Assembly: GCA_047602425.1 (NCBI GenBank)
Contig: JASGHG010000001.1
Span: forward strand, 864,001-928,000
Reading direction: 5' to 3'
Source: Nibricoccus sp.
Lineage (GTDB): Bacteria; Verrucomicrobiota; Verrucomicrobiia; Opitutales; Opitutaceae
DNA: 64,000 nucleotides
In this document: in pieces, positions 1-64,000 of the stretch
Layout: each line of letters begins with the position of its first letter
Position numbering within the stretch: position 1 is the first letter of the stretch
The notes under the pieces: generated by a model
Told to the model about the DNA's origin: nothing
The model's input: only the letters and a program-made list of their open reading frames with translations
Databases searched by the model: none
Translations under genes and position numbers: made by a program

Positions 1-494
1 TCGCAACGAAAGCCGCCATGAAGGCTCTGCGCGATGAAATGGGCCTCGTCGAACTGCCCGCGACGGATGCGTCCACGCCGAGCCGTGAGAGGGAGGGAAA
101 CAACGTCCTCGCGATGCTGGGCGGCGAAGCCGTCCGTGAGATCGATTTTCAATGGTTCGTTCGCGATGCCTATCGGGCCGGACAACGCGATCGCGTCCTG
201 CAAAAACCCGGAGCACGCCAGGTATTGTTGCAGACCTACCTCGACATGCGGACCCTCGAGGCAAAAGCCAAACAGGATGGCATCGACAAACAATCCGACT
301 ACGCTGACGTGTATTTTGTGATGGAAATGCGCCTTCTCGCCGAGTTCCTTCAGGAGCGCGACAAAACCAATCCTTGGAACGTGCCCGCCGGCACCGACGC
401 AGAACGCTCCCTCGCCCTGCGCAATTATCTCCAACGTATTCGCGCGGAAGTTGGGCTCATTCCGTACAACGAGTTTTCCGCCTCCGCACAATAG
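1..494 (+). CDS. C-terminal part of an ORF entering from the left edge; SurA/PpiC-associated helical domain-like (tentative)
   Basis: Frame is open from the window start to the stop at 494; the 'REIDFQWF...LLQTYLDMRTLEAKAKQDGID' pattern resembles foldase helical domains. Confidence 0.4.
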   Translation, partial: ATKAAMKALRDEMGLVELPATDASTPSREREGNNVLAMLGGEAVREIDFQWFVRDAYRAGQRDRVLQKPGARQVLLQTYLDMRTLEAKAKQDGIDKQSDYADVYFVMEMRLLAEFLQERDKTNPWNVPAGTDAERSLALRNYLQRIRAEVGLIPYNEFSASAQ

Positions 495-605
495 CCCTGG
501 CGGGTATTGCCGATCCTGTGTTTTAAGCGCGCGTCAAGCAGATGGAGCGGCCTGCCCCTCAAAGCACTTCGCGAAACAGGCCGCCCCACCTGAAAACCCT
601 GTTCA

Positions 606-950
606 CTACCCGCGAATGTGCGCATCCGCCATTTCGCGGCACGCTTCCGCGCAGCGATGGCAGGCTTCGGAACAACGCTGGCAGTGATCCATGTCATGCT
701 TGCCGCATTCCTCGCCGCACGCTTCGCAGATTTCCGCACACAACGCGCAAACGCGTTCGGCGAATTCGGAGCCGCGGGCCATTTCGTTTGCCGCGAAGGC
801 GCAGATGTACGCGCAGCTACGATCGAGTTCGATGCAGCGCGAAAGCATTTTCACGTCGTCCTCGCGCAGACAGGCGCTCGAACAGTGTTCGCATTCGGTG
901 ATACACGCCTGGCAGGCGTCGATACAATGTTGGTATTTTTCGTGAGACAT
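606..950 (-). CDS. Cys-rich four-helix-bundle copper-storage protein (Csp3/YhjQ, DUF326-like)
   Basis: MSHEKYQHCIDACQACITECEHC... with repeated CxxxC/CxxC over about 114 aa; start trimmed to the ATG at 950. Confidence 0.9.
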   Translation of the reverse strand: MSHEKYQHCIDACQACITECEHCSSACLREDDVKMLSRCIELDRSCAYICAFAANEMARGSEFAERVCALCAEICEACGEECGKHDMDHCQRCSEACHRCAEACREMADAHIRG

Positions 951-1166
951 AATGATTCCTTGCTTCTGACGTTTGGTTGAGCAGGTGCCGGGCACCCGCC
1001 GTTGCATGCTTCCCGCTCAAAGCCACGGGGACGGACAGCGACCGCTGTTGAAGCAATGACTCTGGGCAAAACATCGCGCAACGTGCCGCTCGCAAGGCCG
1101 ATCAACAATGAGGTTTATCCCGCCGGATCGAATGGGAAAACGGCCTGCCTTCGCACAATCTAGTAC

Positions 1167-2480
1167 TTAATGGGGCGAACTGGCTGGCTTTCGCCCTGGC
1201 CGTGCGAAGAGGATTCGCGCCTTTCTTCGGCCATTGAGCAACGCACCGAGGAAAGTGGAGCGGACAAAAAGATCGTAGGTCATCAGCGTGAGCGCGACCG
1301 TGGCGAGCGAAATGCCGGCAAGCTTCAGCCACCAGGGCGCGAGCCACTCGGCAACTGCGACTTGCAGCCATACGACGATGGGCAGGTGCACGAGGTACAT
1401 CCAATACGACGAGTCCGCGAGGTAGCGCACGACCGCGTTCGGCCGAGCAAAGAACTTTCCGAAAAAACCCAGCGTCAGCGAAACGAGCGTCCACAAGAGC
1501 GTGGCGTAGCCGATCACAAAGCCGAGATGCGCAGCGAAATAGTACGGCTGACCGAGCTCGCCTTGAAAGCGGCTGAGCCACAGCACCGCCCCGCCGCTCA
1601 GCACAGCGAGCACGCCGTTCACGAGCGTAAGTCGGCCAAACCGCCCGATCGTCCCAGGCTCGCGCGCGAACAACCAACCGAGTCCAAAGGATCCGCCATA
1701 AATCGCCAACACCGGCAAATGGAGCCGCAATGACTGGTCCGGCGTATCCAAACCCCACCTACGCATATGCCAGAGCGCCCATGCGGTCAGTCCGACCAAC
1801 GGCGCCAAAGCCCACGTTGATCTGGCCAGCCACGCAATTGCAGCATCGACGCGATGCCATCCACCGCCTGACGTTCCCGTTTCATTCGGATCTCTCGTGA
1901 ACAGCCCGACGATGGTTCGCACTACGAGCGTCAGCGCTGTGACGAGAAGCAGATAATAGAGAAACCACAGATGCGTGCCGACGAAGAGTCCCGCCGGCAG
2001 GCTGCGAAGACTTTGGAAGCCGGTGCGGATTGCCGTCCAAAAATCGTAATCTCCATGCAAGCTCATCGCACCCATGATCCAGCCTGACACCACCAAAGGT
2101 CTCAGCAGAAACCAACCGGCCACGAAGGGCAGGCCGAGGCGAAACCCTCGCGACCGAAGAAACCCGGCCAGGCCCCGGCGTTGGAGCAGGCCCTGACTGA
2201 AAAACCCAGCCAGGAGAAAAAAGGTCGCCATGCGGAATGAATGACTGATCTGGATAAACCCCAAAACCAGTCCGCTGGTGGAAACATCCTGCACGGCCCA
2301 GCCAAGAAAGACCGGCGAGAAGGACAGGCTCGCGTGAAAGACTACGCCCAATATGAGAACAAAAGCTCGCGCCGCATCGAGTGAATCGATCCGCCCAGCC
2401 TCGATAGGCATCGCGTCCGAAAGAACAGCCGCGTCCGTGGGAGCCGGAGTCACGACGGGAGGAGCAGAGTCGGTGTTCAT
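1167..2480 (-). CDS. Acyltransferase family 3 (OpgC/MdoC-like) membrane protein
   Basis: 'RIDSLDAARAFVLILGVVFHA', 'HSFRMATFFLLAGFF', 'HLWFLYYL', 'SYWMYLVHLP'. Confidence 0.85.
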   Translation of the reverse strand: MNTDSAPPVVTPAPTDAAVLSDAMPIEAGRIDSLDAARAFVLILGVVFHASLSFSPVFLGWAVQDVSTSGLVLGFIQISHSFRMATFFLLAGFFSQGLLQRRGLAGFLRSRGFRLGLPFVAGWFLLRPLVVSGWIMGAMSLHGDYDFWTAIRTGFQSLRSLPAGLFVGTHLWFLYYLLLVTALTLVVRTIVGLFTRDPNETGTSGGGWHRVDAAIAWLARSTWALAPLVGLTAWALWHMRRWGLDTPDQSLRLHLPVLAIYGGSFGLGWLFAREPGTIGRFGRLTLVNGVLAVLSGGAVLWLSRFQGELGQPYYFAAHLGFVIGYATLLWTLVSLTLGFFGKFFARPNAVVRYLADSSYWMYLVHLPIVVWLQVAVAEWLAPWWLKLAGISLATVALTLMTYDLFVRSTFLGALLNGRRKARILFARPGRKPASSPH

Positions 2481-2515
2481 GGCGAACGGTTGGCGAAGCT
2501 ACACCTTGGCGGCAC

Positions 2516-3100
2516 TCAATAGAAGCCAATCTCGTCGATCTCGTAGGCAAATGCCGTTTTTTCCATCGCAAAAGCGACAAGATTCACGCTGGTCACATTT
2601 TTGGTGTTGAGCGGAACTTGTTCCGACCAAGAGCGCTTGAAATCGCCGAATGGTAACCGAACCTCGACATACGTTCCACGCTTCGCCGCTACGACCGCCG
2701 CGTGATAATCGAAGTTTTGGATGTCCGCGCTGGAAACCTGCACGGACAAGGGACCTTTCAACACTTTGAGGCGCAAGCGAACGCCGGCATACGCGCTGAT
2801 GTCCTGTGGTTTTCCGTCCGAAACAAGTAATAGAGGTACAGAGACAAACGCCGGTACGCCGCGACCGGGGATCAGTTCGCCTTCGACCGCGAGCACGCCG
2901 TCGGCGCAATGTTGAGTGGCGTGCGATTGACTGCCGAGACTTTTGTCATCGACAATAAACCGCCCCATGCCGCCGGTCGTGTGAGCCGGGGCGGAGAAAT
3001 CGTCAATCAGCGCGGGCGTCGCGGCGCAGGCCATCGCTGGCAAAACAAATGCCCCGATGAAGGCGAAGCGGAAATAAATAGGGAGGGAATGTATTTTCAT
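2516..3100 (-). CDS. Secreted CIA30/carbohydrate-binding-like protein
   Basis: Signal peptide, 'LIDDFS', 'DISAYAGVRLRLK', 'EVRLPFGDFK', 'YEIDEIGFY'. Confidence 0.65.
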   Translation of the reverse strand: MKIHSLPIYFRFAFIGAFVLPAMACAATPALIDDFSAPAHTTGGMGRFIVDDKSLGSQSHATQHCADGVLAVEGELIPGRGVPAFVSVPLLLVSDGKPQDISAYAGVRLRLKVLKGPLSVQVSSADIQNFDYHAAVVAAKRGTYVEVRLPFGDFKRSWSEQVPLNTKNVTSVNLVAFAMEKTAFAYEIDEIGFY

Positions 3101-3243
3101 AACTTGAGACAGATTGAGTTGATTTGGTTCGCCCATGGGTGCCCGCGTCTCGGCATTAGGTGACAACCTTTTTGCGATTTTCTCGAAATGGAAAATATTC
3201 TGTCACCGCTTCGACCTTTTCGGGCACTTATGTCCGAACGCTC

Positions 3244-4896
3244 ATGACCTCTTCGGAACACCTGCCTCCAATCGATACCACCACCAGCGACGCCGACCTC
3301 GTCGCGGCCACGCTGGCGGGCGATCGTCGCGCCTACGGACAAATCGTCGAGCGCTATCAACGGCTGCTATGCTCCCTCGCTTATTCCGCAACCGGTCAGC
3401 TGAGCCTCAGCGAAGACATCGCCCAGGAAGCCTTCGTCGAGGGCTGGCGCCAACTCGGTACGCTGCGTGAGCCAGAAAAACTCCGGCCGTGGTTGTGCAG
3501 TATCCTTCGTTTCAAAGTCAGCCGTCAGCGACGCAGCGACGAACATGATCCCGTGCACCACGCGGAGGCGCTCGATGCCGCGGAAAAAATTCATGCGACC
3601 GACGAGTCCGCCGCTCACCTTGCCATGCAACAAGAGGAACGAGCGTTATTGTGGAGCACACTGGAACGCGTGCCCGAGCTCTACCGCGAGCCGCTGATTC
3701 TTTATTATCGTGAGCACCAATCGGTGGAGCACGTGGCGACATCGCTGGACCTGACCGAAGACACAGTGAAACAGCGATTGGCGCGTGGCCGCAAGATCCT
3801 GCAAGAGCAGATGCTCGCCTTCGTCGAGGGCGCACTCGCCCGGAGCACACCGGGAAAAGCCTTCACCGTCGCCGTTCTCGCCGCATTGCCAAACCTGATC
3901 GCACCGACAACCGCCAAGGCGGTCACCGTGGGTGCAGGCGTCGCCGCGAAAGGCGGCCTGCTGGCGAAGACCACGTGGTTCGCCTCAGTACTGGCCTCGG
4001 CGTCGGGCGTCGCCAGCGCCTTGCTCACCTTGCGAGCCAATCTCGATCAATCGCGAACGCCGCGGGAACGCCGGGCCGTGGTGAAGATCACCGTCGGGTT
4101 TTTCGTCGGCGCGCTTGGATTTCTTATTCTGCTGCACGGCGTGCGGTCCGCCGCCTTCCATGCGTGGGACAATCGTGGTGGATGGGCGTTGGTTGCGCAA
4201 ATGCTGGTGCTCAGTTTCGCCATTGCCTGGCCGTGGGCGATCACGCGCGTGATGCGTCACATGCGCGTCCTGCGTTCGGCGGAGCGTCGGGCCCATCCGG
4301 AATTATTCATCCACCCGCGCGACCACGCTGGCTCGACTGCCGGCGAATACAAAAGTGTGCGCACCCTCTTCGGCGTGCCGTTGATCCATGTGCGCTACGC
4401 GTCGCCCGACGAAGGCGAGCCGCCGGTCTTCGCCTGGTTCGCGGGTGGAGACCGGGCACGCGGACTCATCTGCGCGTGGGGCGCGGTGGCCATCGCACCG
4501 ATTAGCGTTGGTTCGGTCGCCGTGGGTTTGGTTGCCGTGGGAAATCTTTCCCTTGGCCTGTTCTCTTTCGCCACAGTTGCGGTCGGCTGGCTGGCCATCG
4601 GTTGTGCCTCAATCGGTGTGCATGCCGGCGGTTGGCTCTCAGCTTTGGGTTGGTCGACGGCCCAGGGCAGCGGATTCTCCGTCGCGCGGCTCGCGGCGGA
4701 AGGCCCTCTGGCTTTCGCGCCGCATGCCAACGACGCGGCCGCACGCGCGCTCATGGGCGCCCCCGCTTCTCCGCAGGACCAGCTCGGCCTTATCACTGTG
4801 CTGACGCTCGCCGCGCTCGTGCCAATCATTGCCTACGCCTTGGGGGTCCGAAAACGCCTTGGTCCGTTCAGCAAAGACAATCACCGCCGTTCGTAG
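3244..4896 (+). CDS. ECF sigma-70 factor with a multi-TM C-terminal extension
   Basis: Region 2 'EDIAQEAFVEGW...LRPWL', region 4 'VKQRLARGRKIL', then several hydrophobic helices. Confidence 0.85.
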   Translation: MTSSEHLPPIDTTTSDADLVAATLAGDRRAYGQIVERYQRLLCSLAYSATGQLSLSEDIAQEAFVEGWRQLGTLREPEKLRPWLCSILRFKVSRQRRSDEHDPVHHAEALDAAEKIHATDESAAHLAMQQEERALLWSTLERVPELYREPLILYYREHQSVEHVATSLDLTEDTVKQRLARGRKILQEQMLAFVEGALARSTPGKAFTVAVLAALPNLIAPTTAKAVTVGAGVAAKGGLLAKTTWFASVLASASGVASALLTLRANLDQSRTPRERRAVVKITVGFFVGALGFLILLHGVRSAAFHAWDNRGGWALVAQMLVLSFAIAWPWAITRVMRHMRVLRSAERRAHPELFIHPRDHAGSTAGEYKSVRTLFGVPLIHVRYASPDEGEPPVFAWFAGGDRARGLICAWGAVAIAPISVGSVAVGLVAVGNLSLGLFSFATVAVGWLAIGCASIGVHAGGWLSALGWSTAQGSGFSVARLAAEGPLAFAPHANDAAARALMGAPASPQDQLGLITVLTLAALVPIIAYALGVRKRLGPFSKDNHRRS

Positions 4897-5136
4897 TTTT
4901 TTTCGAACGAGCTCGGTTTGCTACAAGACGGGTTCGGAGCCGCGCGTTTGCTACGGTTCCGCATCCGAAAATTTGCGGGAGAAGACGCCGGACAATCCCC
5001 GGCTTAACTCTGCGCCCGTGTCGATGAGACGCGGATTATATTGTCCATTTCCAATAGCGTTCGGCGTGTGTGGCACTACGTTGTGCCCGCGCAACGTTCG
5101 CCTGCCAGGGATGTGCGCGTTTCACAGAAACTCACA

Positions 5137-6681
5137 ATGAACTCCTCACCCAACGATCGCTCCGCTGAGTTTCCGGCCGGGCTCGGGGCGACGCGACGCA
5201 CCATGCCGTGGTTGGTGGCAGTGGCGTTGTTCATGGAGAATCTCGACGCAACCATTGTGAACACCGCCGTGCCGACGATGGCCGCGAATCTGCAAGTTGC
5301 GCCGCTCAGCCTCAAGGCCGTGCTCACGAGTTACACACTGAGCCTCGCGGTCTTCATCCCCGTGAGCGGATGGCTGGCCGATCGTTTTGGCACGCGACGG
5401 ATTTTTAGTCTGGCGATTTGGCTCTTTTTGATGGGTTCGCTCGGTTGCGGATTCGCACCCAATGTGCCAGCGCTCGTCGCCGCGCGGATTCTCCAGGGCA
5501 TCGGCGGCGCGTTGATGACGCCGGTCGGACGGCTGGCACTCGTGCGCACTTTTCCACGTTCCGAAATGCTGCGCACGATGAACTACGTCATCATTCCGGC
5601 GTTGCTCGGTCCGCTGCTCGGCCCAGTCGCTGGCGGGTTGATCGTGCACGTCACATCGTGGCGTGTGATTTTTTTCGTCAATATTCCACTCGCGCTTTTC
5701 GGGCTTTGGCTTACGCGCCGGTACATGCCGGATTTTCGCGACGCCGAGGTGGCTCCGCTCGACCGGGCCGGTTTCGTGTTCTTCTGCAGCGGCATCGCGC
5801 TGCTTTCGTACGTGCTCGAAGTTTTTGGCGAGCATCACCACGCGTCGGGGCCGGTGATCGCGTTGTTGCTGCTCTCCTTCGTCTTGCTGGCGGCCTATGT
5901 CCGGCACGCGGGGCAGGTCGCGGCGCCGTTACTCAATCTCCTGCTGCTGAAAATCCGCACATTCCGCATTTCAGTGCTCGGCGGCTTTGTCACACGTCTT
6001 GGTTTCGGCGGCATGCCGTTTTTGCTTCCGCTGCTGTATCAAATCGGACTCGGCTATCCGGCGTGGCAGGCGGGCCTTTTGACCGTCCCGCAAGCGCTCG
6101 CCGCGATGGGCATGAAGATCATCAGCCGTCCGCTCCTGCAACGCTTCGGACACCGCACCACGCTGCTCGCCAACACCGTGTTGCTCGGCGCCACGATGAT
6201 GGTGTTTACCCAAATCGACCGCGAAACGCCGCTCCTCGCGATCCTGGCGCTGAGCTTCTTCCAAGGCTTCGTTTCCTCACTGCAATTCACGTCGATGAAT
6301 TCGCTGGTCTACGCCGACATCGACGACCGCGACGCGAGCAAAGCCAGCAGCATCTCCAGCACTGCGCAGCAACTCTCGCTCAGCTTCGGCGTCGCCATCG
6401 GCTCGCTTGTCGCCGCGTGGTTCATCGGCCAGGTGGACCAGAACGATGCCGTCCAGACGTTGCCCGCGCTGCACAAGGCCTTTTTCACCCTCGGCCTCAT
6501 CACGATTGTCTCTGCCGTCACGTTCCTCGGCCTGCACCCGCACGATGGCAACAACATCAGCCACCGCCAACCACTCCCTCCGCCCCGTTACCAATCCCGC
6601 GCCGAAAGCCGCGCCGCCATCGGTGCCCCCGAGCGAATGCCCATACCATCCGAGGTTCCGGGAGCGTCAACGCAGCGCTGA
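5137..6681 (+). CDS. DHA2 (EmrB/QacA-like) MFS efflux transporter
   Basis: 'FMENLDATIVNTAVP', motif A 'GWLADRFGTRR', about 14 TM segments. Confidence 0.9.
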   Translation: MNSSPNDRSAEFPAGLGATRRTMPWLVAVALFMENLDATIVNTAVPTMAANLQVAPLSLKAVLTSYTLSLAVFIPVSGWLADRFGTRRIFSLAIWLFLMGSLGCGFAPNVPALVAARILQGIGGALMTPVGRLALVRTFPRSEMLRTMNYVIIPALLGPLLGPVAGGLIVHVTSWRVIFFVNIPLALFGLWLTRRYMPDFRDAEVAPLDRAGFVFFCSGIALLSYVLEVFGEHHHASGPVIALLLLSFVLLAAYVRHAGQVAAPLLNLLLLKIRTFRISVLGGFVTRLGFGGMPFLLPLLYQIGLGYPAWQAGLLTVPQALAAMGMKIISRPLLQRFGHRTTLLANTVLLGATMMVFTQIDRETPLLAILALSFFQGFVSSLQFTSMNSLVYADIDDRDASKASSISSTAQQLSLSFGVAIGSLVAAWFIGQVDQNDAVQTLPALHKAFFTLGLITIVSAVTFLGLHPHDGNNISHRQPLPPPRYQSRAESRAAIGAPERMPIPSEVPGASTQR

Positions 6682-6749
6682 AGATTAAGAGATACAGATT
6701 AGTTCGTTTGCCGTGAACGGTGTTCCTGCCAATATTGCGCACTCGAAAT

Positions 6750-7850
6750 CTAGTCGAAGCTTTTGTGTTGTCCGCCCTGTGAGGGCACTTGCACGCCAAG
6801 GGATTTCAGCGCCTTCTCCACGCGCGCAGGATCGAAACCCATCACGGCGTCCACCACCTGCATGTCCTGGTTGAGGACGAGTGTAACGGGATACGCCTTC
6901 ACGCCGGCTTGCTGTGCAAGTGTCATTGCGTCCCGGCCGATGATCGTGGGAAACGGCAGCGCGCTCTTATCGATCGTACGTTGCGCAACGTCGCTCTTGT
7001 CGATCGTGTTTACCCCGACAAATGCAATTCCGTGGTTCTTGAGCGAGGTTTGGAGTTTCACAAGGTAAGGCATTTCTCGCACACACTCCGTGCAGGCGGA
7101 GAACCAGAAATTCAGGACCGCACCTTTGCCCGAAGGGCCGATGAGTTCGGCCAGCGAGACGACATCCCCGCGTGTATCGTGCCCCATCACAGCCGGTAGG
7201 CGGGCCCCAATTTTGATCAGCGCGCCGAGCGGATTAAACTCGCCCGCCGGTCGGGCGTTCGGCGGTGCGAAGAAGCTGACTCGCTCCCGCCCCTGCGCTG
7301 CCACCCGCACGGTACGATAAACGGTTTCGTAGCATACGCCTTTCAACTCCACACGCGTGCCGCGCGGCAGCAGCGTTTCCCGCTCGACGAAGAGCGTGAT
7401 GACATGCCCCGCCGTTCCTTTACAGGGGATTTGATAACAGGCCCAGTCGTGGAACATAGTTTCGGTGGTTGGACCTACCTGCTGATTCGGCTCCGTTTGT
7501 TCCGGCCAGAGTGCGTCGAAGCCAATCGGCAACGGATTGCCCGGCGGACGCGTTTGCGTCGAAAATTCCTGTCTGTCGGCGAAGTAGGTCGTTTTGTTCA
7601 CCGCGTCCGTGTACTGCTCGCTCGCCGGATACTTCGCATAGAAGAAGCCGTCCGGCGAGATACGGAAAGTGATTGGGACGACCGATGGGCTGACAATCTC
7701 GGCTTCAATCTCCACACCGGGCATCGCCTTCACTTTCGCCGCCACCTCAGCGAGCCCCGGCCCCGCCGCTAACCCCCGACAGGCCACCACAAAAACTCCG
7801 AGGCCCAACAAAATCAACGAACTTGGTTTCAACACATGTTTCATCGTCAT
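6750..7850 (-). CDS. Exported TlpA/redoxin-family protein with an N-terminal LolA-like region
   Basis: Signal peptide; C-terminal thioredoxin fold 'LNFWFSACTECVREMP' and 'YPVT'. Confidence 0.75.
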   Translation of the reverse strand: MTMKHVLKPSSLILLGLGVFVVACRGLAAGPGLAEVAAKVKAMPGVEIEAEIVSPSVVPITFRISPDGFFYAKYPASEQYTDAVNKTTYFADRQEFSTQTRPPGNPLPIGFDALWPEQTEPNQQVGPTTETMFHDWACYQIPCKGTAGHVITLFVERETLLPRGTRVELKGVCYETVYRTVRVAAQGRERVSFFAPPNARPAGEFNPLGALIKIGARLPAVMGHDTRGDVVSLAELIGPSGKGAVLNFWFSACTECVREMPYLVKLQTSLKNHGIAFVGVNTIDKSDVAQRTIDKSALPFPTIIGRDAMTLAQQAGVKAYPVTLVLNQDMQVVDAVMGFDPARVEKALKSLGVQVPSQGGQHKSFD

Positions 7851-8117
7851 CGTTGGAAACCCTAAAAAGCGTCACCCAAAGTCGGATTTGTCTACGAAAA
7901 GAAACAATTTTTATCCGCCGCATTTTGGCTATAGAAGCAGGTTTATTCTGCGATGGTTTGCTGTTGAGGCGGTGATTTTTCTTCGCAAAGCCCGTCCTTG
8001 GCCGGACGCTCCCACGGCTCTCCCATTGTAAAGCGAGAGCGCCGCCCCTCTGAAACACCCCGATTGCACCCATCGGGTAAGACCCCATGGCTTCCCTCCA
8101 GTCTTGGCGTTATATTT

Positions 8118-8492
8118 ATGGGTATGAGTACACTTACCCACGAAAAGATTGCCCATGAAGCCCAACAAATCTGGCAGCAATGGGGATGCCCCGCTGGCCG
8201 CGATACAGAAATCTGGCTCGAAGCCGAGCGTAAGCTGAAAGACGAACCCACGCCTGACTCATTTGTCGCGCGCAGCCGCGCGGAAGCGGCGGCGGAGAGC
8301 GAAGTTGAGAATCTACTCTCGCCGCCTCAGTCGGAGCAAAAGTCCATTCAGGCCGCGATGCAGAAGGAAGATGCCCGCGCTCCGAAAACACCGCGCCAAA
8401 GCGCTCCGAAGCCTAAGCCCGCCGAGGTGGGCAAGCCTCTCTGGGATCGGCCACGTTCGGCAGGCTCCGCCACTCAAAAAAGATCCGCCTAG
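8118..8492 (+). CDS. DUF2934-domain protein
   Basis: 'HEKIAHEAQQIWQQWGCPAGRDTEIWLEAERKL'. Confidence 0.8.
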   Translation: MGMSTLTHEKIAHEAQQIWQQWGCPAGRDTEIWLEAERKLKDEPTPDSFVARSRAEAAAESEVENLLSPPQSEQKSIQAAMQKEDARAPKTPRQSAPKPKPAEVGKPLWDRPRSAGSATQKRSA

Positions 8493-8727
8493 AGGCGCTT
8501 CGTTTCTAACTCAGATCGGTTTCACGTCAGACGTTTTCCGAGACCGAACCAACGCCGAGGTCCATTTTGCCGGAAGCGATATCACGCCCCGCTCCTATAA
8601 AGGTGGAGCGGGGCGTCCCGACTCGCTGGATCGAAATTCGCCAAACATCCTGCGACGTCGCTCAGCACGCGTCGGGGACGTCGCATGCCACCTTTCAAAA
8701 CGAGCGCCCCCGCCGGCAGTTTCCGTC

Positions 8728-9087
8728 ATGCGCTCGATTAGTTTTTCACTCACCGAACGTCAGTTTCTTAACGGTAGCAAAGACATCACGCGCCGCACAG
8801 GCTGGACCAAGCTCAAGTCGGGCGAGCAGCTAAAAGCTGTACGCCAGACGATGGGCCTCACAAAGGGCGAGAAACAACATCAACTCGGCGTGATCGAAGT
8901 GGTGAGCGTGCGCCGCGAGCCATTGGACGCGCTTTTAAAAAGCACGGCCTACGCCGTCGCTGAAGTCCGACGCGAAGGTTTTCAACCGATGACGGGCGAG
9001 CAATTCGTCGCATTTTTTTGCGCAAGCCATCGGGGCTGCAAACCTTCCACCATTGTCACCCGGATCGAATTTCGGCGCATCGCGTAG
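8728..9087 (+). CDS. ASCH/PUA-like domain protein
   Basis: 'MRSISFSLT...GSKDITRRTGW', 'VRREPL', 'REGF', 'VTRIEF'. Confidence 0.7.
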   Translation: MRSISFSLTERQFLNGSKDITRRTGWTKLKSGEQLKAVRQTMGLTKGEKQHQLGVIEVVSVRREPLDALLKSTAYAVAEVRREGFQPMTGEQFVAFFCASHRGCKPSTIVTRIEFRRIA

Positions 9088-9193
9088 GAACATCTTCAAA
9101 CTGGTGCCGATCTTCGCCGGTCGAACCGTCAAGTAGCGGCTCACTCGACACGGCCACGCCAAAAGAGAAAGTATCCTCGCATCTCCATCTTTT

Positions 9194-9970
9194 ATGCGTC
9201 ACCTCACCCTGTTGCTAGCTTCCGTCCTTCTCGCGACAAACCTTTTCGCTGATACAACTCCGGCCGCCAACACACCCGCGGCTCCCTCGAAAAATCGCAG
9301 CTACACGTTTGTCCTCGTGCACGGCGCCTGGGCCGGCGGTTGGGAGTGGAAAAAACTCGGCAATGCCCTCCTCGCCGACGGGCACACCGTTTATCGCCCG
9401 ACGCTCACCGGCCAGGGCGATCGCTATCACCTCGCCAACCGGGATATTGGTCTAAATGTCCATATTCAGGACATCGCTAATTTTATCGTTTGGGAAGATC
9501 TGCGCGACGTCGTGCTCGTGGGCCACAGCTATGGCGGGGCGGTCATCACAGGCGTCATCGACCAAATTCCGGATCGTATCAAACACGTCATTTACGTTGA
9601 TGCGATCGTGCCCGAGAACGGCGAATCCGCCTACGACGCCTTCGGCCGCGGACATCCGCGGGGCAAAGCAGTCGACGGCTTCCTCAGCCTCGGCGACAAA
9701 ACCCAGCGTCCTCCACCTCACGTCGTGCCGCAATCCGAGAAAACCTTCGCCGAACCGATCGCTCTTCACAATCAGGAGCGCGCCCGTCGCCTGCCCAGCA
9801 CTTACATCCTCACCGCCGACAAAGCCTCCGAGCCGGAAAAAGACGGATTCTATGTCTTCTACGAACGGGCCAAAAAGTACGGCTGGAAAACGATCGTCAT
9901 GGAAGGCGACCACATCGTGCACCTCACCAAGACCCAGGAACTCGCACGCCTTCTCGAAGAAGCTCCGTAA
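9194..9970 (+). CDS. Secreted alpha/beta hydrolase (esterase)
   Basis: 'FVLVHGAWAGGWEW', nucleophile motif GHSYGG, C-terminal His. Confidence 0.9.
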   Translation: MRHLTLLLASVLLATNLFADTTPAANTPAAPSKNRSYTFVLVHGAWAGGWEWKKLGNALLADGHTVYRPTLTGQGDRYHLANRDIGLNVHIQDIANFIVWEDLRDVVLVGHSYGGAVITGVIDQIPDRIKHVIYVDAIVPENGESAYDAFGRGHPRGKAVDGFLSLGDKTQRPPPHVVPQSEKTFAEPIALHNQERARRLPSTYILTADKASEPEKDGFYVFYERAKKYGWKTIVMEGDHIVHLTKTQELARLLEEAP

Positions 9971-10121
9971 TGGGCGTTTGACTCTCTGAGTGCTGACCGA
10001 ACCAACGCAGACTACCTCCGAGTTGGGGCGACTTCACCTGAAGGCGCCTTTCGGAACCAACCCACCCGCTCTAATCCCTCTCTCCAGTTAAAGCCGACCA
10101 CACCGCAGTTCGCCTGCAACT

Positions 10122-11468
10122 TCACAACTGCGAGCGAAAGAGCCCGCAGACCTGATCGAACGCTTTCACGAAGATCGACCGGTCGTCGTACTCTTCAAAC
10201 CGAAGAACGCGGGATTTTTGGCGGTCCGCTTCGAACGTTTTCGTCAGATCGCGCACAAAATCGCGGTCGAGCACGTTGATATTAGCTTCGTCGTTGATGG
10301 CGAAAGAGCGATTGTCGAAATTGACCGAACCCACCGTCGCAAATACGTCGTCCACGATCATCACTTTGCAATGATACATCGCTGGTTCGTAGAGGTAGAA
10401 CTCCACGCCGGCTTTGAGCAGTTCGCCCCAGCGGGAGCGCGCGGCGGCGCGGCCGATGCGCGAATCGTTGGTGGCCGGCACGACGACCTGAATCGTCACA
10501 CCGCGTTTGCGGGCGGCCAGCAGCATGTCGATGGCGAGTTGATCGGGTACAAAGTACGCATGGGAAATGCGGATCATTTTTCGCGCCGAAGCGATGGCCA
10601 TCAGGTACGAGATGCGCGCGTTTTCCGGATCTTCGTTGGGACCGCTCTTGAAGCATTGTACGGCGGCGGAACCGGAACCCTTTGTCTGCGGGAAATAGTG
10701 ATCGCCGACCAGAAGCGTTGACGTGGTTTGCAACCAGTTTGTCGCGAAGATCGCCTGCATCTGCCGCACAGCCGGCCCTTCAAGCTTCACCTGCGTTTCG
10801 CGCCAGACTTTTTTCGATTCTGCGTTGCCGAGCCAGTGATCGTCGATGCACACACCGCCCGTGAACGCCACGCGGCCGTCGATGATCAGGAGTTTTCGGT
10901 GCGTGCGATGGTTCACGTTGGGTTTGATGTCATACCAATGCTCGCGTCCGTACTTAAGCAGTTCGACGCCCGCTTCCTTCAGACGCGTTTTGTCGGAGTG
11001 GCTTAGCTTGAGCGCTCCCATGCCGTCGACCAAAGCGGTGATTTTTACGCCCTGCCGCGCACGGTCGGTGAGCGCGTCGATGATCAGGTCGCTCGCACGC
11101 CCGGACGCCCAAATGTACGTCTCCAATGTGATGGTGTACTTCGCCTCGTGAATCGCTTTCACCATCGCGGGAAAAATTTCATCGCCGTTGACGAGCACTT
11201 GCAGCCGGTTGCCCGCCGTAAATTCCGCCCCGAGCAAGGGACCAAGCGATGATGCGAAAACCGGGTCGGAGGGCCCGTAGGAAACTTCGATTGGCTCGCC
11301 GAGCACGCGCGCCGTCGTCGCCCAGAAATAGACGCCCATCAGGACAAAACCACCGATGAGAACCCATTTCAGCCACGTCTCCCGCTCGCGATTCGGACGT
11401 CGGGACGAGCGGGGCCGCTCCTTGCGCGAATGACGAAAGACGCGGAATTTTTCGAGGAGACCAGTCAT
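10122..11468 (-). CDS. cls: Cardiolipin synthase / phospholipase D family
   Basis: Two HKD motifs (HRKLLIID, HCKVMIVD), 'GSVNFDNRS'. Confidence 0.88.
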   Translation of the reverse strand: MTGLLEKFRVFRHSRKERPRSSRRPNRERETWLKWVLIGGFVLMGVYFWATTARVLGEPIEVSYGPSDPVFASSLGPLLGAEFTAGNRLQVLVNGDEIFPAMVKAIHEAKYTITLETYIWASGRASDLIIDALTDRARQGVKITALVDGMGALKLSHSDKTRLKEAGVELLKYGREHWYDIKPNVNHRTHRKLLIIDGRVAFTGGVCIDDHWLGNAESKKVWRETQVKLEGPAVRQMQAIFATNWLQTTSTLLVGDHYFPQTKGSGSAAVQCFKSGPNEDPENARISYLMAIASARKMIRISHAYFVPDQLAIDMLLAARKRGVTIQVVVPATNDSRIGRAAARSRWGELLKAGVEFYLYEPAMYHCKVMIVDDVFATVGSVNFDNRSFAINDEANINVLDRDFVRDLTKTFEADRQKSRVLRFEEYDDRSIFVKAFDQVCGLFRSQL

Positions 11469-11628
11469 GCTGAGGGGTTAAAAAGGGTTCAGCGGGCGCC
11501 GGCGTGAGGGACCGAGGCCCGGAGATGCAGTTCCGCCCGCAGCCCGCGTTACCTATCGGAAAAATTGCGGTCCGAACAATGGGTCGCTTCACCGCAAAGC
11601 GGGAGCCCTCTCGAGCCAACCTTTTCCC

Positions 11629-12309
11629 ATGCCTTTTTCGTTCCCGTGGTTTACCCGATTAAAGATCCTCCTTCCGCGCTGGTGGTTGTGGCTGCTCGTG
11701 CTGGTTGCGATCAGCGTCGGGAGTATTGTGTTGCTTCGACTTTATCCCGTCGACTGGCGGGCGGTCCGCGAGTGGCTGGTGAGTTTCGATGGGGTCACGA
11801 TGATCGCGTTGATGGCCCTTCTGCCCATCGGCGGGTTTTCGATCGGGATCGTGTATTTGGTCGCTGGCGCAAGGTTCGGCCCCTTCTGGGCCGGTGTGAT
11901 CATCGCGGGAATCACCGCCGTTCATCTGCTGGCGTCGCACGCCATCAGCCGAAGCGTGTTGCGCGCACCGCTGCAACGGCTGTTCGAACGGCGTGGACAC
12001 AAATTACCTGTACCCAAGCGCGACACGCATCGCTCCATCGCCGCGATTGCGGCGCTCGCGCCAGGTCCGCCCTACTTCGTACGCAACTATCTGCTCGGAC
12101 TCAGCGGCATTCCCCTGCGCGTGTACTTTTGGATCTGTCTGCCGATTTATGTGGCGCGGTCTTACGTCACCATTCTGCTTGGCGATCTCACCGACGATCC
12201 GAACTCCCGACAAATATCCATCCTTATCGCCGTCTACCTCGTCAAACTCGCGCTCTGCGCGCTGCTGGTCCGGCATCTCGCCCACACGCGCGAACCCGCA
12301 GCGAACTGA
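11629..12309 (+). CDS. VTT/DedA-like (TVP38/TMEM64) membrane protein
   Basis: Hydrophobic; 'AGARFG', 'PGPPYFVRNYLLGLS'. Confidence 0.75.
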   Translation: MPFSFPWFTRLKILLPRWWLWLLVLVAISVGSIVLLRLYPVDWRAVREWLVSFDGVTMIALMALLPIGGFSIGIVYLVAGARFGPFWAGVIIAGITAVHLLASHAISRSVLRAPLQRLFERRGHKLPVPKRDTHRSIAAIAALAPGPPYFVRNYLLGLSGIPLRVYFWICLPIYVARSYVTILLGDLTDDPNSRQISILIAVYLVKLALCALLVRHLAHTREPAAN

Positions 12310-12452
12310 AGGGCGTTGGTTCGTAGCCGAACCACTTTAAAACAACCACCCAGAGCCCGCAAAGAACGAGGCTCTGCGATCCGAAGGCAGGACAGATCTA
12401 TCACGGTCGAACCAATGCGCTGAGGTCAACGCGTTCCGTCTACAATGGGTTC

Positions 12453-12848
12453 TTACCCTGCTTTTTTCGGCAGCCGAAACGCAATGGGGACCACCATGCG
12501 CGTTGAGATCGGACGTCCCCTCATGAGTGCCGGCGAAAACTTCCATTTCCGCACTGCCTCGAGGGCCGGTTCTTCGAAAATTTCGTGCTGGCTGAAAAAC
12601 GCCCGTGCTTTCACCACTTCGCCTTTCGCATTCACCACAAAAGCCACGTAAATTTCGTCCTCCAGGTTTTCAGAAAGCGCTTGGGGAGGATAGACAGGTT
12701 CGACCCGCTGGGTGAGCACGGGTTGCTGCACCGTCGGATCGGGCGTGGCTTCCGGCGGCCAAGGCTGCGGCATCTTCTCCTGACAATAGCCGTAACCCGC
12801 TGCGAAGAGAGCAATTACAATAAAAAGAACCAATTTCGTGCGCTTTAT
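12453..12848 (-). CDS. TonB C-terminal domain protein (start uncertain; no in-frame ATG, ATA/TTG candidates)
   Basis: 'PVYPPQA', 'FVVNAKGEV', 'ALEAVRKWKFSPA...VPIAF'. Confidence 0.75.
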   Translation of the reverse strand: MKRTKLVLFIVIALFAAGYGYCQEKMPQPWPPEATPDPTVQQPVLTQRVEPVYPPQALSENLEDEIYVAFVVNAKGEVVKARAFFSQHEIFEEPALEAVRKWKFSPALMRGRPISTRMVVPIAFRLPKKAG

Positions 12849-12876
12849 GGGATGTGAAAATAAATCTTTGTCGTCT

Positions 12877-14526
12877 TCACGGCACCTTGAGCAAGTCTGG
12901 ATTAGCCGCGCGTTGGAGGTGTTTCTCGATAAGCGCGACGGTTTCTGGTGTGCCATTAAAGACCAGCAGTCGTTCGATAAAATCGCTCGCATCCAACGTA
13001 TCGCCCGCGCCTGCCATGATCTCGATTTGCCCGGCTGCCCAACCGACAAAACCCTGTCGACGCGCCTGCCTGACGGCTTCGTCGACATCGACGGCGTGGG
13101 CGCTCTGCACCATGTGCTCCCACGCCGATTTTGTCTCCGAATAAGGCATTGCCTTCGCCAGATCGACATAACGACGCTCCTTGAGAAGCGGGGCTCTCAA
13201 TGTATCGATGATATGGTTGCGGCGCGGATCGCCGGTTTCCAATGAATCGAACAAGGCCCGCGTCCTCTGATTCTCGCCCAACACGCGGTTGATCTGGCCG
13301 AACTCTTTGCCCAGATCCAAATCGTTCGCGCCCTCCTTAAGCTTTGTTTCGGCCGCATCGCGCCGGAGCCGCAACGCTTCCAGCGCCTGAGGATAACTTT
13401 TCCCCAACGCCACGATACCGTCCAAGACTGCGGTGTGGCGCGTGATGAAGTAGCCGGACACCTGACGCGTGCCGATGTCGTAACACCAGAGAAATTCCCG
13501 CAGCGCTTCTTCGTGACGGCCCTCCTCGGCCAGCTTCCTGGCATGCTTCAAACGAGCATCGACCATTTCGCGGGTAATCGCCTCCGGCGCACGCAAAGTT
13601 TGCGCGCTGTTCGACGTGAGTTTCTCCGCCGGCTCATCCGCGTGGACGCGGTCCGTCCTCGTTTGCGCGAGTTCTTTTTCCAAGTGCGCGACTTTCTCCA
13701 CCAATTCCGCTTCGCGACGCGATGACTCCGCGAGCTTGGCGCGTTCCGTTTCATGCTGCCGGTGTTGCTGCACTGCCACACTCAGAGCCACCACCGCGGC
13801 AACTGTTGTGGCTGCTACAAAGATTTTTGTTTTCGTCATAAGTTCTAGAAGGGTGAAAACCGAAACTCCGCTCCCGGTCGCCACGCCTGCCGCCAGCGCT
13901 GCTCCGGAAACCTGCTGTGCCAGCGCCGCCGGAGCAGCGTGTGTCGCAGGGATCGCCAGCGCGCCGGCCAGCGCCGCGGCCGTGGAAACCACACCGCGCT
14001 TCGAAAGCGCACCGTGCAGCTTTTCCAACGCACGTTCCACACACATCCGCGTGGCATTCTCGCTCAACCGCAACGCCTCGCCCACCTGGGCGTAGGTTCG
14101 GTTTTCGAAGAAACGCAGCAGAATCGCCTCGCGATCCCGCGGCTTCAATTCACCGAACGCGTCGTCGATGACCGGCCGCAGTCGGTTCCATTCCGTGTCG
14201 TTTGCGGGAGGTTCGGCTTCCTTCATGGCATAGGCCCTCTGCTCGCGCACCCGCCGGCGCGACTCGGCCCGCCGGTGCTCGCGCGCGGCCAATTGCGTCG
14301 CCGTGTACAACCAGCCCGTCAGTGCGGTGTGATGTTTCAACAACGACGCCTTGCGCACCAGGGAAGTGAAAACATTCTGCGCCACCTCCTCGGCCGCGTG
14401 CGTGTCTCCCCCCATCTGTCGCAACGCCGCGTGATAAACCAAGTCCACGTGCCGTTTCACCAGTTCCGTGAAGGCGGCTTCGGAACGTTCATCGATGTAA
14501 GAGCGAAGAAGTGAGGCGTCGTCCAT
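12877..14526 (-). CDS. ECF sigma-70 factor with TM, coiled-coil and helical-repeat C-terminal extension
   Basis: 'DDASLLRSY...AAFTELVKRHVDLVY', 'DREAILLRFFE', 'RALEKL', TM near residue 240. Confidence 0.88.
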   Translation of the reverse strand: MDDASLLRSYIDERSEAAFTELVKRHVDLVYHAALRQMGGDTHAAEEVAQNVFTSLVRKASLLKHHTALTGWLYTATQLAAREHRRAESRRRVREQRAYAMKEAEPPANDTEWNRLRPVIDDAFGELKPRDREAILLRFFENRTYAQVGEALRLSENATRMCVERALEKLHGALSKRGVVSTAAALAGALAIPATHAAPAALAQQVSGAALAAGVATGSGVSVFTLLELMTKTKIFVAATTVAAVVALSVAVQQHRQHETERAKLAESSRREAELVEKVAHLEKELAQTRTDRVHADEPAEKLTSNSAQTLRAPEAITREMVDARLKHARKLAEEGRHEEALREFLWCYDIGTRQVSGYFITRHTAVLDGIVALGKSYPQALEALRLRRDAAETKLKEGANDLDLGKEFGQINRVLGENQRTRALFDSLETGDPRRNHIIDTLRAPLLKERRYVDLAKAMPYSETKSAWEHMVQSAHAVDVDEAVRQARRQGFVGWAAGQIEIMAGAGDTLDASDFIERLLVFNGTPETVALIEKHLQRAANPDLLKVP

Positions 14527-14693
14527 TTGTTGGCTCACTCCATAACGGCCACGGATCAAAAAAACCGCACAAAATTTCAAAATTTCTGAACGCCTTCATT
14601 TCCTGCCGTGCAGAACCATGGCGAAGAGATAACACAAAACGCACGCCAGCTCCAAGGCGGCTCGACCCTCTTCCGCGTCTCCGCCTATTCCGC

Positions 14694-14936
14694 TTACAAA
14701 CGAAGATTCTTCACCTCGATCAGCCCGTTTAGCATCAGGACGACCGACTGCACCATTGGGCATGGTGGACAGGAAAAACGCACGCGATCGCGGATGTAAG
14801 CGATATCGTCGACCGACAATTTCTTCATCTCGTCATTGATCTCCCGCAACAGCGCCTCATCGCGCATATCCTGAGGCCCTGCCGCCAACCGGCGCAGCGC
14901 CGCACGAACGCGAGGAGTGAGTGAATGACGATTCAT
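14694..14936 (-). CDS. Small hypothetical protein
   Basis: 80-aa ATG ORF filling an intergenic gap. Confidence 0.45.
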   Translation of the reverse strand: MNRHSLTPRVRAALRRLAAGPQDMRDEALLREINDEMKKLSVDDIAYIRDRVRFSCPPCPMVQSVVLMLNGLIEVKNLRL

Positions 14937-15145
14937 GACGAAAGTAGCTCAAAAAAGCTGCACACCTCGCCCCAAATTTCCAGCCTCATGCCAGCCTTTT
15001 CAGGCAACGGCTTGAGCCAAGATGTGTTCTATAGGGAACGGCACTTCATCGGCGAAGTTAATTTGAACCACAGGATCAGCGAATTCATCCTCTTTTCATC
15101 TGAACTTCACAAAGACTTCATCGGCGGCGGTTATGGTTCTAGCCT

Positions 15146-15862
15146 ATGGTTACAACTCGTTCATTCGCGGCCTTAGGCGCGTTACTCGCACTCGGGCTGG
15201 CTGTCTTTGGTTTTCAAATTGGCGCGGCGGTTAAAAAGGGTCGTGAGTTCGACCGCTACTTTACCGTGCGCGGTCTCTCCGAGCGCGAGGTCAAAGCCAC
15301 CTTGGTGATTTGGCCGGTGAAATACAATGTGTCGGCCGATGATCTGCCCATGTTGCGGACGGAAATGGACAACGCCAAAAAAGTGGTGCTGCAATTTCTC
15401 GAAGAAAACAATGTGGCTCTCGACGAATGTTCGTTTGGGCTCCCGAGGATTCAAGATCACGCCGGTGAATACGGGAGGCGCGAAGACGACAAAATCAAGC
15501 TGCCTCGGTACAGCGCTTCCATGACACTCGTGGTGCGAAGTCAGCAAGTGGACTTGGTGAAGAAAGCCGTGCAGAAATCGGAGGAGCTGGTCTCGAAAGG
15601 GCTCCCACTGACAACGGAAGAGTACGGCCGCAGCATCGAATTTTCCTTCGATGGGATCAACACGATCAAGCCAGCCATGATCGAAGAGGCCACCGCCAAT
15701 GCACGCGCGGCCGCGGAAAAATTCGCTCAGGATTCGAAAGCAAAAGTCGGCCGCATCCGCAAAGCGACGCAAGGAGTCGTCGAGATCGAAGACCGCGACA
15801 TGGCCTCGCCTGAACTCAAAGTCATCCGCGTCGTGACCACGATCGAATTTTTTATCGAGTAA
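15146..15862 (+). CDS. SIMPL (DUF541) domain protein
   Basis: 'TVRGLSEREVKA', 'IKPAMIEEATANARAAAEKFAQDS...RVVTTIEF'. Confidence 0.88.
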   Translation: MVTTRSFAALGALLALGLAVFGFQIGAAVKKGREFDRYFTVRGLSEREVKATLVIWPVKYNVSADDLPMLRTEMDNAKKVVLQFLEENNVALDECSFGLPRIQDHAGEYGRREDDKIKLPRYSASMTLVVRSQQVDLVKKAVQKSEELVSKGLPLTTEEYGRSIEFSFDGINTIKPAMIEEATANARAAAEKFAQDSKAKVGRIRKATQGVVEIEDRDMASPELKVIRVVTTIEFFIE

Positions 15863-16080
15863 AGTCTCCCGGCTCGGTTGGGCAAACAGCAGCGAAGTCT
15901 GTACCGCGTTAAAAAGGCCGCGCAGCCAAGGATGGTTGGTCGAATGGCTCCGTGCAGGTCTCTGGTGCGTACACGCCGAGCAGTCCCTAACCTTGCTCAC
16001 ATTCAATGGAGCCTGCAGAGGAAGGCGCCAGTATGCCTCTAGGCAAGGGAACCTTTTTGATTTCGTCCGGTTCAAGAAGG

Positions 16081-16920
16081 ATGCGCCTTCCCCTCAAACT
16101 GCTTGGCAAACTGGTTGTGTTACTCGCGGGATGCTCTGGGATTGCGATCGCGAAAGTTCAGACACCGACAGCGGTGGCGACCGAGCAGCCGTCGTTGCTC
16201 GCTGCGGCGTTCGATGCCTTTCTGGCGAGTCAGGGCCGGTGGGCCTACGTCGAAACACACACCAGTATTGGCTCCAACGGAAAGCGAACGAGCGAGTCGG
16301 TCCTCCGCATCGACCCTTCGCTGCCCTATGCCCAACAAACCGTCCCGCTCAAGCTGAACGGCCAGCCCCCGACGGAGAAACAGCTCAAAGACTGGGCCGC
16401 GCACAACGAGGAAGTCGCGCGGCGGCGCAGTGAAAATGCAAATCGACAAAGCAGCCCCGAAAACAAGGAAGAGTTCCGCCTACGCGTCGGCAAGGACGAC
16501 GTCACACCCCTACTCGACCGTGCGAGCATCATTGCGGAAGACAATGCGACGGTGACCTATCTTGTCCCTATGCGCTTGGTTGGCCGCGTCGATGCACCGC
16601 TCTTCGAAACCTTTCAACTCACTGCGCGTGTGAACAAACAGCAGCAGCAATTCGAACACGCCACCTTGCGACAGCAAAAACCTTACAAGATCGCAGCCGG
16701 CACCTACTCGGATGGAGTGATCGAAATCGAATTCGCGCAACCCGACGCGCAGTTCCCCGCCACACCGACAAAGCGCACCCTCATTCAAACTAACAAGCCG
16801 CTGTTCGGAAAAGCGCACTCGATGCACGAGGTGATCGAGCGGACGGATTTCCGACACGTGACACCCTACGATGAGCGCTTCGGCGTGAAATTCGGCACGC
16901 TCCGGACGTTGCAATTTTGA
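16081..16920 (+). CDS. Exported hypothetical protein
   Basis: Signal-peptide-like N-terminus; beta-rich body. Confidence 0.65.
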   Translation: MRLPLKLLGKLVVLLAGCSGIAIAKVQTPTAVATEQPSLLAAAFDAFLASQGRWAYVETHTSIGSNGKRTSESVLRIDPSLPYAQQTVPLKLNGQPPTEKQLKDWAAHNEEVARRRSENANRQSSPENKEEFRLRVGKDDVTPLLDRASIIAEDNATVTYLVPMRLVGRVDAPLFETFQLTARVNKQQQQFEHATLRQQKPYKIAAGTYSDGVIEIEFAQPDAQFPATPTKRTLIQTNKPLFGKAHSMHEVIERTDFRHVTPYDERFGVKFGTLRTLQF

Positions 16921-17084
16921 GCTGGGAAATCGAGCTACGAATTTCCTCGCGCCGGCTCACAGGGTCGAACCACTTCCAAGGTGGAGCTAAGCGTCGCGGC
17001 CCGCTGAATGGCAATGTGGCAATACGACGCCCAATAACCGGCGACCTCGCTCCAGGCGCACCGGGGACATCGCATACCTACCAC

Positions 17085-17432
17085 CTAGGCGACGGGTGGC
17101 GGAGCACTTCGTCGGAGCGATGCGGCGACCAGCGCTTTCTCATGACGAGCCCGGCGGATCTCGAAGCGCTTTTGCGCCACGTATCTGGCACTATAATGAC
17201 CCATTGCGCCGAGCCATTCAGCCATAATCTTGCTCGCTTTAAGAGTCGCCCGCCAAATCGTCATCAGATGACTTTTTTTTAGTACGGGGACAAAGAGGGA
17301 GAGGCAAAAGAGAAACGTGAAAACCACGAACGGGACGACGCTCCACCCGTTCTCAGTTTCGGTCCAAACAGCGATTCCGCCCAAAAGGGAGATAATCGCG
17401 AGAAGAAGCATCAGGATGGGATTTAAAATCAT
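17085..17432 (-). CDS. Small 2-TM hypothetical protein
   Basis: Two hydrophobic helices at the N-terminus; C-terminal half doubtful. Confidence 0.35.
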   Translation of the reverse strand: MILNPILMLLLAIISLLGGIAVWTETENGWSVVPFVVFTFLFCLSLFVPVLKKSHLMTIWRATLKASKIMAEWLGAMGHYSARYVAQKRFEIRRARHEKALVAASLRRSAPPPVA

Positions 17433-17638
17433 GGTGAACGAAGACTCGTCAATGTATTCAGGTTACGAGCACGCGCTATGGGGGATTTCACCGTTGATGA
17501 GCTAGGACGGATTTCCAGTTCGGAGAGCCACCGATCCTTTTACACAGAACCAAAACCGCCAGCGCGAAAGACCAGTCAAGCGCCTGACTTTCCCTTTCCC
17601 ATCATGAGCAACGGAAATCGCCGCCGGTCGCAGGCAGA

Positions 17639-18313
17639 TCAGCGCGCGGCGTTGATTTTTTCGACCAACGCGATTTTGGCGGCTGAATCGTTCCCGAGCA
17701 TGACCGTCCGGTCGTTCTCGGAAGCGCGCCGCATCTCCACGAACACGCGGCTGGTCGCGCCAGGATCGGGCACGGCTGGCGAAATGAACCAGCCCACGCC
17801 GTTGTCGACGGAGCCCGCGCCATTCGTGCGGAACCGAACCGCTCCAAATCCGGAAAGTTCGTTGGTCTTGGTTTGAAATTCATTGCCGCTCCAAAGGTAG
17901 ATGAGTTGCATGGTCTCGTCGTCGATCCACGCCTTGTAGCTCGTCCATTCCGCCGCGGGTTTGCCTTCCTTCGAATAAGCGTCGCCGACCAGGGTGAGCG
18001 CACCGGTTTTCGGCGAATGCTGCACACGGACAAAACTCAGCGAGATGTTGTCCTTGCCCGTGACGAGTTCCCACCAGCAGCCCTCGATCATTTTGGCTTC
18101 CTCCGATACCTGACCGCCAAAAAAAGAGGCCGACTTGAACAACGCGATCACCGCCCCGATGACTTCCAAAATGAGCGCGCTAAAAAGAGTGTTCAGATAT
18201 CCGTCGCGAATCGTGATGACGTTGGTGATGCCCAGCAAAGTCGTGACAGCCGTAGCCACGAAAATTGTGATGAACACGATGAACAGTACGCTGCGGTAGG
18301 TGGTGGCAGTCAT
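17639..18313 (-). CDS. 2-TM membrane protein with a beta-rich C-terminal domain
   Basis: Two N-terminal TM helices, then 'IEGCWWE' and alternating beta strands. Confidence 0.7.
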   Translation of the reverse strand: MTATTYRSVLFIVFITIFVATAVTTLLGITNVITIRDGYLNTLFSALILEVIGAVIALFKSASFFGGQVSEEAKMIEGCWWELVTGKDNISLSFVRVQHSPKTGALTLVGDAYSKEGKPAAEWTSYKAWIDDETMQLIYLWSGNEFQTKTNELSGFGAVRFRTNGAGSVDNGVGWFISPAVPDPGATSRVFVEMRRASENDRTVMLGNDSAAKIALVEKINAAR

Positions 18314-18528
18314 GCGTCGTCCCGCAAGCTATGCGTGACCGATGGAAATGAAAGAATTCTTTTTGGGGCTGAGGGTTGCCAGGACGAATCAGGAACGCCT
18401 CCGCCCCTCGTAAAACAGGAATCGAACCCTTGATACAATAATAGCGCCGGTCTTGAAAAAGCTGTAATTCGAACCGCCGCCCCACTCCGAATTTGCGCAA
18501 CCCGAGGGCCTTGGATGTAGATCGAGTA

Positions 18529-20478
18529 ATGCAGTATGGGAATATATTATCGGTCTTTCGCTTTTGCGTACTTGGGACGGTTCTCCTGCCGCTGATCAAA
18601 CCGCTTCCCGGTGCCACTTCCGTCAGCCAATATGGCATCACTTGGACGTTTAACGGCGACTACGTCGTGGGGCAGTATTGCAACGGAGACTACTATGTGG
18701 TCGCTCCTTCCGGGCTCACGATCACGAGCATCAACCCTGCTTCCACGCTGGTGGCCGGACGCACGCGACATGGCAGCATGGTCAATCCCAACGCGGCGGA
18801 ATACCCGCTGAACGGTTTCGACTCCACTCTCCCCAACTATTCCGCGGCGGTCAATGCAGCCCGGCCCGGCGGCAACGATCTTTCCGCCGGAAATCCCTTG
18901 GTTCTACCCACCGGTTCGTCGCTCATCTCTAGCATCACCGTGGAAGCGGCGGCGGCGCGCCCTCAACTCAGCGATGCCGCCGTTTTGACCGTGGTATCGT
19001 CCGCACCTCCGGCCGGCTCCTTTCGTCCACCGTATACGGGCGCGGATAAAACACCTTATTGGAACAAAGCCTCGCTGAACTATTCCATCCTGCGTTCGCT
19101 GGCGCCCGTCGCGGGTTCGGTAACTTCGCTCGATGCAACCGCCGCAAGCTTTCAACGCCCATGGATTGAAATCTGCACGTCCTACAACGGCCGCGAATGG
19201 CATCCCAGCAATAACCAGCCCATATACGGAAGAGACATGGCTTATGCGCTGGGTGGAGGCGTGCTCAACCTGCACCTCAACTTCTCGAACGCGCAAAAGG
19301 AACCGGCGTTCGTCAACATCGTCCAATATGGCATCGATGTGTACGGCGCCGCGAAAACCGGAGGCGACTGGCATGCCAATGGCGGACACAGTTCGGGACG
19401 CAAACTCGCGCTGGTGCTCGCCGGCCTGGCGCTCAACGACACAAACCTGCTTTGGTACGCCAATAAAACCAATTTCTACACCCCAAGAGGTTTTCAGGAA
19501 GACCAACAGGTTTTCACGGTGGCGGCGGCCGATGTCGGCAAGGCGGTGTACGATCAATTTATTTCCCAAGGCCGGCTGCGGATGACCTACACCAGCAGCA
19601 TGGTGGGCCTGCCCGAGTGGGGCATTACCCACATCGATTCGCCTGGCACCTACGATGCCTCCAACTGGTCGGCCATCTATCGCTCGGTCAATTCGGACAA
19701 CTACGCAATCATGGCCCTCGCGGCCGGTTTGACGGTGGGCGGCTATTCGGCCTGGAACAATACGCAGTTTTTCGCTTACGCAGATCGTGTGGCCCACATC
19801 GACGGTCCCAACAGCTTCGCCAGCGGAGCGATGTGGACCGCTTATCGCGCCCTCAGCGCAGCCCCCGTCTGGCAACCGGTCGCGCCCGTTCCCACGCCGG
19901 CCTTCGTGACGGTGTCGGGCGATAAAATCAGCCTCGGCTTCACCTGCCCGATTGCAATCGGTTCGGGTGGCGCCTCCGGAATCGCGATCACCGCCAGCGG
20001 CGGCCCGGTCACCCTGGTCGGCAGTCCTTCGGACGGCACGGATCCGCAATTCCCCACGGACCTTGAAAAAGCCTGGACGCTTTCGCGCACGATCCTCGCC
20101 GGCGAGACCCTGACCGTTTCCTACACCCAACCCGGAAATGGTTTGAAATGCGCGGAAGACGGTTCAGCCGTCGCATCTTTCACCAATATTCCCGTCATCG
20201 TCTATAGCACGCAGGGTTCGAGTGGCTCGTCATCCAGTAGCAGTTCCAGTTCGTCGAGTAGCAGTAGTTCGAGTTCGAGCAGCAGTTCCTCCAGTTCATC
20301 CTCAAGCAGCAGCTCGAGTTCGTCGTCGAGCTCCAGCGGCAGCGCTTCACCGGGCAACAGCTCAGGCGGTGGAGGCGGCGCGCCAAGCGCCTTCTTCTTC
20401 CTCGCCTTCGCTGCTGCGGCGTGCCTTCGGATGTTCCATTCTCCGAATGCGGCGAACTTGAAGCTTCCGAACGGCTGA
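18529..20478 (+). CDS. Large secreted protein with poly-Ser linker and GGGGGAPS-hydrophobic C-terminal tail
   Basis: Signal peptide, 'VSQYGITWTF', about 40 Ser, 'GGGGGAPSAFFFLAFAAAACLR'. Confidence 0.8.
   Translation: MQYGNILSVFRFCVLGTVLLPLIKPLPGATSVSQYGITWTFNGDYVVGQYCNGDYYVVAPSGLTITSINPASTLVAGRTRHGSMVNPNAAEYPLNGFDSTLPNYSAAVNAARPGGNDLSAGNPLVLPTGSSLISSITVEAAAARPQLSDAAVLTVVSSAPPAGSFRPPYTGADKTPYWNKASLNYSILRSLAPVAGSVTSLDATAASFQRPWIEICTSYNGREWHPSNNQPIYGRDMAYALGGGVLNLHLNFSNAQKEPAFVNIVQYGIDVYGAAKTGGDWHANGGHSSGRKLALVLAGLALNDTNLLWYANKTNFYTPRGFQEDQQVFTVAAADVGKAVYDQFISQGRLRMTYTSSMVGLPEWGITHIDSPGTYDASNWSAIYRSVNSDNYAIMALAAGLTVGGYSAWNNTQFFAYADRVAHIDGPNSFASGAMWTAYRALSAAPVWQPVAPVPTPAFVTVSGDKISLGFTCPIAIGSGGASGIAITASGGPVTLVGSPSDGTDPQFPTDLEKAWTLSRTILAGETLTVSYTQPGNGLKCAEDGSAVASFTNIPVIVYSTQGSSGSSSSSSSSSSSSSSSSSSSSSSSSSSSSSSSSSSSSSGSASPGNSSGGGGGAPSAFFFLAFAAAACLRMFHSPNAANLKLPNG
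20218..20337 (+). repeat. Coding poly-serine tract
   Basis: Mixed tcg/agt/agc/tcc/tca codons in frame. Confidence 0.9.
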
Positions 20479-20499
20479 AGGTGGCAGGCGGTTCGGCAT

Positions 20500-21369
20500 T
20501 CAAGCCCGCAGCACAAATGAGCGGAGTGCCGCGGCAACTTGTTCCGGCTGTTCGGAAGGAGCAAAATGTCCACAATTCGCCAAGAGGGCTCCTTCCACCT
20601 CTGCGCAGCCAGCGCGGCGCAGACCGTCGATATAGTCTTCAATGGCACCGTGCTCATGGTCACCACGAAGGTAAAGGACCGGCGTTTGCACGGGGCGGCT
20701 ATGATCGGCCCGGTTATCCCTCTCGTCCTGATCAAAGGCCCGGTACCAGTCGAAGCCGGTCTGCAACGCGCCGGGTCGCGCATATGCCGCGGCATAACGC
20801 GCGCGCTCTTTCTCCGAAACTCCGCGCGGGCCGCCAAGGGTATTGAAAAAGAAGGCGAAATATTTCGGAATATTACCGGTAACGAGTGTTTCTGGCAACT
20901 TGGGCACCGCATGAAAAGCGAAATGCCACAGGTGCGGGTTGCCAATGACTTTGTCCCAGGGAGATAGACCGGGGATCACGATGTTCATCAGCACGGCGCG
21001 GGCGAAGATTTCCGGACAGCGACGGAGGCAGGCGTAAACGATTTGTCCGCCGATGTCGTGACCCACGAGAGTCACCGCGCGGAGCCCTAGAGAGCGGATC
21101 AACGTGGCCACCCGGGCGGCGAGCCAGCGTTTTTCACCGGATTGCGGAACGGTTTCCGAACCACCGATCCCGGGAAGATCGATCGCAACCACGTGTGTTT
21201 CGGCAGAGAGGATTCCCATGAGCGATTCATAGAGAGACCAATCCTCCGGCCAGCCATGGAGCAGCAAAAAGTCCGCTCCGTTGCTCTCCCCTGCCTCGAC
21301 CACGCGAATGACAAGGCCATCCACTTCAATCTGCCTGTGCCGCAAATTTGTTTTCGTTTGTAACGACAT
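20500..21369 (-). CDS. Alpha/beta hydrolase (epoxide hydrolase-like)
   Basis: 'LLHGWPE', 'GHDIGG', 'CGHFAPSEQP'. Confidence 0.88.
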   Translation of the reverse strand: MSLQTKTNLRHRQIEVDGLVIRVVEAGESNGADFLLLHGWPEDWSLYESLMGILSAETHVVAIDLPGIGGSETVPQSGEKRWLAARVATLIRSLGLRAVTLVGHDIGGQIVYACLRRCPEIFARAVLMNIVIPGLSPWDKVIGNPHLWHFAFHAVPKLPETLVTGNIPKYFAFFFNTLGGPRGVSEKERARYAAAYARPGALQTGFDWYRAFDQDERDNRADHSRPVQTPVLYLRGDHEHGAIEDYIDGLRRAGCAEVEGALLANCGHFAPSEQPEQVAAALRSFVLRA

Positions 21370-21644
21370 AAATTCCTTTCCGCGCCACATCCCCATAGAC
21401 CGCTTCTACGCGAGTTTGTTGGAAACAAAAAAACAGAAGATACACCGACCTGCATTTAACAAGATCTGCGGTGATATTCATACCAATTGGTTCGGTTAGG
21501 ATGGACTCCTTCTTCGTTTTCCGGAAATTCAACGACGGTATTATCTCCAAGGAATAAGCCCCACGTTGGGCCGCGCGGCTTCTCGACTGCAGGACCGGGC
21601 GTGCGCCCCATGGTCAGAATCTCGATGCTCGACCATGCTGAGGC

Positions 21645-22670
21645 ATGGAATATCTATCGCTATCAAATACTGGAATTACGCGCCGCGAGGCGATTCGAGT
21701 CGGAGCGGCGACGGCGGCTGTGGCACTGGCGGCAAGTCCGATCGCGCTGGGACAAACAAAACAAGGCAAAGAGGCGGTCGCCACGGCCGCGCCCCTGATC
21801 GATCCAAAAGACAAATATCCCAAACCACCATTTAAGGAACAATCCCAGCCCTGGCCCGGACTCGCGGGCAAGATGGAGCCGAGGCCCGATCATGGGGAAA
21901 AAAGTTATCGCGGCTCGGGAAGATTGGCCGGGCGAAAAGCGCTGATCACGGGCGGCGATTCCGGCATCGGCCGGACCGCCGCCATCGCGTTCGCGCGTGA
22001 AGGTGCGGACGTGGCGATCAATTATTTCCCCACGGAAGAACCCGATGCGCGCGAGGTCATCGAACTGATCAAAGCCGAAGGCCGCAACGGCGTCGCCATT
22101 CCGGGAGATTTGCGCGACGAATCCTTTTGCCAGCAACTCGTGAAAACGGCGCTGCAAAAGCTCGGCGGCGTGGACATCGTGGTCTGCAATGCGGCGCGCC
22201 AACAAGTGCGCGAGTCGATTCTCGATGTCACCACGGAGGACTTCGATGCCACGATGAAAACCAACATCTATGCTCCATTCTGGATCATCAAGGCCGCCGT
22301 TCCGCAGCTCAATCCAGGCTCCGTCATCATCGGCACCGCCTCGGAGCAGGCTTACGACCCGTCTGCCAATCTCTACGACTACGCGCAAACGAAAGCAGCC
22401 ACGGTCAACTACGTGAAATCGCTTGCGAAGCAGCTTGCGCCAAAAGGCATTCGCGTGAACGCCGTCGCGCCCGGTCCGTTTTGGACGCCCTTGCAAATCA
22501 GCGGCGGGGCCACGATGGAAAAAGTGAAGGCCTTCGGCGAGGATAGTCCGATGAAACGCCCCGGCCAACCCGCGGAACTGGCGTCGATCTACGTTCAACT
22601 CGCAGCCAACGACGGGACATACACGACGGGCAACGTCTACGGCGCCGGTGGAGGCAAGGGGCAACCGTAG
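21645..22670 (+). CDS. SDR oxidoreductase (YghA-like) with a Tat-like leader
   Basis: 'TGGDSGIG', YxxxK (YAQTK), N-terminal 'TRREAI'. Confidence 0.9.
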   Translation: MEYLSLSNTGITRREAIRVGAATAAVALAASPIALGQTKQGKEAVATAAPLIDPKDKYPKPPFKEQSQPWPGLAGKMEPRPDHGEKSYRGSGRLAGRKALITGGDSGIGRTAAIAFAREGADVAINYFPTEEPDAREVIELIKAEGRNGVAIPGDLRDESFCQQLVKTALQKLGGVDIVVCNAARQQVRESILDVTTEDFDATMKTNIYAPFWIIKAAVPQLNPGSVIIGTASEQAYDPSANLYDYAQTKAATVNYVKSLAKQLAPKGIRVNAVAPGPFWTPLQISGGATMEKVKAFGEDSPMKRPGQPAELASIYVQLAANDGTYTTGNVYGAGGGKGQP

Positions 22671-23013
22671 CAGACGACTAATCGCCGAGAGACAAACAAC
22701 GAGCATCAAGGGACAAAGGCCGGCGGCCGACGGCTTCTCGTAGTTTTGTCTCTGGCAGGTAGATTGTACATCCCGACCCGCTGGTCTGGAAGTCGCGCAC
22801 CGGTTCGTTTGCGACATCGCTCCGCGCGCCGGGGATATCGCGCGCCACCTGCTGAGTCGCGCCGTTGGCCCTCTCTTGAAATACCGCAAGAATCCGTCTT
22901 GGGGCTTGTCGGTGGATCGTTGGTGTGGACAGCTCTCCGAGCTGTCCACAATCGTCGCAGATTTTTTCCTGTCCCGACGATGGCCATGAGATTCCGCGAA
23001 GCGCGGAACCAGT

Positions 23014-23655
23014 TCAGGAGGGCGTTTGCATCGTGCGGATGAAGGCGTCGGCTTCGCGGATCGAGTTTTCCATTTCGGAAATCAGGCGCGAGATGTCGGC
23101 TTCCAAGCCTTTGGCCGTCGTGCTCAGGCCGGCGATGGCTTGCGCATTGAGATTGTGTTTTAGGAAGAGCACTTGATCCCGGAATTTCACGAGAATCGGG
23201 TCCATGCTTTTGGCGGCGGCCTTCATCGTGCGCAACAAGCCCAGATAACGCTCGCGAGTCTGGTCGTACTGGCGCTCGCTTTGCACGCGCAGATTTTGAT
23301 CTGAATATTGTTTCAATTCGCTGCGCCATTCCTTGAAGAGGGCATCGGCGACGTCCTCAACTTTGGCAATGCGATCATTGACCGCCTGGGCGCGCGCTTC
23401 ACTGCGCTTGAATTCGGAATCGAGTTTCTCGTAGCGCGTTTTCAGGTCGCCAGTCTTCACCTGCGTGATGGCGAGGAACTGCTGCAGGGCATCCGAGAAT
23501 TGTTCCTTGGCTTGCGCCTGTGCCTTGCGGGCGTCGCCGACTCGGTCCACGAGGATTTCGCGCTTGGCAAAGCCGATCTTTTCCATCGCGCCATAGTAGG
23601 CTCCAGAGCAACCCGCCAGAACCAAAGCCAAACCGAACATGGAGAGAGTTCTCAT
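23014..23655 (-). CDS. DUF2959 family lipoprotein
   Basis: Lipobox LAGC; 'FRDQVLFLKHNLNAQAI'. Confidence 0.88.
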   Translation of the reverse strand: MRTLSMFGLALVLAGCSGAYYGAMEKIGFAKREILVDRVGDARKAQAQAKEQFSDALQQFLAITQVKTGDLKTRYEKLDSEFKRSEARAQAVNDRIAKVEDVADALFKEWRSELKQYSDQNLRVQSERQYDQTRERYLGLLRTMKAAAKSMDPILVKFRDQVLFLKHNLNAQAIAGLSTTAKGLEADISRLISEMENSIREADAFIRTMQTPS

Positions 23656-23826
23656 TTTAGGATCACCCGGATCGCTGAATGCGAGTGGGATTAATCAGTG
23701 AATTCGCGGGTGAGCTTTTCGCAAGCAGCGAGGGCTCGGCGTGGCCTGGATTCAGAAACTTCCAAAAACCGCGAGAAACGAACTAACGCGTTGAGTCAAC
23801 GTGCCCACCGCAAATCCTGTCGTCGA

Positions 23827-24504
23827 TCAGCCTTCGCCGAGGGCGGCTTTCAATTTGGCGAGTTCGGCGCGAAGGGAAACAACTTCGGCTTCGAGGGCTG
23901 CGAAACGCTTCTCGGCTTCAGGTGGGAGCGTGAGCGATACCATCAGCGGCGCGGGTTCGTTGGCGGTGGAAACTGGATTGTTACCCGTAAGGCGTTGGGC
24001 CCAGCGGGCCTCTTTTTGGCCGGGTTGACGCGGAAGTTTTTGCACCAAGCCGCCGGCCGGGCGCGCGGCGAGGTCGGTGAGGAGGGTTTCGATTTCGGCG
24101 AGATCGACCGGAAGCGGACAGAGGCGTTCGGCGTTGCCGCGAAGGGAGGCAGTGGTTTGCGGACCGCGAAGGAGAAGTTCGGCGAGCAGCGCGACGGCGG
24201 CGCGTTCGAGCGGAAGAACGAGGTCGAGCGTATGTTTATGTTTCGGCACGCGAGCTTCGGCGCCGGCAAAAACACTGGCGAGGCGGCGATTACGCAGTCC
24301 TTCGAGGGCGGCCTCGACTTCGGTCGCGCCGACGTTGAGGACGGGATCGCGATTGCTCTTCTGATTGCAGGCAGCGACAAGGGAGTTGAGTGTCAGCGGG
24401 TAATATTCGGGCGTGGCCATTTCCTTCTCGATCAGGCAGCCGAGCACACGGGCTTCAAAGGCCGTCAACGGAGACTCAAGTGGAAGAGGCGTCGTTGTTT
24501 CCAT
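23827..24504 (-). CDS. yceH: YceH/DUF480 family protein
   Basis: 'EARVLGCLIEKEMATPEYYPLTLNSL...CNQKSNRDPV'. Confidence 0.9.
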   Translation of the reverse strand: METTTPLPLESPLTAFEARVLGCLIEKEMATPEYYPLTLNSLVAACNQKSNRDPVLNVGATEVEAALEGLRNRRLASVFAGAEARVPKHKHTLDLVLPLERAAVALLAELLLRGPQTTASLRGNAERLCPLPVDLAEIETLLTDLAARPAGGLVQKLPRQPGQKEARWAQRLTGNNPVSTANEPAPLMVSLTLPPEAEKRFAALEAEVVSLRAELAKLKAALGEG

Positions 24505-24617
24505 ATTGTTGAATGAGACGCGTTAAAATTCCTGGCGCAAGGTCGAAGACGGTCCTGGAACACAGCAATAATTGTTAAAGAAGTGGGCAGAAACCCCGAT
24601 AAACTATTTACAACTCC

Positions 24618-25124
24618 ATGGTTCCCGCCGCCCCGATTGCCGACGAGCTCATCCACAAGTCGATCGTTCATGCTGTGCAGAACGTTTGTTCCACCATGCT
24701 CAAGCAGGAGGCCGGCTTTCTGGAAAAAACGCTCGAGCCCGATAACTCCAAGTTTGCGAATACCGCCCATGTCTTCGGCTGCGTGGGGTTTGTCGGCAAG
24801 ATCGACGGCGTCGTGTACCTGTGTTTTTCCGACGATTTCGCCAAGCATGCCGCCTCAAATATTTTGGGCCTCACGCCGCTTGAAATTCTGGCTGAAGGTG
24901 ACGCAGTCACCAAAGACGTGGTGGGCGAGATCACCAATATGACCGCGGGTTGTTTCAAAAACGTCCTTTGCGATCAGGGCTACCCCTGCAAGCTTACGCT
25001 GCCGACGATCGTGCGAGGTGAAAATCTTTGTGTCGCCGCCATGAAAGGCTGCACGCGGCATATTTTCCATTTCGATACCAAAGGCCACCGCCTGATCGCC
25101 GATATTCAGATCAAACAGGGTTAA
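24618..25124 (+). CDS. cheX: Chemotaxis phosphatase CheX family
   Basis: 'DVVGEITNMTAG' (ExxN), 'LPTIVRG'. Confidence 0.85.
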   Translation: MVPAAPIADELIHKSIVHAVQNVCSTMLKQEAGFLEKTLEPDNSKFANTAHVFGCVGFVGKIDGVVYLCFSDDFAKHAASNILGLTPLEILAEGDAVTKDVVGEITNMTAGCFKNVLCDQGYPCKLTLPTIVRGENLCVAAMKGCTRHIFHFDTKGHRLIADIQIKQG

Positions 25125-25178
25125 GGGCTGCGTCTGCGGGTTCGACTTCCGGCAAGGGGCGTTCAACGTGTCCGCATC

Positions 25179-26318
25179 ATGACGCGTGTCCTCCGCCTGG
25201 CTGCTAGTGCAATTCTCTGGTTCGTTACCGGCTCGTTTCTTCAAGCCGTGGAGAGTTTCGTGTACTTCGGCACGACCAACGAAAGAAACACCAGTGAAGG
25301 CATCTATGTCGCCCGCTTCGATTCCGACTCGGGCAAACTTAGCCCGGCCACGCTCGCGGCGAAGATCGACAGCCCGGCGTTCATCAATTTTCACCCGAAC
25401 AAACTCGTACTCTACTCCGTCGGCGAAACAAAAACCGCCAGCGGCAAAACCCAAGGCCATGTCTCCGCATTCGCTACGGACCGCTCGACGGGCGCGCTTA
25501 CGCTGCTCAACCGCCAGCCAGGCGGCGGAGACGCCCTCTGCTACGTGCTGGTCGATGCCGCCGGCCATGTCGCACTCACAGCGGCCTATCGTGATGGGTT
25601 CGTGGCTGCTCATCCCCTGAGGGAAGATGGTTCGCTCGGCGAATATTCGTCCCTTATCCGTCACACCGGTTCCAGTGTGGGGCCGCGCCAGAAATCTCCG
25701 CATGCGCACAACATCGACCTCGATCCCGCCAATCGCTTCGCGCTCGTGGCCGATCTTGGGACCGATCAGGTTGTCACCTATCGACTCGATCCCGCGGCGG
25801 GAACTCTTTCGCCGCAATCTCAACCTTTTCGCACCAAGCTCGGCGCCGGACCGCGCCACATCGCCTTCGGTCCATCAGGTCGTCACGTTTATATCCTTAA
25901 CGAAATCGACAACACGCTGATCGCGGCCGATTACGATTCCACAACCGGTCACCTGAAGGAAAAGCAAATAGTACCGCTTTTACCCTCCGATTTCAAAGAC
26001 CAGAGCACCGCCGCCGAAGTCGTAGTCCATCCGTCCGGCAAATTTCTCTACGCGTCGAACCGGGGCTTCGACAGCCTTGCGCTCTTTTCGATCGAACCGA
26101 CCACAGGAAAACTCACTTTCGTCGAATACGTGCGTGAAGGAGTCAATCACCCGCGCCACTTCGCCATCGACCCTTCAGGCCATTGGTTGCTCTGCGCCAA
26201 TCGCGACGCCAACACGGTAACCGTTTATCGCATCGCACTCGATTCCGGCCGCCTCAGCCCAACCGGGTCTGCGATTCGGATTCCAATGCCGACCTGCGTA
26301 AAATTTCGTACACCGTAA
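25179..26318 (+). CDS. pgl: Lactonase, 7-bladed beta-propeller (6-phosphogluconolactonase-like)
   Basis: 'PHAH', 'DLGTD', 'GAGPRH', 'YASNRG', 'HPRHF'. Confidence 0.88.
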   Translation: MTRVLRLAASAILWFVTGSFLQAVESFVYFGTTNERNTSEGIYVARFDSDSGKLSPATLAAKIDSPAFINFHPNKLVLYSVGETKTASGKTQGHVSAFATDRSTGALTLLNRQPGGGDALCYVLVDAAGHVALTAAYRDGFVAAHPLREDGSLGEYSSLIRHTGSSVGPRQKSPHAHNIDLDPANRFALVADLGTDQVVTYRLDPAAGTLSPQSQPFRTKLGAGPRHIAFGPSGRHVYILNEIDNTLIAADYDSTTGHLKEKQIVPLLPSDFKDQSTAAEVVVHPSGKFLYASNRGFDSLALFSIEPTTGKLTFVEYVREGVNHPRHFAIDPSGHWLLCANRDANTVTVYRIALDSGRLSPTGSAIRIPMPTCVKFRTP

Positions 26319-26401
26319 ATCGAGGTCGGACAAGGCCACGTATTCCATTGCCATGAGGCAGGAAACTGGTTTTTGCTGCCCGTCTATTTCCAAATAAATC
26401 C

Positions 26402-27856
26402 ATGACCTATTCCGGCGAACCAAGGGACCCCGCACACGGCAACAATGAATTCGTATCCGACGATGCGATTGATCTGCGCGATCTTTTCGCACGCCTCTGG
26501 CGCGGAATGCCGCAGATCCTCGGCCTCGCGCTGCTCGGCCTGGCTTTTGCCGGCTTCGGTTATATGATTTTCAGCCCGTTCCAATCGGTATCGACCAGCA
26601 CCCGCGTAGTCTTCGCCTTTGCCGGTTTCGAAAAGAATCAATATCCCGACGGATCCAAATTCCAAGCCGACGACATTCGTGCTCCTGACGTTGTGCTGGA
26701 AGCGCTCAAACGCCGCAATCTGGATACTTCCAGTAACTTCCAATCGCAGATTCGCGCCGCTCTCTCGATTGAGGGAATTATTCCGCCGTACATCATCAAG
26801 GATCGTGACCGTCTCCGCGCCGCCGGTCAGACGCCAGCGGTCTATGTGCCCGACGAATATACCGTAAAGCTGACCCTTCCGCGCAAATTCCCCCTCGATA
26901 AAGTACAACGCCAGCAACTGCTCAACGAAATCGTCTCGGTGTACCGCGAAAACTTCCGCCGCACTTATGCCGATACGCCGCTTTCACTCGGCAACGCCCT
27001 GACCGTGCTGAAAAACGCCGACTATCCGGATTACGAAGCCGTTTTCGACCGCGAGATGCGCAGCATCATGAGCTATCTTACCGAGAAGTCCGATACCGCT
27101 AAACTCTTTCGCTCCCCCACCACGAATTTGACCTTCAGCGATCTACTCAAACAAGCCCAGCTCTTCAGCCAGATTTACCTCTACGAAGTTTTGGGGCTCA
27201 TTCGCGAAAACGGTCTCGCGCACAATCGTAAGATCGCGCTGGTAAAGATGTACGATGCCTTACGCCAGCTGAACGATGAAGAGCGCCGCGCCCTCAATGC
27301 CGAGAGCGTGGTCACGGGCTTGCTCAAGCAAGCGGGAGAACGTGAGCAAAACTACGTCCTCGGCATCAAAGGCCAGGCCACCCAGCCGCGCACAAGCACC
27401 CCGGTTGTCGATCAAAGCGTGATCGATTCCCTGCTCGCCAACGATTCCTATTCCTTCCTCGTCAAGCAGGCTCTGCAAGCAGGTCTCAAAGTGAAACAAG
27501 TGCAGGACGAAAAAGCCTGGCAACTCGATCAAATCGAAAACATGAAGGCCGTCGAAAAAGCCGCGGCCAGCGACCAGGCCGCCGTCATCGCACAAGTGGC
27601 AAAATCGATGTCGAGACTGGAAATCGCCTACAACGATCTCATCGATAGCATCAGAAAGACCCATAATGATTATTCACGTCAGACTTTTGGCGATGCCGTC
27701 CGTCTTTCGGATCAGATTAACAACGAAAGCACGATCCGTCCCATCGTGATGCCCGCCGCCGTTGGCGGTTTTCTCGGGTTCGCCCTTGGCGCAGGTCTCA
27801 GCCTGCTTGGTATCTATATCGGCCGTAAAGTTCAGCCAGTCGCAACCGCGGCCTAA
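26402..27856 (+). CDS. Wzz-like polysaccharide chain-length/co-polymerase protein
   Basis: 'DAIDLRDLFARLW', N- and C-terminal TM helices around a helical periplasmic region. Confidence 0.6.
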   Translation: MTYSGEPRDPAHGNNEFVSDDAIDLRDLFARLWRGMPQILGLALLGLAFAGFGYMIFSPFQSVSTSTRVVFAFAGFEKNQYPDGSKFQADDIRAPDVVLEALKRRNLDTSSNFQSQIRAALSIEGIIPPYIIKDRDRLRAAGQTPAVYVPDEYTVKLTLPRKFPLDKVQRQQLLNEIVSVYRENFRRTYADTPLSLGNALTVLKNADYPDYEAVFDREMRSIMSYLTEKSDTAKLFRSPTTNLTFSDLLKQAQLFSQIYLYEVLGLIRENGLAHNRKIALVKMYDALRQLNDEERRALNAESVVTGLLKQAGEREQNYVLGIKGQATQPRTSTPVVDQSVIDSLLANDSYSFLVKQALQAGLKVKQVQDEKAWQLDQIENMKAVEKAAASDQAAVIAQVAKSMSRLEIAYNDLIDSIRKTHNDYSRQTFGDAVRLSDQINNESTIRPIVMPAAVGGFLGFALGAGLSLLGIYIGRKVQPVATAA

Positions 27857-27875
27857 GCGTTTCAAAAATATTCAT

Positions 27876-28685
27876 TCAAGGGCCAGCTTTTGTCGCTGGC
27901 CCTTTTTGCTGCGCTTTCAACAGCTGGCGTTCCAACCGGTCGGCCTTCTGGGCGTAAAACCACGAGTTCTTGATCAGTCCGCGATTGCCCACGATCGAAA
28001 ACGCCGCCGACATCAACAGCATGAACGCCGCCGCCCGAACCACTTCCCGCCAACTACTAAAAAGGCGCAAAGCAAAATAAATCGCGAGCAGGATGATCCA
28101 CAGCATCATCGTCAAATAACCAGTCGAAAGAAGGCAGCGTTTGAGGTTTCGCTCGTTCATGCCTTCCGGAATCATCGGACGCGGCAGTTTCACCCGGGCA
28201 GAGGGATCGGATGCGCCTTCCTTCATGATGAACTTCCAGCCCTTTTCCAGCGGCACGATTTCCGCGATATTGTGGAGGTCGTGGAAACTATCCTTGTCGA
28301 AGCGGCAAAGCTCCTCTTCGCGCCGATTGATCATGCGGAAATTGGTGATGGTGAATTCGCCCGCGCCATCCTTGTACGGATCGAGTCGCAAATCCACCAG
28401 CGGCGCATCCTGCAAGGGGAACGTGTAGGTGAACGCCATGTCGCTTGGGCCAATCGGAATACGGATCAAGTCGAGTTCGTTAAAGCGGCGGCCAAAATTC
28501 AAATAGATCTGAGTCTCGCCGTCGCGGTTCGCTGCACAGGTGATTTCGAGGTATTGCAGGCCGCTCGATGGATTGTTCAGCGGATAATACTCCAATGGAA
28601 TCGTCTGCGGCACGAACCAAGCACCAGCAGCAACAACAAGCACCAACAGGGCGCGCCACCAGGAGGGTTGGAAGGGATCGGGCAT
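27876..28685 (-). CDS. Hypothetical membrane protein
   Basis: N-terminal TM, beta-rich 'LRLDP' domain, two C-terminal TMs. Confidence 0.65.
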   Translation of the reverse strand: MPDPFQPSWWRALLVLVVAAGAWFVPQTIPLEYYPLNNPSSGLQYLEITCAANRDGETQIYLNFGRRFNELDLIRIPIGPSDMAFTYTFPLQDAPLVDLRLDPYKDGAGEFTITNFRMINRREEELCRFDKDSFHDLHNIAEIVPLEKGWKFIMKEGASDPSARVKLPRPMIPEGMNERNLKRCLLSTGYLTMMLWIILLAIYFALRLFSSWREVVRAAAFMLLMSAAFSIVGNRGLIKNSWFYAQKADRLERQLLKAQQKGPATKAGP

Positions 28686-28756
28686 GGGAATGCGTCGGAC
28701 TTATGTCGACGTGCAGTTCAGGCGCAAATCTTTACGTCAAAACACCCCAACCGGAA

Positions 28757-29695
28757 TCAATGCCCCGCCAACGGCCGCTCTGGTTTGATGACGTAACCTG
28801 CGCCATCCATTTCAACCACAACCGTTCCGCAGAGACCGTTGACATACGCAGGGATCTTGCGCCCCGCACACCATTCGCGCGCACGCTTGCTACGCAACGC
28901 AAACCAAAGATCCCGCGGGGAAGGGATCAGCACGTCCTTCGGATTGACCTTCTCAAAAAACTCGTTGGGCGCCAACCCCTCCGTGCCGTGATGTGGCATT
29001 TTGAGCAAATCGGCCTTCAGATCGAAACCGCTCGTCGCCAGCCATGCTCCTAACTTCTGGTTGAGGTCGCCGGTAAACAATACCCGCGTCGAGCCATGTG
29101 TCAGCCGGAGGATGATACTTGTATCATTGATGTCGGTTTTGCCCACCGGAGTATCAATGCCATCATAAAGGCAGACAGCCTCGAGTGTCGTGGTCAGTCC
29201 GCCTCGTTTAACCTCAACCAATCGTTCGCCGATTCGAGGGATAAAATACGGAATGCGCCGATCGGACAGAAAACGGAGCAAATTTTGGACGTCTTCCCAG
29301 TTACAGCCCCAAGGTTTTTCAACGTCGGCCAATTCGCGAGATCCCGGAAGATTAAGCGCCACCCGGTCCACCTTCACACCACCATCGATGATGTCGCGCA
29401 ACTTGCCATAGTGATCCCAGTGCAAATGCGACAGCACAACCAAGCTGATCCGGTCGATTTTTCGCGCTTTCAACAAACTCAATGCGGCGCCTTTGGAGTC
29501 CCAACCTTCGGCCACGTCGATCAACACTCGTTGTCCGTCGGGCAACTCCAATAAATGGCAATCGGCCTGCCCCTGCGCGCCCTGAACGTTGAGCATCGTC
29601 CAGCGGGCATGCGAAGGCTTCCGGCAGGCCGTGACGCACAGCGTCAAAGCCAACACGACAAACATCAAAGTGCAGCGAAAAGACCGGACTAACAT
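28757..29695 (-). CDS. ComEC/Rec2-type metallo-beta-lactamase-fold hydrolase
   Basis: 'GQAD', 'SHLHWDHYG', 'LFTGD', 'HHG'; start approximate. Confidence 0.8.
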   Translation of the reverse strand: MLVRSFRCTLMFVVLALTLCVTACRKPSHARWTMLNVQGAQGQADCHLLELPDGQRVLIDVAEGWDSKGAALSLLKARKIDRISLVVLSHLHWDHYGKLRDIIDGGVKVDRVALNLPGSRELADVEKPWGCNWEDVQNLLRFLSDRRIPYFIPRIGERLVEVKRGGLTTTLEAVCLYDGIDTPVGKTDINDTSIILRLTHGSTRVLFTGDLNQKLGAWLATSGFDLKADLLKMPHHGTEGLAPNEFFEKVNPKDVLIPSPRDLWFALRSKRAREWCAGRKIPAYVNGLCGTVVVEMDGAGYVIKPERPLAGH

Positions 29696-29835
29696 CAAAC
29701 AGGGGTAGGAAGCTAGGGAGGAAGTTGGAGCCCCTAGAGAACACAGATTCCGCGCCTTTCCAATCCCTTTGCTCAAAAACGTTGAAAAAACCGCCAAATC
29801 GCACGGCTATGAAGGTGTCGAAACATCCCAAGCCC

Positions 29836-30819
29836 ATGCTGATAACCCGCTCCCCTCTTCGCATTTCCCTCGGTGGCGGCGGCACAGACCTGCCGTCCTA
29901 CTACCGCGAATACGGCGGCTTCCTCGTGGCGGCGGCGATCGACAAGTACGTCTATATTATCCTCAACCAACGTTTCACCGACAAATTTCTCCTGAAATAT
30001 TCGCGGTTGGAGGAAGCCTCGTCCGTTCAGGAAATCCAACATCCCATTATTCGCGAATCGCTTCTGGCCGTCGATCTGCAGCGCCCAAATCTGGAAATCA
30101 CCTCGATGGCCGACATACCGGCCGGCACCGGACTCGGTTCCTCAGGTAGTTTCACGACTGCACTGCTCAAGGCGCTTCATACCCAGAAAAAAAATATCGT
30201 CCATCCCGCGCAACTTGCCGAACAAGCCTGCCACATCGAAATCGACCGTCTCGGTGAACCCATCGGCAAACAGGATCAATATATCGCCGCAATCGGAGGC
30301 ATAACCGCCTTCACCTTTCATCCGGACGGTCGCGTGGACTATCGTCCATGCAAAATCTCCGAGGAAACTCTGTTCAACCTCGAGGATAACCTGCTGCTTT
30401 TTTTCACCGGTTATTCTCGAAGTGCCTCATCCATTCTCAAGGACCAAAAAGTTCGCAGCGAGCGGAACGACCAGGCCATGCTCGACAATCTGCATTTCAC
30501 CAAAGATCTCGGCTACAAATCCCTCGCCGCGCTCGAATCCGACAATCTGGAGGAATTTGCGCGCCTGATGGACGTCCATTGGCAGCGCAAGAAGGCGCGT
30601 TCCAACGGCATGAGCAACGACCAGATCAACCAATGGTACGACTTCGCCATGGCCAATGGCGCGCTCGGCGGCAAACTCATCGGCGCCGGCGGCGGCGGCT
30701 TCCTGATGTTCTACGCCGGCGATAAAAAGCGCCTGCGTCACGCGATGCGTGAAAAGGGCCTGCAGGAAGTTCGTTTTCGCTTCGATTTCGAAGGCTGCAA
30801 AGTCGAAGCGCAGAACTAA
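29836..30819 (+). CDS. hddA: GHMP kinase, D-glycero-D-manno-heptose-7-phosphate 1-kinase-like
   Basis: 'PLRISLGGGGTD', 'PAGTGLGSSG', 'GKQDQY', 'GAGGGG'. Confidence 0.85.
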   Translation: MLITRSPLRISLGGGGTDLPSYYREYGGFLVAAAIDKYVYIILNQRFTDKFLLKYSRLEEASSVQEIQHPIIRESLLAVDLQRPNLEITSMADIPAGTGLGSSGSFTTALLKALHTQKKNIVHPAQLAEQACHIEIDRLGEPIGKQDQYIAAIGGITAFTFHPDGRVDYRPCKISEETLFNLEDNLLLFFTGYSRSASSILKDQKVRSERNDQAMLDNLHFTKDLGYKSLAALESDNLEEFARLMDVHWQRKKARSNGMSNDQINQWYDFAMANGALGGKLIGAGGGGFLMFYAGDKKRLRHAMREKGLQEVRFRFDFEGCKVEAQN

Positions 30820-30821
30820 GC

Positions 30822-31529
30822 GTGAAGGCGAACCAACTACCTGTGGCAATCCTGGCGGGCGGCCTCGCCACCCGGCTCCGTCCGATTACGGAAAAAATCC
30901 CCAAGCTGCTCGTCGAGGTCGCAGGGGAACCTTTCTTCTCCCACCAAATCCGACTGCTTAAAAACGCCGGCCTCACCCATTTGGTGCTTTGCATCGGTTA
31001 CTTAGGCGAACGCATTGTCGAACAGTATGGCGACGGTTCGAAGTGGGGAATCAAGATCGAATACTCCTTCGACGGCCCAACTCTCCTCGGCACGGGCGGC
31101 GCGCTGATCAAGGCACTGCCTTTGCTCGGAAAGGCTTTCTACGTGCTTTATGGCGACAGCTACCTGCCTATTGATTATTACTCCGCAGGCCAGGCCTTTC
31201 GCAGCTCCGGCAAGAACGGTCTCATGACCGTTTTCGAAAACCACGGACGCTATGATACGAGCAACGTCTGGTTTGAAAACGGCGCAATAAAACTCTACGA
31301 CAAGAAAAACAAAGTGCCTCAAATGCACTATATCGATTATGGCTTGGGGCTGCTGCGAGCTGCGGCGCTCTCAACCTATCCTCGCGACGCGGTCGTGGAC
31401 CTTGCCGACGTTTACCGCGATCTTGTTTCCAACAACCAACTCGCTGGCTACGAAGTCAAAAACCGTTTCTACGAAATCGGTTCCCACGCAGGCCTCAACG
31501 AACTCGACGCTCTCCTGCGTAAACAATAA
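30822..31529 (+). CDS. hddC: Sugar-1-phosphate nucleotidyltransferase (HddC-like)
   Basis: 'LAGGLATRL...PK', 'LGTGGAL', 'YGDSY'; adjacent to hddA and gmhA. Confidence 0.8.
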   Translation: MKANQLPVAILAGGLATRLRPITEKIPKLLVEVAGEPFFSHQIRLLKNAGLTHLVLCIGYLGERIVEQYGDGSKWGIKIEYSFDGPTLLGTGGALIKALPLLGKAFYVLYGDSYLPIDYYSAGQAFRSSGKNGLMTVFENHGRYDTSNVWFENGAIKLYDKKNKVPQMHYIDYGLGLLRAAALSTYPRDAVVDLADVYRDLVSNNQLAGYEVKNRFYEIGSHAGLNELDALLRKQ

Positions 31530-31549
31530 GTTCAGCATCACTCTCTGCC

Positions 31550-32161
31550 ATGTCCTACTCCGTCCAACACCTGCGCGAAACGTCCGAGATCATCTCACGT
31601 CTCAACCCCGAGGACTCTGAAAAATGCGTCCGCGAACTTGTCGCCCTTCGTCAACGCGGCGGCCGCTTGTTTATCCTCGGCGTCGGCGGCAGTGCGGCCA
31701 ATGCCTCCCACGCTGTGAACGACTTTCGCAAGATCGCTGGCCTTGAAGCCTACGCGCCGACCGACAACGTTTCTGAACTGACCGCCAGAACCAACGACGA
31801 GGGTTGGGCCAGCGTGTTTGTCGAGTGGCTCCGCGGCTCGCGGCTCAATGCCAACGATGCCCTACTCGTGCTTTCGGTCGGTGGCGGCAACCTGGAGAAA
31901 AACGTTTCGCCCAATCTCGTTTCCGCCCTCCAGTTCGCCCGCGAAATTGGCGCGCGCGTGCTCGGCATCGTCGGAAAGGATGGAGGTTTCACCGCCACGG
32001 TGGCTGATGCCTGCGTCATCGTTCCTATCGTCAACGCCAGCAATATCACACCGCACACCGAGGCCTTCCAAGCGGTCATTTGGCATCTCTGGGTTTCCCA
32101 TCCTGACCTAAAGGCCCATCAAACGAAGTGGGAGAGCGTCGCCACACGACCGGGTTTCTGA
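31550..32161 (+). CDS. gmhA: SIS-domain phosphoheptose isomerase
   Basis: 'GVGGSAANASH', 'TARTNDEG', 'SPNL'. Confidence 0.82.
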   Translation: MSYSVQHLRETSEIISRLNPEDSEKCVRELVALRQRGGRLFILGVGGSAANASHAVNDFRKIAGLEAYAPTDNVSELTARTNDEGWASVFVEWLRGSRLNANDALLVLSVGGGNLEKNVSPNLVSALQFAREIGARVLGIVGKDGGFTATVADACVIVPIVNASNITPHTEAFQAVIWHLWVSHPDLKAHQTKWESVATRPGF

Positions 32162-32172
32162 CGCAAGACGCG

Positions 32173-32724
32173 ATGGTTTTGAAGCCAGCTGTTTTCCTCG
32201 ACCGCGACGGCACGCTCAACGCGCCGCTTGTGCGCGACGGCAAACCCTATCCGCCCGCGACGCCCGATGAATTCGTGCTCATCGAAGGCGTCAACGAGGC
32301 CTGCGCTCGTCTTGCCGCCGCCGGCTTCGTCCTCGTTGTGGCTACGAATCAACCCGACGTAGGGCGCGGCACGCAGTCCCGCGAAGCCGTCGAGGCCATG
32401 CATGCGAAACTGCTTCAATTAATCCCGGCCATCGCCCGCGTGGAAGTTTGTTACGCGCCCGGAGACGAGTCACCTCCCTCGAGCGACCGAAAGCCCGCGC
32501 CCGGAATGTTGCAACGCGCCGCCCGCGACCTCGGACTCGATCTTTCCCGCTCATGGATGGTTGGCGATCGTTGGCGCGACATCGATTGCGGTTACAACGC
32601 CGGCGTGAAAACCATTTTTATTGACTGGGGTTACGACGAAAAACTCCGCGCCCAACCCCAATACACCGTTAAAACCTTCTCGGAAGCCGTGGGAATTATC
32701 CTTGCTCGCCACCGGCCCGACTGA
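32173..32724 (+). CDS. gmhB: HAD-IIIA heptose-bisphosphate phosphatase
   Basis: 'FLDRDGTLN', 'TNQ', 'RKPAPGM', 'MVGDR'. Confidence 0.85.
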   Translation: MVLKPAVFLDRDGTLNAPLVRDGKPYPPATPDEFVLIEGVNEACARLAAAGFVLVVATNQPDVGRGTQSREAVEAMHAKLLQLIPAIARVEVCYAPGDESPPSSDRKPAPGMLQRAARDLGLDLSRSWMVGDRWRDIDCGYNAGVKTIFIDWGYDEKLRAQPQYTVKTFSEAVGIILARHRPD

Positions 32725-32739
32725 ATCCTTGGCCCTTCC

Positions 32740-33459
32740 ATGCGGTCTCTCTCCGACCTCAAAATCCAACTTTACGCCGACGGTGCCGACAAAGCGGGTA
32801 TCCTCGATCTTTACGCCAAACCCTACATCAAGGGACTGACGACCAATCCCACTCTCATGCGGAAGGCCGGCGTACGCGATTACGAGACCTTTGCACGAGA
32901 CATTCTCACGGTCGTCACCGAAAAACCGATTTCGTTCGAAGTCATCTCCAATGACTTTGCCGAGATGGAACGGCAGGCGGTAAAAATCGCCAGCTGGGGC
33001 AAAAATGTCTTCGTCAAAATTCCGATCACCAATTCCCAAGGAGCTTCCTCGATTCCGCTGGTCGAGCGCCTAGTGGCGCAAAAAGTTCAGCTCAATCTGA
33101 CGGCCCTGCTCACCTTGGACCAAGTGAAAGCGGTCGCCGCAGTTTTGCCGCCCGAGTTGCCCTCCATCATCTCGATCTTCGCCGGCCGCGTCGCCGATAC
33201 CGGCCGGGATCCCGTGCAAATCGTCCGCGACGCCCGCCGTTTTATCAAAGACCTTCCCAACACCAAGCTGCTTTGGGCCAGCGTGCGCGAAGTCCTCAAC
33301 CTCGTGCAAGCCGAGGAAAGCGGTTGCGACATCGTCACCGTCACCCACGACATCCTGGCCCGCGCCAGCCGCACGCTCGGTTTGGACCTCACCACGCTCT
33401 CGCTCGAGACCGTGCAAATGTTTGCACGTGACGCCCGTGAGGCCGGCTACACACTTTAG
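32740..33459 (+). CDS. tal: Transaldolase (short type)
   Basis: 'GLTTNPTL', 'FVKIP', 'LLWASVRE'. Confidence 0.88.
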   Translation: MRSLSDLKIQLYADGADKAGILDLYAKPYIKGLTTNPTLMRKAGVRDYETFARDILTVVTEKPISFEVISNDFAEMERQAVKIASWGKNVFVKIPITNSQGASSIPLVERLVAQKVQLNLTALLTLDQVKAVAAVLPPELPSIISIFAGRVADTGRDPVQIVRDARRFIKDLPNTKLLWASVREVLNLVQAEESGCDIVTVTHDILARASRTLGLDLTTLSLETVQMFARDAREAGYTL

Positions 33460-33473
33460 CCGAACCATTTCCC

Positions 33474-36400
33474 ATGTCCCTATCGCCCGCCATCGCTGCA
33501 TGGGTTGACCAATCCCTCCAAAAGGAAGGTCGGCTGCCGGACGGAAAAAGAACTTCGCTGACGCCACTTCCAGGCAACCCGGAGCGAAAAGATCATGTTA
33601 CGCTCCAGCGTCACGTGGTTTTTCTCGAAGGGCGTCCCCTCGCCCTGCTCATCCTCGGTGTGCAACTCGCCGCTTTAAAAGAACGCACGGAACTTTTTGC
33701 ACAGGCTTACCCTACGCTCGCCTGTCCGATTTTCGCCGTCGGTTCGATTGAAGGGCACGATGTTTTGCTCGCAGAATACTTCACCGGCGTTGCCGCCCAG
33801 CAGGCGCTCGCCGAACCATCCATCGGAGAGAAAGGCGTCCTCGCCGCCCTTGAAAAACTGGCGTCTTTGTTCGACGCATCGTTGCTACCTTCCACTGTCG
33901 ACGCCGCTCGCGCCGAGCTACAGGAGCTGTTCAAACGCGTGCTCGCGATCGAACGATGGACCGCCTTTGACCATGGTTTTCTAACGGGCATCGTCTTTCC
34001 GTTTGTCGAAGAAAAACTCCTCGCCGTGCCGCCCCGCCGCCGTGTCACAAACGGAGATCTCACTTTGAGCAACCTCCTCGTCGACGCCGCAGGTTCCATC
34101 AAGCTCATCGACTACGAACAGGCTGCGTTCACGCACTTTCATCAGGAAGACTGGTTGCGCCTGACTTTTTGGCACGCGTCGAAGGCCATCCGCGAATTTG
34201 CCCTCGCCCGCGTTGAAAGTCTTCCGGCGACGCAACTTTTCCTGCATTTAAAACAAATCGTCTTCGAGCACGATGTGATCCGTCCGGTAAAAGCCACAAC
34301 CGACCTCCAGCACTGGTCCTCGGAAATACGCAGTCTGCTCATTCGACAATCACCGGATCTCGCTCGCTCCGCCTTCCTTTCTGGCGCTGAAAATTCAGAA
34401 ACCAATATTAACCGCCAAATCCTGACAAATTCCGTCCAGAATCATCGCCAGGCGACTGAACTTTTCGAATATGCCAGTCAGTTAACTGGTCTCTATAACC
34501 AGCATGCCCACAAAATCCACCGCATGCAGGAGTCATTTTCCTGGCGCTGCACGGCCTGGCTGCGCGCCTTGCGTCGCAAATTCTGGGATCCCAGCCATCC
34601 GCCGGCCACGCGCCCCGGCCCGCGCTCTGCGCTCACCTTCCCCTTTGCCGAAGAAGATCTCACGCCGCCAGCCAGCCCCCTGATCCACTATCAGATTGTT
34701 TCGGGAATTGATTTACTGAATGTGGTTCAGGACCCAGTGCTGACCGGATGGGTTTTTTCACCCGACATGCGAGGACTCCGCTCGATAAGAGCCCGAATCA
34801 ATGACCGTATCTACGTTGGCCAGTATGGATTGGAGCGACGGGAAATTTCGGAGAAATTCCTTCCCCAAGCCTGGAGCGGTTTCAGCGTCGAACTCAGAAT
34901 CGAGAAATCCGATGAATTATTGGATCTGGAAATTGGCGATGGCGACGATCTCTGGCTTCCCTTCTTCAGTGTATCGCTGCGGCATGGCCGCCCACCACTT
35001 GCCACGAGCAACCAGCCGTCGATGCTTGGCAACTCCACCCGTTATGCGAGTTGGGTGGCACGGTATGATACTCTCACCCCGGGCATGCTTGCCGACCTAC
35101 GACTCCGGTCTAAAAATCTTCCTCGTCATCCGCTCATCTCTCTGGCGATGCCGGTGTACAATACGGATGAACGCTGGCTCCGTCGTGTCATTGAGACTAT
35201 TCAGGCCCAAGTCTACACGAACTGGGAGCTCTGCATTGCGGACGACACGTCGACCAAGCCTCATGTCCGCTCGATCCTCGAACAATTCGCCGCGCAGGAT
35301 TCTCGCATCAAAGTCACTTTTCGGGCCAGCAACGGCCACATTTCCGCCGCGTCTAACTCCGCGCTTGAACTCGTCACTGGTGAATTCACCGCCTTCGTCG
35401 ACCATGACGACGAATTGCCGCCTCATGCGCTCTACTATTTCGCGGAACTCATCTGTCGCCACCCCGGGGCCGAACTTATTTATTCCGATGAAGACAAGAT
35501 TACAGAAGCAGGCGCTCGCTTCCATCCGCACTTCAAGCCCGATTGGAATCCCGACCTGTTGAAAGGACAAAACTACCTCTGTCATCTCATGGCATGCCGA
35601 ACCACTACCCTGAGGTCAATCGGCGGATTCCGCATCGGAGTCGAAGGTTCACAGGATTGGGATCTCGCTCTTCGCCTCGTCGAACGGCTAAAACCCGAGC
35701 AAATCCACCATATCCCCCGCATTCTTTACCACTGGCGTGCAGTTGAAGGATCAACCGCCCTTCAGCTCCGAACCAAGGACTATACCACCAAGGCGGCCCG
35801 CAAAACACTCGAAGACCACTTTCGCCGCGTCGGGCAAAATGCCACGCCTGAACTAATTCGCGGTCAGCATTGGCATATTCAATATGCCCTCCCGACCTCG
35901 AGCCCTCTCGTCACTCTCATCATACCCACACGCAATCGCCGCGAACTGCTTGCGACATGTATTGAAAGCATTCGGGCGAAAACCAAATATCCAAATTTCG
36001 AATTTCTGATCGCCGACAACGATTCCGATGACCCGGAATTATCCGCCTTTTACGATACACAAAAGAAACAGGGCCGTTTCACCGTGCTTCCGTGCCCCGG
36101 AACATTCAACTTTTCAGCAATCAATAACCGCGCCGTCAAAGCCGCCGCCGGCGAGTTGATTGGCTTGCTGAACAACGACCTCGAGGCCCTTCATGCCGAA
36201 TGGCTCGATGAAATGGTTGGGCACGCATTACGTCCCGAAATCGGCGTGGTCGGCGCAAAGCTTTACTATCCCGACATGCGCATCCAGCATGCGGGCATCA
36301 TTACCGGGCTCGGCGGCGTCGCCGGACACGCGTTCAAAAACTTCGGACGCAATGATGCCGGCAATGGCCAATTCCGTCCTCACGTTGCTCAAAATCTGTC

Positions 36401-36755
36401 CGCCGTCACTGCCGCGTGCATGGTGATGCGCAAATCTGTATTTGAGCAGGCCCACGGATTTGATGAAGACAATCTCAAGGTGGCATTCAATGACGTCGAT
36501 TTCTGCCTGCGGGTCGAGGCCCTTGGTTACCGCAACCTCTTCACGCCCTTCGCCGAATTGATCCATCACGAATCTGCTAGCCGCGGCGCTGAGGACTGTC
36601 CCGAAAAAGTCGCGCGCTTCGCCAAGGAGATCGAATTTATGAAAAAGCGCTGGGGCACGCGTCTGCTGAACGATCCTGCCTACAATCCAAATCTCACGCT
36701 CGACACCGAAGATTTCGCCTGCGCTTTTCCGCCGAGGCATCGTCCGCACGCATGA
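33474..36755 (+). CDS. Multidomain glycosyltransferase: APH/kinase-like, coiled coil, two GT2 domains
   Basis: 'NGDLTLSNLL...LIDYE', 'SFSWRCTAWLR', GT2 'MPVYNT...DHDD' and 'IIPTRN...LLNND'. Confidence 0.85.
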   Translation: MSLSPAIAAWVDQSLQKEGRLPDGKRTSLTPLPGNPERKDHVTLQRHVVFLEGRPLALLILGVQLAALKERTELFAQAYPTLACPIFAVGSIEGHDVLLAEYFTGVAAQQALAEPSIGEKGVLAALEKLASLFDASLLPSTVDAARAELQELFKRVLAIERWTAFDHGFLTGIVFPFVEEKLLAVPPRRRVTNGDLTLSNLLVDAAGSIKLIDYEQAAFTHFHQEDWLRLTFWHASKAIREFALARVESLPATQLFLHLKQIVFEHDVIRPVKATTDLQHWSSEIRSLLIRQSPDLARSAFLSGAENSETNINRQILTNSVQNHRQATELFEYASQLTGLYNQHAHKIHRMQESFSWRCTAWLRALRRKFWDPSHPPATRPGPRSALTFPFAEEDLTPPASPLIHYQIVSGIDLLNVVQDPVLTGWVFSPDMRGLRSIRARINDRIYVGQYGLERREISEKFLPQAWSGFSVELRIEKSDELLDLEIGDGDDLWLPFFSVSLRHGRPPLATSNQPSMLGNSTRYASWVARYDTLTPGMLADLRLRSKNLPRHPLISLAMPVYNTDERWLRRVIETIQAQVYTNWELCIADDTSTKPHVRSILEQFAAQDSRIKVTFRASNGHISAASNSALELVTGEFTAFVDHDDELPPHALYYFAELICRHPGAELIYSDEDKITEAGARFHPHFKPDWNPDLLKGQNYLCHLMACRTTTLRSIGGFRIGVEGSQDWDLALRLVERLKPEQIHHIPRILYHWRAVEGSTALQLRTKDYTTKAARKTLEDHFRRVGQNATPELIRGQHWHIQYALPTSSPLVTLIIPTRNRRELLATCIESIRAKTKYPNFEFLIADNDSDDPELSAFYDTQKKQGRFTVLPCPGTFNFSAINNRAVKAAAGELIGLLNNDLEALHAEWLDEMVGHALRPEIGVVGAKLYYPDMRIQHAGIITGLGGVAGHAFKNFGRNDAGNGQFRPHVAQNLSAVTAACMVMRKSVFEQAHGFDEDNLKVAFNDVDFCLRVEALGYRNLFTPFAELIHHESASRGAEDCPEKVARFAKEIEFMKKRWGTRLLNDPAYNPNLTLDTEDFACAFPPRHRPHA

Positions 36756-39148
36756 GCGCAGAAGTTGCCAGTACCCTGCCACGGCCGGCGGGCGGACCCA
36801 ACCGCTGGTGGCTCAATCCGCGGATCGTTGTATCTGTTTTTCTGGTTTTAGTTCTTTGGCCTTCGCTGATGTATCCGCTGCCCGGTCCTCTCGATATTTC
36901 ATTGGATGGATCGTGGCCTGGCGTCCTCCAATACGCTCATGAACATGGCTGGCAATTTGGAAAGGACATTGTCTTCACCTGGGGTCCATGGGGGTTTCTC
37001 AACAATTATGTCCATCTAGGTGGGACAGGCGCCACCACCAAAATTCTTTGGGAAACCCTCGGTAAATTGGGCATCGCAATCGCGCTCGTTGTTCTCACGC
37101 GGAGGCTTCCTCTGCTCAACCAGATTCTTTTTGTGGTTGGTTGCGTTTGTTTCAGCTGGCTCTTTTTGGACTCAATATTTCTCGTTCTCATTACGATCGC
37201 GGTTTTCTGCGCATTGCTGCGAGACGATCGCCCTTGGTGGGAGCACCTGATTTGGATGTTGGTGCTATGTTTTCTTGGACAATTTAAATTCACCTACACC
37301 GTGTTTGGCGGAATTGGTATCGGCGCAGCAACGGGCCTTAGGATATTGCGCCGGCAGTGGAAAAGGGCCGCGGGAATGGCGGGAAGTTTTGCGGTGGTTT
37401 ATATCCTGCTCTGGATCATATCAGGACAAAACCCGGACAATCTCTATCCATTTTTTCGCCTCAGCCTGCAAATCAGCTCGGGGTATGCCGATGCCATGGG
37501 CATCAATGAGCCGTCGGCAGTCTTCCTGTGGGGTGCCGCGCTCGCGCTGACTTGTAGCATTTTTGTCTATCGACTTTTCGCGAGACACAACGACCGTTCC
37601 TATGGAATCGCGGCAGCAGCCTATCTCGCCCTGACTTGGTACGTGGTTTGGAAACATAGCTACGTGCGAGCCGACAGCCACGTCTTCGGCTTCTATATCT
37701 ATACGTTGCTACTCGCTCTGGTCCTGCCTCCTCTCTGTTTCCCAAAAACGCCTTGGCACTGGTTCTATATAGCTGTCGTTCTGGCGGGAGCCTGTTTCGA
37801 AATATTTGATCCCGGTTTACTCACTCGCTGCCCCCAGGTCGCATGGAGACGCACCACAGAAAATTACCGTATTTTATTTCAGGTCAGTTCCCTCCCCTCA
37901 CGTTGGCAGCAGGACTACGAACAAGCCCGAAACACAGCGCAACTTCCCTCCGTCAAAAAGCAGGTCGGACAAGCCAGCATCGATGTCTTTAACTACAACC
38001 AGGGGGTCGCAATTCTCAACGACCTCAACTACCGCCCACGCCCAATATACCAAAGCTATAGCGCCTATACTCCGCGACTCGCCGCGCGTAATCTTAAATT
38101 CTACCAGTCAGATCGCGCTCCTGAATATGTTCTCTGGCGTCAGGTCAGCATCGATTCCCGTTATCCCACCATCGACGATTCATTGTTGATTCCCGAACTA
38201 CCCGGCATGTACCAACCAGTTCTCACTGAGGGAGACTATTTGCTGCTGAAGCGGCGCCCGGGCGTGCACACTGGACGCCTCGAACGCAGCCTGCTGGTGA
38301 CACGGTCGCTGCGCCTCGGAGAGACGATGGAGTTGCCACCAGATTTTGAACGCCCCCTCTGGCTCCAAGCCCGTTTGCCACTCAACAAACTCGGCCACTT
38401 GCGCGCAGTGCTCTACAAGCCGCCTATGCTCACGCTGGTCGTTAAAGATAACTACGGCTCCGAATACGCCTGGCGCATCTTGCCCCGTATCGCAGAAGAT
38501 GGTTTCCTCCTCTCACCCCTGTTGGAAACCCAAGAAGACTTCGCCAGTTACATGCGAGGCCGCGGACAAAAATGGATTCGATCGCTTCGACTTGAAGCTC
38601 CCAAACCCGATCGCGAATTTTGGGCACGGATCTGGGATTGCGCCGATATCAGTCTCTATGCATTGCCGGGCCTGAAAATGACTCCCGGTCAGATCATGGA
38701 AGCGTGGGTGGAGCATGGCATAACCAACCTGCTGCCAGTGTCAGCTCACGCCGCTATAAATCCCCAACTTTTCGATACCGGCACCAACCGCGCACTGCTG
38801 ATGCATGCTCCTAGCTCGATGGATTTCAAACCCGCTGACTCCGACGCACATCTTAGTGGCACCTTCGGGCTCCGTGACCAGGCTTTCCAAGGTGAAAATC
38901 AGTCCAATGGAGTCGATTTCGTCGTGGAACAAATTCAGTCCGACGGAACCTTGAGCGTGCTCTTCCGGCGTCCTTTGCGCCCGCTGCAAATAGTCGCCGA
39001 TCGCGGTCCGCAGACATTTTCCATCGCACTCCCACCCGGAACTGGTCGCAAAATCACGCTGCGACTTCTGCCTGGCGACAAAGACGACTCCCGCTGGGAC
39101 TGGTCCTATCTCACCGACATCAAGTTTACATCGTCGCCACAACCATGA
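36752..39148 (+). CDS. Polytopic membrane protein (GT-C-like) with a C-terminal periplasmic domain
   Basis: 'LDGSW...FTWGPWG' early loop; about 11 TMs. Confidence 0.65.
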   Translation: MSAEVASTLPRPAGGPNRWWLNPRIVVSVFLVLVLWPSLMYPLPGPLDISLDGSWPGVLQYAHEHGWQFGKDIVFTWGPWGFLNNYVHLGGTGATTKILWETLGKLGIAIALVVLTRRLPLLNQILFVVGCVCFSWLFLDSIFLVLITIAVFCALLRDDRPWWEHLIWMLVLCFLGQFKFTYTVFGGIGIGAATGLRILRRQWKRAAGMAGSFAVVYILLWIISGQNPDNLYPFFRLSLQISSGYADAMGINEPSAVFLWGAALALTCSIFVYRLFARHNDRSYGIAAAAYLALTWYVVWKHSYVRADSHVFGFYIYTLLLALVLPPLCFPKTPWHWFYIAVVLAGACFEIFDPGLLTRCPQVAWRRTTENYRILFQVSSLPSRWQQDYEQARNTAQLPSVKKQVGQASIDVFNYNQGVAILNDLNYRPRPIYQSYSAYTPRLAARNLKFYQSDRAPEYVLWRQVSIDSRYPTIDDSLLIPELPGMYQPVLTEGDYLLLKRRPGVHTGRLERSLLVTRSLRLGETMELPPDFERPLWLQARLPLNKLGHLRAVLYKPPMLTLVVKDNYGSEYAWRILPRIAEDGFLLSPLLETQEDFASYMRGRGQKWIRSLRLEAPKPDREFWARIWDCADISLYALPGLKMTPGQIMEAWVEHGITNLLPVSAHAAINPQLFDTGTNRALLMHAPSSMDFKPADSDAHLSGTFGLRDQAFQGENQSNGVDFVVEQIQSDGTLSVLFRRPLRPLQIVADRGPQTFSIALPPGTGRKITLRLLPGDKDDSRWDWSYLTDIKFTSSPQP

Positions 39149-40461
39149 GTGACCTCCAACAAAAAAATTGTGAGAATGGTCGGCGCGACACCCTCCTCCT
39201 TGCCTTGGGCGGAGCTCTGGCCCTTGCGCCATTCGTGTTATTGCAAAGCGAGTTCTCCAAATTGTTTTGGTTCGGTGACGACTGGGATCTGCTCGATCAA
39301 ATCCAGCGAATGGGCACGTGGAAGTGGACCTGGCAGGTTTTTGCCGAGAATTTCGTCCCTCTTTTCAAGCTGCTTTGGAGCGGAGGCGTGCATCTCTTTC
39401 ACGGTGGCTATTTTGGCATGCTCGTCTTGCTCTGGCTGACGCATGCGTTCAATACTTATCAATTCGGGCGGGTGCTCCGCCGCCACGGCTTTTCTTGGTT
39501 CTCCTCACTGGTTTGCCAAATTGTCTTCGGCCTGACTCCAGCCAACCTTGAAACGCTCGGATGGTCCACCCAATGGTCGGCCGTGCTCGCGACCACGTTT
39601 CTGCTGATTGGTTTGGAACGAATCGCCCAAAATGAGCCGCATATGTCTCAACCGACGTGGAAACATGTGCTCATGCTCGTGGTTTTTTCCACCGCAAGCG
39701 CGCTTTCATTTTCACGAGGCATTCTGACGGGAGCTATTTTTGCATTGGCCTGCTTGTGGCCTGCTCCACACGGTCTATCGTTCGCACAGAGGTTATTGCA
39801 GGCGGCTCTATATACCCTTCCCGGCTTCATCGTTGCTGTCCTGATCATGAGTCTGGCCACGGGCAATCATCAGAATTTCAATGGCCATCTGCTTGATGCC
39901 GCCGACTACGCGCTTTGGGTATTTTGCATGAATCCGCTTTATCGCCTCGTGGAAATGGATTCATGGGGACTGCATACGATTGCGATACTAGGCATCTCGA
40001 AAGTTCTGCTTGTTGGATGGGGATTGCTGCGCTGCGATCGGCGTCAACGCATGCTTTTGATTTTACTGCTCGCCTTCGATTTTGGAAATGCCGCGCTACT
40101 TGGCATCGGGCGTTATCACACCGGATTGGTTACGACAATTAGTTCACGCTATCAATATTCCACTTTAATCGCCACTTTGCCGTACATCGCCATTTGGATT
40201 GAATATATGGTTGTGGTAAAGCTGGGATCCACCCCACGGCTACAGCGTTCGGCTATAGTCGTCGCCATTGTCCTCATCCTGGTGCTTTCAAGCCATCGTT
40301 GGCCGAATGAAATTCGCGGTTTCGCTCAAACCCGCGGCAGTGACACGAGAAAAATCATTTTCACCGATCCGAACCCGCCGGAAAACGGCGCCATTCCCGG
40401 AATATCGTTCTTGTCCACCGCCCGGGCTAAGGAGCTAACCAAACACTACAACCTGCATTGA
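39145..40461 (+). CDS. Polytopic membrane protein (GT-C-like)
   Basis: 'FGDDW' acidic motif after TM1; many TMs; 'SSRY'. Confidence 0.65.
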   Translation: MSDLQQKNCENGRRDTLLLALGGALALAPFVLLQSEFSKLFWFGDDWDLLDQIQRMGTWKWTWQVFAENFVPLFKLLWSGGVHLFHGGYFGMLVLLWLTHAFNTYQFGRVLRRHGFSWFSSLVCQIVFGLTPANLETLGWSTQWSAVLATTFLLIGLERIAQNEPHMSQPTWKHVLMLVVFSTASALSFSRGILTGAIFALACLWPAPHGLSFAQRLLQAALYTLPGFIVAVLIMSLATGNHQNFNGHLLDAADYALWVFCMNPLYRLVEMDSWGLHTIAILGISKVLLVGWGLLRCDRRQRMLLILLLAFDFGNAALLGIGRYHTGLVTTISSRYQYSTLIATLPYIAIWIEYMVVVKLGSTPRLQRSAIVVAIVLILVLSSHRWPNEIRGFAQTRGSDTRKIIFTDPNPPENGAIPGISFLSTARAKELTKHYNLH

Positions 40462-40464
40462 TTG

Positions 40465-42693
40465 ATGTCCCTCTGGCCCAAATCCATCGCTTCGCTTTTC
40501 ATTGCGGGACTGTTTGTTTCTATATGCTGCGGTTTCGCCCGCGCCAATACCGAGGTTCAGCTCGAGGGACGGTTTGCTGCGAGCGATGGAAGTTTTGATC
40601 GCGGACGATTCAAGGATGTGCGAAAAGAAGTCGAGCTCTGGGACTCTTGGCAACACAGCGACGCCAATATGGGCAAACTGCGCTACGGCCCATTCATCCT
40701 TGAAAAACGCTTTTCCATTTATGCTGCCGGAGCCATCAGCAACAAAACCGTGCTCGTGGCATGGGAAGATGCAAAAACTGGCGAACGCATCTCCCTTGAG
40801 CCTCGCTTTGGTCCCGATAACCGTTGGGTGCTTTTTCATTGGAGCCCCCCCTCCAACTGGGTTGGCCGGTCTGTTTACATGATCGCGGAAGACAATTCTG
40901 CTGATCCCGGGCAGTGGATTGGGGTAAGTGCTCCGCTTGATCAAGGGCTCCACTATGAACCATTTGTCACGATCGGTTTTTGGTACCCGATAGTCTTTAT
41001 AGTAGTGCTTTTACCTGGCTTCGCTTGGACGGTTTGGCGCCATCCTAAAAACCAGTTAAAACCGGAAAGTTGTCTCACGCGCGTCCTTGTCGCCAGCTCC
41101 GTGACCGGCTATGCCGTGTTCTTCGTTTATTTCGCCAGTCCTCTCGTCGGAAAGATCTCCAGTTGGGCTGTGTTGCTGGCGAGTCTCGGACTGATTATTA
41201 AATATTGGCGGCTGAAGCCCACCGATGCAATCAAGCACCCCGTAACAGTCCCATTGGCCATTTGTTTTTTCACCGGTTTGTTGTACTCAACCATCCTCTT
41301 GGCCTACGGTGGAACGAATTCTCCTCAGCTTGTGAGTATGAATCGCTACCTCTACACCATGCCGCCAGATACAATTCTGCCGTATTGGTTAAGCGAACGC
41401 TTGTATGCCGGAACGACATTGAAGCCATTTTTCAGCGATTGGTTGAGCAGCGATCGACCGCCTCTCCAGGCGGCGCTCCATTTGTTAACCGCACCATTTG
41501 TCCCCCTGCGCATCGGTTACCAATTGATGAGTACAGCACTGCAATGTTGGTCCCTACTTGGAATCTGGATTCTCCTTCGGAAAGCATCGATCCAGCCGCG
41601 CACGATTGCATGGATTCTTTTTGGTTGCGTGTTCTCTGGATTCTTTCTGTTCAACAGCACCTTCGTGTGGCCCAAGTTGCTTCCCGCCGCGTTTCTTCTG
41701 ATCAGTGCATCGGGACTTTTATTGAAACCGCGGGAGCCGGCCTTGCTAACAGGAGGCTGTGCGGCCCTCGCCATGCTCGGTCATGGCGGCAGTGCCTTTG
41801 GACTTGCCGGCATCATTGTTGCATCACTCCTCTGGCCCCCCGAACGCAGATTCATCTACTGGGCAAAGACAGCTGCTATCGGCATAATATTGCTGCTACC
41901 CTGGACGTTGTATCAAAAATTCTACGATCCGCCGGGCAACCGTCTGCTCAAGTGGCATCTCGGGGGAGTAGTTCCTGTTGACGCACGCCCCCTCGGACAG
42001 ACGATCCTCGATTCCTACCGATCCCAACCGGCCTCCGAATTGCTCACCGCAAAATGGCGTAATACGAAGATGATGTTCTACTATTTGGACGCCTTGACGG
42101 AAAATTGGCGTGCCGCTACCAATCTTTGGAACCAAGGCCGGCGCATGGATGCCTTTGTGCGCTTCAGCTATCAACTTCGGGAGGGATGTTTTTTCCATTT
42201 GGTCCAGTCGCCCGAATTGTTCATCGCGGGTTTGTTCGGATTAATAGCATTCTTGTTCCGGCGGACACGCGTAATGCCCGAGTTCCACCTAGCGTACATT
42301 CTGACCGCTGTTTTTGCATTTGGTACAATCGCTTGGTGCCTCCTGATGTTTGTCCCTGGATCAACGACAAATCATCAAGGCTCCTATTTCAACAATGCCT
42401 GCCTCTTTCTACTTTCAGGGATCGGAGTGAGTGCTTTGCCGAAGCTGCTGCGCTGGCCTCTCGCATGTGTCTATGTTTTGTGGTTCTTCGTCGTCTGGGC
42501 CTACGCTCCTCCGACCGCCATGAATACGACCGCGCTCCTAACATCAGCCGACCCCCTCGTTTTAGTCCTTGGAAGCTTCGCAACCGCGTGCATCGTTTGC
42601 TCCTTGTTCCTGTTGGCAGCTGACCGGAACAAAGGCGTCGCTGACAACGCTTCCTCCTCAGTGACCACTTCCTTTTCCACAACCAGCGTATAA
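40465..42693 (+). CDS. Polytopic membrane protein (GT-C-like) with an N-terminal soluble domain
   Basis: 'WLSSDRPPLQ', 'FVWPKLL', many TMs. Confidence 0.65.
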   Translation: MSLWPKSIASLFIAGLFVSICCGFARANTEVQLEGRFAASDGSFDRGRFKDVRKEVELWDSWQHSDANMGKLRYGPFILEKRFSIYAAGAISNKTVLVAWEDAKTGERISLEPRFGPDNRWVLFHWSPPSNWVGRSVYMIAEDNSADPGQWIGVSAPLDQGLHYEPFVTIGFWYPIVFIVVLLPGFAWTVWRHPKNQLKPESCLTRVLVASSVTGYAVFFVYFASPLVGKISSWAVLLASLGLIIKYWRLKPTDAIKHPVTVPLAICFFTGLLYSTILLAYGGTNSPQLVSMNRYLYTMPPDTILPYWLSERLYAGTTLKPFFSDWLSSDRPPLQAALHLLTAPFVPLRIGYQLMSTALQCWSLLGIWILLRKASIQPRTIAWILFGCVFSGFFLFNSTFVWPKLLPAAFLLISASGLLLKPREPALLTGGCAALAMLGHGGSAFGLAGIIVASLLWPPERRFIYWAKTAAIGIILLLPWTLYQKFYDPPGNRLLKWHLGGVVPVDARPLGQTILDSYRSQPASELLTAKWRNTKMMFYYLDALTENWRAATNLWNQGRRMDAFVRFSYQLREGCFFHLVQSPELFIAGLFGLIAFLFRRTRVMPEFHLAYILTAVFAFGTIAWCLLMFVPGSTTNHQGSYFNNACLFLLSGIGVSALPKLLRWPLACVYVLWFFVVWAYAPPTAMNTTALLTSADPLVLVLGSFATACIVCSLFLLAADRNKGVADNASSSVTTSFSTTSV

Positions 42694-42700
42694 AGCCAAC

Positions 42701-44422
42701 ATGAACGAGTCAGGGTCTATAAAGAACGAAACGAAGTGGAGTTGGATGTGGTTTCCCGCCGTCTGTGTACTGTTGGTTCTCTTCAAACTGTGGCTCGTCT
42801 CCGCCCAGACAGTGCTGGCAGTCGGCCATGCCAGTCATGATGACGCGCTGTTTATCAATCTTGCGCGGCATATTCTCGGTGGACGCTGGCTCGGCCCGTA
42901 CAATGAACTCACTCTCGCTAAGGGCCCGATGTACTCGCTTTTCATCGCCGGGTCATTTCTTCTGGGTATTCCTCTTTTCACCGCCCAGCACCTGCTCTAC
43001 ATCGCAGCCTGCGGTTTTCTGACGCGCGCCTTCCGGCTGCTTGTGCCTAATCGCTGGTTTTTGCTCGGTCTTTTTGCCGTATTGTTGTTCAATCCAGTCA
43101 CCTACGACGCCAGTACCCATTCCCGCGTGTTGCGCCAGGACATTCTGCACTCGCTCGTGCTGATGATTCTCGCAGGCCTCGTCGGACTGTACGCGTGTCG
43201 CGAACAACCAAAAAAACGCCTTCTCCCCTGGATTCTTCTACTCGGCATATCGCTCCCTGCCTTCTGGCTAACCCGAGAGGAAGGCGTTTGGTTGATGCCC
43301 TGCGTGATTCTAGTCTGGGCGTTCACCGCTTTCGCCATCTGGAGGCAAAAACCAGCAGACCTCACCGCCCGCATCGCACTGCTCATCGTTCCCGCTGTGA
43401 TGTGGCTGTCGGGTCTGGCGATTGTAGCTGGTTTAAACAAAGCCTACTATGGCGTCTTCACAACCTGCGAGTTTCGCCAGAGCGAATTCAAATCCGCGTT
43501 CGGTGCCATGCTACGAACCGCCCCCAAAGACTACCCACTCTACCTGCCCGTCACCCGCGAAGGTCGGGAAAAACTCTACACAATAAGCCCGACGTTCGCG
43601 AAATTGCGCGCGCATTTGGAAGGCCCGACCGGCGAAGCCTGGGCGGGAATTGGCGAATTCGTCACCCACAAGCCACCGGCCGAACGCGAAATCGCCATGG
43701 GCTGGCTAATGTGGGCGCTACGTCGGGCAGTCGTTGAAACTGGCCAAGCCAAAAATGCCGCCGAAACCATGGCCTTCTACAAAAAAATGGCCGATGAAAT
43801 TAACACCGCTTGTGACCGCGGATTAATTCCCGCCCGAGCCAAAATGGGCGGATTCATTCCCCCAATCGAGAAACAGCAGCGTGACGCTTTTATAACCGTA
43901 CTGCCCAAAACCGCTAAATATTTTGTGTCTTTCGGCGATATAACTCCTGTGACTAATGGAGGTAGTTCAGGCACAGCCGAAGAGCTTGTCTGGTTTACCG
44001 ATCTCACTCGTGGGCGCTTAAGCCCCGGGCCAGGAGTGCCAGCCATTCCAAGGCGACAAGCCCGCCTCGATCAGCTCCGCGTTAGCATTCTGTCTTGGAT
44101 CACCGACGTGTACGCTGCGCTCACTCCCTGGATAGTCGTCCTGGGTTTGCTCACGTTGACTGCAAGTAGTGTCCTGATCCTCGCTAAACGGAGCTTCAAC
44201 TTCCACTTCCTGCTCAGTCTTGGGCTGATCGGATCGAACGCTGCGACAATCATCATCGTCTCTCTAATCGACGCCACTTCATTCCCCGCGCTGAATACCG
44301 GTTATTTTACCGGTGGCTACGCGCTCTGGATGCTGTTCATTTTTGTTTCATCGACCTCGTTGCAAACTGTCCTCACGAAACCTTCTCTATCCACGATCCA
44401 ACCTCTGGCATCAAAGCCATGA
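42701..44422 (+). CDS. Polytopic membrane protein (GT-C-like)
   Basis: 'HDDALF' after TM1, 'TREE', many TMs. Confidence 0.65.
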   Translation: MNESGSIKNETKWSWMWFPAVCVLLVLFKLWLVSAQTVLAVGHASHDDALFINLARHILGGRWLGPYNELTLAKGPMYSLFIAGSFLLGIPLFTAQHLLYIAACGFLTRAFRLLVPNRWFLLGLFAVLLFNPVTYDASTHSRVLRQDILHSLVLMILAGLVGLYACREQPKKRLLPWILLLGISLPAFWLTREEGVWLMPCVILVWAFTAFAIWRQKPADLTARIALLIVPAVMWLSGLAIVAGLNKAYYGVFTTCEFRQSEFKSAFGAMLRTAPKDYPLYLPVTREGREKLYTISPTFAKLRAHLEGPTGEAWAGIGEFVTHKPPAEREIAMGWLMWALRRAVVETGQAKNAAETMAFYKKMADEINTACDRGLIPARAKMGGFIPPIEKQQRDAFITVLPKTAKYFVSFGDITPVTNGGSSGTAEELVWFTDLTRGRLSPGPGVPAIPRRQARLDQLRVSILSWITDVYAALTPWIVVLGLLTLTASSVLILAKRSFNFHFLLSLGLIGSNAATIIIVSLIDATSFPALNTGYFTGGYALWMLFIFVSSTSLQTVLTKPSLSTIQPLASKP

Positions 44423-45300
44423 TCCGCTTCCTTCATAGCAAATATCGCAAAACTCGCACTTGGTTGTTGATCAAGCAGCCAGTGTTGCTCACGCCCCTCT
44501 TCTTTTACTTGGTCGAGTCCGCGGACAAACTTTTAAGAGCACGTAATCGCAAAACCATCCCTCTCACGCCAACGCCCGCGTGGAAGGAACAGTACCAGTC
44601 GATAATCGCCAGATCCCCGAAGAACCTCAGTCTATCCGCAGCATCGCCGGCCGCCTACGAAAGCGACGACTATAAAAATCCCAGAGGTGCAGTTAATGAT
44701 TGTTCCACCAACCCTCGTTTCAACCAGCAAGTCAGCCGATTCTTCGCGGGTAAAAGCCCTCTTTATATCCTGGATCTTGGTTGCGCCGGTGGAGGAATGG
44801 TCCGAAGTTTTCTCAACCAAGGTCATTTCGCAATCGGACTCGAAGGTTCCGACGCGCCAAAAAAACACAAACTCTGGGAATGGGCATTTATCCCTGAGCA
44901 TCTTTTCACCTGCGACATCACCCAACCTTGGGCGATAACATGCGGCGACAATGCCCCGGTCCTTTTCGATCTCGTCACTGCATGGGAGGTCATGGAGCAC
45001 ATCCCTGAATCCAAACTCGAGGGTCTGTTGAATAACATTTTTAAAAGCCTCACCGTCGGTGGCGTATTTATTTGCTCGATCGATTTCAGTCCCGACGGCA
45101 ACCCGCTACGAAACTCCGTCTACCACCAAACCGTCAAACCTTACGGCTGGTGGGCAAATCTCTTTGTCACGAAAGGCTTCCAGATTGTCGACCACCACCC
45201 GTTTGCCGTGGAAGATTTTGTTCGGGGCAATGGCCTCTCGATCAAGGATTGGCATCCGGCTGATGGCACTGGAGCACATTTTATACTTCGAAAGCTTTAG
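44419..45300 (+). CDS. Class I SAM-dependent methyltransferase
   Basis: 'LDLGCAGG', 'WEVMEHI'. Confidence 0.85.
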   Translation: MIRFLHSKYRKTRTWLLIKQPVLLTPLFFYLVESADKLLRARNRKTIPLTPTPAWKEQYQSIIARSPKNLSLSAASPAAYESDDYKNPRGAVNDCSTNPRFNQQVSRFFAGKSPLYILDLGCAGGGMVRSFLNQGHFAIGLEGSDAPKKHKLWEWAFIPEHLFTCDITQPWAITCGDNAPVLFDLVTAWEVMEHIPESKLEGLLNNIFKSLTVGGVFICSIDFSPDGNPLRNSVYHQTVKPYGWWANLFVTKGFQIVDHHPFAVEDFVRGNGLSIKDWHPADGTGAHFILRKL

Positions 45301-45382
45301 GATATATTTAGCCGGACGAGCTAAAATCCTTGTCAGGACTGCGCAATGGCAGTTGCACCCATAGCCATCTAACGATGGCCAC

Positions 45383-46591
45383 TCACCGTCTTGCAACACG
45401 CTGCGCCATCTCCAGCAACAAAGTAAACGCGAAGGTCTGGAATCCCAAAATCACAAGCAATAATCCCAATACCGCACTGTGCGACACCTGTGCCAGCTGC
45501 ATTCGTTCGGAAAAATAGTACCAGACAAATTTTCCGAGCAGCAGAAGGCCGGCGACGATCAATCCACCCGAGGTAACCATACCCCGATTATAGCTCAGGC
45601 CGTGCTGCACCGAAGTCGCTATACCTGTGCGCATGCCGTGCATAATTCGGGCAATAATTCCGATTTGCAGGCAACTATAACCAAGAGTCGTACATGTTAC
45701 ACCAAAGAGGAGCCAGTGGAGACTAATGCCTATTCGACCAACTTGAAACGGGCCGTTTATACCAACGCTAAGAGAAAGAATAAGGCCGAAGAACGTCAGG
45801 ATCGTACCCGGTCGCATCAAAAACGAGTCAGGCGAGTATACGAGCATAACCTTCAAGTTGATCCAACCGGCAATCCAGGGCGACAGCCAGCCGGCACGGC
45901 GGTGGTGACTCAGGCGGCCTTCGCGGTCCTTGTAGAATTTCACCGGCACTTCCGCGATGCGCAGGCCCAGACGCGCCGCCTTCAAAACCATTTCCGAGGC
46001 GTATTCCCATGATTGCGATTTCAGGTCGATCTTCGCGAGAGCCTCTCGCGTCAATCCGCGCATGCCACAATGGATGTCCGTATACTTGCTGCGGTAAATT
46101 AAATTCAGGATCCACGTCGTCAGCGGCGTGCCAAAATATTGATGCAGCGGCGGCATCGCGCCGACCTCAATGCTACCGGCAAATCGACTGCCCATCACAT
46201 ATTCCGCCCCTTTCCTGAATTGGTCCACGAAGGGCGCGAGTTCGCGAAAATCGTAGGTGAGATCCGCGTCTCCCATGACGATCCATTTCCCACGAATAAA
46301 TGGAATTGCATCGATGTAAGCCCGCCCGAGGCCGCGCTTCGGCACGCGCAAAACTTCTCCACCCCGCTCCAGCACGAGGCGCGGCGTCTCATCAGTCGAA
46401 CTATCGACAATCAGTATTTGCCCGCGCACTCCGGCGCGTTTCAATCCTTCGTGACACCACTCCACAAATTCGCCCACCGTCAGCGCTTCGTTCAACGCCG
46501 GCACGACGATGCTCAGCTCCACCGGTTCAAGCTTTTGCCCGGGGGGCACGAGATGTTCCACCTGGGTGGGTGCGGGATTGGTTTCAGGCAT
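45383..46591 (-). CDS. GT2 polyprenyl-phosphate glycosyltransferase (DPM-synthase-like) with C-terminal TMs
   Basis: 'VPALNE', 'DAD', 'GSRF', four C-terminal TMs. Confidence 0.85.
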   Translation of the reverse strand: MPETNPAPTQVEHLVPPGQKLEPVELSIVVPALNEALTVGEFVEWCHEGLKRAGVRGQILIVDSSTDETPRLVLERGGEVLRVPKRGLGRAYIDAIPFIRGKWIVMGDADLTYDFRELAPFVDQFRKGAEYVMGSRFAGSIEVGAMPPLHQYFGTPLTTWILNLIYRSKYTDIHCGMRGLTREALAKIDLKSQSWEYASEMVLKAARLGLRIAEVPVKFYKDREGRLSHHRRAGWLSPWIAGWINLKVMLVYSPDSFLMRPGTILTFFGLILSLSVGINGPFQVGRIGISLHWLLFGVTCTTLGYSCLQIGIIARIMHGMRTGIATSVQHGLSYNRGMVTSGGLIVAGLLLLGKFVWYYFSERMQLAQVSHSAVLGLLLVILGFQTFAFTLLLEMAQRVARR

Positions 46592-47546
46592 GATTAATCT
46601 CCTCGCGCATCGCCGCCATCGAATCGCGCATCGCTTGCGACGAATTTCGCCGGCACGTCCAGCCAAGTGTTTTGATTTTTGCGCAATCAAACCGAACCAC
46701 CGGCACATCGCCTTTCCATCCACGATCGCCGCCGGTAAATTCGTAGTGCACCGCGCCAGGTTTGAGTCCGCACACGTCGGCCGCCAGATCCGCGATTTGT
46801 TTCACCGTAACATAATCGTCGGTCGCCACATTGAAAACATCGTAACAGGGCGCTGTCTGCTTCGCGGCGAGCAAGACCGCATCGAGAATGTCTTCGACGT
46901 GGATGTAGCTCTTGCTTTGCGAACCATCGCCGAGGATGCGCAACCGCGCGGGGTCAGCCTTCAATCGGCGCACAAAATCGTAGCCCACGCCGTGGGTTTG
47001 CCGCGGGCCGACCACGTTGGCGAAACGAAACGCCCGCGCCGTCAGCCCGAACATGTGACTGTACGCACAAACCAACGCTTCGCATGCCAGTTTGCTCGCA
47101 CCGTAAGTCGAAATCGGCAGGCACGGGCCATAATCTTCGCGAAACGCCACCTTCGCGTTTTCGCCATAAACGCCGCTGCCCGACATGTAGAGCAACTGCG
47201 GCACCTTGTTCACGCGAATCGCTTCCAAAACATTCTGCAAGAGGTAAGTTCCCTCCCAAAAATCGATGTCTGGCTGCGTCACCGCCTTGGCTATGTCGGG
47301 ATTCGCCGCAAAGTGAAACACCGCGTCAGACCCCGCCATCGTGCTCTTCAGTTTGTCTAAATCCTTGATGTCCGCCTCCACCACTTGTAGTCGCGCGTCA
47401 CCGGCCACATCGCGCAAATGCTGCCGCGTGCCCGACGTGAAATTGTCGTAGACCACCACCCGAACCACGTCAGGATTTTTCAACAAACGCGCGACAAGGT
47501 GACTCCCAATGAAGCCTGCCCCGCCGCTGACAAAAATATTCCGCAT
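46584..47546 (-). CDS. NAD-dependent nucleotide-sugar epimerase/dehydratase
   Basis: 'GGAGFIGS', 'YGASK'. Confidence 0.9.
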   Translation of the reverse strand: MRNIFVSGGAGFIGSHLVARLLKNPDVVRVVVYDNFTSGTRQHLRDVAGDARLQVVEADIKDLDKLKSTMAGSDAVFHFAANPDIAKAVTQPDIDFWEGTYLLQNVLEAIRVNKVPQLLYMSGSGVYGENAKVAFREDYGPCLPISTYGASKLACEALVCAYSHMFGLTARAFRFANVVGPRQTHGVGYDFVRRLKADPARLRILGDGSQSKSYIHVEDILDAVLLAAKQTAPCYDVFNVATDDYVTVKQIADLAADVCGLKPGAVHYEFTGGDRGWKGDVPVVRFDCAKIKTLGWTCRRNSSQAMRDSMAAMREEINHA

Positions 47547-47990
47547 GGTGTTGAAGTGTGGAGGTGTTGAATTCGTTAAAAGAAGGGAACTTCAAACAGC
47601 GTCGCCCAATGGTGGCAAGAGGATCCTCACCCGTTCGCCCCGCCTCCGTTCTTCGCCTTCGTGCACTTTGGCCCTACCAATCAGTTTGTAGTCTATTAAA
47701 TGACAATCGTCCTGAGCGCGGTCCCGTCCTCCGCGGTCTTTCTTCTCCCGGTCGATCCTCACCGCAGTCATTTAATGGATGACAAACATTCCCCATCCAC
47801 TCTCAAGCAGGCCTACAAATTTCCTCGATTAGTCGGGATGCCGCGATGACACACCTCGCCCTTTCGGCCAGCGGTGGTCACATCCGCTTCGTTCGATTGC
47901 TAGCAAGCGCATGAAAAGTCCATGCGCTTTACTTTACGTCAAGTAAAGCCCCGCTTGCCCGCCGCGGTTCGATGGCCGCATGATCTTTCC

Positions 47991-48953
47991 ATGAACTGCT
48001 CCACCCCGCGTTGCCTGCAAGCAATCCTCTTCGTTTTGGCTCTTGCTCTTGTTTCCCCCACGGCCCGCGCCGCCAATCCCGCGATTGTCGATCCGCTCAC
48101 CGCCGATCCCGCCGCCTTGGTTCACAAGGGCACGGTTTACCTCTATACCGGTCACGACGAAGCCGACGAAAAACACCACGGCTATGTCATGAACAAATGG
48201 CTCTGCTTCTCGTCGACCGACATGGTCAACTGGAAGCAACACCCCTCGCCGCTCGCTTTCAGCGATTTCACTTGGGCGTTGAAAAACGCCTGGGCCGGCC
48301 AGGTCATCGAGCGCGATGGCAAATTCTTCTGGTACGTACCCATGGAGCATAAAACCATTCATGGTTTCGCCATCGGCGTCGCCGTCTCCGACAGCCCCAC
48401 CGGCCCGTTCAAGGACGCCAAAGGATCCGCCCTCATCACGAACGACATGACGACCGACGTGAAAATCTCCTGGGACGACATCGATCCCTCCGTCTTCATC
48501 GATGACGACGGTCAGGCCTACCTCTTCTGGGGGAACCAACGCTGCCGCTACATCAAACTTAAGAAAAACATGATCGAGACCGAGGGGCCGATCGTCACGG
48601 TCGATCTGCCGAAATTCACCGAGGCCCCTTGGGTCCATAAGCGCGGCAACCTCTACTACCTGAGTTACGCCTACGACTGGCCGGAAAAAACCGCCTACGC
48701 CACCGCCGAAAAAATCACCGGTCCCTGGATCTTCCGCGGCGTCATCCAAGAACTCGCGGGCAACTGCAACACGAACCACCAATCGATCATCGAGTACAAG
48801 GGCCGCAGCTATTTCATTTATCACAACGGCGGTACTCCACAGGGCGGCAGCTTCCGTCGTTCCGTCTGCATCGACTACCTCAATTACAACCCCGACGGCA
48901 CGATTCAGCACATCATTCCGACCTCCGAGGGCGTCGCCCCTGCCAAGGATTAA
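47991..48953 (+). CDS. GH43 glycoside hydrolase (xylosidase/arabinofuranosidase-like)
   Basis: 'TADP', 'AWAGQV', 'IDPSVF', 'TEAPW', 'TNHQ'. Confidence 0.9.
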   Translation: MNCSTPRCLQAILFVLALALVSPTARAANPAIVDPLTADPAALVHKGTVYLYTGHDEADEKHHGYVMNKWLCFSSTDMVNWKQHPSPLAFSDFTWALKNAWAGQVIERDGKFFWYVPMEHKTIHGFAIGVAVSDSPTGPFKDAKGSALITNDMTTDVKISWDDIDPSVFIDDDGQAYLFWGNQRCRYIKLKKNMIETEGPIVTVDLPKFTEAPWVHKRGNLYYLSYAYDWPEKTAYATAEKITGPWIFRGVIQELAGNCNTNHQSIIEYKGRSYFIYHNGGTPQGGSFRRSVCIDYLNYNPDGTIQHIIPTSEGVAPAKD

Positions 48954-49136
48954 TTTCTCCCCTCGGCGGATCGACTTCCACGTCGACTGTGTCTCTGCGG
49001 TTCCGAACGGCGCGGAAATCGGTCCTCCATTGCCGCACTTTCGCCGTCACTGTTCGATGGGGGTCAAACGCCTTTTGACCCTCCGCCCTGGAAATAAACT
49101 TGTCCTCAGGCCCTGCTCCGGGGTTGCCTGCTCGCG

Positions 49137-49736
49137 ATGAAAAATCTGCTCGCCGCCTTTCTGCTCGCCACGGTTGTCATCTCTTCATCCGCCGCCGAAC
49201 CACCAAAACCCGTCACGGCCGCCGAGGAGGCCGCGCAGGCTCGCAAAGAATACGCCGAATTTCTCGCCCAGGTCATCACCGCTGAAAATGTAGCCGATCT
49301 CGTCGCCGTCATGGACCGTGTGATTGACGAAGCCGAGCATGGATTGGTCGACAAACAGCCCGACCCGGGTCTCGTCGAGGCCACCTCAAAATCCGGCCTA
49401 CGTATCGAGTTTTCCACGACGGATGCGAAACAGGCCATTATCTACTATCTGAAAATCTCCCGCGGCGGACCCGAACTTCGTTACGACGATGCCGTCAAGT
49501 TCGCCGCTCTTTTCACCGACCGCGCCGGTCTGCCCCACCCGCTCGATATCACCGAGGGCGACAAATCCACTTTCGCCGTCCGCTGGCTGTTCAAGCCGTC
49601 GGATTGGAAAAAATTTCTCAAGCAGATCAAAAAAGCCCGCGCCGAAAACCGCGCCGAGAAAAATCTCGCCCAGGCTTTTCTCAAGGCCGTCGAACGCGAA
49701 CTCGAGGCCCGCGCGGCCATTCAACAGGGCCATTGA
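49137..49736 (+). CDS. Exported hypothetical protein
   Basis: Signal peptide MKNLLAAFLLA... Confidence 0.7.
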   Translation: MKNLLAAFLLATVVISSSAAEPPKPVTAAEEAAQARKEYAEFLAQVITAENVADLVAVMDRVIDEAEHGLVDKQPDPGLVEATSKSGLRIEFSTTDAKQAIIYYLKISRGGPELRYDDAVKFAALFTDRAGLPHPLDITEGDKSTFAVRWLFKPSDWKKFLKQIKKARAENRAEKNLAQAFLKAVERELEARAAIQQGH

Positions 49737-49998
49737 ACGGCCCGCTTTGCCATTTTTCACCGCAGGTTCCGGTCATCGGCGTAAAACCGCTGGGAAAATC
49801 CCTCTCCGCGCGAAAGCTGTGTTGCGTGGTGTCGTAACTACCTTTGACATGCCCCACCCAGTTTCCCCGCCCCGATGCCAGCCCTACCCCTTTTTCCAAA
49901 AAATCCCGCATCCCGACCGGCCGCGCAAGCATCTGAGCAATAACCCCTGATCGCTCTTCCTGCGGCAACTTTCCCCTTTCGTTCCTGTCCACCCCGCC

Positions 49999-51066
49999 AT
50001 GATTTTTCAGCCCGCCAATCCTCGCTTTCTCCCGCTTGGCGGCAGTCTGCCCCGGGGGTGGTTTGTGGGCGTTATTTTGGCTCTGCTGCTGACTTCAGCG
50101 GCGCTGGCTGACACGAAACCGAGCGTACCGCCAGCGAAACTTCCGCCCGCCGACTCCGCGGAGGAAACAGAGCCCGGCGACGATTCGCCCGATATTAAAA
50201 CCAGCAAGCCGTTCATGGGCGATCTTCGCACCCGCATGATGGAAGACCTTCTCCGCATGCGCGAATTCTTCGACACGACCGTTCCCGGCACGATGAAGAA
50301 GTACAAGCTGGTCTTGAGCTTTTCCCCGCGCTCGGCCGACGTGACCCGCGGCGAATTCATCCGCGTTTCCACTTTGCTGCGTTACGGCTTGCGCGACCGC
50401 TGGGAACTTTACGGCGGTGTCACGCCCTACGTTCCCAACCCATTCAACACCGGCAACGAACACCACTGGGGCATGGGTGAAGGCCGGACCGGTGTCCGCT
50501 ACAACTGGGGCAGTTGGGGCCGCGTCTTCGACAAAGTCACGGTGGGCATCGAGGGCCGCACGCCGCTCGGCAGTCCGCCACCCCGCCTGATCGACCGCTA
50601 TTCGCACATCGCCCCGTTCATCAATGCCTCGCGCCCGCTTCCCTTCGACGACACCACGCTCTTCGCCAACTTCACGTATGATCGCGCCGTCGATGCGCCC
50701 TGGCGCGCCGCCGCCCCCGCCTTTCCGTTGGCCATCCAACGCCACGTCTTCATCGCCACGCATAGCGTGCTCTATAAACCCAACGAATTCGGCGGCATTG
50801 CCTCCTACAGTTTCCGCCACTTCCGAGACCGCGGACTCAGCACGCACCTTGGCCACGAATTCAAAATCGGCGCCATCTGGGACGCCCCTCTCTGGCGCAC
50901 CCAATCCTGGGGCCTGCCGGGCAAATGGCAGATAGAAGTCTCCCCGCGTGTCACGTTGGAAGAGGGCGTCAAAACCGACACCGGCGTCTCGGTCCGCGTT
51001 CGTTGGCGCACCTCCGTTCACGAGGTCTTTTCGAAAAAGTCCTACCAGCGCAAACCGCGCCCTTGA
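49999..51066 (+). CDS. Exported beta-rich hypothetical protein (possible outer-membrane barrel)
   Basis: Signal peptide; amphipathic beta pattern. Confidence 0.6.
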   Translation: MIFQPANPRFLPLGGSLPRGWFVGVILALLLTSAALADTKPSVPPAKLPPADSAEETEPGDDSPDIKTSKPFMGDLRTRMMEDLLRMREFFDTTVPGTMKKYKLVLSFSPRSADVTRGEFIRVSTLLRYGLRDRWELYGGVTPYVPNPFNTGNEHHWGMGEGRTGVRYNWGSWGRVFDKVTVGIEGRTPLGSPPPRLIDRYSHIAPFINASRPLPFDDTTLFANFTYDRAVDAPWRAAAPAFPLAIQRHVFIATHSVLYKPNEFGGIASYSFRHFRDRGLSTHLGHEFKIGAIWDAPLWRTQSWGLPGKWQIEVSPRVTLEEGVKTDTGVSVRVRWRTSVHEVFSKKSYQRKPRP

Positions 51067-51245
51067 ACGAACGCCCCATCTTTGTTCCCACGGCGCTTCG
51101 GGAGGTTCGCCGTTGGCTAAAGACGAATCATCCTAAAACCACCTAACCGCCTCTTCTCCGTTCCCACGTTTCGGCGCCTGCTGGCTCCTCCGGTCTTTTG
51201 AAAATTCCGTCCGCGCCGGCCGTGAATTTCCCGTAGAGATGTCCC

Positions 51246-52106
51246 TTGCTCCACAAGACTGAAAACGTATTCTCCGCATCCACGGCAGCCGATTTTGCCG
51301 ACGCCCCTATGGACAATTTGTACACCTTGTTGCGCGCGGTCGACAACAGCCACGCCGAATACCCTTCGCCCGAACAAGCCAGCGAAATCCTCCAGCGCAA
51401 AAAAGCCTATTTCCAGGAAGAGGCCAAAACCAACCCGCTCGCCCGCGAGATCCTCCACAACGGCCGCATCGATTGCGATGCCGTCGACAAAACCACCGGT
51501 CGCCACACCTTTCTCGCCGGCCCGGCCACGTTTTTCCGCACTCACGAATTGCTCCGCTGCACTCGCCGGAAAAACCTCCCGCTTCAGATCGGCGGCAGGG
51601 AATTTTCCCACAACGAAGTCGTCGACTTCTTCGAACGCTGCGTGCCCAACGTCCAGCTTCACCACGCCCCTTGGTGCTCCCTCGCCCGCTACACCACTTC
51701 GCTCGGCCTCGCCTGGACCACCACGCTGCTCACCGCCCACTTCGTCGGCCGCAATGCCGACCAGCCCGCCCTCTTCGATCGCAGCGTGCTCTGCTACATG
51801 GTCCTCTATACCACGCTCATCGCCCTCGTCTACACCGCCTTCAAAACCAACCGCGACGTCCGCCACGCCGCCCCTTGGAATACCGCGCTTTACCTCGATC
51901 TCAACGCCGACCTTATCCGCCGCGATCTCGGCGCCGTCGCCGTCGCCCACAAAGACATTCTCCCCCGCCAAAAAGGCCTCTTCAAAACACCCGAATTCTA
52001 CTACGCCCTCGCGCGCAAAATCGAAAACCACGGCTTCGACACCGACCTCTCCGACCGCCTCCACGGCCGCAGCACCGCGCCCCTTTCCTTCAACGCCACC
52101 AAGTAG
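51246..52106 (+). CDS. Hypothetical protein with 2 TMs
   Basis: Strong C-ending codon bias in this frame; start uncertain. Confidence 0.6.
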   Translation: MLHKTENVFSASTAADFADAPMDNLYTLLRAVDNSHAEYPSPEQASEILQRKKAYFQEEAKTNPLAREILHNGRIDCDAVDKTTGRHTFLAGPATFFRTHELLRCTRRKNLPLQIGGREFSHNEVVDFFERCVPNVQLHHAPWCSLARYTTSLGLAWTTTLLTAHFVGRNADQPALFDRSVLCYMVLYTTLIALVYTAFKTNRDVRHAAPWNTALYLDLNADLIRRDLGAVAVAHKDILPRQKGLFKTPEFYYALARKIENHGFDTDLSDRLHGRSTAPLSFNATK

Positions 52107-52207
52107 AGATCCTCGGAGCAAGCCCCGAGGCATTGCCGAAATTGTAGGAGCGGCTTTACGCCGCGATTTTTCCGAACTGCAAGGCATCGTCGCCGCCTTT
52201 GACAATT

Positions 52208-52375
52208 TATACCAAGTCGCAATTCAACCGTATAAATATTGCCGGCGTTCGATGGGTAGGGACGGACCACCGGGCCGTCCGTCCGCTCGGGCCATTCGCA
52301 GGCAACGTTGACGGACGACCCGGCGTGTCGTCCCTACCTCGGCCGTTTTGATATCTTTGAATGCAACTTGGTATA
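52208..52375. mobile_element. MITE-like palindromic element with an internal REP doublet
   Basis: Ends TATACCAAGTCGCAATTCAA / TTGAATGCAACTTGGTATA; internal GGTAGGGACG(52255)...CGTCCCTACC(52338). Confidence 0.6.
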
Positions 52376-52718
52376 AGTCCCTTCAAATTGCCCGATTGCT
52401 TCAAAACCGCACCAGTCGACATTAGTCCCTTCGACGTTCGACAGCGGCATTCGCGTTTCCTCCGCCGTTAAAACTCCGTTCCCTCCGTTTCCTCCTGTAA
52501 GAAAAAACGTTTTCCTCAGCGCTCCGACGCTCGCCCCTCAACCTTCGGCGTTAGTAGGCGTGCACACGCCACCGATCTCAAGTGACTGCATCGGAAGAAA
52601 CCGTTGTCATCCATTAAATGACAAACAGCTCAGCCTCCAGCCTTCTCGATCCCTTCTCCCTCGCTTAAAAAATCTCTTTGCGCCTTCCGCGCCTTTTGTG
52701 GCCAATTCATCCTTTCCC

Positions 52719-53177
52719 ATGAAACTCTTCCCGGCGCTCCTCGCCGCCCTTTTGCTCCTTTCCGCCGGTTGCGCCTCCAACTACGCCTGGAAAGACCAGC
52801 ACGTCGATCTCCGCCAACGCAAACACTTCTACGTCGAGTCCGAACTCGCCGATAGCCACCAGCTCCACGTCGCGATCGCCGAACAACTTCGCGCCCTGGG
52901 CTACCACGCGACCTCCGGCTACCTCACCATGATGCCGAAGGACGCCGACGCCCTCGTCTCCTTCAGCAGCCGGTGGACCTGGGACTTCACAAACTACCTC
53001 ATAGAACTAAACATCCAGGTGCGCGACCCCGTGAGCGGCAAGATCCTCGCCAGCGCCGGCTATCACCGCCCCGGCATCGGCGGCACCTCGACCAAGGATC
53101 TCCTCCATCGCACCCTCTCCACCATTCTGGTCCCCAAACCACCCACCACCGGCATCCCGACCCCCGCGAAACCCTGA
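52719..53177 (+). CDS. Lipoprotein
   Basis: Lipobox 'LSAGC'; 'WTWDFTNYL'. Confidence 0.75.
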   Translation: MKLFPALLAALLLLSAGCASNYAWKDQHVDLRQRKHFYVESELADSHQLHVAIAEQLRALGYHATSGYLTMMPKDADALVSFSSRWTWDFTNYLIELNIQVRDPVSGKILASAGYHRPGIGGTSTKDLLHRTLSTILVPKPPTTGIPTPAKP

Positions 53178-53493
53178 CGCTTTCCCCCCATCTTTCCTCT
53201 TTCTCCTTATCCTTCTTCTTTCTCCTCCTCCAACTCTCGCCGTCAGTTTCCCCGAAAGAGGATTGAACGATCATCGGATGTGAACCGAACAAATAAGGTC
53301 GTAGCCGCAAAACTCCAACTGTAGGGGCGCAGTCTTGCTGCGCCCGATTTATCTCTGCTCTCGAAACGATCGAACGTCGCCAAGCTGCGCCCTTCCTTCC
53401 ACAGTTCGATTCGAACCGGATACTCCCGCCTTTTCTCCGTTCCCTCCGTTTCCTCCTGTAACAACAAACCCACCGGAAAAATCTTCTGGGCCC

Positions 53494-53813
53494 AAGGAAA
53501 GACAGATCGGCCGCGAGGAAAAACGCGTGCTTCGAAAGGAGATTTACACGGGTCACAAGAAGTCCCACCCGGCGCGGAAGGAGAAACATCCCGGCCCCTA
53601 GCCAAAGCCTATGAGCTGAAAGGAGCCTCTCACCCGCTGAAAGGAAATGTCGCCGGGTTCGAAGGAGTCACCGCTCGATTCCAAGGAGGCTTCACCGCGT
53701 CGAAAGGAGTGTCGTCCGCCTCAAAAGGAGCCTCCGCCCGGTTCAAAGGAACGATTCCCCAGTCGCAAGGAGCCTCTTCCGGATCGTAAGGAGAAATAGC
53801 CAGCCCGAAAGGA
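53494..53813. repeat. Degenerate array with an exact 21-nt period, core AAGGA(G)
   Basis: AAGGA at 53494, 53536, 53578, 53620, 53641, 53662, 53683, 53704, 53725, 53746, 53767, 53788, 53809; variants at 53515 and 53557. Confidence 0.85.
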
Positions 53814-54094
53814 GAACGTTTTCGCCTCATAATCAGCGTCTTCCAGACGCCAGCTTCTTTCTGTTGCCCGTTTGCAAAACCATAACCGTTCCAAACCACT
53901 TTTCGCCGGCCGGTTGCATCAACACCCAAACCAACGTCCAGCACCCTCAGCTAATGCGCACCATGCCGCGCTTTAATAGGAGTCTTACTGCAATCCATTT
54001 TCCGCCTCCGCGCTCGCCGATCCGCTTTCAAGAACTAAGCCTCTGGCGCGTTGTTAGGGAAATTGGCGAGTTAAAACATCAAATAACGAAAATC

Positions 54095-54844
54095 ATGCCC
54101 GGAAAACATTTTAGTTTCCCAGTCAGTTTTCTCACCCGCGACGCCCGGCTCATGCTGGGCGCTTTGCGCGATCCTATCGGGGCCCCCGTGGTCGAACGTC
54201 TACCCTCCAACTTCGCCGACGTCTTTGCAGCGACTATCGACGAGGTCAGCAAAGGTTCCACCGGCCAGAAATCCGCCGCAGGCAAAACCGGTCAATTGAC
54301 CCAGGCGCAGAATGAGGCGCTGGCCGAGGTCAAACGCCTCACGTCCGCGGCCCGGGAAACAGCCAAACTGGCGTTTCCCGACAACGGCGTGCTGTTGCGC
54401 CAGGAGTTTCAAGTCGGCAACGGGGATCCCGTCGCCCTGGCCTCGATCCTGGAGCGCGCCCACACCGTGCAACTGTCGTGCGTGAAATATGCCGGACCGC
54501 TTTCCCAGCATGGCTGGCTCGAGCGCGACACCGCCGCGCTCGCCTCCGTCACCGCCACGCTGGAAGGAGCTGACGAAACCCAAGAGGCGTCGAAAGGCGA
54601 CAAGAAGGCGGTGACCGCGGCCAAGGTCGCGGCGGCCAACCGACTCTACGCCCGCTGCCAGTCGCTCCAAAACGCCGTCAACCTCGCCTATCCCGAGGCC
54701 AAAGCCGCAACCGACGACAAAGTCGTGGCCGCCCGGGCGCGTTTCCTCATGGACGCATTTCCGCCGCAGGCAGGCGCAAATGACGAACCAAGTGAAAGTG
54801 ACAGCAAGACGAACCCGACGGCACCTGCACCCGGCACTGCCTGA
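54095..54844 (+). CDS. Hypothetical alpha-helical, Ala-rich protein
   Basis: ATG at 54095, good codon bias, followed by a terminator. Confidence 0.7.
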   Translation: MPGKHFSFPVSFLTRDARLMLGALRDPIGAPVVERLPSNFADVFAATIDEVSKGSTGQKSAAGKTGQLTQAQNEALAEVKRLTSAARETAKLAFPDNGVLLRQEFQVGNGDPVALASILERAHTVQLSCVKYAGPLSQHGWLERDTAALASVTATLEGADETQEASKGDKKAVTAAKVAAANRLYARCQSLQNAVNLAYPEAKAATDDKVVAARARFLMDAFPPQAGANDEPSESDSKTNPTAPAPGTA

Positions 54845-54935
54845 CGTCCGCTTCGCATCGATGACCTGAGGCCGTTCCTACCACAACATCAGCCAATTTC
54901 CCGAAACAACCAACGCCTCGGAGTTTTCATCGCAC

Positions 54936-54969
54936 GCGCCCCGGCCTAAAACGCCGGGGCGCTTTTTTT
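54936..54969 (+). terminator. Rho-independent terminator
   Basis: GCGCCCCGGC-ctaaaac-GCCGGGGCGC followed by T7. Confidence 0.85.
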
Positions 54970-55150
54970 GCGCCAACGATGCCTTCGCCGCATCGCCTTC
55001 AAACCAGCGTCTTGAGCCAATCCGCTCCACCCTCCGCAAGGAGGAACGTGTTGACCCCAACACGTTGGTTCGTCTCAGGCCTCACTTGAGCGTTCATCAT
55101 TAAACGTTCAGCGTTGAGCGTTCCTTCGTTATCGAAGGCTGGCCGTTCTT

Positions 55151-56473
55151 TTACCCCGCCAACGCATCCAATGGACCTGTCCCGAGCGCGTCGAGCGGGC
55201 TCCGCACCCCCAGCCCCGGCTTTTGCATGACGTGTGTATAGATCTGCGTCGTCTCCACACTCTCGTGGCCCAGCAATTCTTGTACCGTGCGTATATCCGC
55301 GCCGCCCTCCAATAAATGCGTTGCAAAGGAATGTCGCAGCACATGCGGCGTCACCCGCTTGTCGATACCGGCACGTTGCGCCGCCAGCCGGATGGCATTC
55401 TGGAAAGTCCCATCCAGCACATGATGCCTTTTACGCAAGCCGCTCACCGGATCGGACATCGTTTCACGCGAGGGGAACAGCCACTGCCATTTCCAATCTT
55501 CACCTGCACGAGGATATTTCCTATCCAGCCCTTCGGGTAACCATACGCCCGGCAAATTGTTTTTCCTATCCTCCGCATGGAGCACCCGTAATCGAGCCAA
55601 GTGCTCGCGCAACTTGGCCTGTAGCGACTCCGGCAAAACCGTCAGCCGGTCTTTTTTTCCTTTGCCTGCATAAATCTGCAACTGGCCGCGTTCCAGATCC
55701 AAATGGTGCACACGCAGTCGCAACAGCTCCATAAGGCGCAAACCGCCGCCATAAGCTAATTCAGCCATCAAGCGCGTCGTCCCATTCAATTGCTCGAATA
55801 ACTTCAGACACTCTGCCTTCGACAACACCGTCGGAACTTTTTGCTTAGCTCGCGCCCGTCGAAAATCGAACTGCCCCAAATCGCGTTTTAATGCCTCTTG
55901 GATAAAAAACACCAAAGCGTTCAATGCCTGTTTTTGCGATGATGGGCTGGCCCGCTGCTCCACGGCCATCTTCGAAAGAAAAGCTGCCACATCGTCCCCA
56001 ACCGCAGCATAAGGCGACTTCGGTTTCATATGCTCAGCAAACAAACCAGCCCAACGCCGGTACGTCTGCTCCGTCCGCCACAAAAACCCTTTGCGCCTGA
56101 TCGCCGTGATCAAATCGCGCTCCCAATCCGCACCGCCCAGATCTTCCGCAGCCTTGGGCGCCTGCTCCTCCAACGGACGCTTCGCCCTGACCACCCGCGA
56201 CTCCTGCCCTCGTTTGAAAAACCATCTCAAACCTGCACGCAGGTCCTCCTCACGTCTTCCGGCTTGCAACTCCCGCTGCTGAATATACTCCTTGGCCAGC
56301 AAAATAGAAGCAGCAGCCTGGCGGGTTCGGCAAAAACCCAAGAAACCCATAATCGCCCGCTTGTAGGCAGCTTTGGTTTGCGCATCCAGTCCCTCTTCAA
56401 CCAGTACCGAGCCCCATTGCGGAAACGAAACAACCACCTCGTCGCGCCAAAAAGTCTCTCCTTGTAAAGCCAT
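55151..56473 (-). CDS. intI: Integron integrase with an N-terminal extension
   Basis: '[14 protein letters not shown]', IntI-specific patch '[26 protein letters not shown]', '[12 protein letters not shown]', 'LGH...TTQIYTH'. Confidence 0.96.
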
Positions 56474-56619
56474 ACTCGCAGTTGAGCTTTAGCCGGTTTG
56501 ATATCAAGCTCAAAACATCCAAAAACCTCCCCAACCCACACCCCTAAAGCCCAATCCCCCGATGGTTATGAAATTCAAATCTAACCTTTACCTCCAATCC
56601 TCAATCCCGTGTAAAGCTC

Positions 56620-56650
56620 AACCCAGTTGATGCTAATAACACTGTTCGCC
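56620..56650 (+). other. attI: attI site (core G|TTCGCC at 56644-56650)
   Basis: GTTCGCC is the exact reverse complement of the first attC R'' (GGCGAAC); it lies upstream of the divergent intI; 5' limit approximate. Confidence 0.75.
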
Positions 56651-57006
56651 GAAAAGCCCGCGATGATGTTGGTAAGAGGAGAGACTGTGGTGCCCGCGAT
56701 AGTTAAGAGAGAGTTGTTTGAGCCGAAGGATTGCCGAGGCGTAGGCGAGGCCGGTCGGCGGGAGAAGGGTTTTTGGAGTTTTGAGATTGTGTGCCGGTTT
56801 TGGGTGAGCGACGTGCGATCTTTCCGAGTCGGCGTTGTCGCTGGTGTGCCCGCCGCAGGTGTTCGGAGTTTATGGTCGAGTGGCGCCCGTTGGCTGAAGT
56901 CGATTCTGTTTGCCAGGAGAGAGGCGAACCAGCCATTAGAGCACAACGCCATGGCTTCATCCTTTTGTTTTGCCAACGCCGCTCATGGCGTGGCTCACTT
57001 CTAACG
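56645..57006 (+). other. Cassette 1, probably non-coding
   Basis: Bounded by the attI core and attC1; only ORFs that read through the attC. Confidence 0.65.
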
Positions 57007-57012
57007 TTAGCC
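56923..57012 (+). repeat. attC: attC1
   Basis: GGCGAAC...GAGC..GCCATG...CATGGC..GCTC...GTTAGCC. Confidence 0.88.
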
Positions 57013-57024
57013 AAGAAAGTAGAC

Positions 57025-57408
57025 ATGCCAAAGGTCGCTCGTTTTTCCGCTCGAGACTTCGGTGCATACGAAGATCACGCGCTTGTTGTCGGCTTTGCAC
57101 GCGACCAGAGTGATGAGGAAAGCGACGATGCATTGGTGCTTCAGCGCGCAAAAGAAACGGAAGAAGACTCGGGGATCTACGCCGAGATTCCACCTCAGCG
57201 ATTTGTTACCTTCGGCGGAGTGAAAGAAGCGCGATTAGCCCGCGATAGTTTTTCGGTAACTTTTGAGCCAGAAGCGACGGCTGAGCTTGATGGTATCGCT
57301 GCGATGCAGATTTCATTCTCGATGTCAGATGAAGATTTCAGCCAGATTCGGCAGATGCTTAGTCGTATATTTCGAGATCATGCGGGGTTCAAAATACAAA
57401 ACGGCTAA
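57025..57408 (+). CDS. Cassette 2: Imm10-like immunity protein
   Basis: 'LVVGFA...LVLQR...YAE..Q...FGG....L' pattern; stop codon lies inside R''. Confidence 0.6.
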   Translation: MPKVARFSARDFGAYEDHALVVGFARDQSDEESDDALVLQRAKETEEDSGIYAEIPPQRFVTFGGVKEARLARDSFSVTFEPEATAELDGIAAMQISFSMSDEDFSQIRQMLSRIFRDHAGFKIQNG

Positions 57409-57501
57409 CCAGGCGCTAGAGCGCAACGCCTATGTCCGTCACGCCGCGTGCGGGGCACGTGTCGCGCCGGCCACAGGCGTGGCTCACCTATAACGTTGGG
57501 C
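57403..57501 (+). repeat. attC: attC2
   Basis: GGCTAAC caggc GCTAGAGC...GCTCACC tataac GTTGGGC. Confidence 0.92.
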
Positions 57502-57514
57502 AAAGCAAAACACC

Positions 57515-57994
57515 ATGTCCTTACTTCAAACTGCATTCCTAGAAAGGTCCCGCGTTCCTGATCGTGCGAAGCTCGAAGAAGCTGTCCGTGTGCTCGGTTT
57601 CGATCTCGCTATCGACGAGTTTTATCAGCCGTTTGCTTGTTCGGGCTTTTTGCCATGCCTCCTGAAAGGCAAGAAGTCTGGCTTCGAGATTTACTTCGAG
57701 TCGCCGGACGAAGCATTGCAGAGTTTTCCACGCCTGAAAGAAGAAGTCGGAGGTAGAGATTGCGCGATTAGTTTTCGTTGGGGTGGCGACATGTTGGAGT
57801 GTGCCTGCGTGTTGATTGTGTCGGCTGCGTTGGCGAAAATTTTTGGCGCAGTGGTCCACTACCAAGACGACGATTTACTGTATTCTGCCGAACAGCTCGT
57901 TGAGGAAGCAAAGGGTGCGTTGCATGCGGCAGAGTCCTCGCCGCGTCGCCCTCCACCGCCTCCTCCGCCAAAGAAGCCTTGGTGGAAGTTCTAA
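57515..57994 (+). CDS. Cassette 3: hypothetical protein ending in poly-Pro-KKPWWKF
   Basis: Single ORF filling the cassette. Confidence 0.85.
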   Translation: MSLLQTAFLERSRVPDRAKLEEAVRVLGFDLAIDEFYQPFACSGFLPCLLKGKKSGFEIYFESPDEALQSFPRLKEEVGGRDCAISFRWGGDMLECACVLIVSAALAKIFGAVVHYQDDDLLYSAEQLVEEAKGALHAAESSPRRPPPPPPPKKPWWKF

Positions 57995-58010
57995 AAATGA
58001 AAACAACGGA

Positions 58011-58108
58011 GCCCAACCAGGCATACTGCCAACGCCTATGCTCGTCACGCCCGCTGCTGGCGCACCGGTCGCGCCGAGCACAGGCGCGGCAGATCTATAA
58101 CGTTGGGC
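58011..58108 (+). repeat. attC: attC3
   Basis: GCCCAAC...ATACTGCC...GGCAGAT...GTTGGGC. Confidence 0.92.
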
Positions 58109-58116
58109 GGAAGAAA

Positions 58117-58539
58117 ATGCTGAAGCTTGTATCTCTACTTCTCGGAATCGTTTTCTTCGCCGGCTTTGTAGTGGCCGCGTTGAGCCACAAAGACGGAGAG
58201 AGTTGGAAGCCTGTTCTTGGCGGAGCGTGGGGCTCCGTCGTGTTTGTGCTCGCTTACTTCAAACTGCGGAATCTTGAGCACTGGGAGCACTCGGACGATT
58301 TCAAGGAGGCGAAGCGTGAGTTCGCAGACCTCATCGATGTTGGTATGTCCACCGCCGAAGCAGAGCGCTTACTGCAAGAGCGCGCTCCGCTAGTGGACGT
58401 TTCAGATCGACGCTATTTTGGTGGGCGGTACCAGAACCGTAAATTCAGGGTGTCTGAGTTCGATGGCCGACTATCTCGGGTCAAAGTGCTGTCGCTCGAC
58501 GGCAAGGTTTTCGAGGTGCAATCAGAACCCAAAAGATGA
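58117..58539 (+). CDS. Cassette 4: 2-TM hypothetical protein
   Basis: ATG 9 nt after R'; two hydrophobic helices. Confidence 0.8.
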   Translation: MLKLVSLLLGIVFFAGFVVAALSHKDGESWKPVLGGAWGSVVFVLAYFKLRNLEHWEHSDDFKEAKREFADLIDVGMSTAEAERLLQERAPLVDVSDRRYFGGRYQNRKFRVSEFDGRLSRVKVLSLDGKVFEVQSEPKR

Positions 58540-58543
58540 AGAA

Positions 58544-58558
58544 GCCCAACCAGCCGCT
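58544..58558 (+). repeat. attC: attC4 left part (interrupted by the IS)
   Basis: GCCCAAC CAGCC GCT. Confidence 0.85.
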
Positions 58559-58728
58559 CCCCTTTAGGTAAAATCAAGGGGTAAGTTTGATTTTGCCGTC
58601 AGGGGGGGGAGGGGCGAGTCCGAGAATGGGCCTCCAGCTCGTCGGAGGACGAGCCCCGGGGGGGGTAGGATGTAGCAGGTGGTTTTGGTTACATGAGATG
58701 GATATGGTTTTGGCGCTTTAACCAGGAG

Positions 58729-58902
58729 CCCGGTCCTCCGCGACGATCCCCATGAGTTGGTCCAGCTTTTGCGGGCTGGCCCGGACGATACTTAAAGGGC
58801 GGTAAGACCGGGAGGCCCGCCGTCGGGGCTTTAAAACATACAGTTGAGCATCAGCGAGGCTGTGCGGAACGGCTGGTGGCCCTCAAGCGGCGGGTTTCCC
58901 GG
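58729..58902 (-). ncRNA. Predicted bridge/seek RNA with target- and donor-binding loops
   Basis: Two hairpins with internal loops carrying ACCAGCCGUUCC/CUGUAUG (target side) and AGUAUCGUCC/GGGGAU (donor side); RNA ends unknown. Confidence 0.75.
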
Positions 58903-58946
58903 AAAAGCAAAAGTTAATGTCGGCTAAAATAGATCAAGGAAGTGGT

Positions 58947-60212
58947 TTAGGCGGCGGAGCGGAAAACGCGCTTCGGGTCGAAGGGTTGGGGCGAGCGTTC
59001 CAGGCCGTGGAGCAGTTTGAGGAACTTGCGGGCGACCGCGGTCATGGCTTTGCCGCCGCACATGCCGGTGTCGCGTTTGGCGTGGTAGTATTGCCCGTAG
59101 AGTTGTCCGTGCACGACGCGTTTGAGGACGGCTTGGGCGAGGACGTGGCGCAGGCGGGCGCGGCCGCGTTTGGCTTGGCGGAGTTGGCCTTGCATGGTGC
59201 CGCTTTGGCGGGGCCGCAGGTTGAGCCCGCCGTAGCGCCAGAGTTGGCGCACGTGGGCAAAGTCCCGGAGCGGTCCGGTCTCGGCGAGGACACGGGCGAG
59301 CATGAAGGGGCTGATCAGGTCGGGATGGGCTTGCAGGCGGGTGGCGCCGCGGGCGCGCAGGCGTTCGACCAGGGCGATCATTTGCTGGCGGGTGTTGGTT
59401 CGGCGGGTGCGCAGCACGGTGAGTTCGGCAAAGAGGGCGCGCAGGTCCTCGGCGAGCAGGGCCAGCCAGTCGGGGTCGGAGTCGATCAGGGCGCAGCGCT
59501 GGGCGTCGGCGAAGAGTCGCTGGATGGTCTTTGGGCCAACGTGGTGGTTGCGCAGTTTGGCGGTGCAGCGTTCCAGGCCGTCGGCGAGGATCGCGGCGGC
59601 GTTCAGGCCGTAGAGTGCGATCGTGGCTTGGGCGGCGCGGCCTTCGAAGAGCCAGTCGTTTTTAAAGCTCAATTCGGGGAAGAGCGAGAGGAGCAGTTTA
59701 TGAATCCTGTTTTTACAGCGGGTGGAGTCGCGTTCGAGCCGGTCGTAGCGGGCGTTGAGTTCGCGCAGGAGCAGCCACTCGCCTTGGAGGGGACGATCGG
59801 TCAGGGTTTTGTTCCATTTGGCCAATAGTAAAATCGTGCGGGGATCTTTGATGTCGCTTTTGCCGGTATCGTTGTTCTCGACCACTTGCATCTGGTGGAC
59901 GGCTTCGCCGTTGACCAAGGCGGTGGCGCAGCCGAGTTGGCGGGCCGCGCGCAGCAGGCGCCGTTCGTATCCGCCGGTGGGTTCGCAGAGGATGCGCACG
60001 CCGCCAAGGCCGTGCTGGCGGGCGTGGGTGTTGAGTTGTTCCAGCCATGAGAGGATGGCCTCATTGCGATTGGCGATATGGCCTTGGTGCGCCTGGGCCC
60101 CGAGTTCACCGTACCAGTCCAGTGCTTTTTGCCCGACGTCGACGGCGATATCCCAGCGAGTTTCCGGTTGCCCGGAGTGCGTTCTGCCATTAAGTGCTTT
60201 GTTCGTTATCAT
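58947..60212 (-). CDS. IS110-family DEDD recombinase/transposase
   Basis: 'IAVDVGQ', 'CEPTGGY', 'KSDIKD', C-terminal 'YGGLNLRPRQSG'. Confidence 0.93.
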   Translation of the reverse strand: MITNKALNGRTHSGQPETRWDIAVDVGQKALDWYGELGAQAHQGHIANRNEAILSWLEQLNTHARQHGLGGVRILCEPTGGYERRLLRAARQLGCATALVNGEAVHQMQVVENNDTGKSDIKDPRTILLLAKWNKTLTDRPLQGEWLLLRELNARYDRLERDSTRCKNRIHKLLLSLFPELSFKNDWLFEGRAAQATIALYGLNAAAILADGLERCTAKLRNHHVGPKTIQRLFADAQRCALIDSDPDWLALLAEDLRALFAELTVLRTRRTNTRQQMIALVERLRARGATRLQAHPDLISPFMLARVLAETGPLRDFAHVRQLWRYGGLNLRPRQSGTMQGQLRQAKRGRARLRHVLAQAVLKRVVHGQLYGQYYHAKRDTGMCGGKAMTAVARKFLKLLHGLERSPQPFDPKRVFRSAA

Positions 60213-60317
60213 TGTTAGATTGCGGCTCCGGCTAAGGAGTGCCGGTTACGTGCTTGTCACCGTCTAGTCCGTGCCGGGGCCGCCCCTTATGTTACCTCAT
60301 CCGCCTATTAGTAGCAT

Positions 60318-60394
60318 ACAGCGCAATGCCTCGACGGGGTTCGCTTTGAGTTTGGAGTCGCCAGCTCGGCATGGCTGACCAGAGATCGTTAGGC
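60318..60394 (+). repeat. attC: attC4 right part
   Basis: ACAGC gcaATGCC...GGCATg GCTGACC agagatc GTTAGGC. Confidence 0.85.
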
Positions 60395-60400
60395 AAAAGT

Positions 60401-60706
60401 ATGGCCTTCCCGATTTACACGTTTCCCAGTCAGAAGTTCGAGGCGATTGAAGTGTGCCTTCGCACCGCTGGTTATAGCGTCGAGCAGTCTGGTCGGTCGT
60501 TACTGGTTCAGTCTGGTGCCGCACGAGCTCAGGTTTGCGACTATACGGAGGACGGTGATGCAGAAGTTCATTTCATCGTTCTTTTTCCGCACCGAGGTTT
60601 CTTTAGCTTTTTCGTGTTCTGGATCTCGGATGGCAGACTTGTCCGGAAGCTTTGGCGGCTCTTGAAGCAGCAGGGAGCTAAATATGTTGATCCTCGTAGA
60701 ATCTAA
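60401..60706 (+). CDS. Cassette 5: hypothetical protein (101 aa)
   Basis: ATG 7 nt after R'; stop just before R''. Confidence 0.8.
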   Translation: MAFPIYTFPSQKFEAIEVCLRTAGYSVEQSGRSLLVQSGAARAQVCDYTEDGDAEVHFIVLFPHRGFFSFFVFWISDGRLVRKLWRLLKQQGAKYVDPRRI

Positions 60707-60714
60707 AGAGCCGA

Positions 60715-62660
60715 ATCGGGTAGCCGGAGGTAATTAGCCTCCGGCCCCCACACCACCCGGCGTACGGGTCCGTACCGGGCGGTTCCGATCTGATTACGTC
60801 ACTTTCACCTTCGTCGCAGGAGGTTTATCCCTTGACGTTGGTTTGGCGGGTAATGATAGGCGATCCATTGGGTTTGCAGGTTGGGCACCCCTTGCTTCTG
60901 CAGCCATTCGTTGGTCAGCGCGGCTTGCACGATGCTGTTGCTGCTCATCCGCCAGCAGCCTTTGCGGCTGCGGCTGGCCAGATGCACTTCTTCTTTCTTC
61001 GCGCCAAGGCGCAGCAGGTTTCGCCGCCGTGTCGGCGCGCGTTTCCATTGTTTCCAGTAGCATTGCCGAACTCGGCGGCGTAGCCATTTATCCAGCTCGA
61101 GCACTTCGCGATACGTGTGGCTGATCCGGTAGTAGCCGATCCAGCCGTTGACGTAGCGGCTCAGGCTGCCGAGCCGGTGTTCCATCGACACGGCCCACGA
61201 GCGGCCGGTCAGTTCGCGCACTTTCGCGCGGAACTCTGCCTCGGCGGCTGGGCTCCAGCGGATTTGTTTCCGTTGGATCTGACAGCCGAGGAACGTGCAG
61301 TCGGCCAGCGGCGCGGCCCGGCTTTTGGCCGGGTTCACCGTGAGTTTTAACTTCTGTTCAACGAACTTCACGACATCGGCCATCACTTGTTCCGCTTTGG
61401 CGCGGCGCGGGACTACGATCAGGAAGTCGTCGGCGTAGCGCGCGAAGCGCAGGCGGCGCCGTTCCAGTTCACGGTCCAGCGGGGTGAGCATGATGTTGGC
61501 GAGCAGGGGCGACAAGGGTCCGCCTTGCGGCACGCCTTTGGTTGTTGGTTCTCGCTTTCCGTTCGGCAACACCACCCCGGCGCGCAGGTAGCGGCCGATC
61601 AGGCGCAGGACGTCCTTGTCCTTTACCTTCGCGGCCACGCGCGCCATAAGCAGGTCGTGGTCGACGTGATCGAAGAAGCTTTTCAGGTCGCAATCGACGG
61701 CGTGGGTGTTACCCTGTGCCGCGGCGTCCCGGATCGAGCGCAGCGCTTGATGGGCGTTGCGTCCGGTTCGGTAGGCGTGACTGTTTTCGCTGAACGTTTC
61801 CTCGAACACCCCGCTCAACTCTTGAGCGAGGGCTTGCTGGATGACCCGGTCCAGCACCGTGGGGATGCCCAGCGGGCGCTCGCCGCCGGTTTTCTTCGGG
61901 ATCGCCACCCGTCGCACGGGCGAGGGGCGGTAGGTCCCGTTCTGCAGTTTGGTGCGTACTTTTGTCCAGTGGGTTCGGATGAACGCGGGGAAGGCCGCGA
62001 TCGACATGGCGTCGATCCCGGGCGCTCCGCCGTTTTGCCGAACCTGCCGCCAGGCGGCATTGATGTTCGCCGGACTCAAGACACGTTCCCATTGTTCGCT
62101 ATGACTGCGGTCTTTCTCCGCCGCTAGGCTGCGCTCGTGGCCGGATTTGGCGTCCAGCGCCAGCTCCAGTTGGAAGCAGCCCGCGGTCTCCGCGGTCCCG
62201 ATCGGTTCGGTCCTTCGCGCGTGCGTGAGGCCTTCCGGGGCTTTCGGCGAGCCTTGTGGAAGGCGCTCGCTTACTCCCGGCTCGTTTCCCGCGCTACTAC
62301 GACTTCTGCTGACTGCTGCGCGTTCGCCGACACGGTTCCCCGTGGCGATGCGGGCTGGTTGCGTGTGCAACCGCCTGCTTGCCGCGCAGCTCTCCCTGGG
62401 TAAGGGACGTGACTTTCCCGACACAACCCCGGGCTTTACCTGTGACGCTGATACCCGGACTTCGTTCTGTGGTGCGCACTCGTCCGCGTCACCGGCCTTG
62501 TAACCCGTTCCTGTTCGTGGGCTCGTCGGTTTGACGCCAGCTTCTTTCCCACAGGGTCTCGCGACACCGCAGTTGCTTTTGTCTAATGCTTTTGGTTTAT
62601 CCATCGGTATCTTGCAGCGAGGACTTCCACCCCACCAGTTCACTCCCATGCCAGGCACAC
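60715..62660 (-). mobile_element. Group IIC-attC intron, 1946 nt
   Basis: 5' end GUGUG, 3' end ..ACCCGAU; short DV 'GAACCGCCCGGUACGGACCCGUACGCCGGGUGGUG' with CGC triad; DVI hairpin; splits R'' GCCGA|AC. Confidence 0.95.
60805..62160 (-). CDS. ltrA: Group II intron reverse transcriptase/maturase, no endonuclease domain (start uncertain)
   Basis: 'RPLGIPTVLDRVIQQA', 'GVPQGGPLSPLLANI', 'RYADD', domain X. Confidence 0.92.
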   Translation of the reverse strand, partial: ALDAKSGHERSLAAEKDRSHSEQWERVLSPANINAAWRQVRQNGGAPGIDAMSIAAFPAFIRTHWTKVRTKLQNGTYRPSPVRRVAIPKKTGGERPLGIPTVLDRVIQQALAQELSGVFEETFSENSHAYRTGRNAHQALRSIRDAAAQGNTHAVDCDLKSFFDHVDHDLLMARVAAKVKDKDVLRLIGRYLRAGVVLPNGKREPTTKGVPQGGPLSPLLANIMLTPLDRELERRRLRFARYADDFLIVVPRRAKAEQVMADVVKFVEQKLKLTVNPAKSRAAPLADCTFLGCQIQRKQIRWSPAAEAEFRAKVRELTGRSWAVSMEHRLGSLSRYVNGWIGYYRISHTYREVLELDKWLRRRVRQCYWKQWKRAPTRRRNLLRLGAKKEEVHLASRSRKGCWRMSSNSIVQAALTNEWLQKQGVPNLQTQWIAYHYPPNQRQGINLLRRR

Positions 62661-62754
62661 ACCAGGCGCTAGAGCACAACGCCTATGCTCGTCACGCCAG
62701 CTGCGTGGCAGCTGTCGCGCCGAGCACAGGCGTGGCTCACCTTTAACGTTCGGC
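62661..62754 (+). repeat. attC: attC5 main part (GCCGA at 60710-60714 is its left end)
   Basis: AC caggc GCTAGAGC...GCTCACC tttaac GTTCGGC. Confidence 0.9.
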
Positions 62755-62760
62755 AAAGAT

Positions 62761-63135
62761 ATGAAGAATATCGGCGTTAGCACGACGGCACTCTTTCTGG
62801 CCTTGGGCGCGCTAGTACTCTGCGTCGTGGCAGAGCCCTTTTATGCCGGTCTGTTGGCAGTGCCCTTTGCGTTAGGCCCCCTTGTTTATTCTCTACAGAT
62901 TGCTTTGCGATGGAAAGAAGCCCGGAAGGTACAAAGAGTGATCGCACTGAGCACATCCCTTTACGCTGCTTGGTTTCTTTTCATCTATCTCGACGGGTTC
63001 TATTGGAATCCCGATGCTCAAAGCGGCATTCTTTTCTTCGTTATCGGGATCTGGTCTTTGCCTGTCATGATTCCTTTCTGGATAGCGGCTCACCGTATAG
63101 GTAAGAAATCTACTTCTAAAGAAATCAAAGCATGA
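62761..63135 (+). CDS. Cassette 6: 4-TM membrane protein
   Basis: Hydrophobic ORF with 'PDAQSGI'. Confidence 0.85.
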   Translation: MKNIGVSTTALFLALGALVLCVVAEPFYAGLLAVPFALGPLVYSLQIALRWKEARKVQRVIALSTSLYAAWFLFIYLDGFYWNPDAQSGILFFVIGIWSLPVMIPFWIAAHRIGKKSTSKEIKA

Positions 63136-63139
63136 AATA

Positions 63140-63238
63140 GCCGAACCAGGCGCTAGAGCACAACGCCGATGTCCGTCACGTCAGCTGCGGGGCAGCTGTC
63201 GCGCCGGCCACAGGCGCGGCACACCTATAACGTTAGGG
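63140..63238 (+). repeat. attC: attC6
   Basis: GCCGAAC...GTTAGGG, similar to attC2, 5 and 7. Confidence 0.92.
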
Positions 63239-63243
63239 AAACT

Positions 63244-63711
63244 ATGAGATACTTACTTATATTCATTGGTTCAATTTGTGGTTTGTATGCCGCAAATACG
63301 ACGTGTTCTGAACTGGCGACGAACCTTGAGCATGGTGTGCAAACGATTGCTTCCGGCCGCATCGACGATGGGTTAACGGAGATAAGTGCCCAGGGTGTGC
63401 CTAGTCGGTCTCCAAAAGAGAGAGCAGAGAATAATCAAAAGTTTAGGGATGCTCTAAAACAGATGTCCGGTTTCGGGGCGGCACGACGTGTTGTGCGATT
63501 CTCTACGCTCTACATAGGCGAAGGCTATTGTCGGATTCGTGTACTTGATAGACGAAACGCAGGCGCTATCCTTTGGACGTTTTTTTGCGAACGCGACGGC
63601 GATAGTTGGTTTATGTGCTCGGTCACCATGACCGCGAATAGTGAATTTGGCAATTTGATGAAGGAATTGGATGCAGCTGATTATGCGAAGGAAGAACAGA
63701 AAACACCCTAA
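63244..63711 (+). CDS. Cassette 7: exported hypothetical protein
   Basis: Signal-like N-terminus; stop codon lies inside R''. Confidence 0.8.
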   Translation: MRYLLIFIGSICGLYAANTTCSELATNLEHGVQTIASGRIDDGLTEISAQGVPSRSPKERAENNQKFRDALKQMSGFGAARRVVRFSTLYIGEGYCRIRVLDRRNAGAILWTFFCERDGDSWFMCSVTMTANSEFGNLMKELDAADYAKEEQKTP

Positions 63712-63804
63712 CCAGGCGCTAGATCACAACGCCTATGCTCGTCACGCCAGCTGCGTGGCAGCTGTCGCGCCGGCCACAGGCGTGGCTCACCTATAACGTT
63801 CGGC
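63706..63804 (+). repeat. attC: attC7
   Basis: CCCTAAC...GCTCACC tataac GTTCGGC. Confidence 0.92.
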
Positions 63805-63807
63805 AAA

Positions 63808-64000
63808 ATGAAAAAATTCATATTTACCCTCTGTTTGCTAGGCTTGTGTGCATCAGGATGTGTGCAGGTGGAGCACAAGGCACAGAAAGAACTTCACGCC
63901 CATATGCGCTATTTGGCAAAAGGGGATCAGATCGAGGTGCTTTCAATGACGTGCAATTTTGAAGCCTATGAGGATGATTTTATCGCTGGATTTAAGCGAG
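63808..64000 (+). CDS. Cassette 8: putative lipoprotein, truncated by the window end
   Basis: MKKFIFTLCLLGLCASGC...; open to the window end. Confidence 0.7.
   Translation, partial: MKKFIFTLCLLGLCASGCVQVEHKAQKELHAHMRYLAKGDQIEVLSMTCNFEAYEDDFIAGFKR

What the first reader, a model, noticed from the sequence alone, without database searches (positions are those of the whole stretch)
58544..60394. IS inserts next to the extrahelical base of attC L'' with a mismatched core (target CT, donor AT)
Seen: the empty site rebuilds as GCCCAAC CAGCC GCT|ACAGC, whose L'' GCT(A)CAGC pairs with L' GCTGACC. Only one T is shared by both junctions (gcT-cccc, caT-acag). Both right-hand guides end in AU, which reads AT. 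Established: IS621 uses a shared CT core, and IS1111-attC elements are known from proteobacterial integrons. Inference: an effective 1-nt core or first-position tolerance. No other attC here has ACCAGCCGCTACAG (most are ACCAGGCGCTAGA.), so targeting looks subtype-specific.
Basis: partly seen in the sequence, partly recalled or inferred. Interest (0 to 1): 0.7.

Follow-up and report, generated by a model that had tools for sequence, protein, structure and literature searches.

The report
Integron-targeting jumping gene, one-base core
A mobile element uses a built-in guide RNA to insert at one exact spot in integron gene-cassette sites, and in it and its relatives the element and its target need to share only one DNA letter at the joint instead of the two seen in the studied models, which may loosen a design rule for RNA-guided genome editing.

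Summary
Observation confirmed. A 1,759-bp IS110-family element (421-aa recombinase, bridge RNA downstream) splits an attC site inside L'', sharing one T; all 9 genomic copies show the same junctions (target CT, donor AT). Subtype specificity as stated is wrong: 5 of 9 copies sit in CCAGGCGCT sites; the rule is at most one guide mismatch (9 of 15 occupied versus 0 of 34). It is not an IS1111-attC element: no subterminal repeats, no BLASTP hit to ISKpn4/ISPa21, AU test rejects grouping (p 3e-10), cut 2 nt further into L''. It belongs to an apparently uncurated multi-phylum clade that reached attC independently (41 of 46 right ends at the R'' register). Across it, the right-target-guide base opposite core position 8 reads the donor base in 35 of 35 elements (all four bases, at least 6 joint changes), while donor and target match there in only 5 of 29. 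Best reading: known top-strand exchange after T9, with the handshake window moved from positions 6-7 to 7-8, leaving a one-base core. No experiment or circle junction seen. The scan's earlier notes on other DNA concern IS1111-attC elements; none matched this protein.

The parts
58544..58558 (+). 5' part of the interrupted attC: R'' (GCCCAAC), 5-nt spacer, first three bases of L''; left target, positions 8-9 = CT
58559..60317 (-). IS110-family element, 1,759 bp counting one shared T (58558 or 60317); 9 copies in the genome, all in attC
58559..58577 (-). Element right end: right-donor CCCC (plus strand) and a -35-like TTGATT (58577-58572) that would form a promoter on the circle junction (inferred)
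58729..58812 (-). Donor-binding hairpin of the predicted bridge RNA
   Evidence: consensus fold of 22 homologous RNAs, 33 of 40 pairs with compensatory changes
58744..58751 (-). Right donor guide GGGG-A-U plus handshake CG (reads donor A at 8; pairs target G7, C6 after exchange)
58785..58793 (-). Left donor guide AAGUAUCGU (imperfect match to left donor TAGTAGCAT)
58816..58894 (-). Target-binding hairpin of the predicted bridge RNA
58837..58843 (-). Right target guide CUGU-A-U-G: reads ACAG and T9 of the target, but A8 and C7 of the donor
58868..58877 (-). Left target guide ACCAGCCGUU (U.G wobble at position 8); one genomic copy carries ACCAGGCGUU
58947..60212 (-). 421-aa DEDD recombinase (D25, E77, D120, D123, S337), PF01548 + PF02371
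60213..60317 (-). Short left end (105 bp); left donor TAGTAGCAT at 60309-60317 (plus strand), positions 8-9 = AT
60318..60394 (+). 3' part of the attC: unpaired A60318, rest of L'', variable stem, L' (60374-60380), R' (60388-60394)
55151..56473 (-). Integron integrase heading the cassette array (context)
   Evidence: TIGR02249, 372 bits against cut-off 265

Best explanation
A bridge-RNA-guided IS110-family recombinase element that targets the R''-L'' end of attC by RNA-DNA pairing. Shown here: element ends, 9 attC insertions, a conserved two-hairpin RNA downstream of the gene, four guide segments, and covariation of the guide with the junction. Taken from IS621 and CazIS110 work: the enzyme cuts the top strands right after T9 and swaps them, so products are always left-target(1-9)|right-donor and left-donor(1-9)|right-target, and positions just 5' of the cut need not match between donor and target. 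Inferred: in this clade only T9 is shared; position 8 has joined position 7 as a 'handshake' position. The right target guide mispairs with target base 8 before exchange and pairs with the incoming donor base after it. In many relatives the right donor guide does the reciprocal (reads the target base); in the window's element it reads the donor A, so position 8 is energetically neutral on the top strands. The element is copied out as a circle whose junction, with one T, rebuilds a sigma70-like promoter (inferred), and inserts against the direction of the cassette genes, splitting L'' and presumably disabling that attC.
For: 9 of 9 copies with identical junction logic. Right-target-guide P8 reads the donor base in 35 of 35 elements with that end (G 19, A 11, T 3, C 2; permutation mean 14.2, maximum 25 in 20,000, kin not independent), P7 in 33 of 35, P6 in 5 of 32; at least 6 changes of donor base 8 on the protein tree and 6 joint changes with the guide; one locus found afterwards (L120) fits. 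Donor and target match at 8 in only 5 of 29 elements, 8 of 47 insertions; in one Opitutales genome 7 insertions have G,G,T,C,A,G,T at target 8 with a constant donor A. IS621 is cut after T9, T9 is read by G63 (aligned to G80 here), the bottom-strand cut lies 4 nt away and positions 6-7 are already mismatched (PMC11208158 passages; PMC13626964 passage). CazIS110 integrates over 1,300-fold more via the top strand (10.1101/2025.10.25.684509 passages). One-T junctions give -35/-10-like boxes at 17-18 nt spacing in 14 of the 15 rows printed.
Against: No transposition, RNA or circle junction was observed (searches gave none). The right donor guide is not uniform: among 24 mismatched elements it reads the target in 13, the donor in 7 (including this one), neither in 4. 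In 4 of 29 elements plus one tie the core is a matched dinucleotide, so the mismatch is not obligatory. Four divergent rows (L056, L065, L070, L079) were left out because the guide column lacks the A opposite T9. Thirteen junction calls were set by eye. For IS621, guide pairing to both core bases was strongly preferred (PMC11208160 section 8), so the tolerance may be specific to this clade's enzyme.
Confidence: 0.72

Rival explanations
1. Guide P8 follows the donor base only because the right target guide must grip the inserted junction (left donor-T-right target) during copy-out excision, or to suppress excision; it plays no part in driving insertion.
For: In the IS621 excision complex the right target guide and handshake bases pair with exactly that junction (PMC13626964 passages); CazIS110 guides are described as pairing with the inserted junctions. 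It predicts the same 35 of 35 covariation.
Against: The reciprocal pattern in the donor loop (reads the target base in 13 of 24 mismatched elements, P7 in 38 of 55 insertions) is what handshake pairing after insertion exchange predicts; handshake pairing promotes insertion in IS621. The two roles are not exclusive.
Confidence: 0.17
2. The enzyme recognises the folded attC (the extrahelical base or hairpin), so position and loose core follow from structure rather than from guide pairing.
For: Cut lies next to an unpaired L'' base; a target stem-loop raises ISPpu10 activity (10.64898/2026.03.19.712850 passages); 41 of 46 clade insertions keep the attC register.
Against: Sequence alone nearly suffices: of 20 genomic sites within one mismatch of the extended guide, 17 are attC or attC-like and only 3 are not; occupancy follows guide match among equally folded attC sites (9 of 15 versus 0 of 34); guides differ with the local attC in each relative.
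Confidence: 0.07
3. The register is different: a zero-base core with the cut before the T, the shared T being incidental.
For: Junction sequences cannot place the cut on either side of a shared base; ISKpn4-type junctions show no obligatory shared base.
Against: Both right guides have A opposite this T in all 44 elements scored, except one whose donor loop is broken; the 9-nt left guide usually ends on it; the IS621 T9-reading glycine aligns.
Confidence: 0.03
4. It is simply another IS1111-attC element.
For: Same attC end, same orientation, long non-coding region downstream of the gene.
Against: 421 aa against 330-350; no subterminal repeats; no BLASTP hit at E 10 to ISKpn4 or ISPa21; AU p 3.3e-10; cut 2 nt apart.
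Confidence: 0.01

Closest known systems
IS621 / ISCro4 (IS622) bridge recombinases (PMC11208160, PMC11208158)
   Same: DEDD plus Tnp-serine enzyme (weak PDB hits, E 2e-5 and 4e-5); two-loop RNA with left and right guides in the same order; invariant T at position 9; handshake bases next to the core.
   Different: 421 aa; RNA downstream of the gene; donor and target read on the strand opposite to the gene; shared core of one base; handshake signal at positions 7-8 and not at 6.
IS1111-attC group (ISKpn4, ISPa21, ISPst6, ISPa25)
   Same: Inserts in L'' at the R'' end of attC, gene facing against the cassettes, guide RNA downstream.
   Different: Separate protein lineage, no subterminal inverted repeats, cut after base 3 of L'' (AAC+8) instead of after base 1 (AAC+6), non-proteobacterial hosts mostly.
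Long IS110-subgroup elements with downstream non-coding region (exceptions noted in PMC11187229 section 6); CazIS110
   Same: Protein length in the 395-455 aa class; best plasmid hits are such proteins at 24-29% identity; top-strand-only integration would explain the junctions.
   Different: Three clade motifs are absent from that paper's ISfinder-derived protein file; the protein scores below the NCBIfam IS110 cut-off (111 against 140 bits); attC targeting by this subgroup was not found in the searches listed.

Membership tests
IS110-family bridge recombinases | DEDD RuvC-like domain and Tnp domain with catalytic serine | tested here: met
   PF01548 E 8e-16, PF02371 E 1e-13; D25, E77, D120, D123, S337; D25 is 90% or more conserved, the others invariant in 40 homologues
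IS110-family bridge recombinases | Non-coding RNA with target and donor loops matching both junctions | tested here: met
   Two hairpins with internal loops, 33 of 40 pairs compensatory; four guides match. Predicted, not shown expressed
IS110-family bridge recombinases | Dinucleotide core shared by donor and target | tested here: not met
   0 of 9 copies; 5 of 29 clade elements. This is the variant feature, not taken as grounds for exclusion from the family
IS110-family bridge recombinases | Circular intermediate with junction promoter | tested here: inconclusive
   Promoter-like boxes on rebuilt junctions; no joint in three contig sets with partial cover
IS110-family bridge recombinases | RNA-dependent recombination activity | not testable with these tools
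   needs an experiment; 9 near-identical copies at 8 or more distinct sites imply recent activity
IS1111-attC group | Subterminal inverted repeats | tested here: not met
   best 8 of 12, reached by 239 of 500 shuffles; three IS1111 controls 11-12 of 12
IS1111-attC group | 330-350 aa IS1111-type transposase clustering with IS1111 | tested here: not met
   421 aa; separate branch 100/99; AU p 3.3e-10 against joining with ISKpn4/ISPa21 (long outgroup branches flagged)
IS1111-attC group | Long non-coding region downstream of the gene | tested here: met
   388 bp downstream, 105 bp upstream
IS1111-attC group | Same insertion position in attC | tested here: not met
   AAC+8 here; AAC+6 in L114, L116, L117, L118

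The most novel reading that the evidence does not exclude
A widespread, uncatalogued lineage of bridge recombinases evolved attC targeting independently of IS1111-attC and works with a one-base core: donor and target need share only T, and the former first core base is a freely programmable handshake position that biases the reaction toward insertion. If this transfers to IS621 or ISCro4, the 'matching dinucleotide core' rule for bridge editing is a matter of guide design and not of chemistry.
Probability: 0.45. Interest if true: 0.8.

Novelty: new variant of a known kind. Interest (0 to 1): 0.62.

Why it matters
Bridge-editing designs pair sites by matching two-base cores and mismatching positions 6-7 (10.1101/2025.05.14.653916 passages). 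Natural elements here recombine sites that differ at the first core base and encode the post-exchange partner in the guide, which gives a direct, cheap test of what the core is for and could enlarge the set of usable site pairs about fourfold. It also shows a second, independent RNA-guided lineage converging on the same end of attC, so cassette arrays in environmental bacteria are probably frozen or split by this clade much as class 1 integrons are by IS1111-attC (effect on recombination inferred, not tested).

Tried and rejected
Subtype-specific targeting of ACCAGCCGCTACAG: rejected. IS1111-attC membership: rejected. Single-sequence fold of the RNA region was not better than shuffles (z -1.1); the structure rests on the alignment. 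Two structural attC scans were too strict (2 and 16 sites, none of the occupied ones) and were replaced by a profile search (57 hits), which still missed two attC-like sites. The automatic test of which L'' base is extrahelical was inconclusive. The first genome-collection scan with the single protein found nothing; viral contigs held no relative; 0 of 400 genomes of the class at E 1e-60, 2 of 400 of the phylum at E 1e-30 and only two weak distant hits among 60 relatives. No RNA holder listed; three contig sets covered the element only partly and showed no joint. The promoter script stopped after 15 of 21 rows. Tetu and Holmes 2008 is not held and Post and Hall 2009 was seen only in reference lists; EF648212 is not in the collections. 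PMC10714797 and PMC11322120 gave nothing useful. No structure prediction was run.

Full report
Observation. The window holds an integron integrase (55151-56473, TIGR02249) followed by cassettes. The attC at 58544-60394 is split after the third base of L'' by a 1,759-bp element carrying a 421-aa IS110-family recombinase on the minus strand. The genome has 9 copies at 99.8-100% protein identity; all 9 lie in attC sites at the same position, with CT on the target side and AT on the donor side. Two copies share the same downstream flank, so there are at least 8 distinct insertions. With L''/L' pairs enforced, the base 3' of the cut is unpaired; the free fold prefers another structure by 0.9 kcal/mol.

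Guide RNA. The 388 bp downstream of the gene hold two hairpins with internal loops; in 22 aligned relatives 33 of 40 consensus pairs show compensatory change, although the single sequence folds no better than shuffles. Numbering as in IS621, the left target guide is CCAGCCGUU (positions 1-9, wobble at 8), the right target guide CUGU-A-U-G, the left donor guide AAGUAUCGU and the right donor guide GGGG-A-U-C-G.

Target choice. A profile search of the element-free genome gave 57 attC-like hits, 49 scorable. Sites within one mismatch of the guide (position 8 ignored) are occupied in 9 of 15 cases, the others in 0 of 34 (Fisher p 2.4e-6); two more one-mismatch attC-like sites, empty, were missed by the profile, making 9 of 17. 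Four copies sit in CCAGCCGCT and five in CCAGGCGCT; right flanks are ACAG 7, AGAG 1, ACTG 1. One perfect site is empty. Only 3 non-attC near-matches exist, so no hairpin recognition is needed to explain the pattern. One copy carries a left guide changed to match the CCAGGCG sites and sits in one; a contig of run X1 shows the same change.

The clade. An alignment-based scan returned 78 loci at 34-67% identity and the metagenome scan 4. Of these 82, 58 had an alignable downstream region; with the window's element that is 59 rows. The other 24 were truncated, interrupted or a weak fragment. I left out 4 more rows (L056, L065, L070, L079) because the guide column lacks the A opposite T9 (their P8 column would still match the donor), and merged near-identical copies, leaving 44 elements. 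Five left-end and eight right-end calls were set by eye, and three right ends were dropped. With right ends defined without any attC motif, 41 of 46 are followed by the R'' signature at 6-8 nt, 36 at exactly 7. Record titles span Verrucomicrobiota, Thermodesulfobacteriota, Myxococcota, Nitrospirota, Fidelibacterota, Bacteroidota, Latescibacterota, Lentisphaerota and others; most are metagenome bins, so single labels may be wrong. The clade is rare among relatives of this genome.

Position 8. The right target guide's P8 base reads the donor base in 35 of 35 elements with that end (G 19, A 11, T 3, C 2), and the target base in 13 of 55 insertions; P7 reads the donor in 33 of 35, P6 in 5 of 32. 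The permutation figure (mean 14.2, maximum 25) overstates because kin share states; on the tree the donor base needs 6 changes and donor-plus-guide also 6, so each change is joint. L120, found later, fits. Donor and target agree at 8 in 5 of 29 elements (8 of 47 insertions). The donor loop is mixed: among 24 mismatched elements its P8 reads the target in 13, the donor in 7, neither in 4. The window's element is among the 7.

Mechanism. From PMC11208158 (passages): IS621 cuts both top strands after T9, T9 is nearly invariant and read by G63, the first core base is less conserved, guide bases opposite positions 6-7 pair with the other partner after exchange, and the bottom-strand cut by that numbering lies four bases away. 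PMC13626964 (passages) expects two mismatches beside the core in products. 10.1101/2025.10.25.684509 (passages) and 10.64898/2026.08.31.748434 (first of six parts) report top-strand-dominated integration or single-strand excision. Junctions made by top-strand exchange after T9 are exactly those seen, so a mismatch at 8 raises no chemical paradox. What is different is that the handshake window covers 7-8 and not 6-7, leaving one shared base. This step is inference from covariation. A one-T circle junction also gives -35/-10-like boxes 17-18 nt apart in 14 of 15 relatives printed (the window's element was not among them but has the same boxes as L012). Against: no activity, RNA or circle was observed; IS621 preferred full core pairing (PMC11208160 section 8); a role in excision would give the same covariation.

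Comparison with IS1111-attC. Plasmid copies of ISKpn4 and an ISPa21-type element, and a viral-contig fragment, insert at AAC+6 in the same orientation; this clade inserts at AAC+8. The ISPa21 record L115 is not in an attC. The window's protein has no BLASTP hit to them at E 10, lacks subterminal repeats (8 of 12, as shuffles; controls 11-12 of 12), and an AU test rejects joining the two attC-targeting groups (p 3.3e-10; only 10 outside proteins, long branches flagged). PMC11187229 (passages, section 6, supplements 1, 3, 6) gives 330-350 aa for IS1111 and 395-455 aa for the IS110 subgroup, with some downstream-RNA exceptions; three clade motifs are absent from its ISfinder-derived file. Its figures and one picture-only supplement could not be read and may show junction detail.

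Novelty. Eight full-text searches found no report of attC targeting by a long IS110-type element or of natural donor-target mismatch at the first core base; core changes in PMC11208160 altered donor, target and guides together, and ISPpu9 and ISPpu10 have shared dinucleotides (passages). The library lacks most subscription papers, including Tetu and Holmes 2008 and the published ISCro4 papers, and preprint supplements are closed, so prior mention cannot be excluded. That IS1111 elements insert without duplication is already in print. The scan's index had no match to this protein and two unchecked notes on IS1111-attC elements in other genomes. Verdict: a new variant of a known kind; interest 0.62.

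Noticed in passing
window about 60700-62680, minus strand: Group II intron (RT/maturase TIGR04416; Rfam RF01998, RF02001) inserted in the R'' of a later attC of the same array; fits the IIC-attC class (name from the listing, not tested).
   Followed up: partly
G000:C1 289228-292291 (L137): One copy of the element has a 1.3-kb IS3-like element (rve and HTH_Tnp_1 domains; family name recalled) inserted in the left donor guide of its bridge RNA, with an apparent 3-bp duplication.
   Followed up: partly
G000:C1 5135361-5137117: Copy with a one-base change in the left target guide that matches the commoner attC subtype; possible natural reprogramming (same change in run X1).
   Followed up: partly
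G000:C1 5131600-5133356: Copy with a substitution in the right donor guide.
   Followed up: no
L098 832-1944 (G000:C1 about 5137660-5138780): A second, unrelated single-copy IS110-family element (370 aa, about 46% to ISSso6-type) inside a cassette array, next to what looks like a shortened attC.
   Followed up: partly
G000:C1 287000-302500, 920900-929300, 5130900-5146000 and scattered sites: At least three attC arrays and several lone sites; two integron-integrase-like genes (920473-919154 and 5146949-5147989).
   Followed up: partly
L042 right end: A 4-nt duplication at the junction, the length of the IS621 stagger; could be a repair footprint.
   Followed up: no
L033, L048, L080, L089: Clade members whose guides or flanks do not look like attC; possible retargeted relatives.
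   Followed up: no
L056, L065, L070, L079, L081: Halophile/Rhodothermota sub-branch with an enlarged target-loop stem and unclear right-guide register.
   Followed up: partly
recombinase residues 101-102: The IS621 N84-P motif that reads the base opposite position 8 aligns to N-G here and S-G or S-A in many relatives; may relax position-8 preference (speculation).
   Followed up: no

Follow-up and report, generated by a model that had tools for sequence, protein, structure and literature searches.

We describe an insertion sequence of 1759 bp (58559-60317, minus strand) that interrupts an attC site of an integron on a verrucomicrobial chromosome; positions refer to the window, that is, the whole 64,000-nucleotide stretch of DNA that was analyzed. 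Very probably, this is an active, RNA-guided member of the IS110 family with an IS1111-type organization, guided by a bridge (long seek) RNA of about 190 nt that is encoded between the stop codon of the transposase gene and the right end of the element. A previous sequence-only reading of this DNA, in which every quoted string and coordinate was correct, had proposed a complete RNA-guided recombinase. Comparative sequence evidence supports that proposal on four counts: an intact enzyme, a conserved RNA structure, covariation of the predicted guides with both the flanks and the element ends, and additional copies that are specific for attC.

An Insertion Sequence within an Integron attC Site

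The cassette array that contains the element is headed by an integron integrase gene, intI (55151-56473, minus strand), whose TIGR02249 score of 372 bits exceeds the cut-off of 265. Throughout this genome, attC repeats directly follow the stop codon of a cassette open reading frame (ORF) and consist of an R''-like box, an imperfect inverted partner, and an R' box. The interrupted attC begins right after the stop of the cassette ORF at 57979-58539. Its left part (58544-58558, plus strand) is made up of the R'' box GCCCAAC (58544-58550) and CAGCCGCT, as in 24 uninterrupted attC sites, while its right part (60318-60394, plus strand), recognized from the sequence and by comparison with empty sites, extends from ACAGCGCAATGCC through GGCATGGCTGACC to the R' box GTTAGGC (60388-60394). 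The R'' and R' boxes, the stops of the cassette ORFs, and the adjacent intI bear out the earlier suggestion that the insertion site is an integron attC. Four cassette-like ORFs tested at 56791-60706 matched no family (Pfam for three, NCBIfam for all four).

Nine copies of the element, with 97-100% DNA identity and, in each, an intact ORF (about 100% identity among them), occur in the genome, which is a single contig of 5.16 Mb. The ends were set by aligning the nine occupied sites with uninterrupted attC sites of the same genome. Empty sites read GCCnAACCAGsCGCT|A[C/G]AGCrCAACGCC, with the crossover at the bar, and this sequence yields the span of 58559-60317. End and target have one base in common (T58558/T60317 on the plus strand, A on the transposase strand), so that the boundary is ambiguous by that single base, and comparison of occupied with empty attC sites reveals no target duplication. 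A dinucleotide core like that of IS621 was considered and rejected because only one base is common to the ends and the empty sites.

All nine copies lie within attC sites, and all are oriented, with the right end adjoining R''. Sites of the ACAG subtype, which is the one matched by the 3' target guide described below, account for seven of the nine occupied sites versus four of the 24 empty ones (Fisher P = 0.002), most empty sites being AGAG; the remaining occupied sites are one AGAG and one ACTG. This pattern of occupancy supports the proposal that the element is aimed at one attC subtype.

Long cassette arrays are found in this genome at about 288-302 kb, 921-928 kb, and 5131-5145 kb. A second integrase gene (genome positions 5147048-5147989), also above the TIGR02249 cut-off, heads an array at 5.13-5.15 Mb that carries three more copies of the insertion sequence. 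The copy at genome positions 289152-292326 (L009 and L010) is split within the bridge-RNA gene, near the equivalent of window position 58787, by about 1.3 kb of other DNA, and the RNA covariance model described below still assigns it 95 bits.

The element has 388 nt of noncoding DNA 3' of the transposase gene and 105 nt 5' of it. The best pair of end repeats is 15 nt long and 80% matched, at distances of 7 nt and 20 nt from the two ends; beyond that, the ends share just TAGG/CCTA, imperfectly extended and situated 9 and 6 nt away from the shared base. Judged by the end geometry of IS1111 elements (subterminal inverted repeats of about 7-17 bp with extensions of 6-7 bp on the left and 3 bp on the right), the inverted-repeat listing for the element contains no clear 11-13-bp subterminal repeat with 7/3-bp extensions. 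Near the right end, a run of G residues (CAGGGGGGGGAGGGG, 58600-58616) differs in length and sequence among the nine copies.

A Divergent IS110-Family Transposase

The transposase (recombinase) gene (58947-60212, minus strand) encodes 421 amino acids with DEDD RuvC-like and Transposase_20 domains, both of which match their Pfam families above the cut-off (PF01548, E = 8e-16 and 58.6 bits; PF02371, E = 9.7e-14 and 52 bits). On the NCBIfam model NF033542, "IS110 family RNA-guided transposase," the protein reaches 110.5 bits against a cut-off of 140, which marks it as a divergent member of the family. Residues D25, E77, D120, D123, and S337 are invariant among 25 aligned homologs, and we take the D-E-D-D and Ser residues to be catalytic. 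In an alignment with the ISCro4 and IS621 chains, S337-G338 falls on their SG, although similarity to these solved chains is remote and is confined to the C-terminal domain (E of about 1e-5).

The transposase was not detected in the 60 nearest genomes at E <= 1e-30, and a tblastn search of PLSDB (72,556 plasmids) gave no match with more than 30% identity over at least 80% of its length. Among the 510 matching records, the ten commonest genera, whose matches are annotated as IS110, IS116, or ISBth13, are Gram-positives and alphaproteobacteria, with no enterobacterial or pseudomonad genus among those ten.

A Predicted, Conserved Two-Unit RNA Downstream of the Transposase Gene

The predicted bridge/seek RNA gene (58722-58912, minus strand; 177 bits on the covariance model) comprises two stem/internal-loop/hairpin units inside a closing stem. 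The putative target-binding unit (58813-58894, minus strand) has an outer stem, CCCGCCG/CGGCGGG, a second stem, an internal loop, and an inner hairpin, CACAGC..GCUG.UG. The putative donor-binding unit (58729-58812, minus strand) has an outer stem, CCCGGUC/GACCGGG, a stem, ACCGC/GCGG, an internal loop, and an inner hairpin, CCAGC/GCUGG. Two such units 3' of the transposase gene had been read from the window alone; they are present both in the single-sequence fold and in a consensus fold of 11 sequences, and the same is true of the stems CCCGCCG/CGGCGGG, GGGC/GCCC, and CCCGGUC/GACCGGG and of both inner hairpins.

A search for related loci with the single transposase protein returned none, and the alignment of 25 homologs was used instead, with which 79 loci were fetched from genomes and 80 from metagenomes. 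The 3' region of the window element can be aligned for about 190 nt with those of 10 relatives whose proteins are 48-80% identical, and the consensus fold of the 11 has 44 pairs, 18 of which show compensatory changes. The covariance search set comprised the window and 99 loci, taken from the 118 loci that, of 139 with a readable gene end, remained after deduplication and had 240 nt or more of downstream sequence. Within these 100 sources, the model found 53 full-length RNA matches, every one of them on the transposase strand and directly 3' of the stop codon. In the resulting 53-member alignment, 91.1% of 2127 pair cells are paired, versus 31-42% when partners are slid, double changes are seen at 40 of the 44 pairs, and none of these measures is equaled in any of 500 shuffles; the alignment was fitted to the covariance model, which favors the structure, and the slid controls carry the same bias.

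The main stems of both units are well kept. Helices 2-4, in the target unit, are 93-99% paired, with compensatory changes in 18 of 19 pairs; helices 6, 7, and 9, in the donor unit, are 92-95% paired, with compensatory changes in 16 of 17. By comparison, helices 5 and 8, which RNAalifold places inside the internal loops, are only 48.8% and 60.2% paired, versus 92-99% for the main stems, so that the loop strands are most plausibly unpaired. This agrees with the expectation, set out beforehand as a test, that the guides would be free in the consensus. Rfam has no family for the RNA region: the best hit is an unrelated small RNA (sRNA) at E = 2.5, and nearby there are only group II intron matches.

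Further conserved hairpins, including a terminal one at 58559-58605, are located in the stretch (58559-58721) from the RNA gene to the right end.

Loop 1 Tracks the Flanking DNA

Each strand of the first internal loop matches one junction of the element with its target. The putative 5' target guide, ACCAGCCGUUCC (58866-58877, minus strand), reads ggaacggctggt on the plus strand, which is the reverse complement of ACCAGCCGTTCC, and it matches the junction at 58549-58560 (ACCAGCCGCTCC) at 11 of 12 positions, a match that also appears among the inverted repeats, at 92%. It would pair with the transposase-sense strand GG-A-GCGGCTGGT, that is, with the last two nucleotides of the insertion sequence, the shared A, and nine nucleotides of attC flank reaching into R''. 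The putative 3' target guide, CUGUAUG (58837-58843, minus strand), is an exact 7-mer, its plus-strand form catacag being identical to 60315-60321. It has the same sense as CTGT (four flank nucleotides)-A-TG (the first two left-end nucleotides) and would pair with the opposite strand at 60315-60321; in this element, the left target guide covers only four flank bases. Both matches were found as first described. When the 388-nt region was shuffled 2000 times with dinucleotides preserved, the 11/12 match turned up 10 times and the exact 7-mer 8 times, but never both together.

Homologous loci provide a broader view of this relationship. Junctions were located by conserved motifs at the element ends, independently of the guides, and three wrong anchors were left in. 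At 23 of the 53 loci, the best match of the 9-nt 5' guide within 420 nt downstream falls exactly at the conserved terminus of the insertion sequence; for many of the remaining loci, the flanks are cut, or chance matches occur elsewhere. When the 3' strand of loop 1 is compared with the left flank, the mean longest common substring is 5.96 for a locus's own flank versus 3.65 for the flanks of others (46 unique pairs), and for the 5' strand and the right flank, the corresponding values are 5.08 and 3.77 (39 unique pairs). Neither value was reached in 5000 permutations (0/5000 each), counts that overstate independence because the loci are related; flanks, however, are not inherited with the element. 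Guide-target covariation in homologs, which had also been named as a test, is therefore seen on both flanks.

Individual loci exemplify the covariation. In L104, the 5' guide ACCAACUAC faces the right flank CGAGTTGGT, and the 3' guide CUGGAUG accompanies the left flank CTGGATG. On the right-flank side, L124 combines the 5' guide GUCUGAAAC with GTTTCAGGT, and L120 combines ..CAUGG.. with ..CATGG..; on the left-flank side, the 3' guides CAGCAUG of L143, CGUGCAUC of L115, and AACCCAUAA of L024 correspond to CAGCATG, CGTGCATC, and AACCCATAA, respectively. A comparable change is found among the copies of the present genome, where the single copy with a changed 5' guide (C41G) sits at a GCGCCTGG flank that fits the change.

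The base next to the shared A is non-Watson-Crick in both right-hand guides (58866-58868 and 58783-58785), with U opposite G in the target guide and G opposite T in the donor guide, and the same base is also off in the L043 subfamily. It may represent a designed wobble at the crossover.

Loop 2 Tracks the Ends of the Element

The second internal loop had been said to match the junction formed by the joined ends of the circularized element. The 3' part of this claim is clear. The putative 3' donor guide, GGGGAU (58746-58751, minus strand; the plus strand there is the reverse complement of GGGGAT), agrees in sense with the last four nucleotides of the right end, the shared A, and the first nucleotide of the left end. 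Across subfamilies, the last 4-5 right-end bases plus A recur in the 3' strand of loop 2, as GGGGA, AAAGA, GAGA, GAAGA, AGAGA, GATGA, and GGTA, and the agreement of this strand with the right-end terminus was reached in 0 of 5000 permutations. The 5' part of the claim is present but weak. The putative 5' donor guide, CCUUUAAGUAUCGUCC (58783-58798, minus strand), is partly complementary to the circle junction GG-A-TGCTACTAATAGG on the side of the left end; positions 58783-58792 are the reverse complement of AGTATCGTCC, and the match is 8/10, or 12/16 if extended. Unconvincing by itself, this match draws its support from covariation in homologs. The conserved AAGUAU of the 5' donor strand pairs with ATACT in most members, and the 5' strand compared with the left end gives a mean of 5.24 for a locus's own end and 4.15 across loci (0/5000 permutations). 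Since loop 2 and the ends are inherited together, what counts is that they remain matched even as each of them changes.

These results bear on a narrower reading, in which only the target unit is functional, the ends are recognized by the protein via subterminal repeats, and the second unit is structural. There is precedent for it, as an 82-nt short seekRNA alone supported movement of ISEc11 in the account of PMC11187229; moreover, the conserved TAGG/CCTA near both ends could be protein sites, and the weakness of the 5' donor match would be expected. We nevertheless regard this reading as very unlikely, given that the 3' strand of loop 2 follows the last 4-5 right-end bases through at least six end sequences, that neither donor test was equaled in 5000 permutations, and that the two-strand layout of loop 1 is repeated in loop 2.

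Even less credence is due to the proposal that the conserved structure 3' of the gene acts in cis, as RNA or DNA (for mRNA stability, termination, or transposase binding), and that the protein reads attC sequence or fold, with the loop matches incidental: attC sites are indeed structured and recognized by proteins such as IntI, and several copies in this genome tolerate a guide mismatch (four of the nine have a C-C mismatch at the G/C flank position), but loop bases change with flank bases in L104, L124, L120, and L024 in a strand-specific register, wrong-strand controls for loop 1 reach the observed value in 184/5000 and 3801/5000 permutations versus 0/5000 for the true strands, and G-U pairs on the transposase strand, present in the stems of the 53-member alignment, fit RNA and not duplex DNA.

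In L118, at about 1590-1625, two copies of the 11-nt right-end terminus (CCTAAGAGAGA) lie about 14 nt from each other, which gives the impression of a duplicated end.

Proposed Mechanism

Under the RNA-guided reading that we prefer, loop 1 would read the target, which is the R''-proximal part of attC. To the right of the crossover, one DNA strand would be paired with the 5' strand of the loop; to the left, the other DNA strand would be paired with its 3' strand. Both target guides would include the shared A and run 1-3 nt into the insertion sequence; an extension of 2 nt into donor sequence had been described for the window, and overlap of this kind recurs in the homologs examined. Loop 2 would likewise use its two strands to read the junction at which the ends of the excised circle are joined. 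The circle would then be inserted in one orientation by recombination at the shared A, with the transposase gene antisense to the cassettes and without duplication. The order of strand exchange we can only infer. Counting against this reading are the imperfect pairing (the C-C mismatch in four of the nine copies, the non-Watson-Crick base beside the shared A, the short left target guide, and the 8/10 donor match), the NCBIfam score below its cut-off, and the failure to find a promoter- or terminator-like site at 58500-59150.

The RNA would be transcribed, probably with the transposase gene from a junction promoter, and then processed and bound by the protein. A candidate -35 box, TTGATT, was read from the sequence of the right end (58572-58577, minus strand), and once the element is circularized, it would sit 17 nt from TACTAA in the left end (60308-60313). 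TTGAnn is kept at the right-end -35 place in homologs. Across the joined ends, TTGATT-17 nt-TACTAA could form a putative junction promoter, of a kind that has been described for the family (PMC11187229). A search of 58500-59150 found no promoter- or terminator-like site, and a lack of separate signals flanking the RNA gene fits co-transcription with the transposase gene followed by processing. The terminal hairpin at 58559-58605 overlaps the candidate -35 box.

Relationship to Known Systems

Bridge or seek RNAs of IS110 and IS1111 elements were described in 2024 (PMC11187229, PMC11208160). In the work of Siddiquee et al. (PMC11187229), two elements of the IS1111 family, ISKpn4 and ISPst6, are directed to one end of attC, their transposases bind a seekRNA that is encoded 3' of the transposase gene and contains matches to the target, and the same was predicted for ISPa25. 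IS1111-type elements, as presented there, have the RNA 3' of the transposase gene, with the top-strand match first, and this RNA copurifies with the transposase and is needed for both excision and insertion. Durrant et al. (PMC11208160) report predicted bridge RNAs in 93% of the IS1111 elements in ISfinder.

The present element shares several features with ISKpn4, ISPst6, and ISPa25, the IS1111-attC group: oriented insertion at one end of attC, no target duplication, a guide RNA gene 3' of the transposase gene, and a top-strand-complementary segment 5' of the bottom-strand one. Both the IS1111-type guide order and the 3' location of the RNA are found here, the latter in all 53 matches. It appears to be set apart from that group, as judged by published descriptions, by a transposase of 421 amino acids versus the approximately 340 stated for IS1111, and also by its NCBIfam IS110 score below the cut-off, its apparent lack of a clear 11-13-bp subterminal repeat, and its host, a verrucomicrobial (Opitutales-like) chromosome. 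Attention to attC-targeting IS1111 elements is reportedly to be found in Tetu and Holmes (2008) and in Post and Hall (2009). The kind of element is already known, and the one reported here is a divergent newcomer to it, with a 421-aa transposase and only short end repeats.

Comparison with IS621 gives a similar picture of likeness at a distance. As set out in PMC11208160, the left guide of each loop in the IS621 bridge RNA is directed at the bottom strand and the right guide at the top strand, and the core is part of both. Like that RNA (structure entries 8wt6 and others), the RNA predicted here assigns target and donor to two separate internal loops, with two-strand guides that overlap a shared core, and the enzyme is likewise a DEDD plus Ser recombinase. 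However, the RNA lies in the right end and not in the left, the guide order within a loop is reversed, the core appears to be a single A and not the dinucleotide CT, and protein similarity is detectable in the C-terminal domain only (E = 3e-5).

A second type of attC specialist appears to lie in the same array. A group II intron (60720-62660, minus strand) occupies the next-but-one attC; its reverse transcriptase/maturase matches TIGR04416 with 376 bits, and there is a 122-bit match to RF02001 at 62405-62568. Read along the minus strand, GTGTGCC is the sequence that follows ...AGCGCCTGGT, and this places the 5' end of the intron at about position 62659. It looks like an intron of the group IIC-attC type, antisense to the cassettes like the insertion sequence. 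Group IIC-attC introns resemble the present element in being RNA-guided mobile elements specialized on attC, but they are ribozyme/reverse-transcriptase retroelements with an unrelated mechanism, and the intron in this array sits inside R'', about 8 nt from the point at which the insertion sequence enters such sites.

Wider Occurrence and Significance

Among the more distant relatives, sequence motifs are suggestive of attC targeting. With strict attC motifs, GTTRRRY is found in 15 of 39 right flanks, and RYYYAAC is found in 12 of 44 left flanks versus 1 of 44 in the control. Flank inverted repeats of at least 6 nt occur at 13 of 32 loci, versus 4 of 32 and 5 of 32 in two controls. The presence of GTT in 38 of 39 right flanks was discarded as evidence for attC because the right-end anchor itself required GTT or GGTC, which makes the argument circular.

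A more far-reaching interpretation is possible, and we offer it tentatively, leaning somewhat against it. The homologs could constitute a deep, unclassified clade of bridge recombinases, with transposases of 420-435 amino acids that fall below the curated IS110 score, short end repeats, a protein nearer to the IS110 type than to classical IS1111, and an RNA layout of the IS1111 type. Such a clade would be specialized on the attC sites of sedentary chromosomal integrons in Verrucomicrobiota, Desulfobacterota, Nitrospirota, and Bacteroidota, and it would have gained attC targeting independently of the clinical IS1111-attC group. If this is true, its members are a natural series of reprogrammed guide-target pairs that track variants of the host attC.

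The element opens no new mechanism. Its value lies in being a natural example of bridge-RNA targeting, with nine copies in one genome, 53 related RNAs, and visible covariation of guides with both target and donor. Both an environmental phylum and sedentary chromosomal integrons are represented, and in such integrons, elements of this sort interrupt attC sites and are able to lock cassette arrays in place or reorder them. Also, the homolog set amounts to natural reprogramming data, including guide positions that tolerate mismatches, and could inform the engineering of bridge recombinases.

Finally, L037, a clade member that has the RNA, comes from a 2.7-kb contig whose bin is assigned to a Halobacteriota archaeon; we think it likelier that a bacterial contig was placed in the wrong bin than that the host is archaeal.
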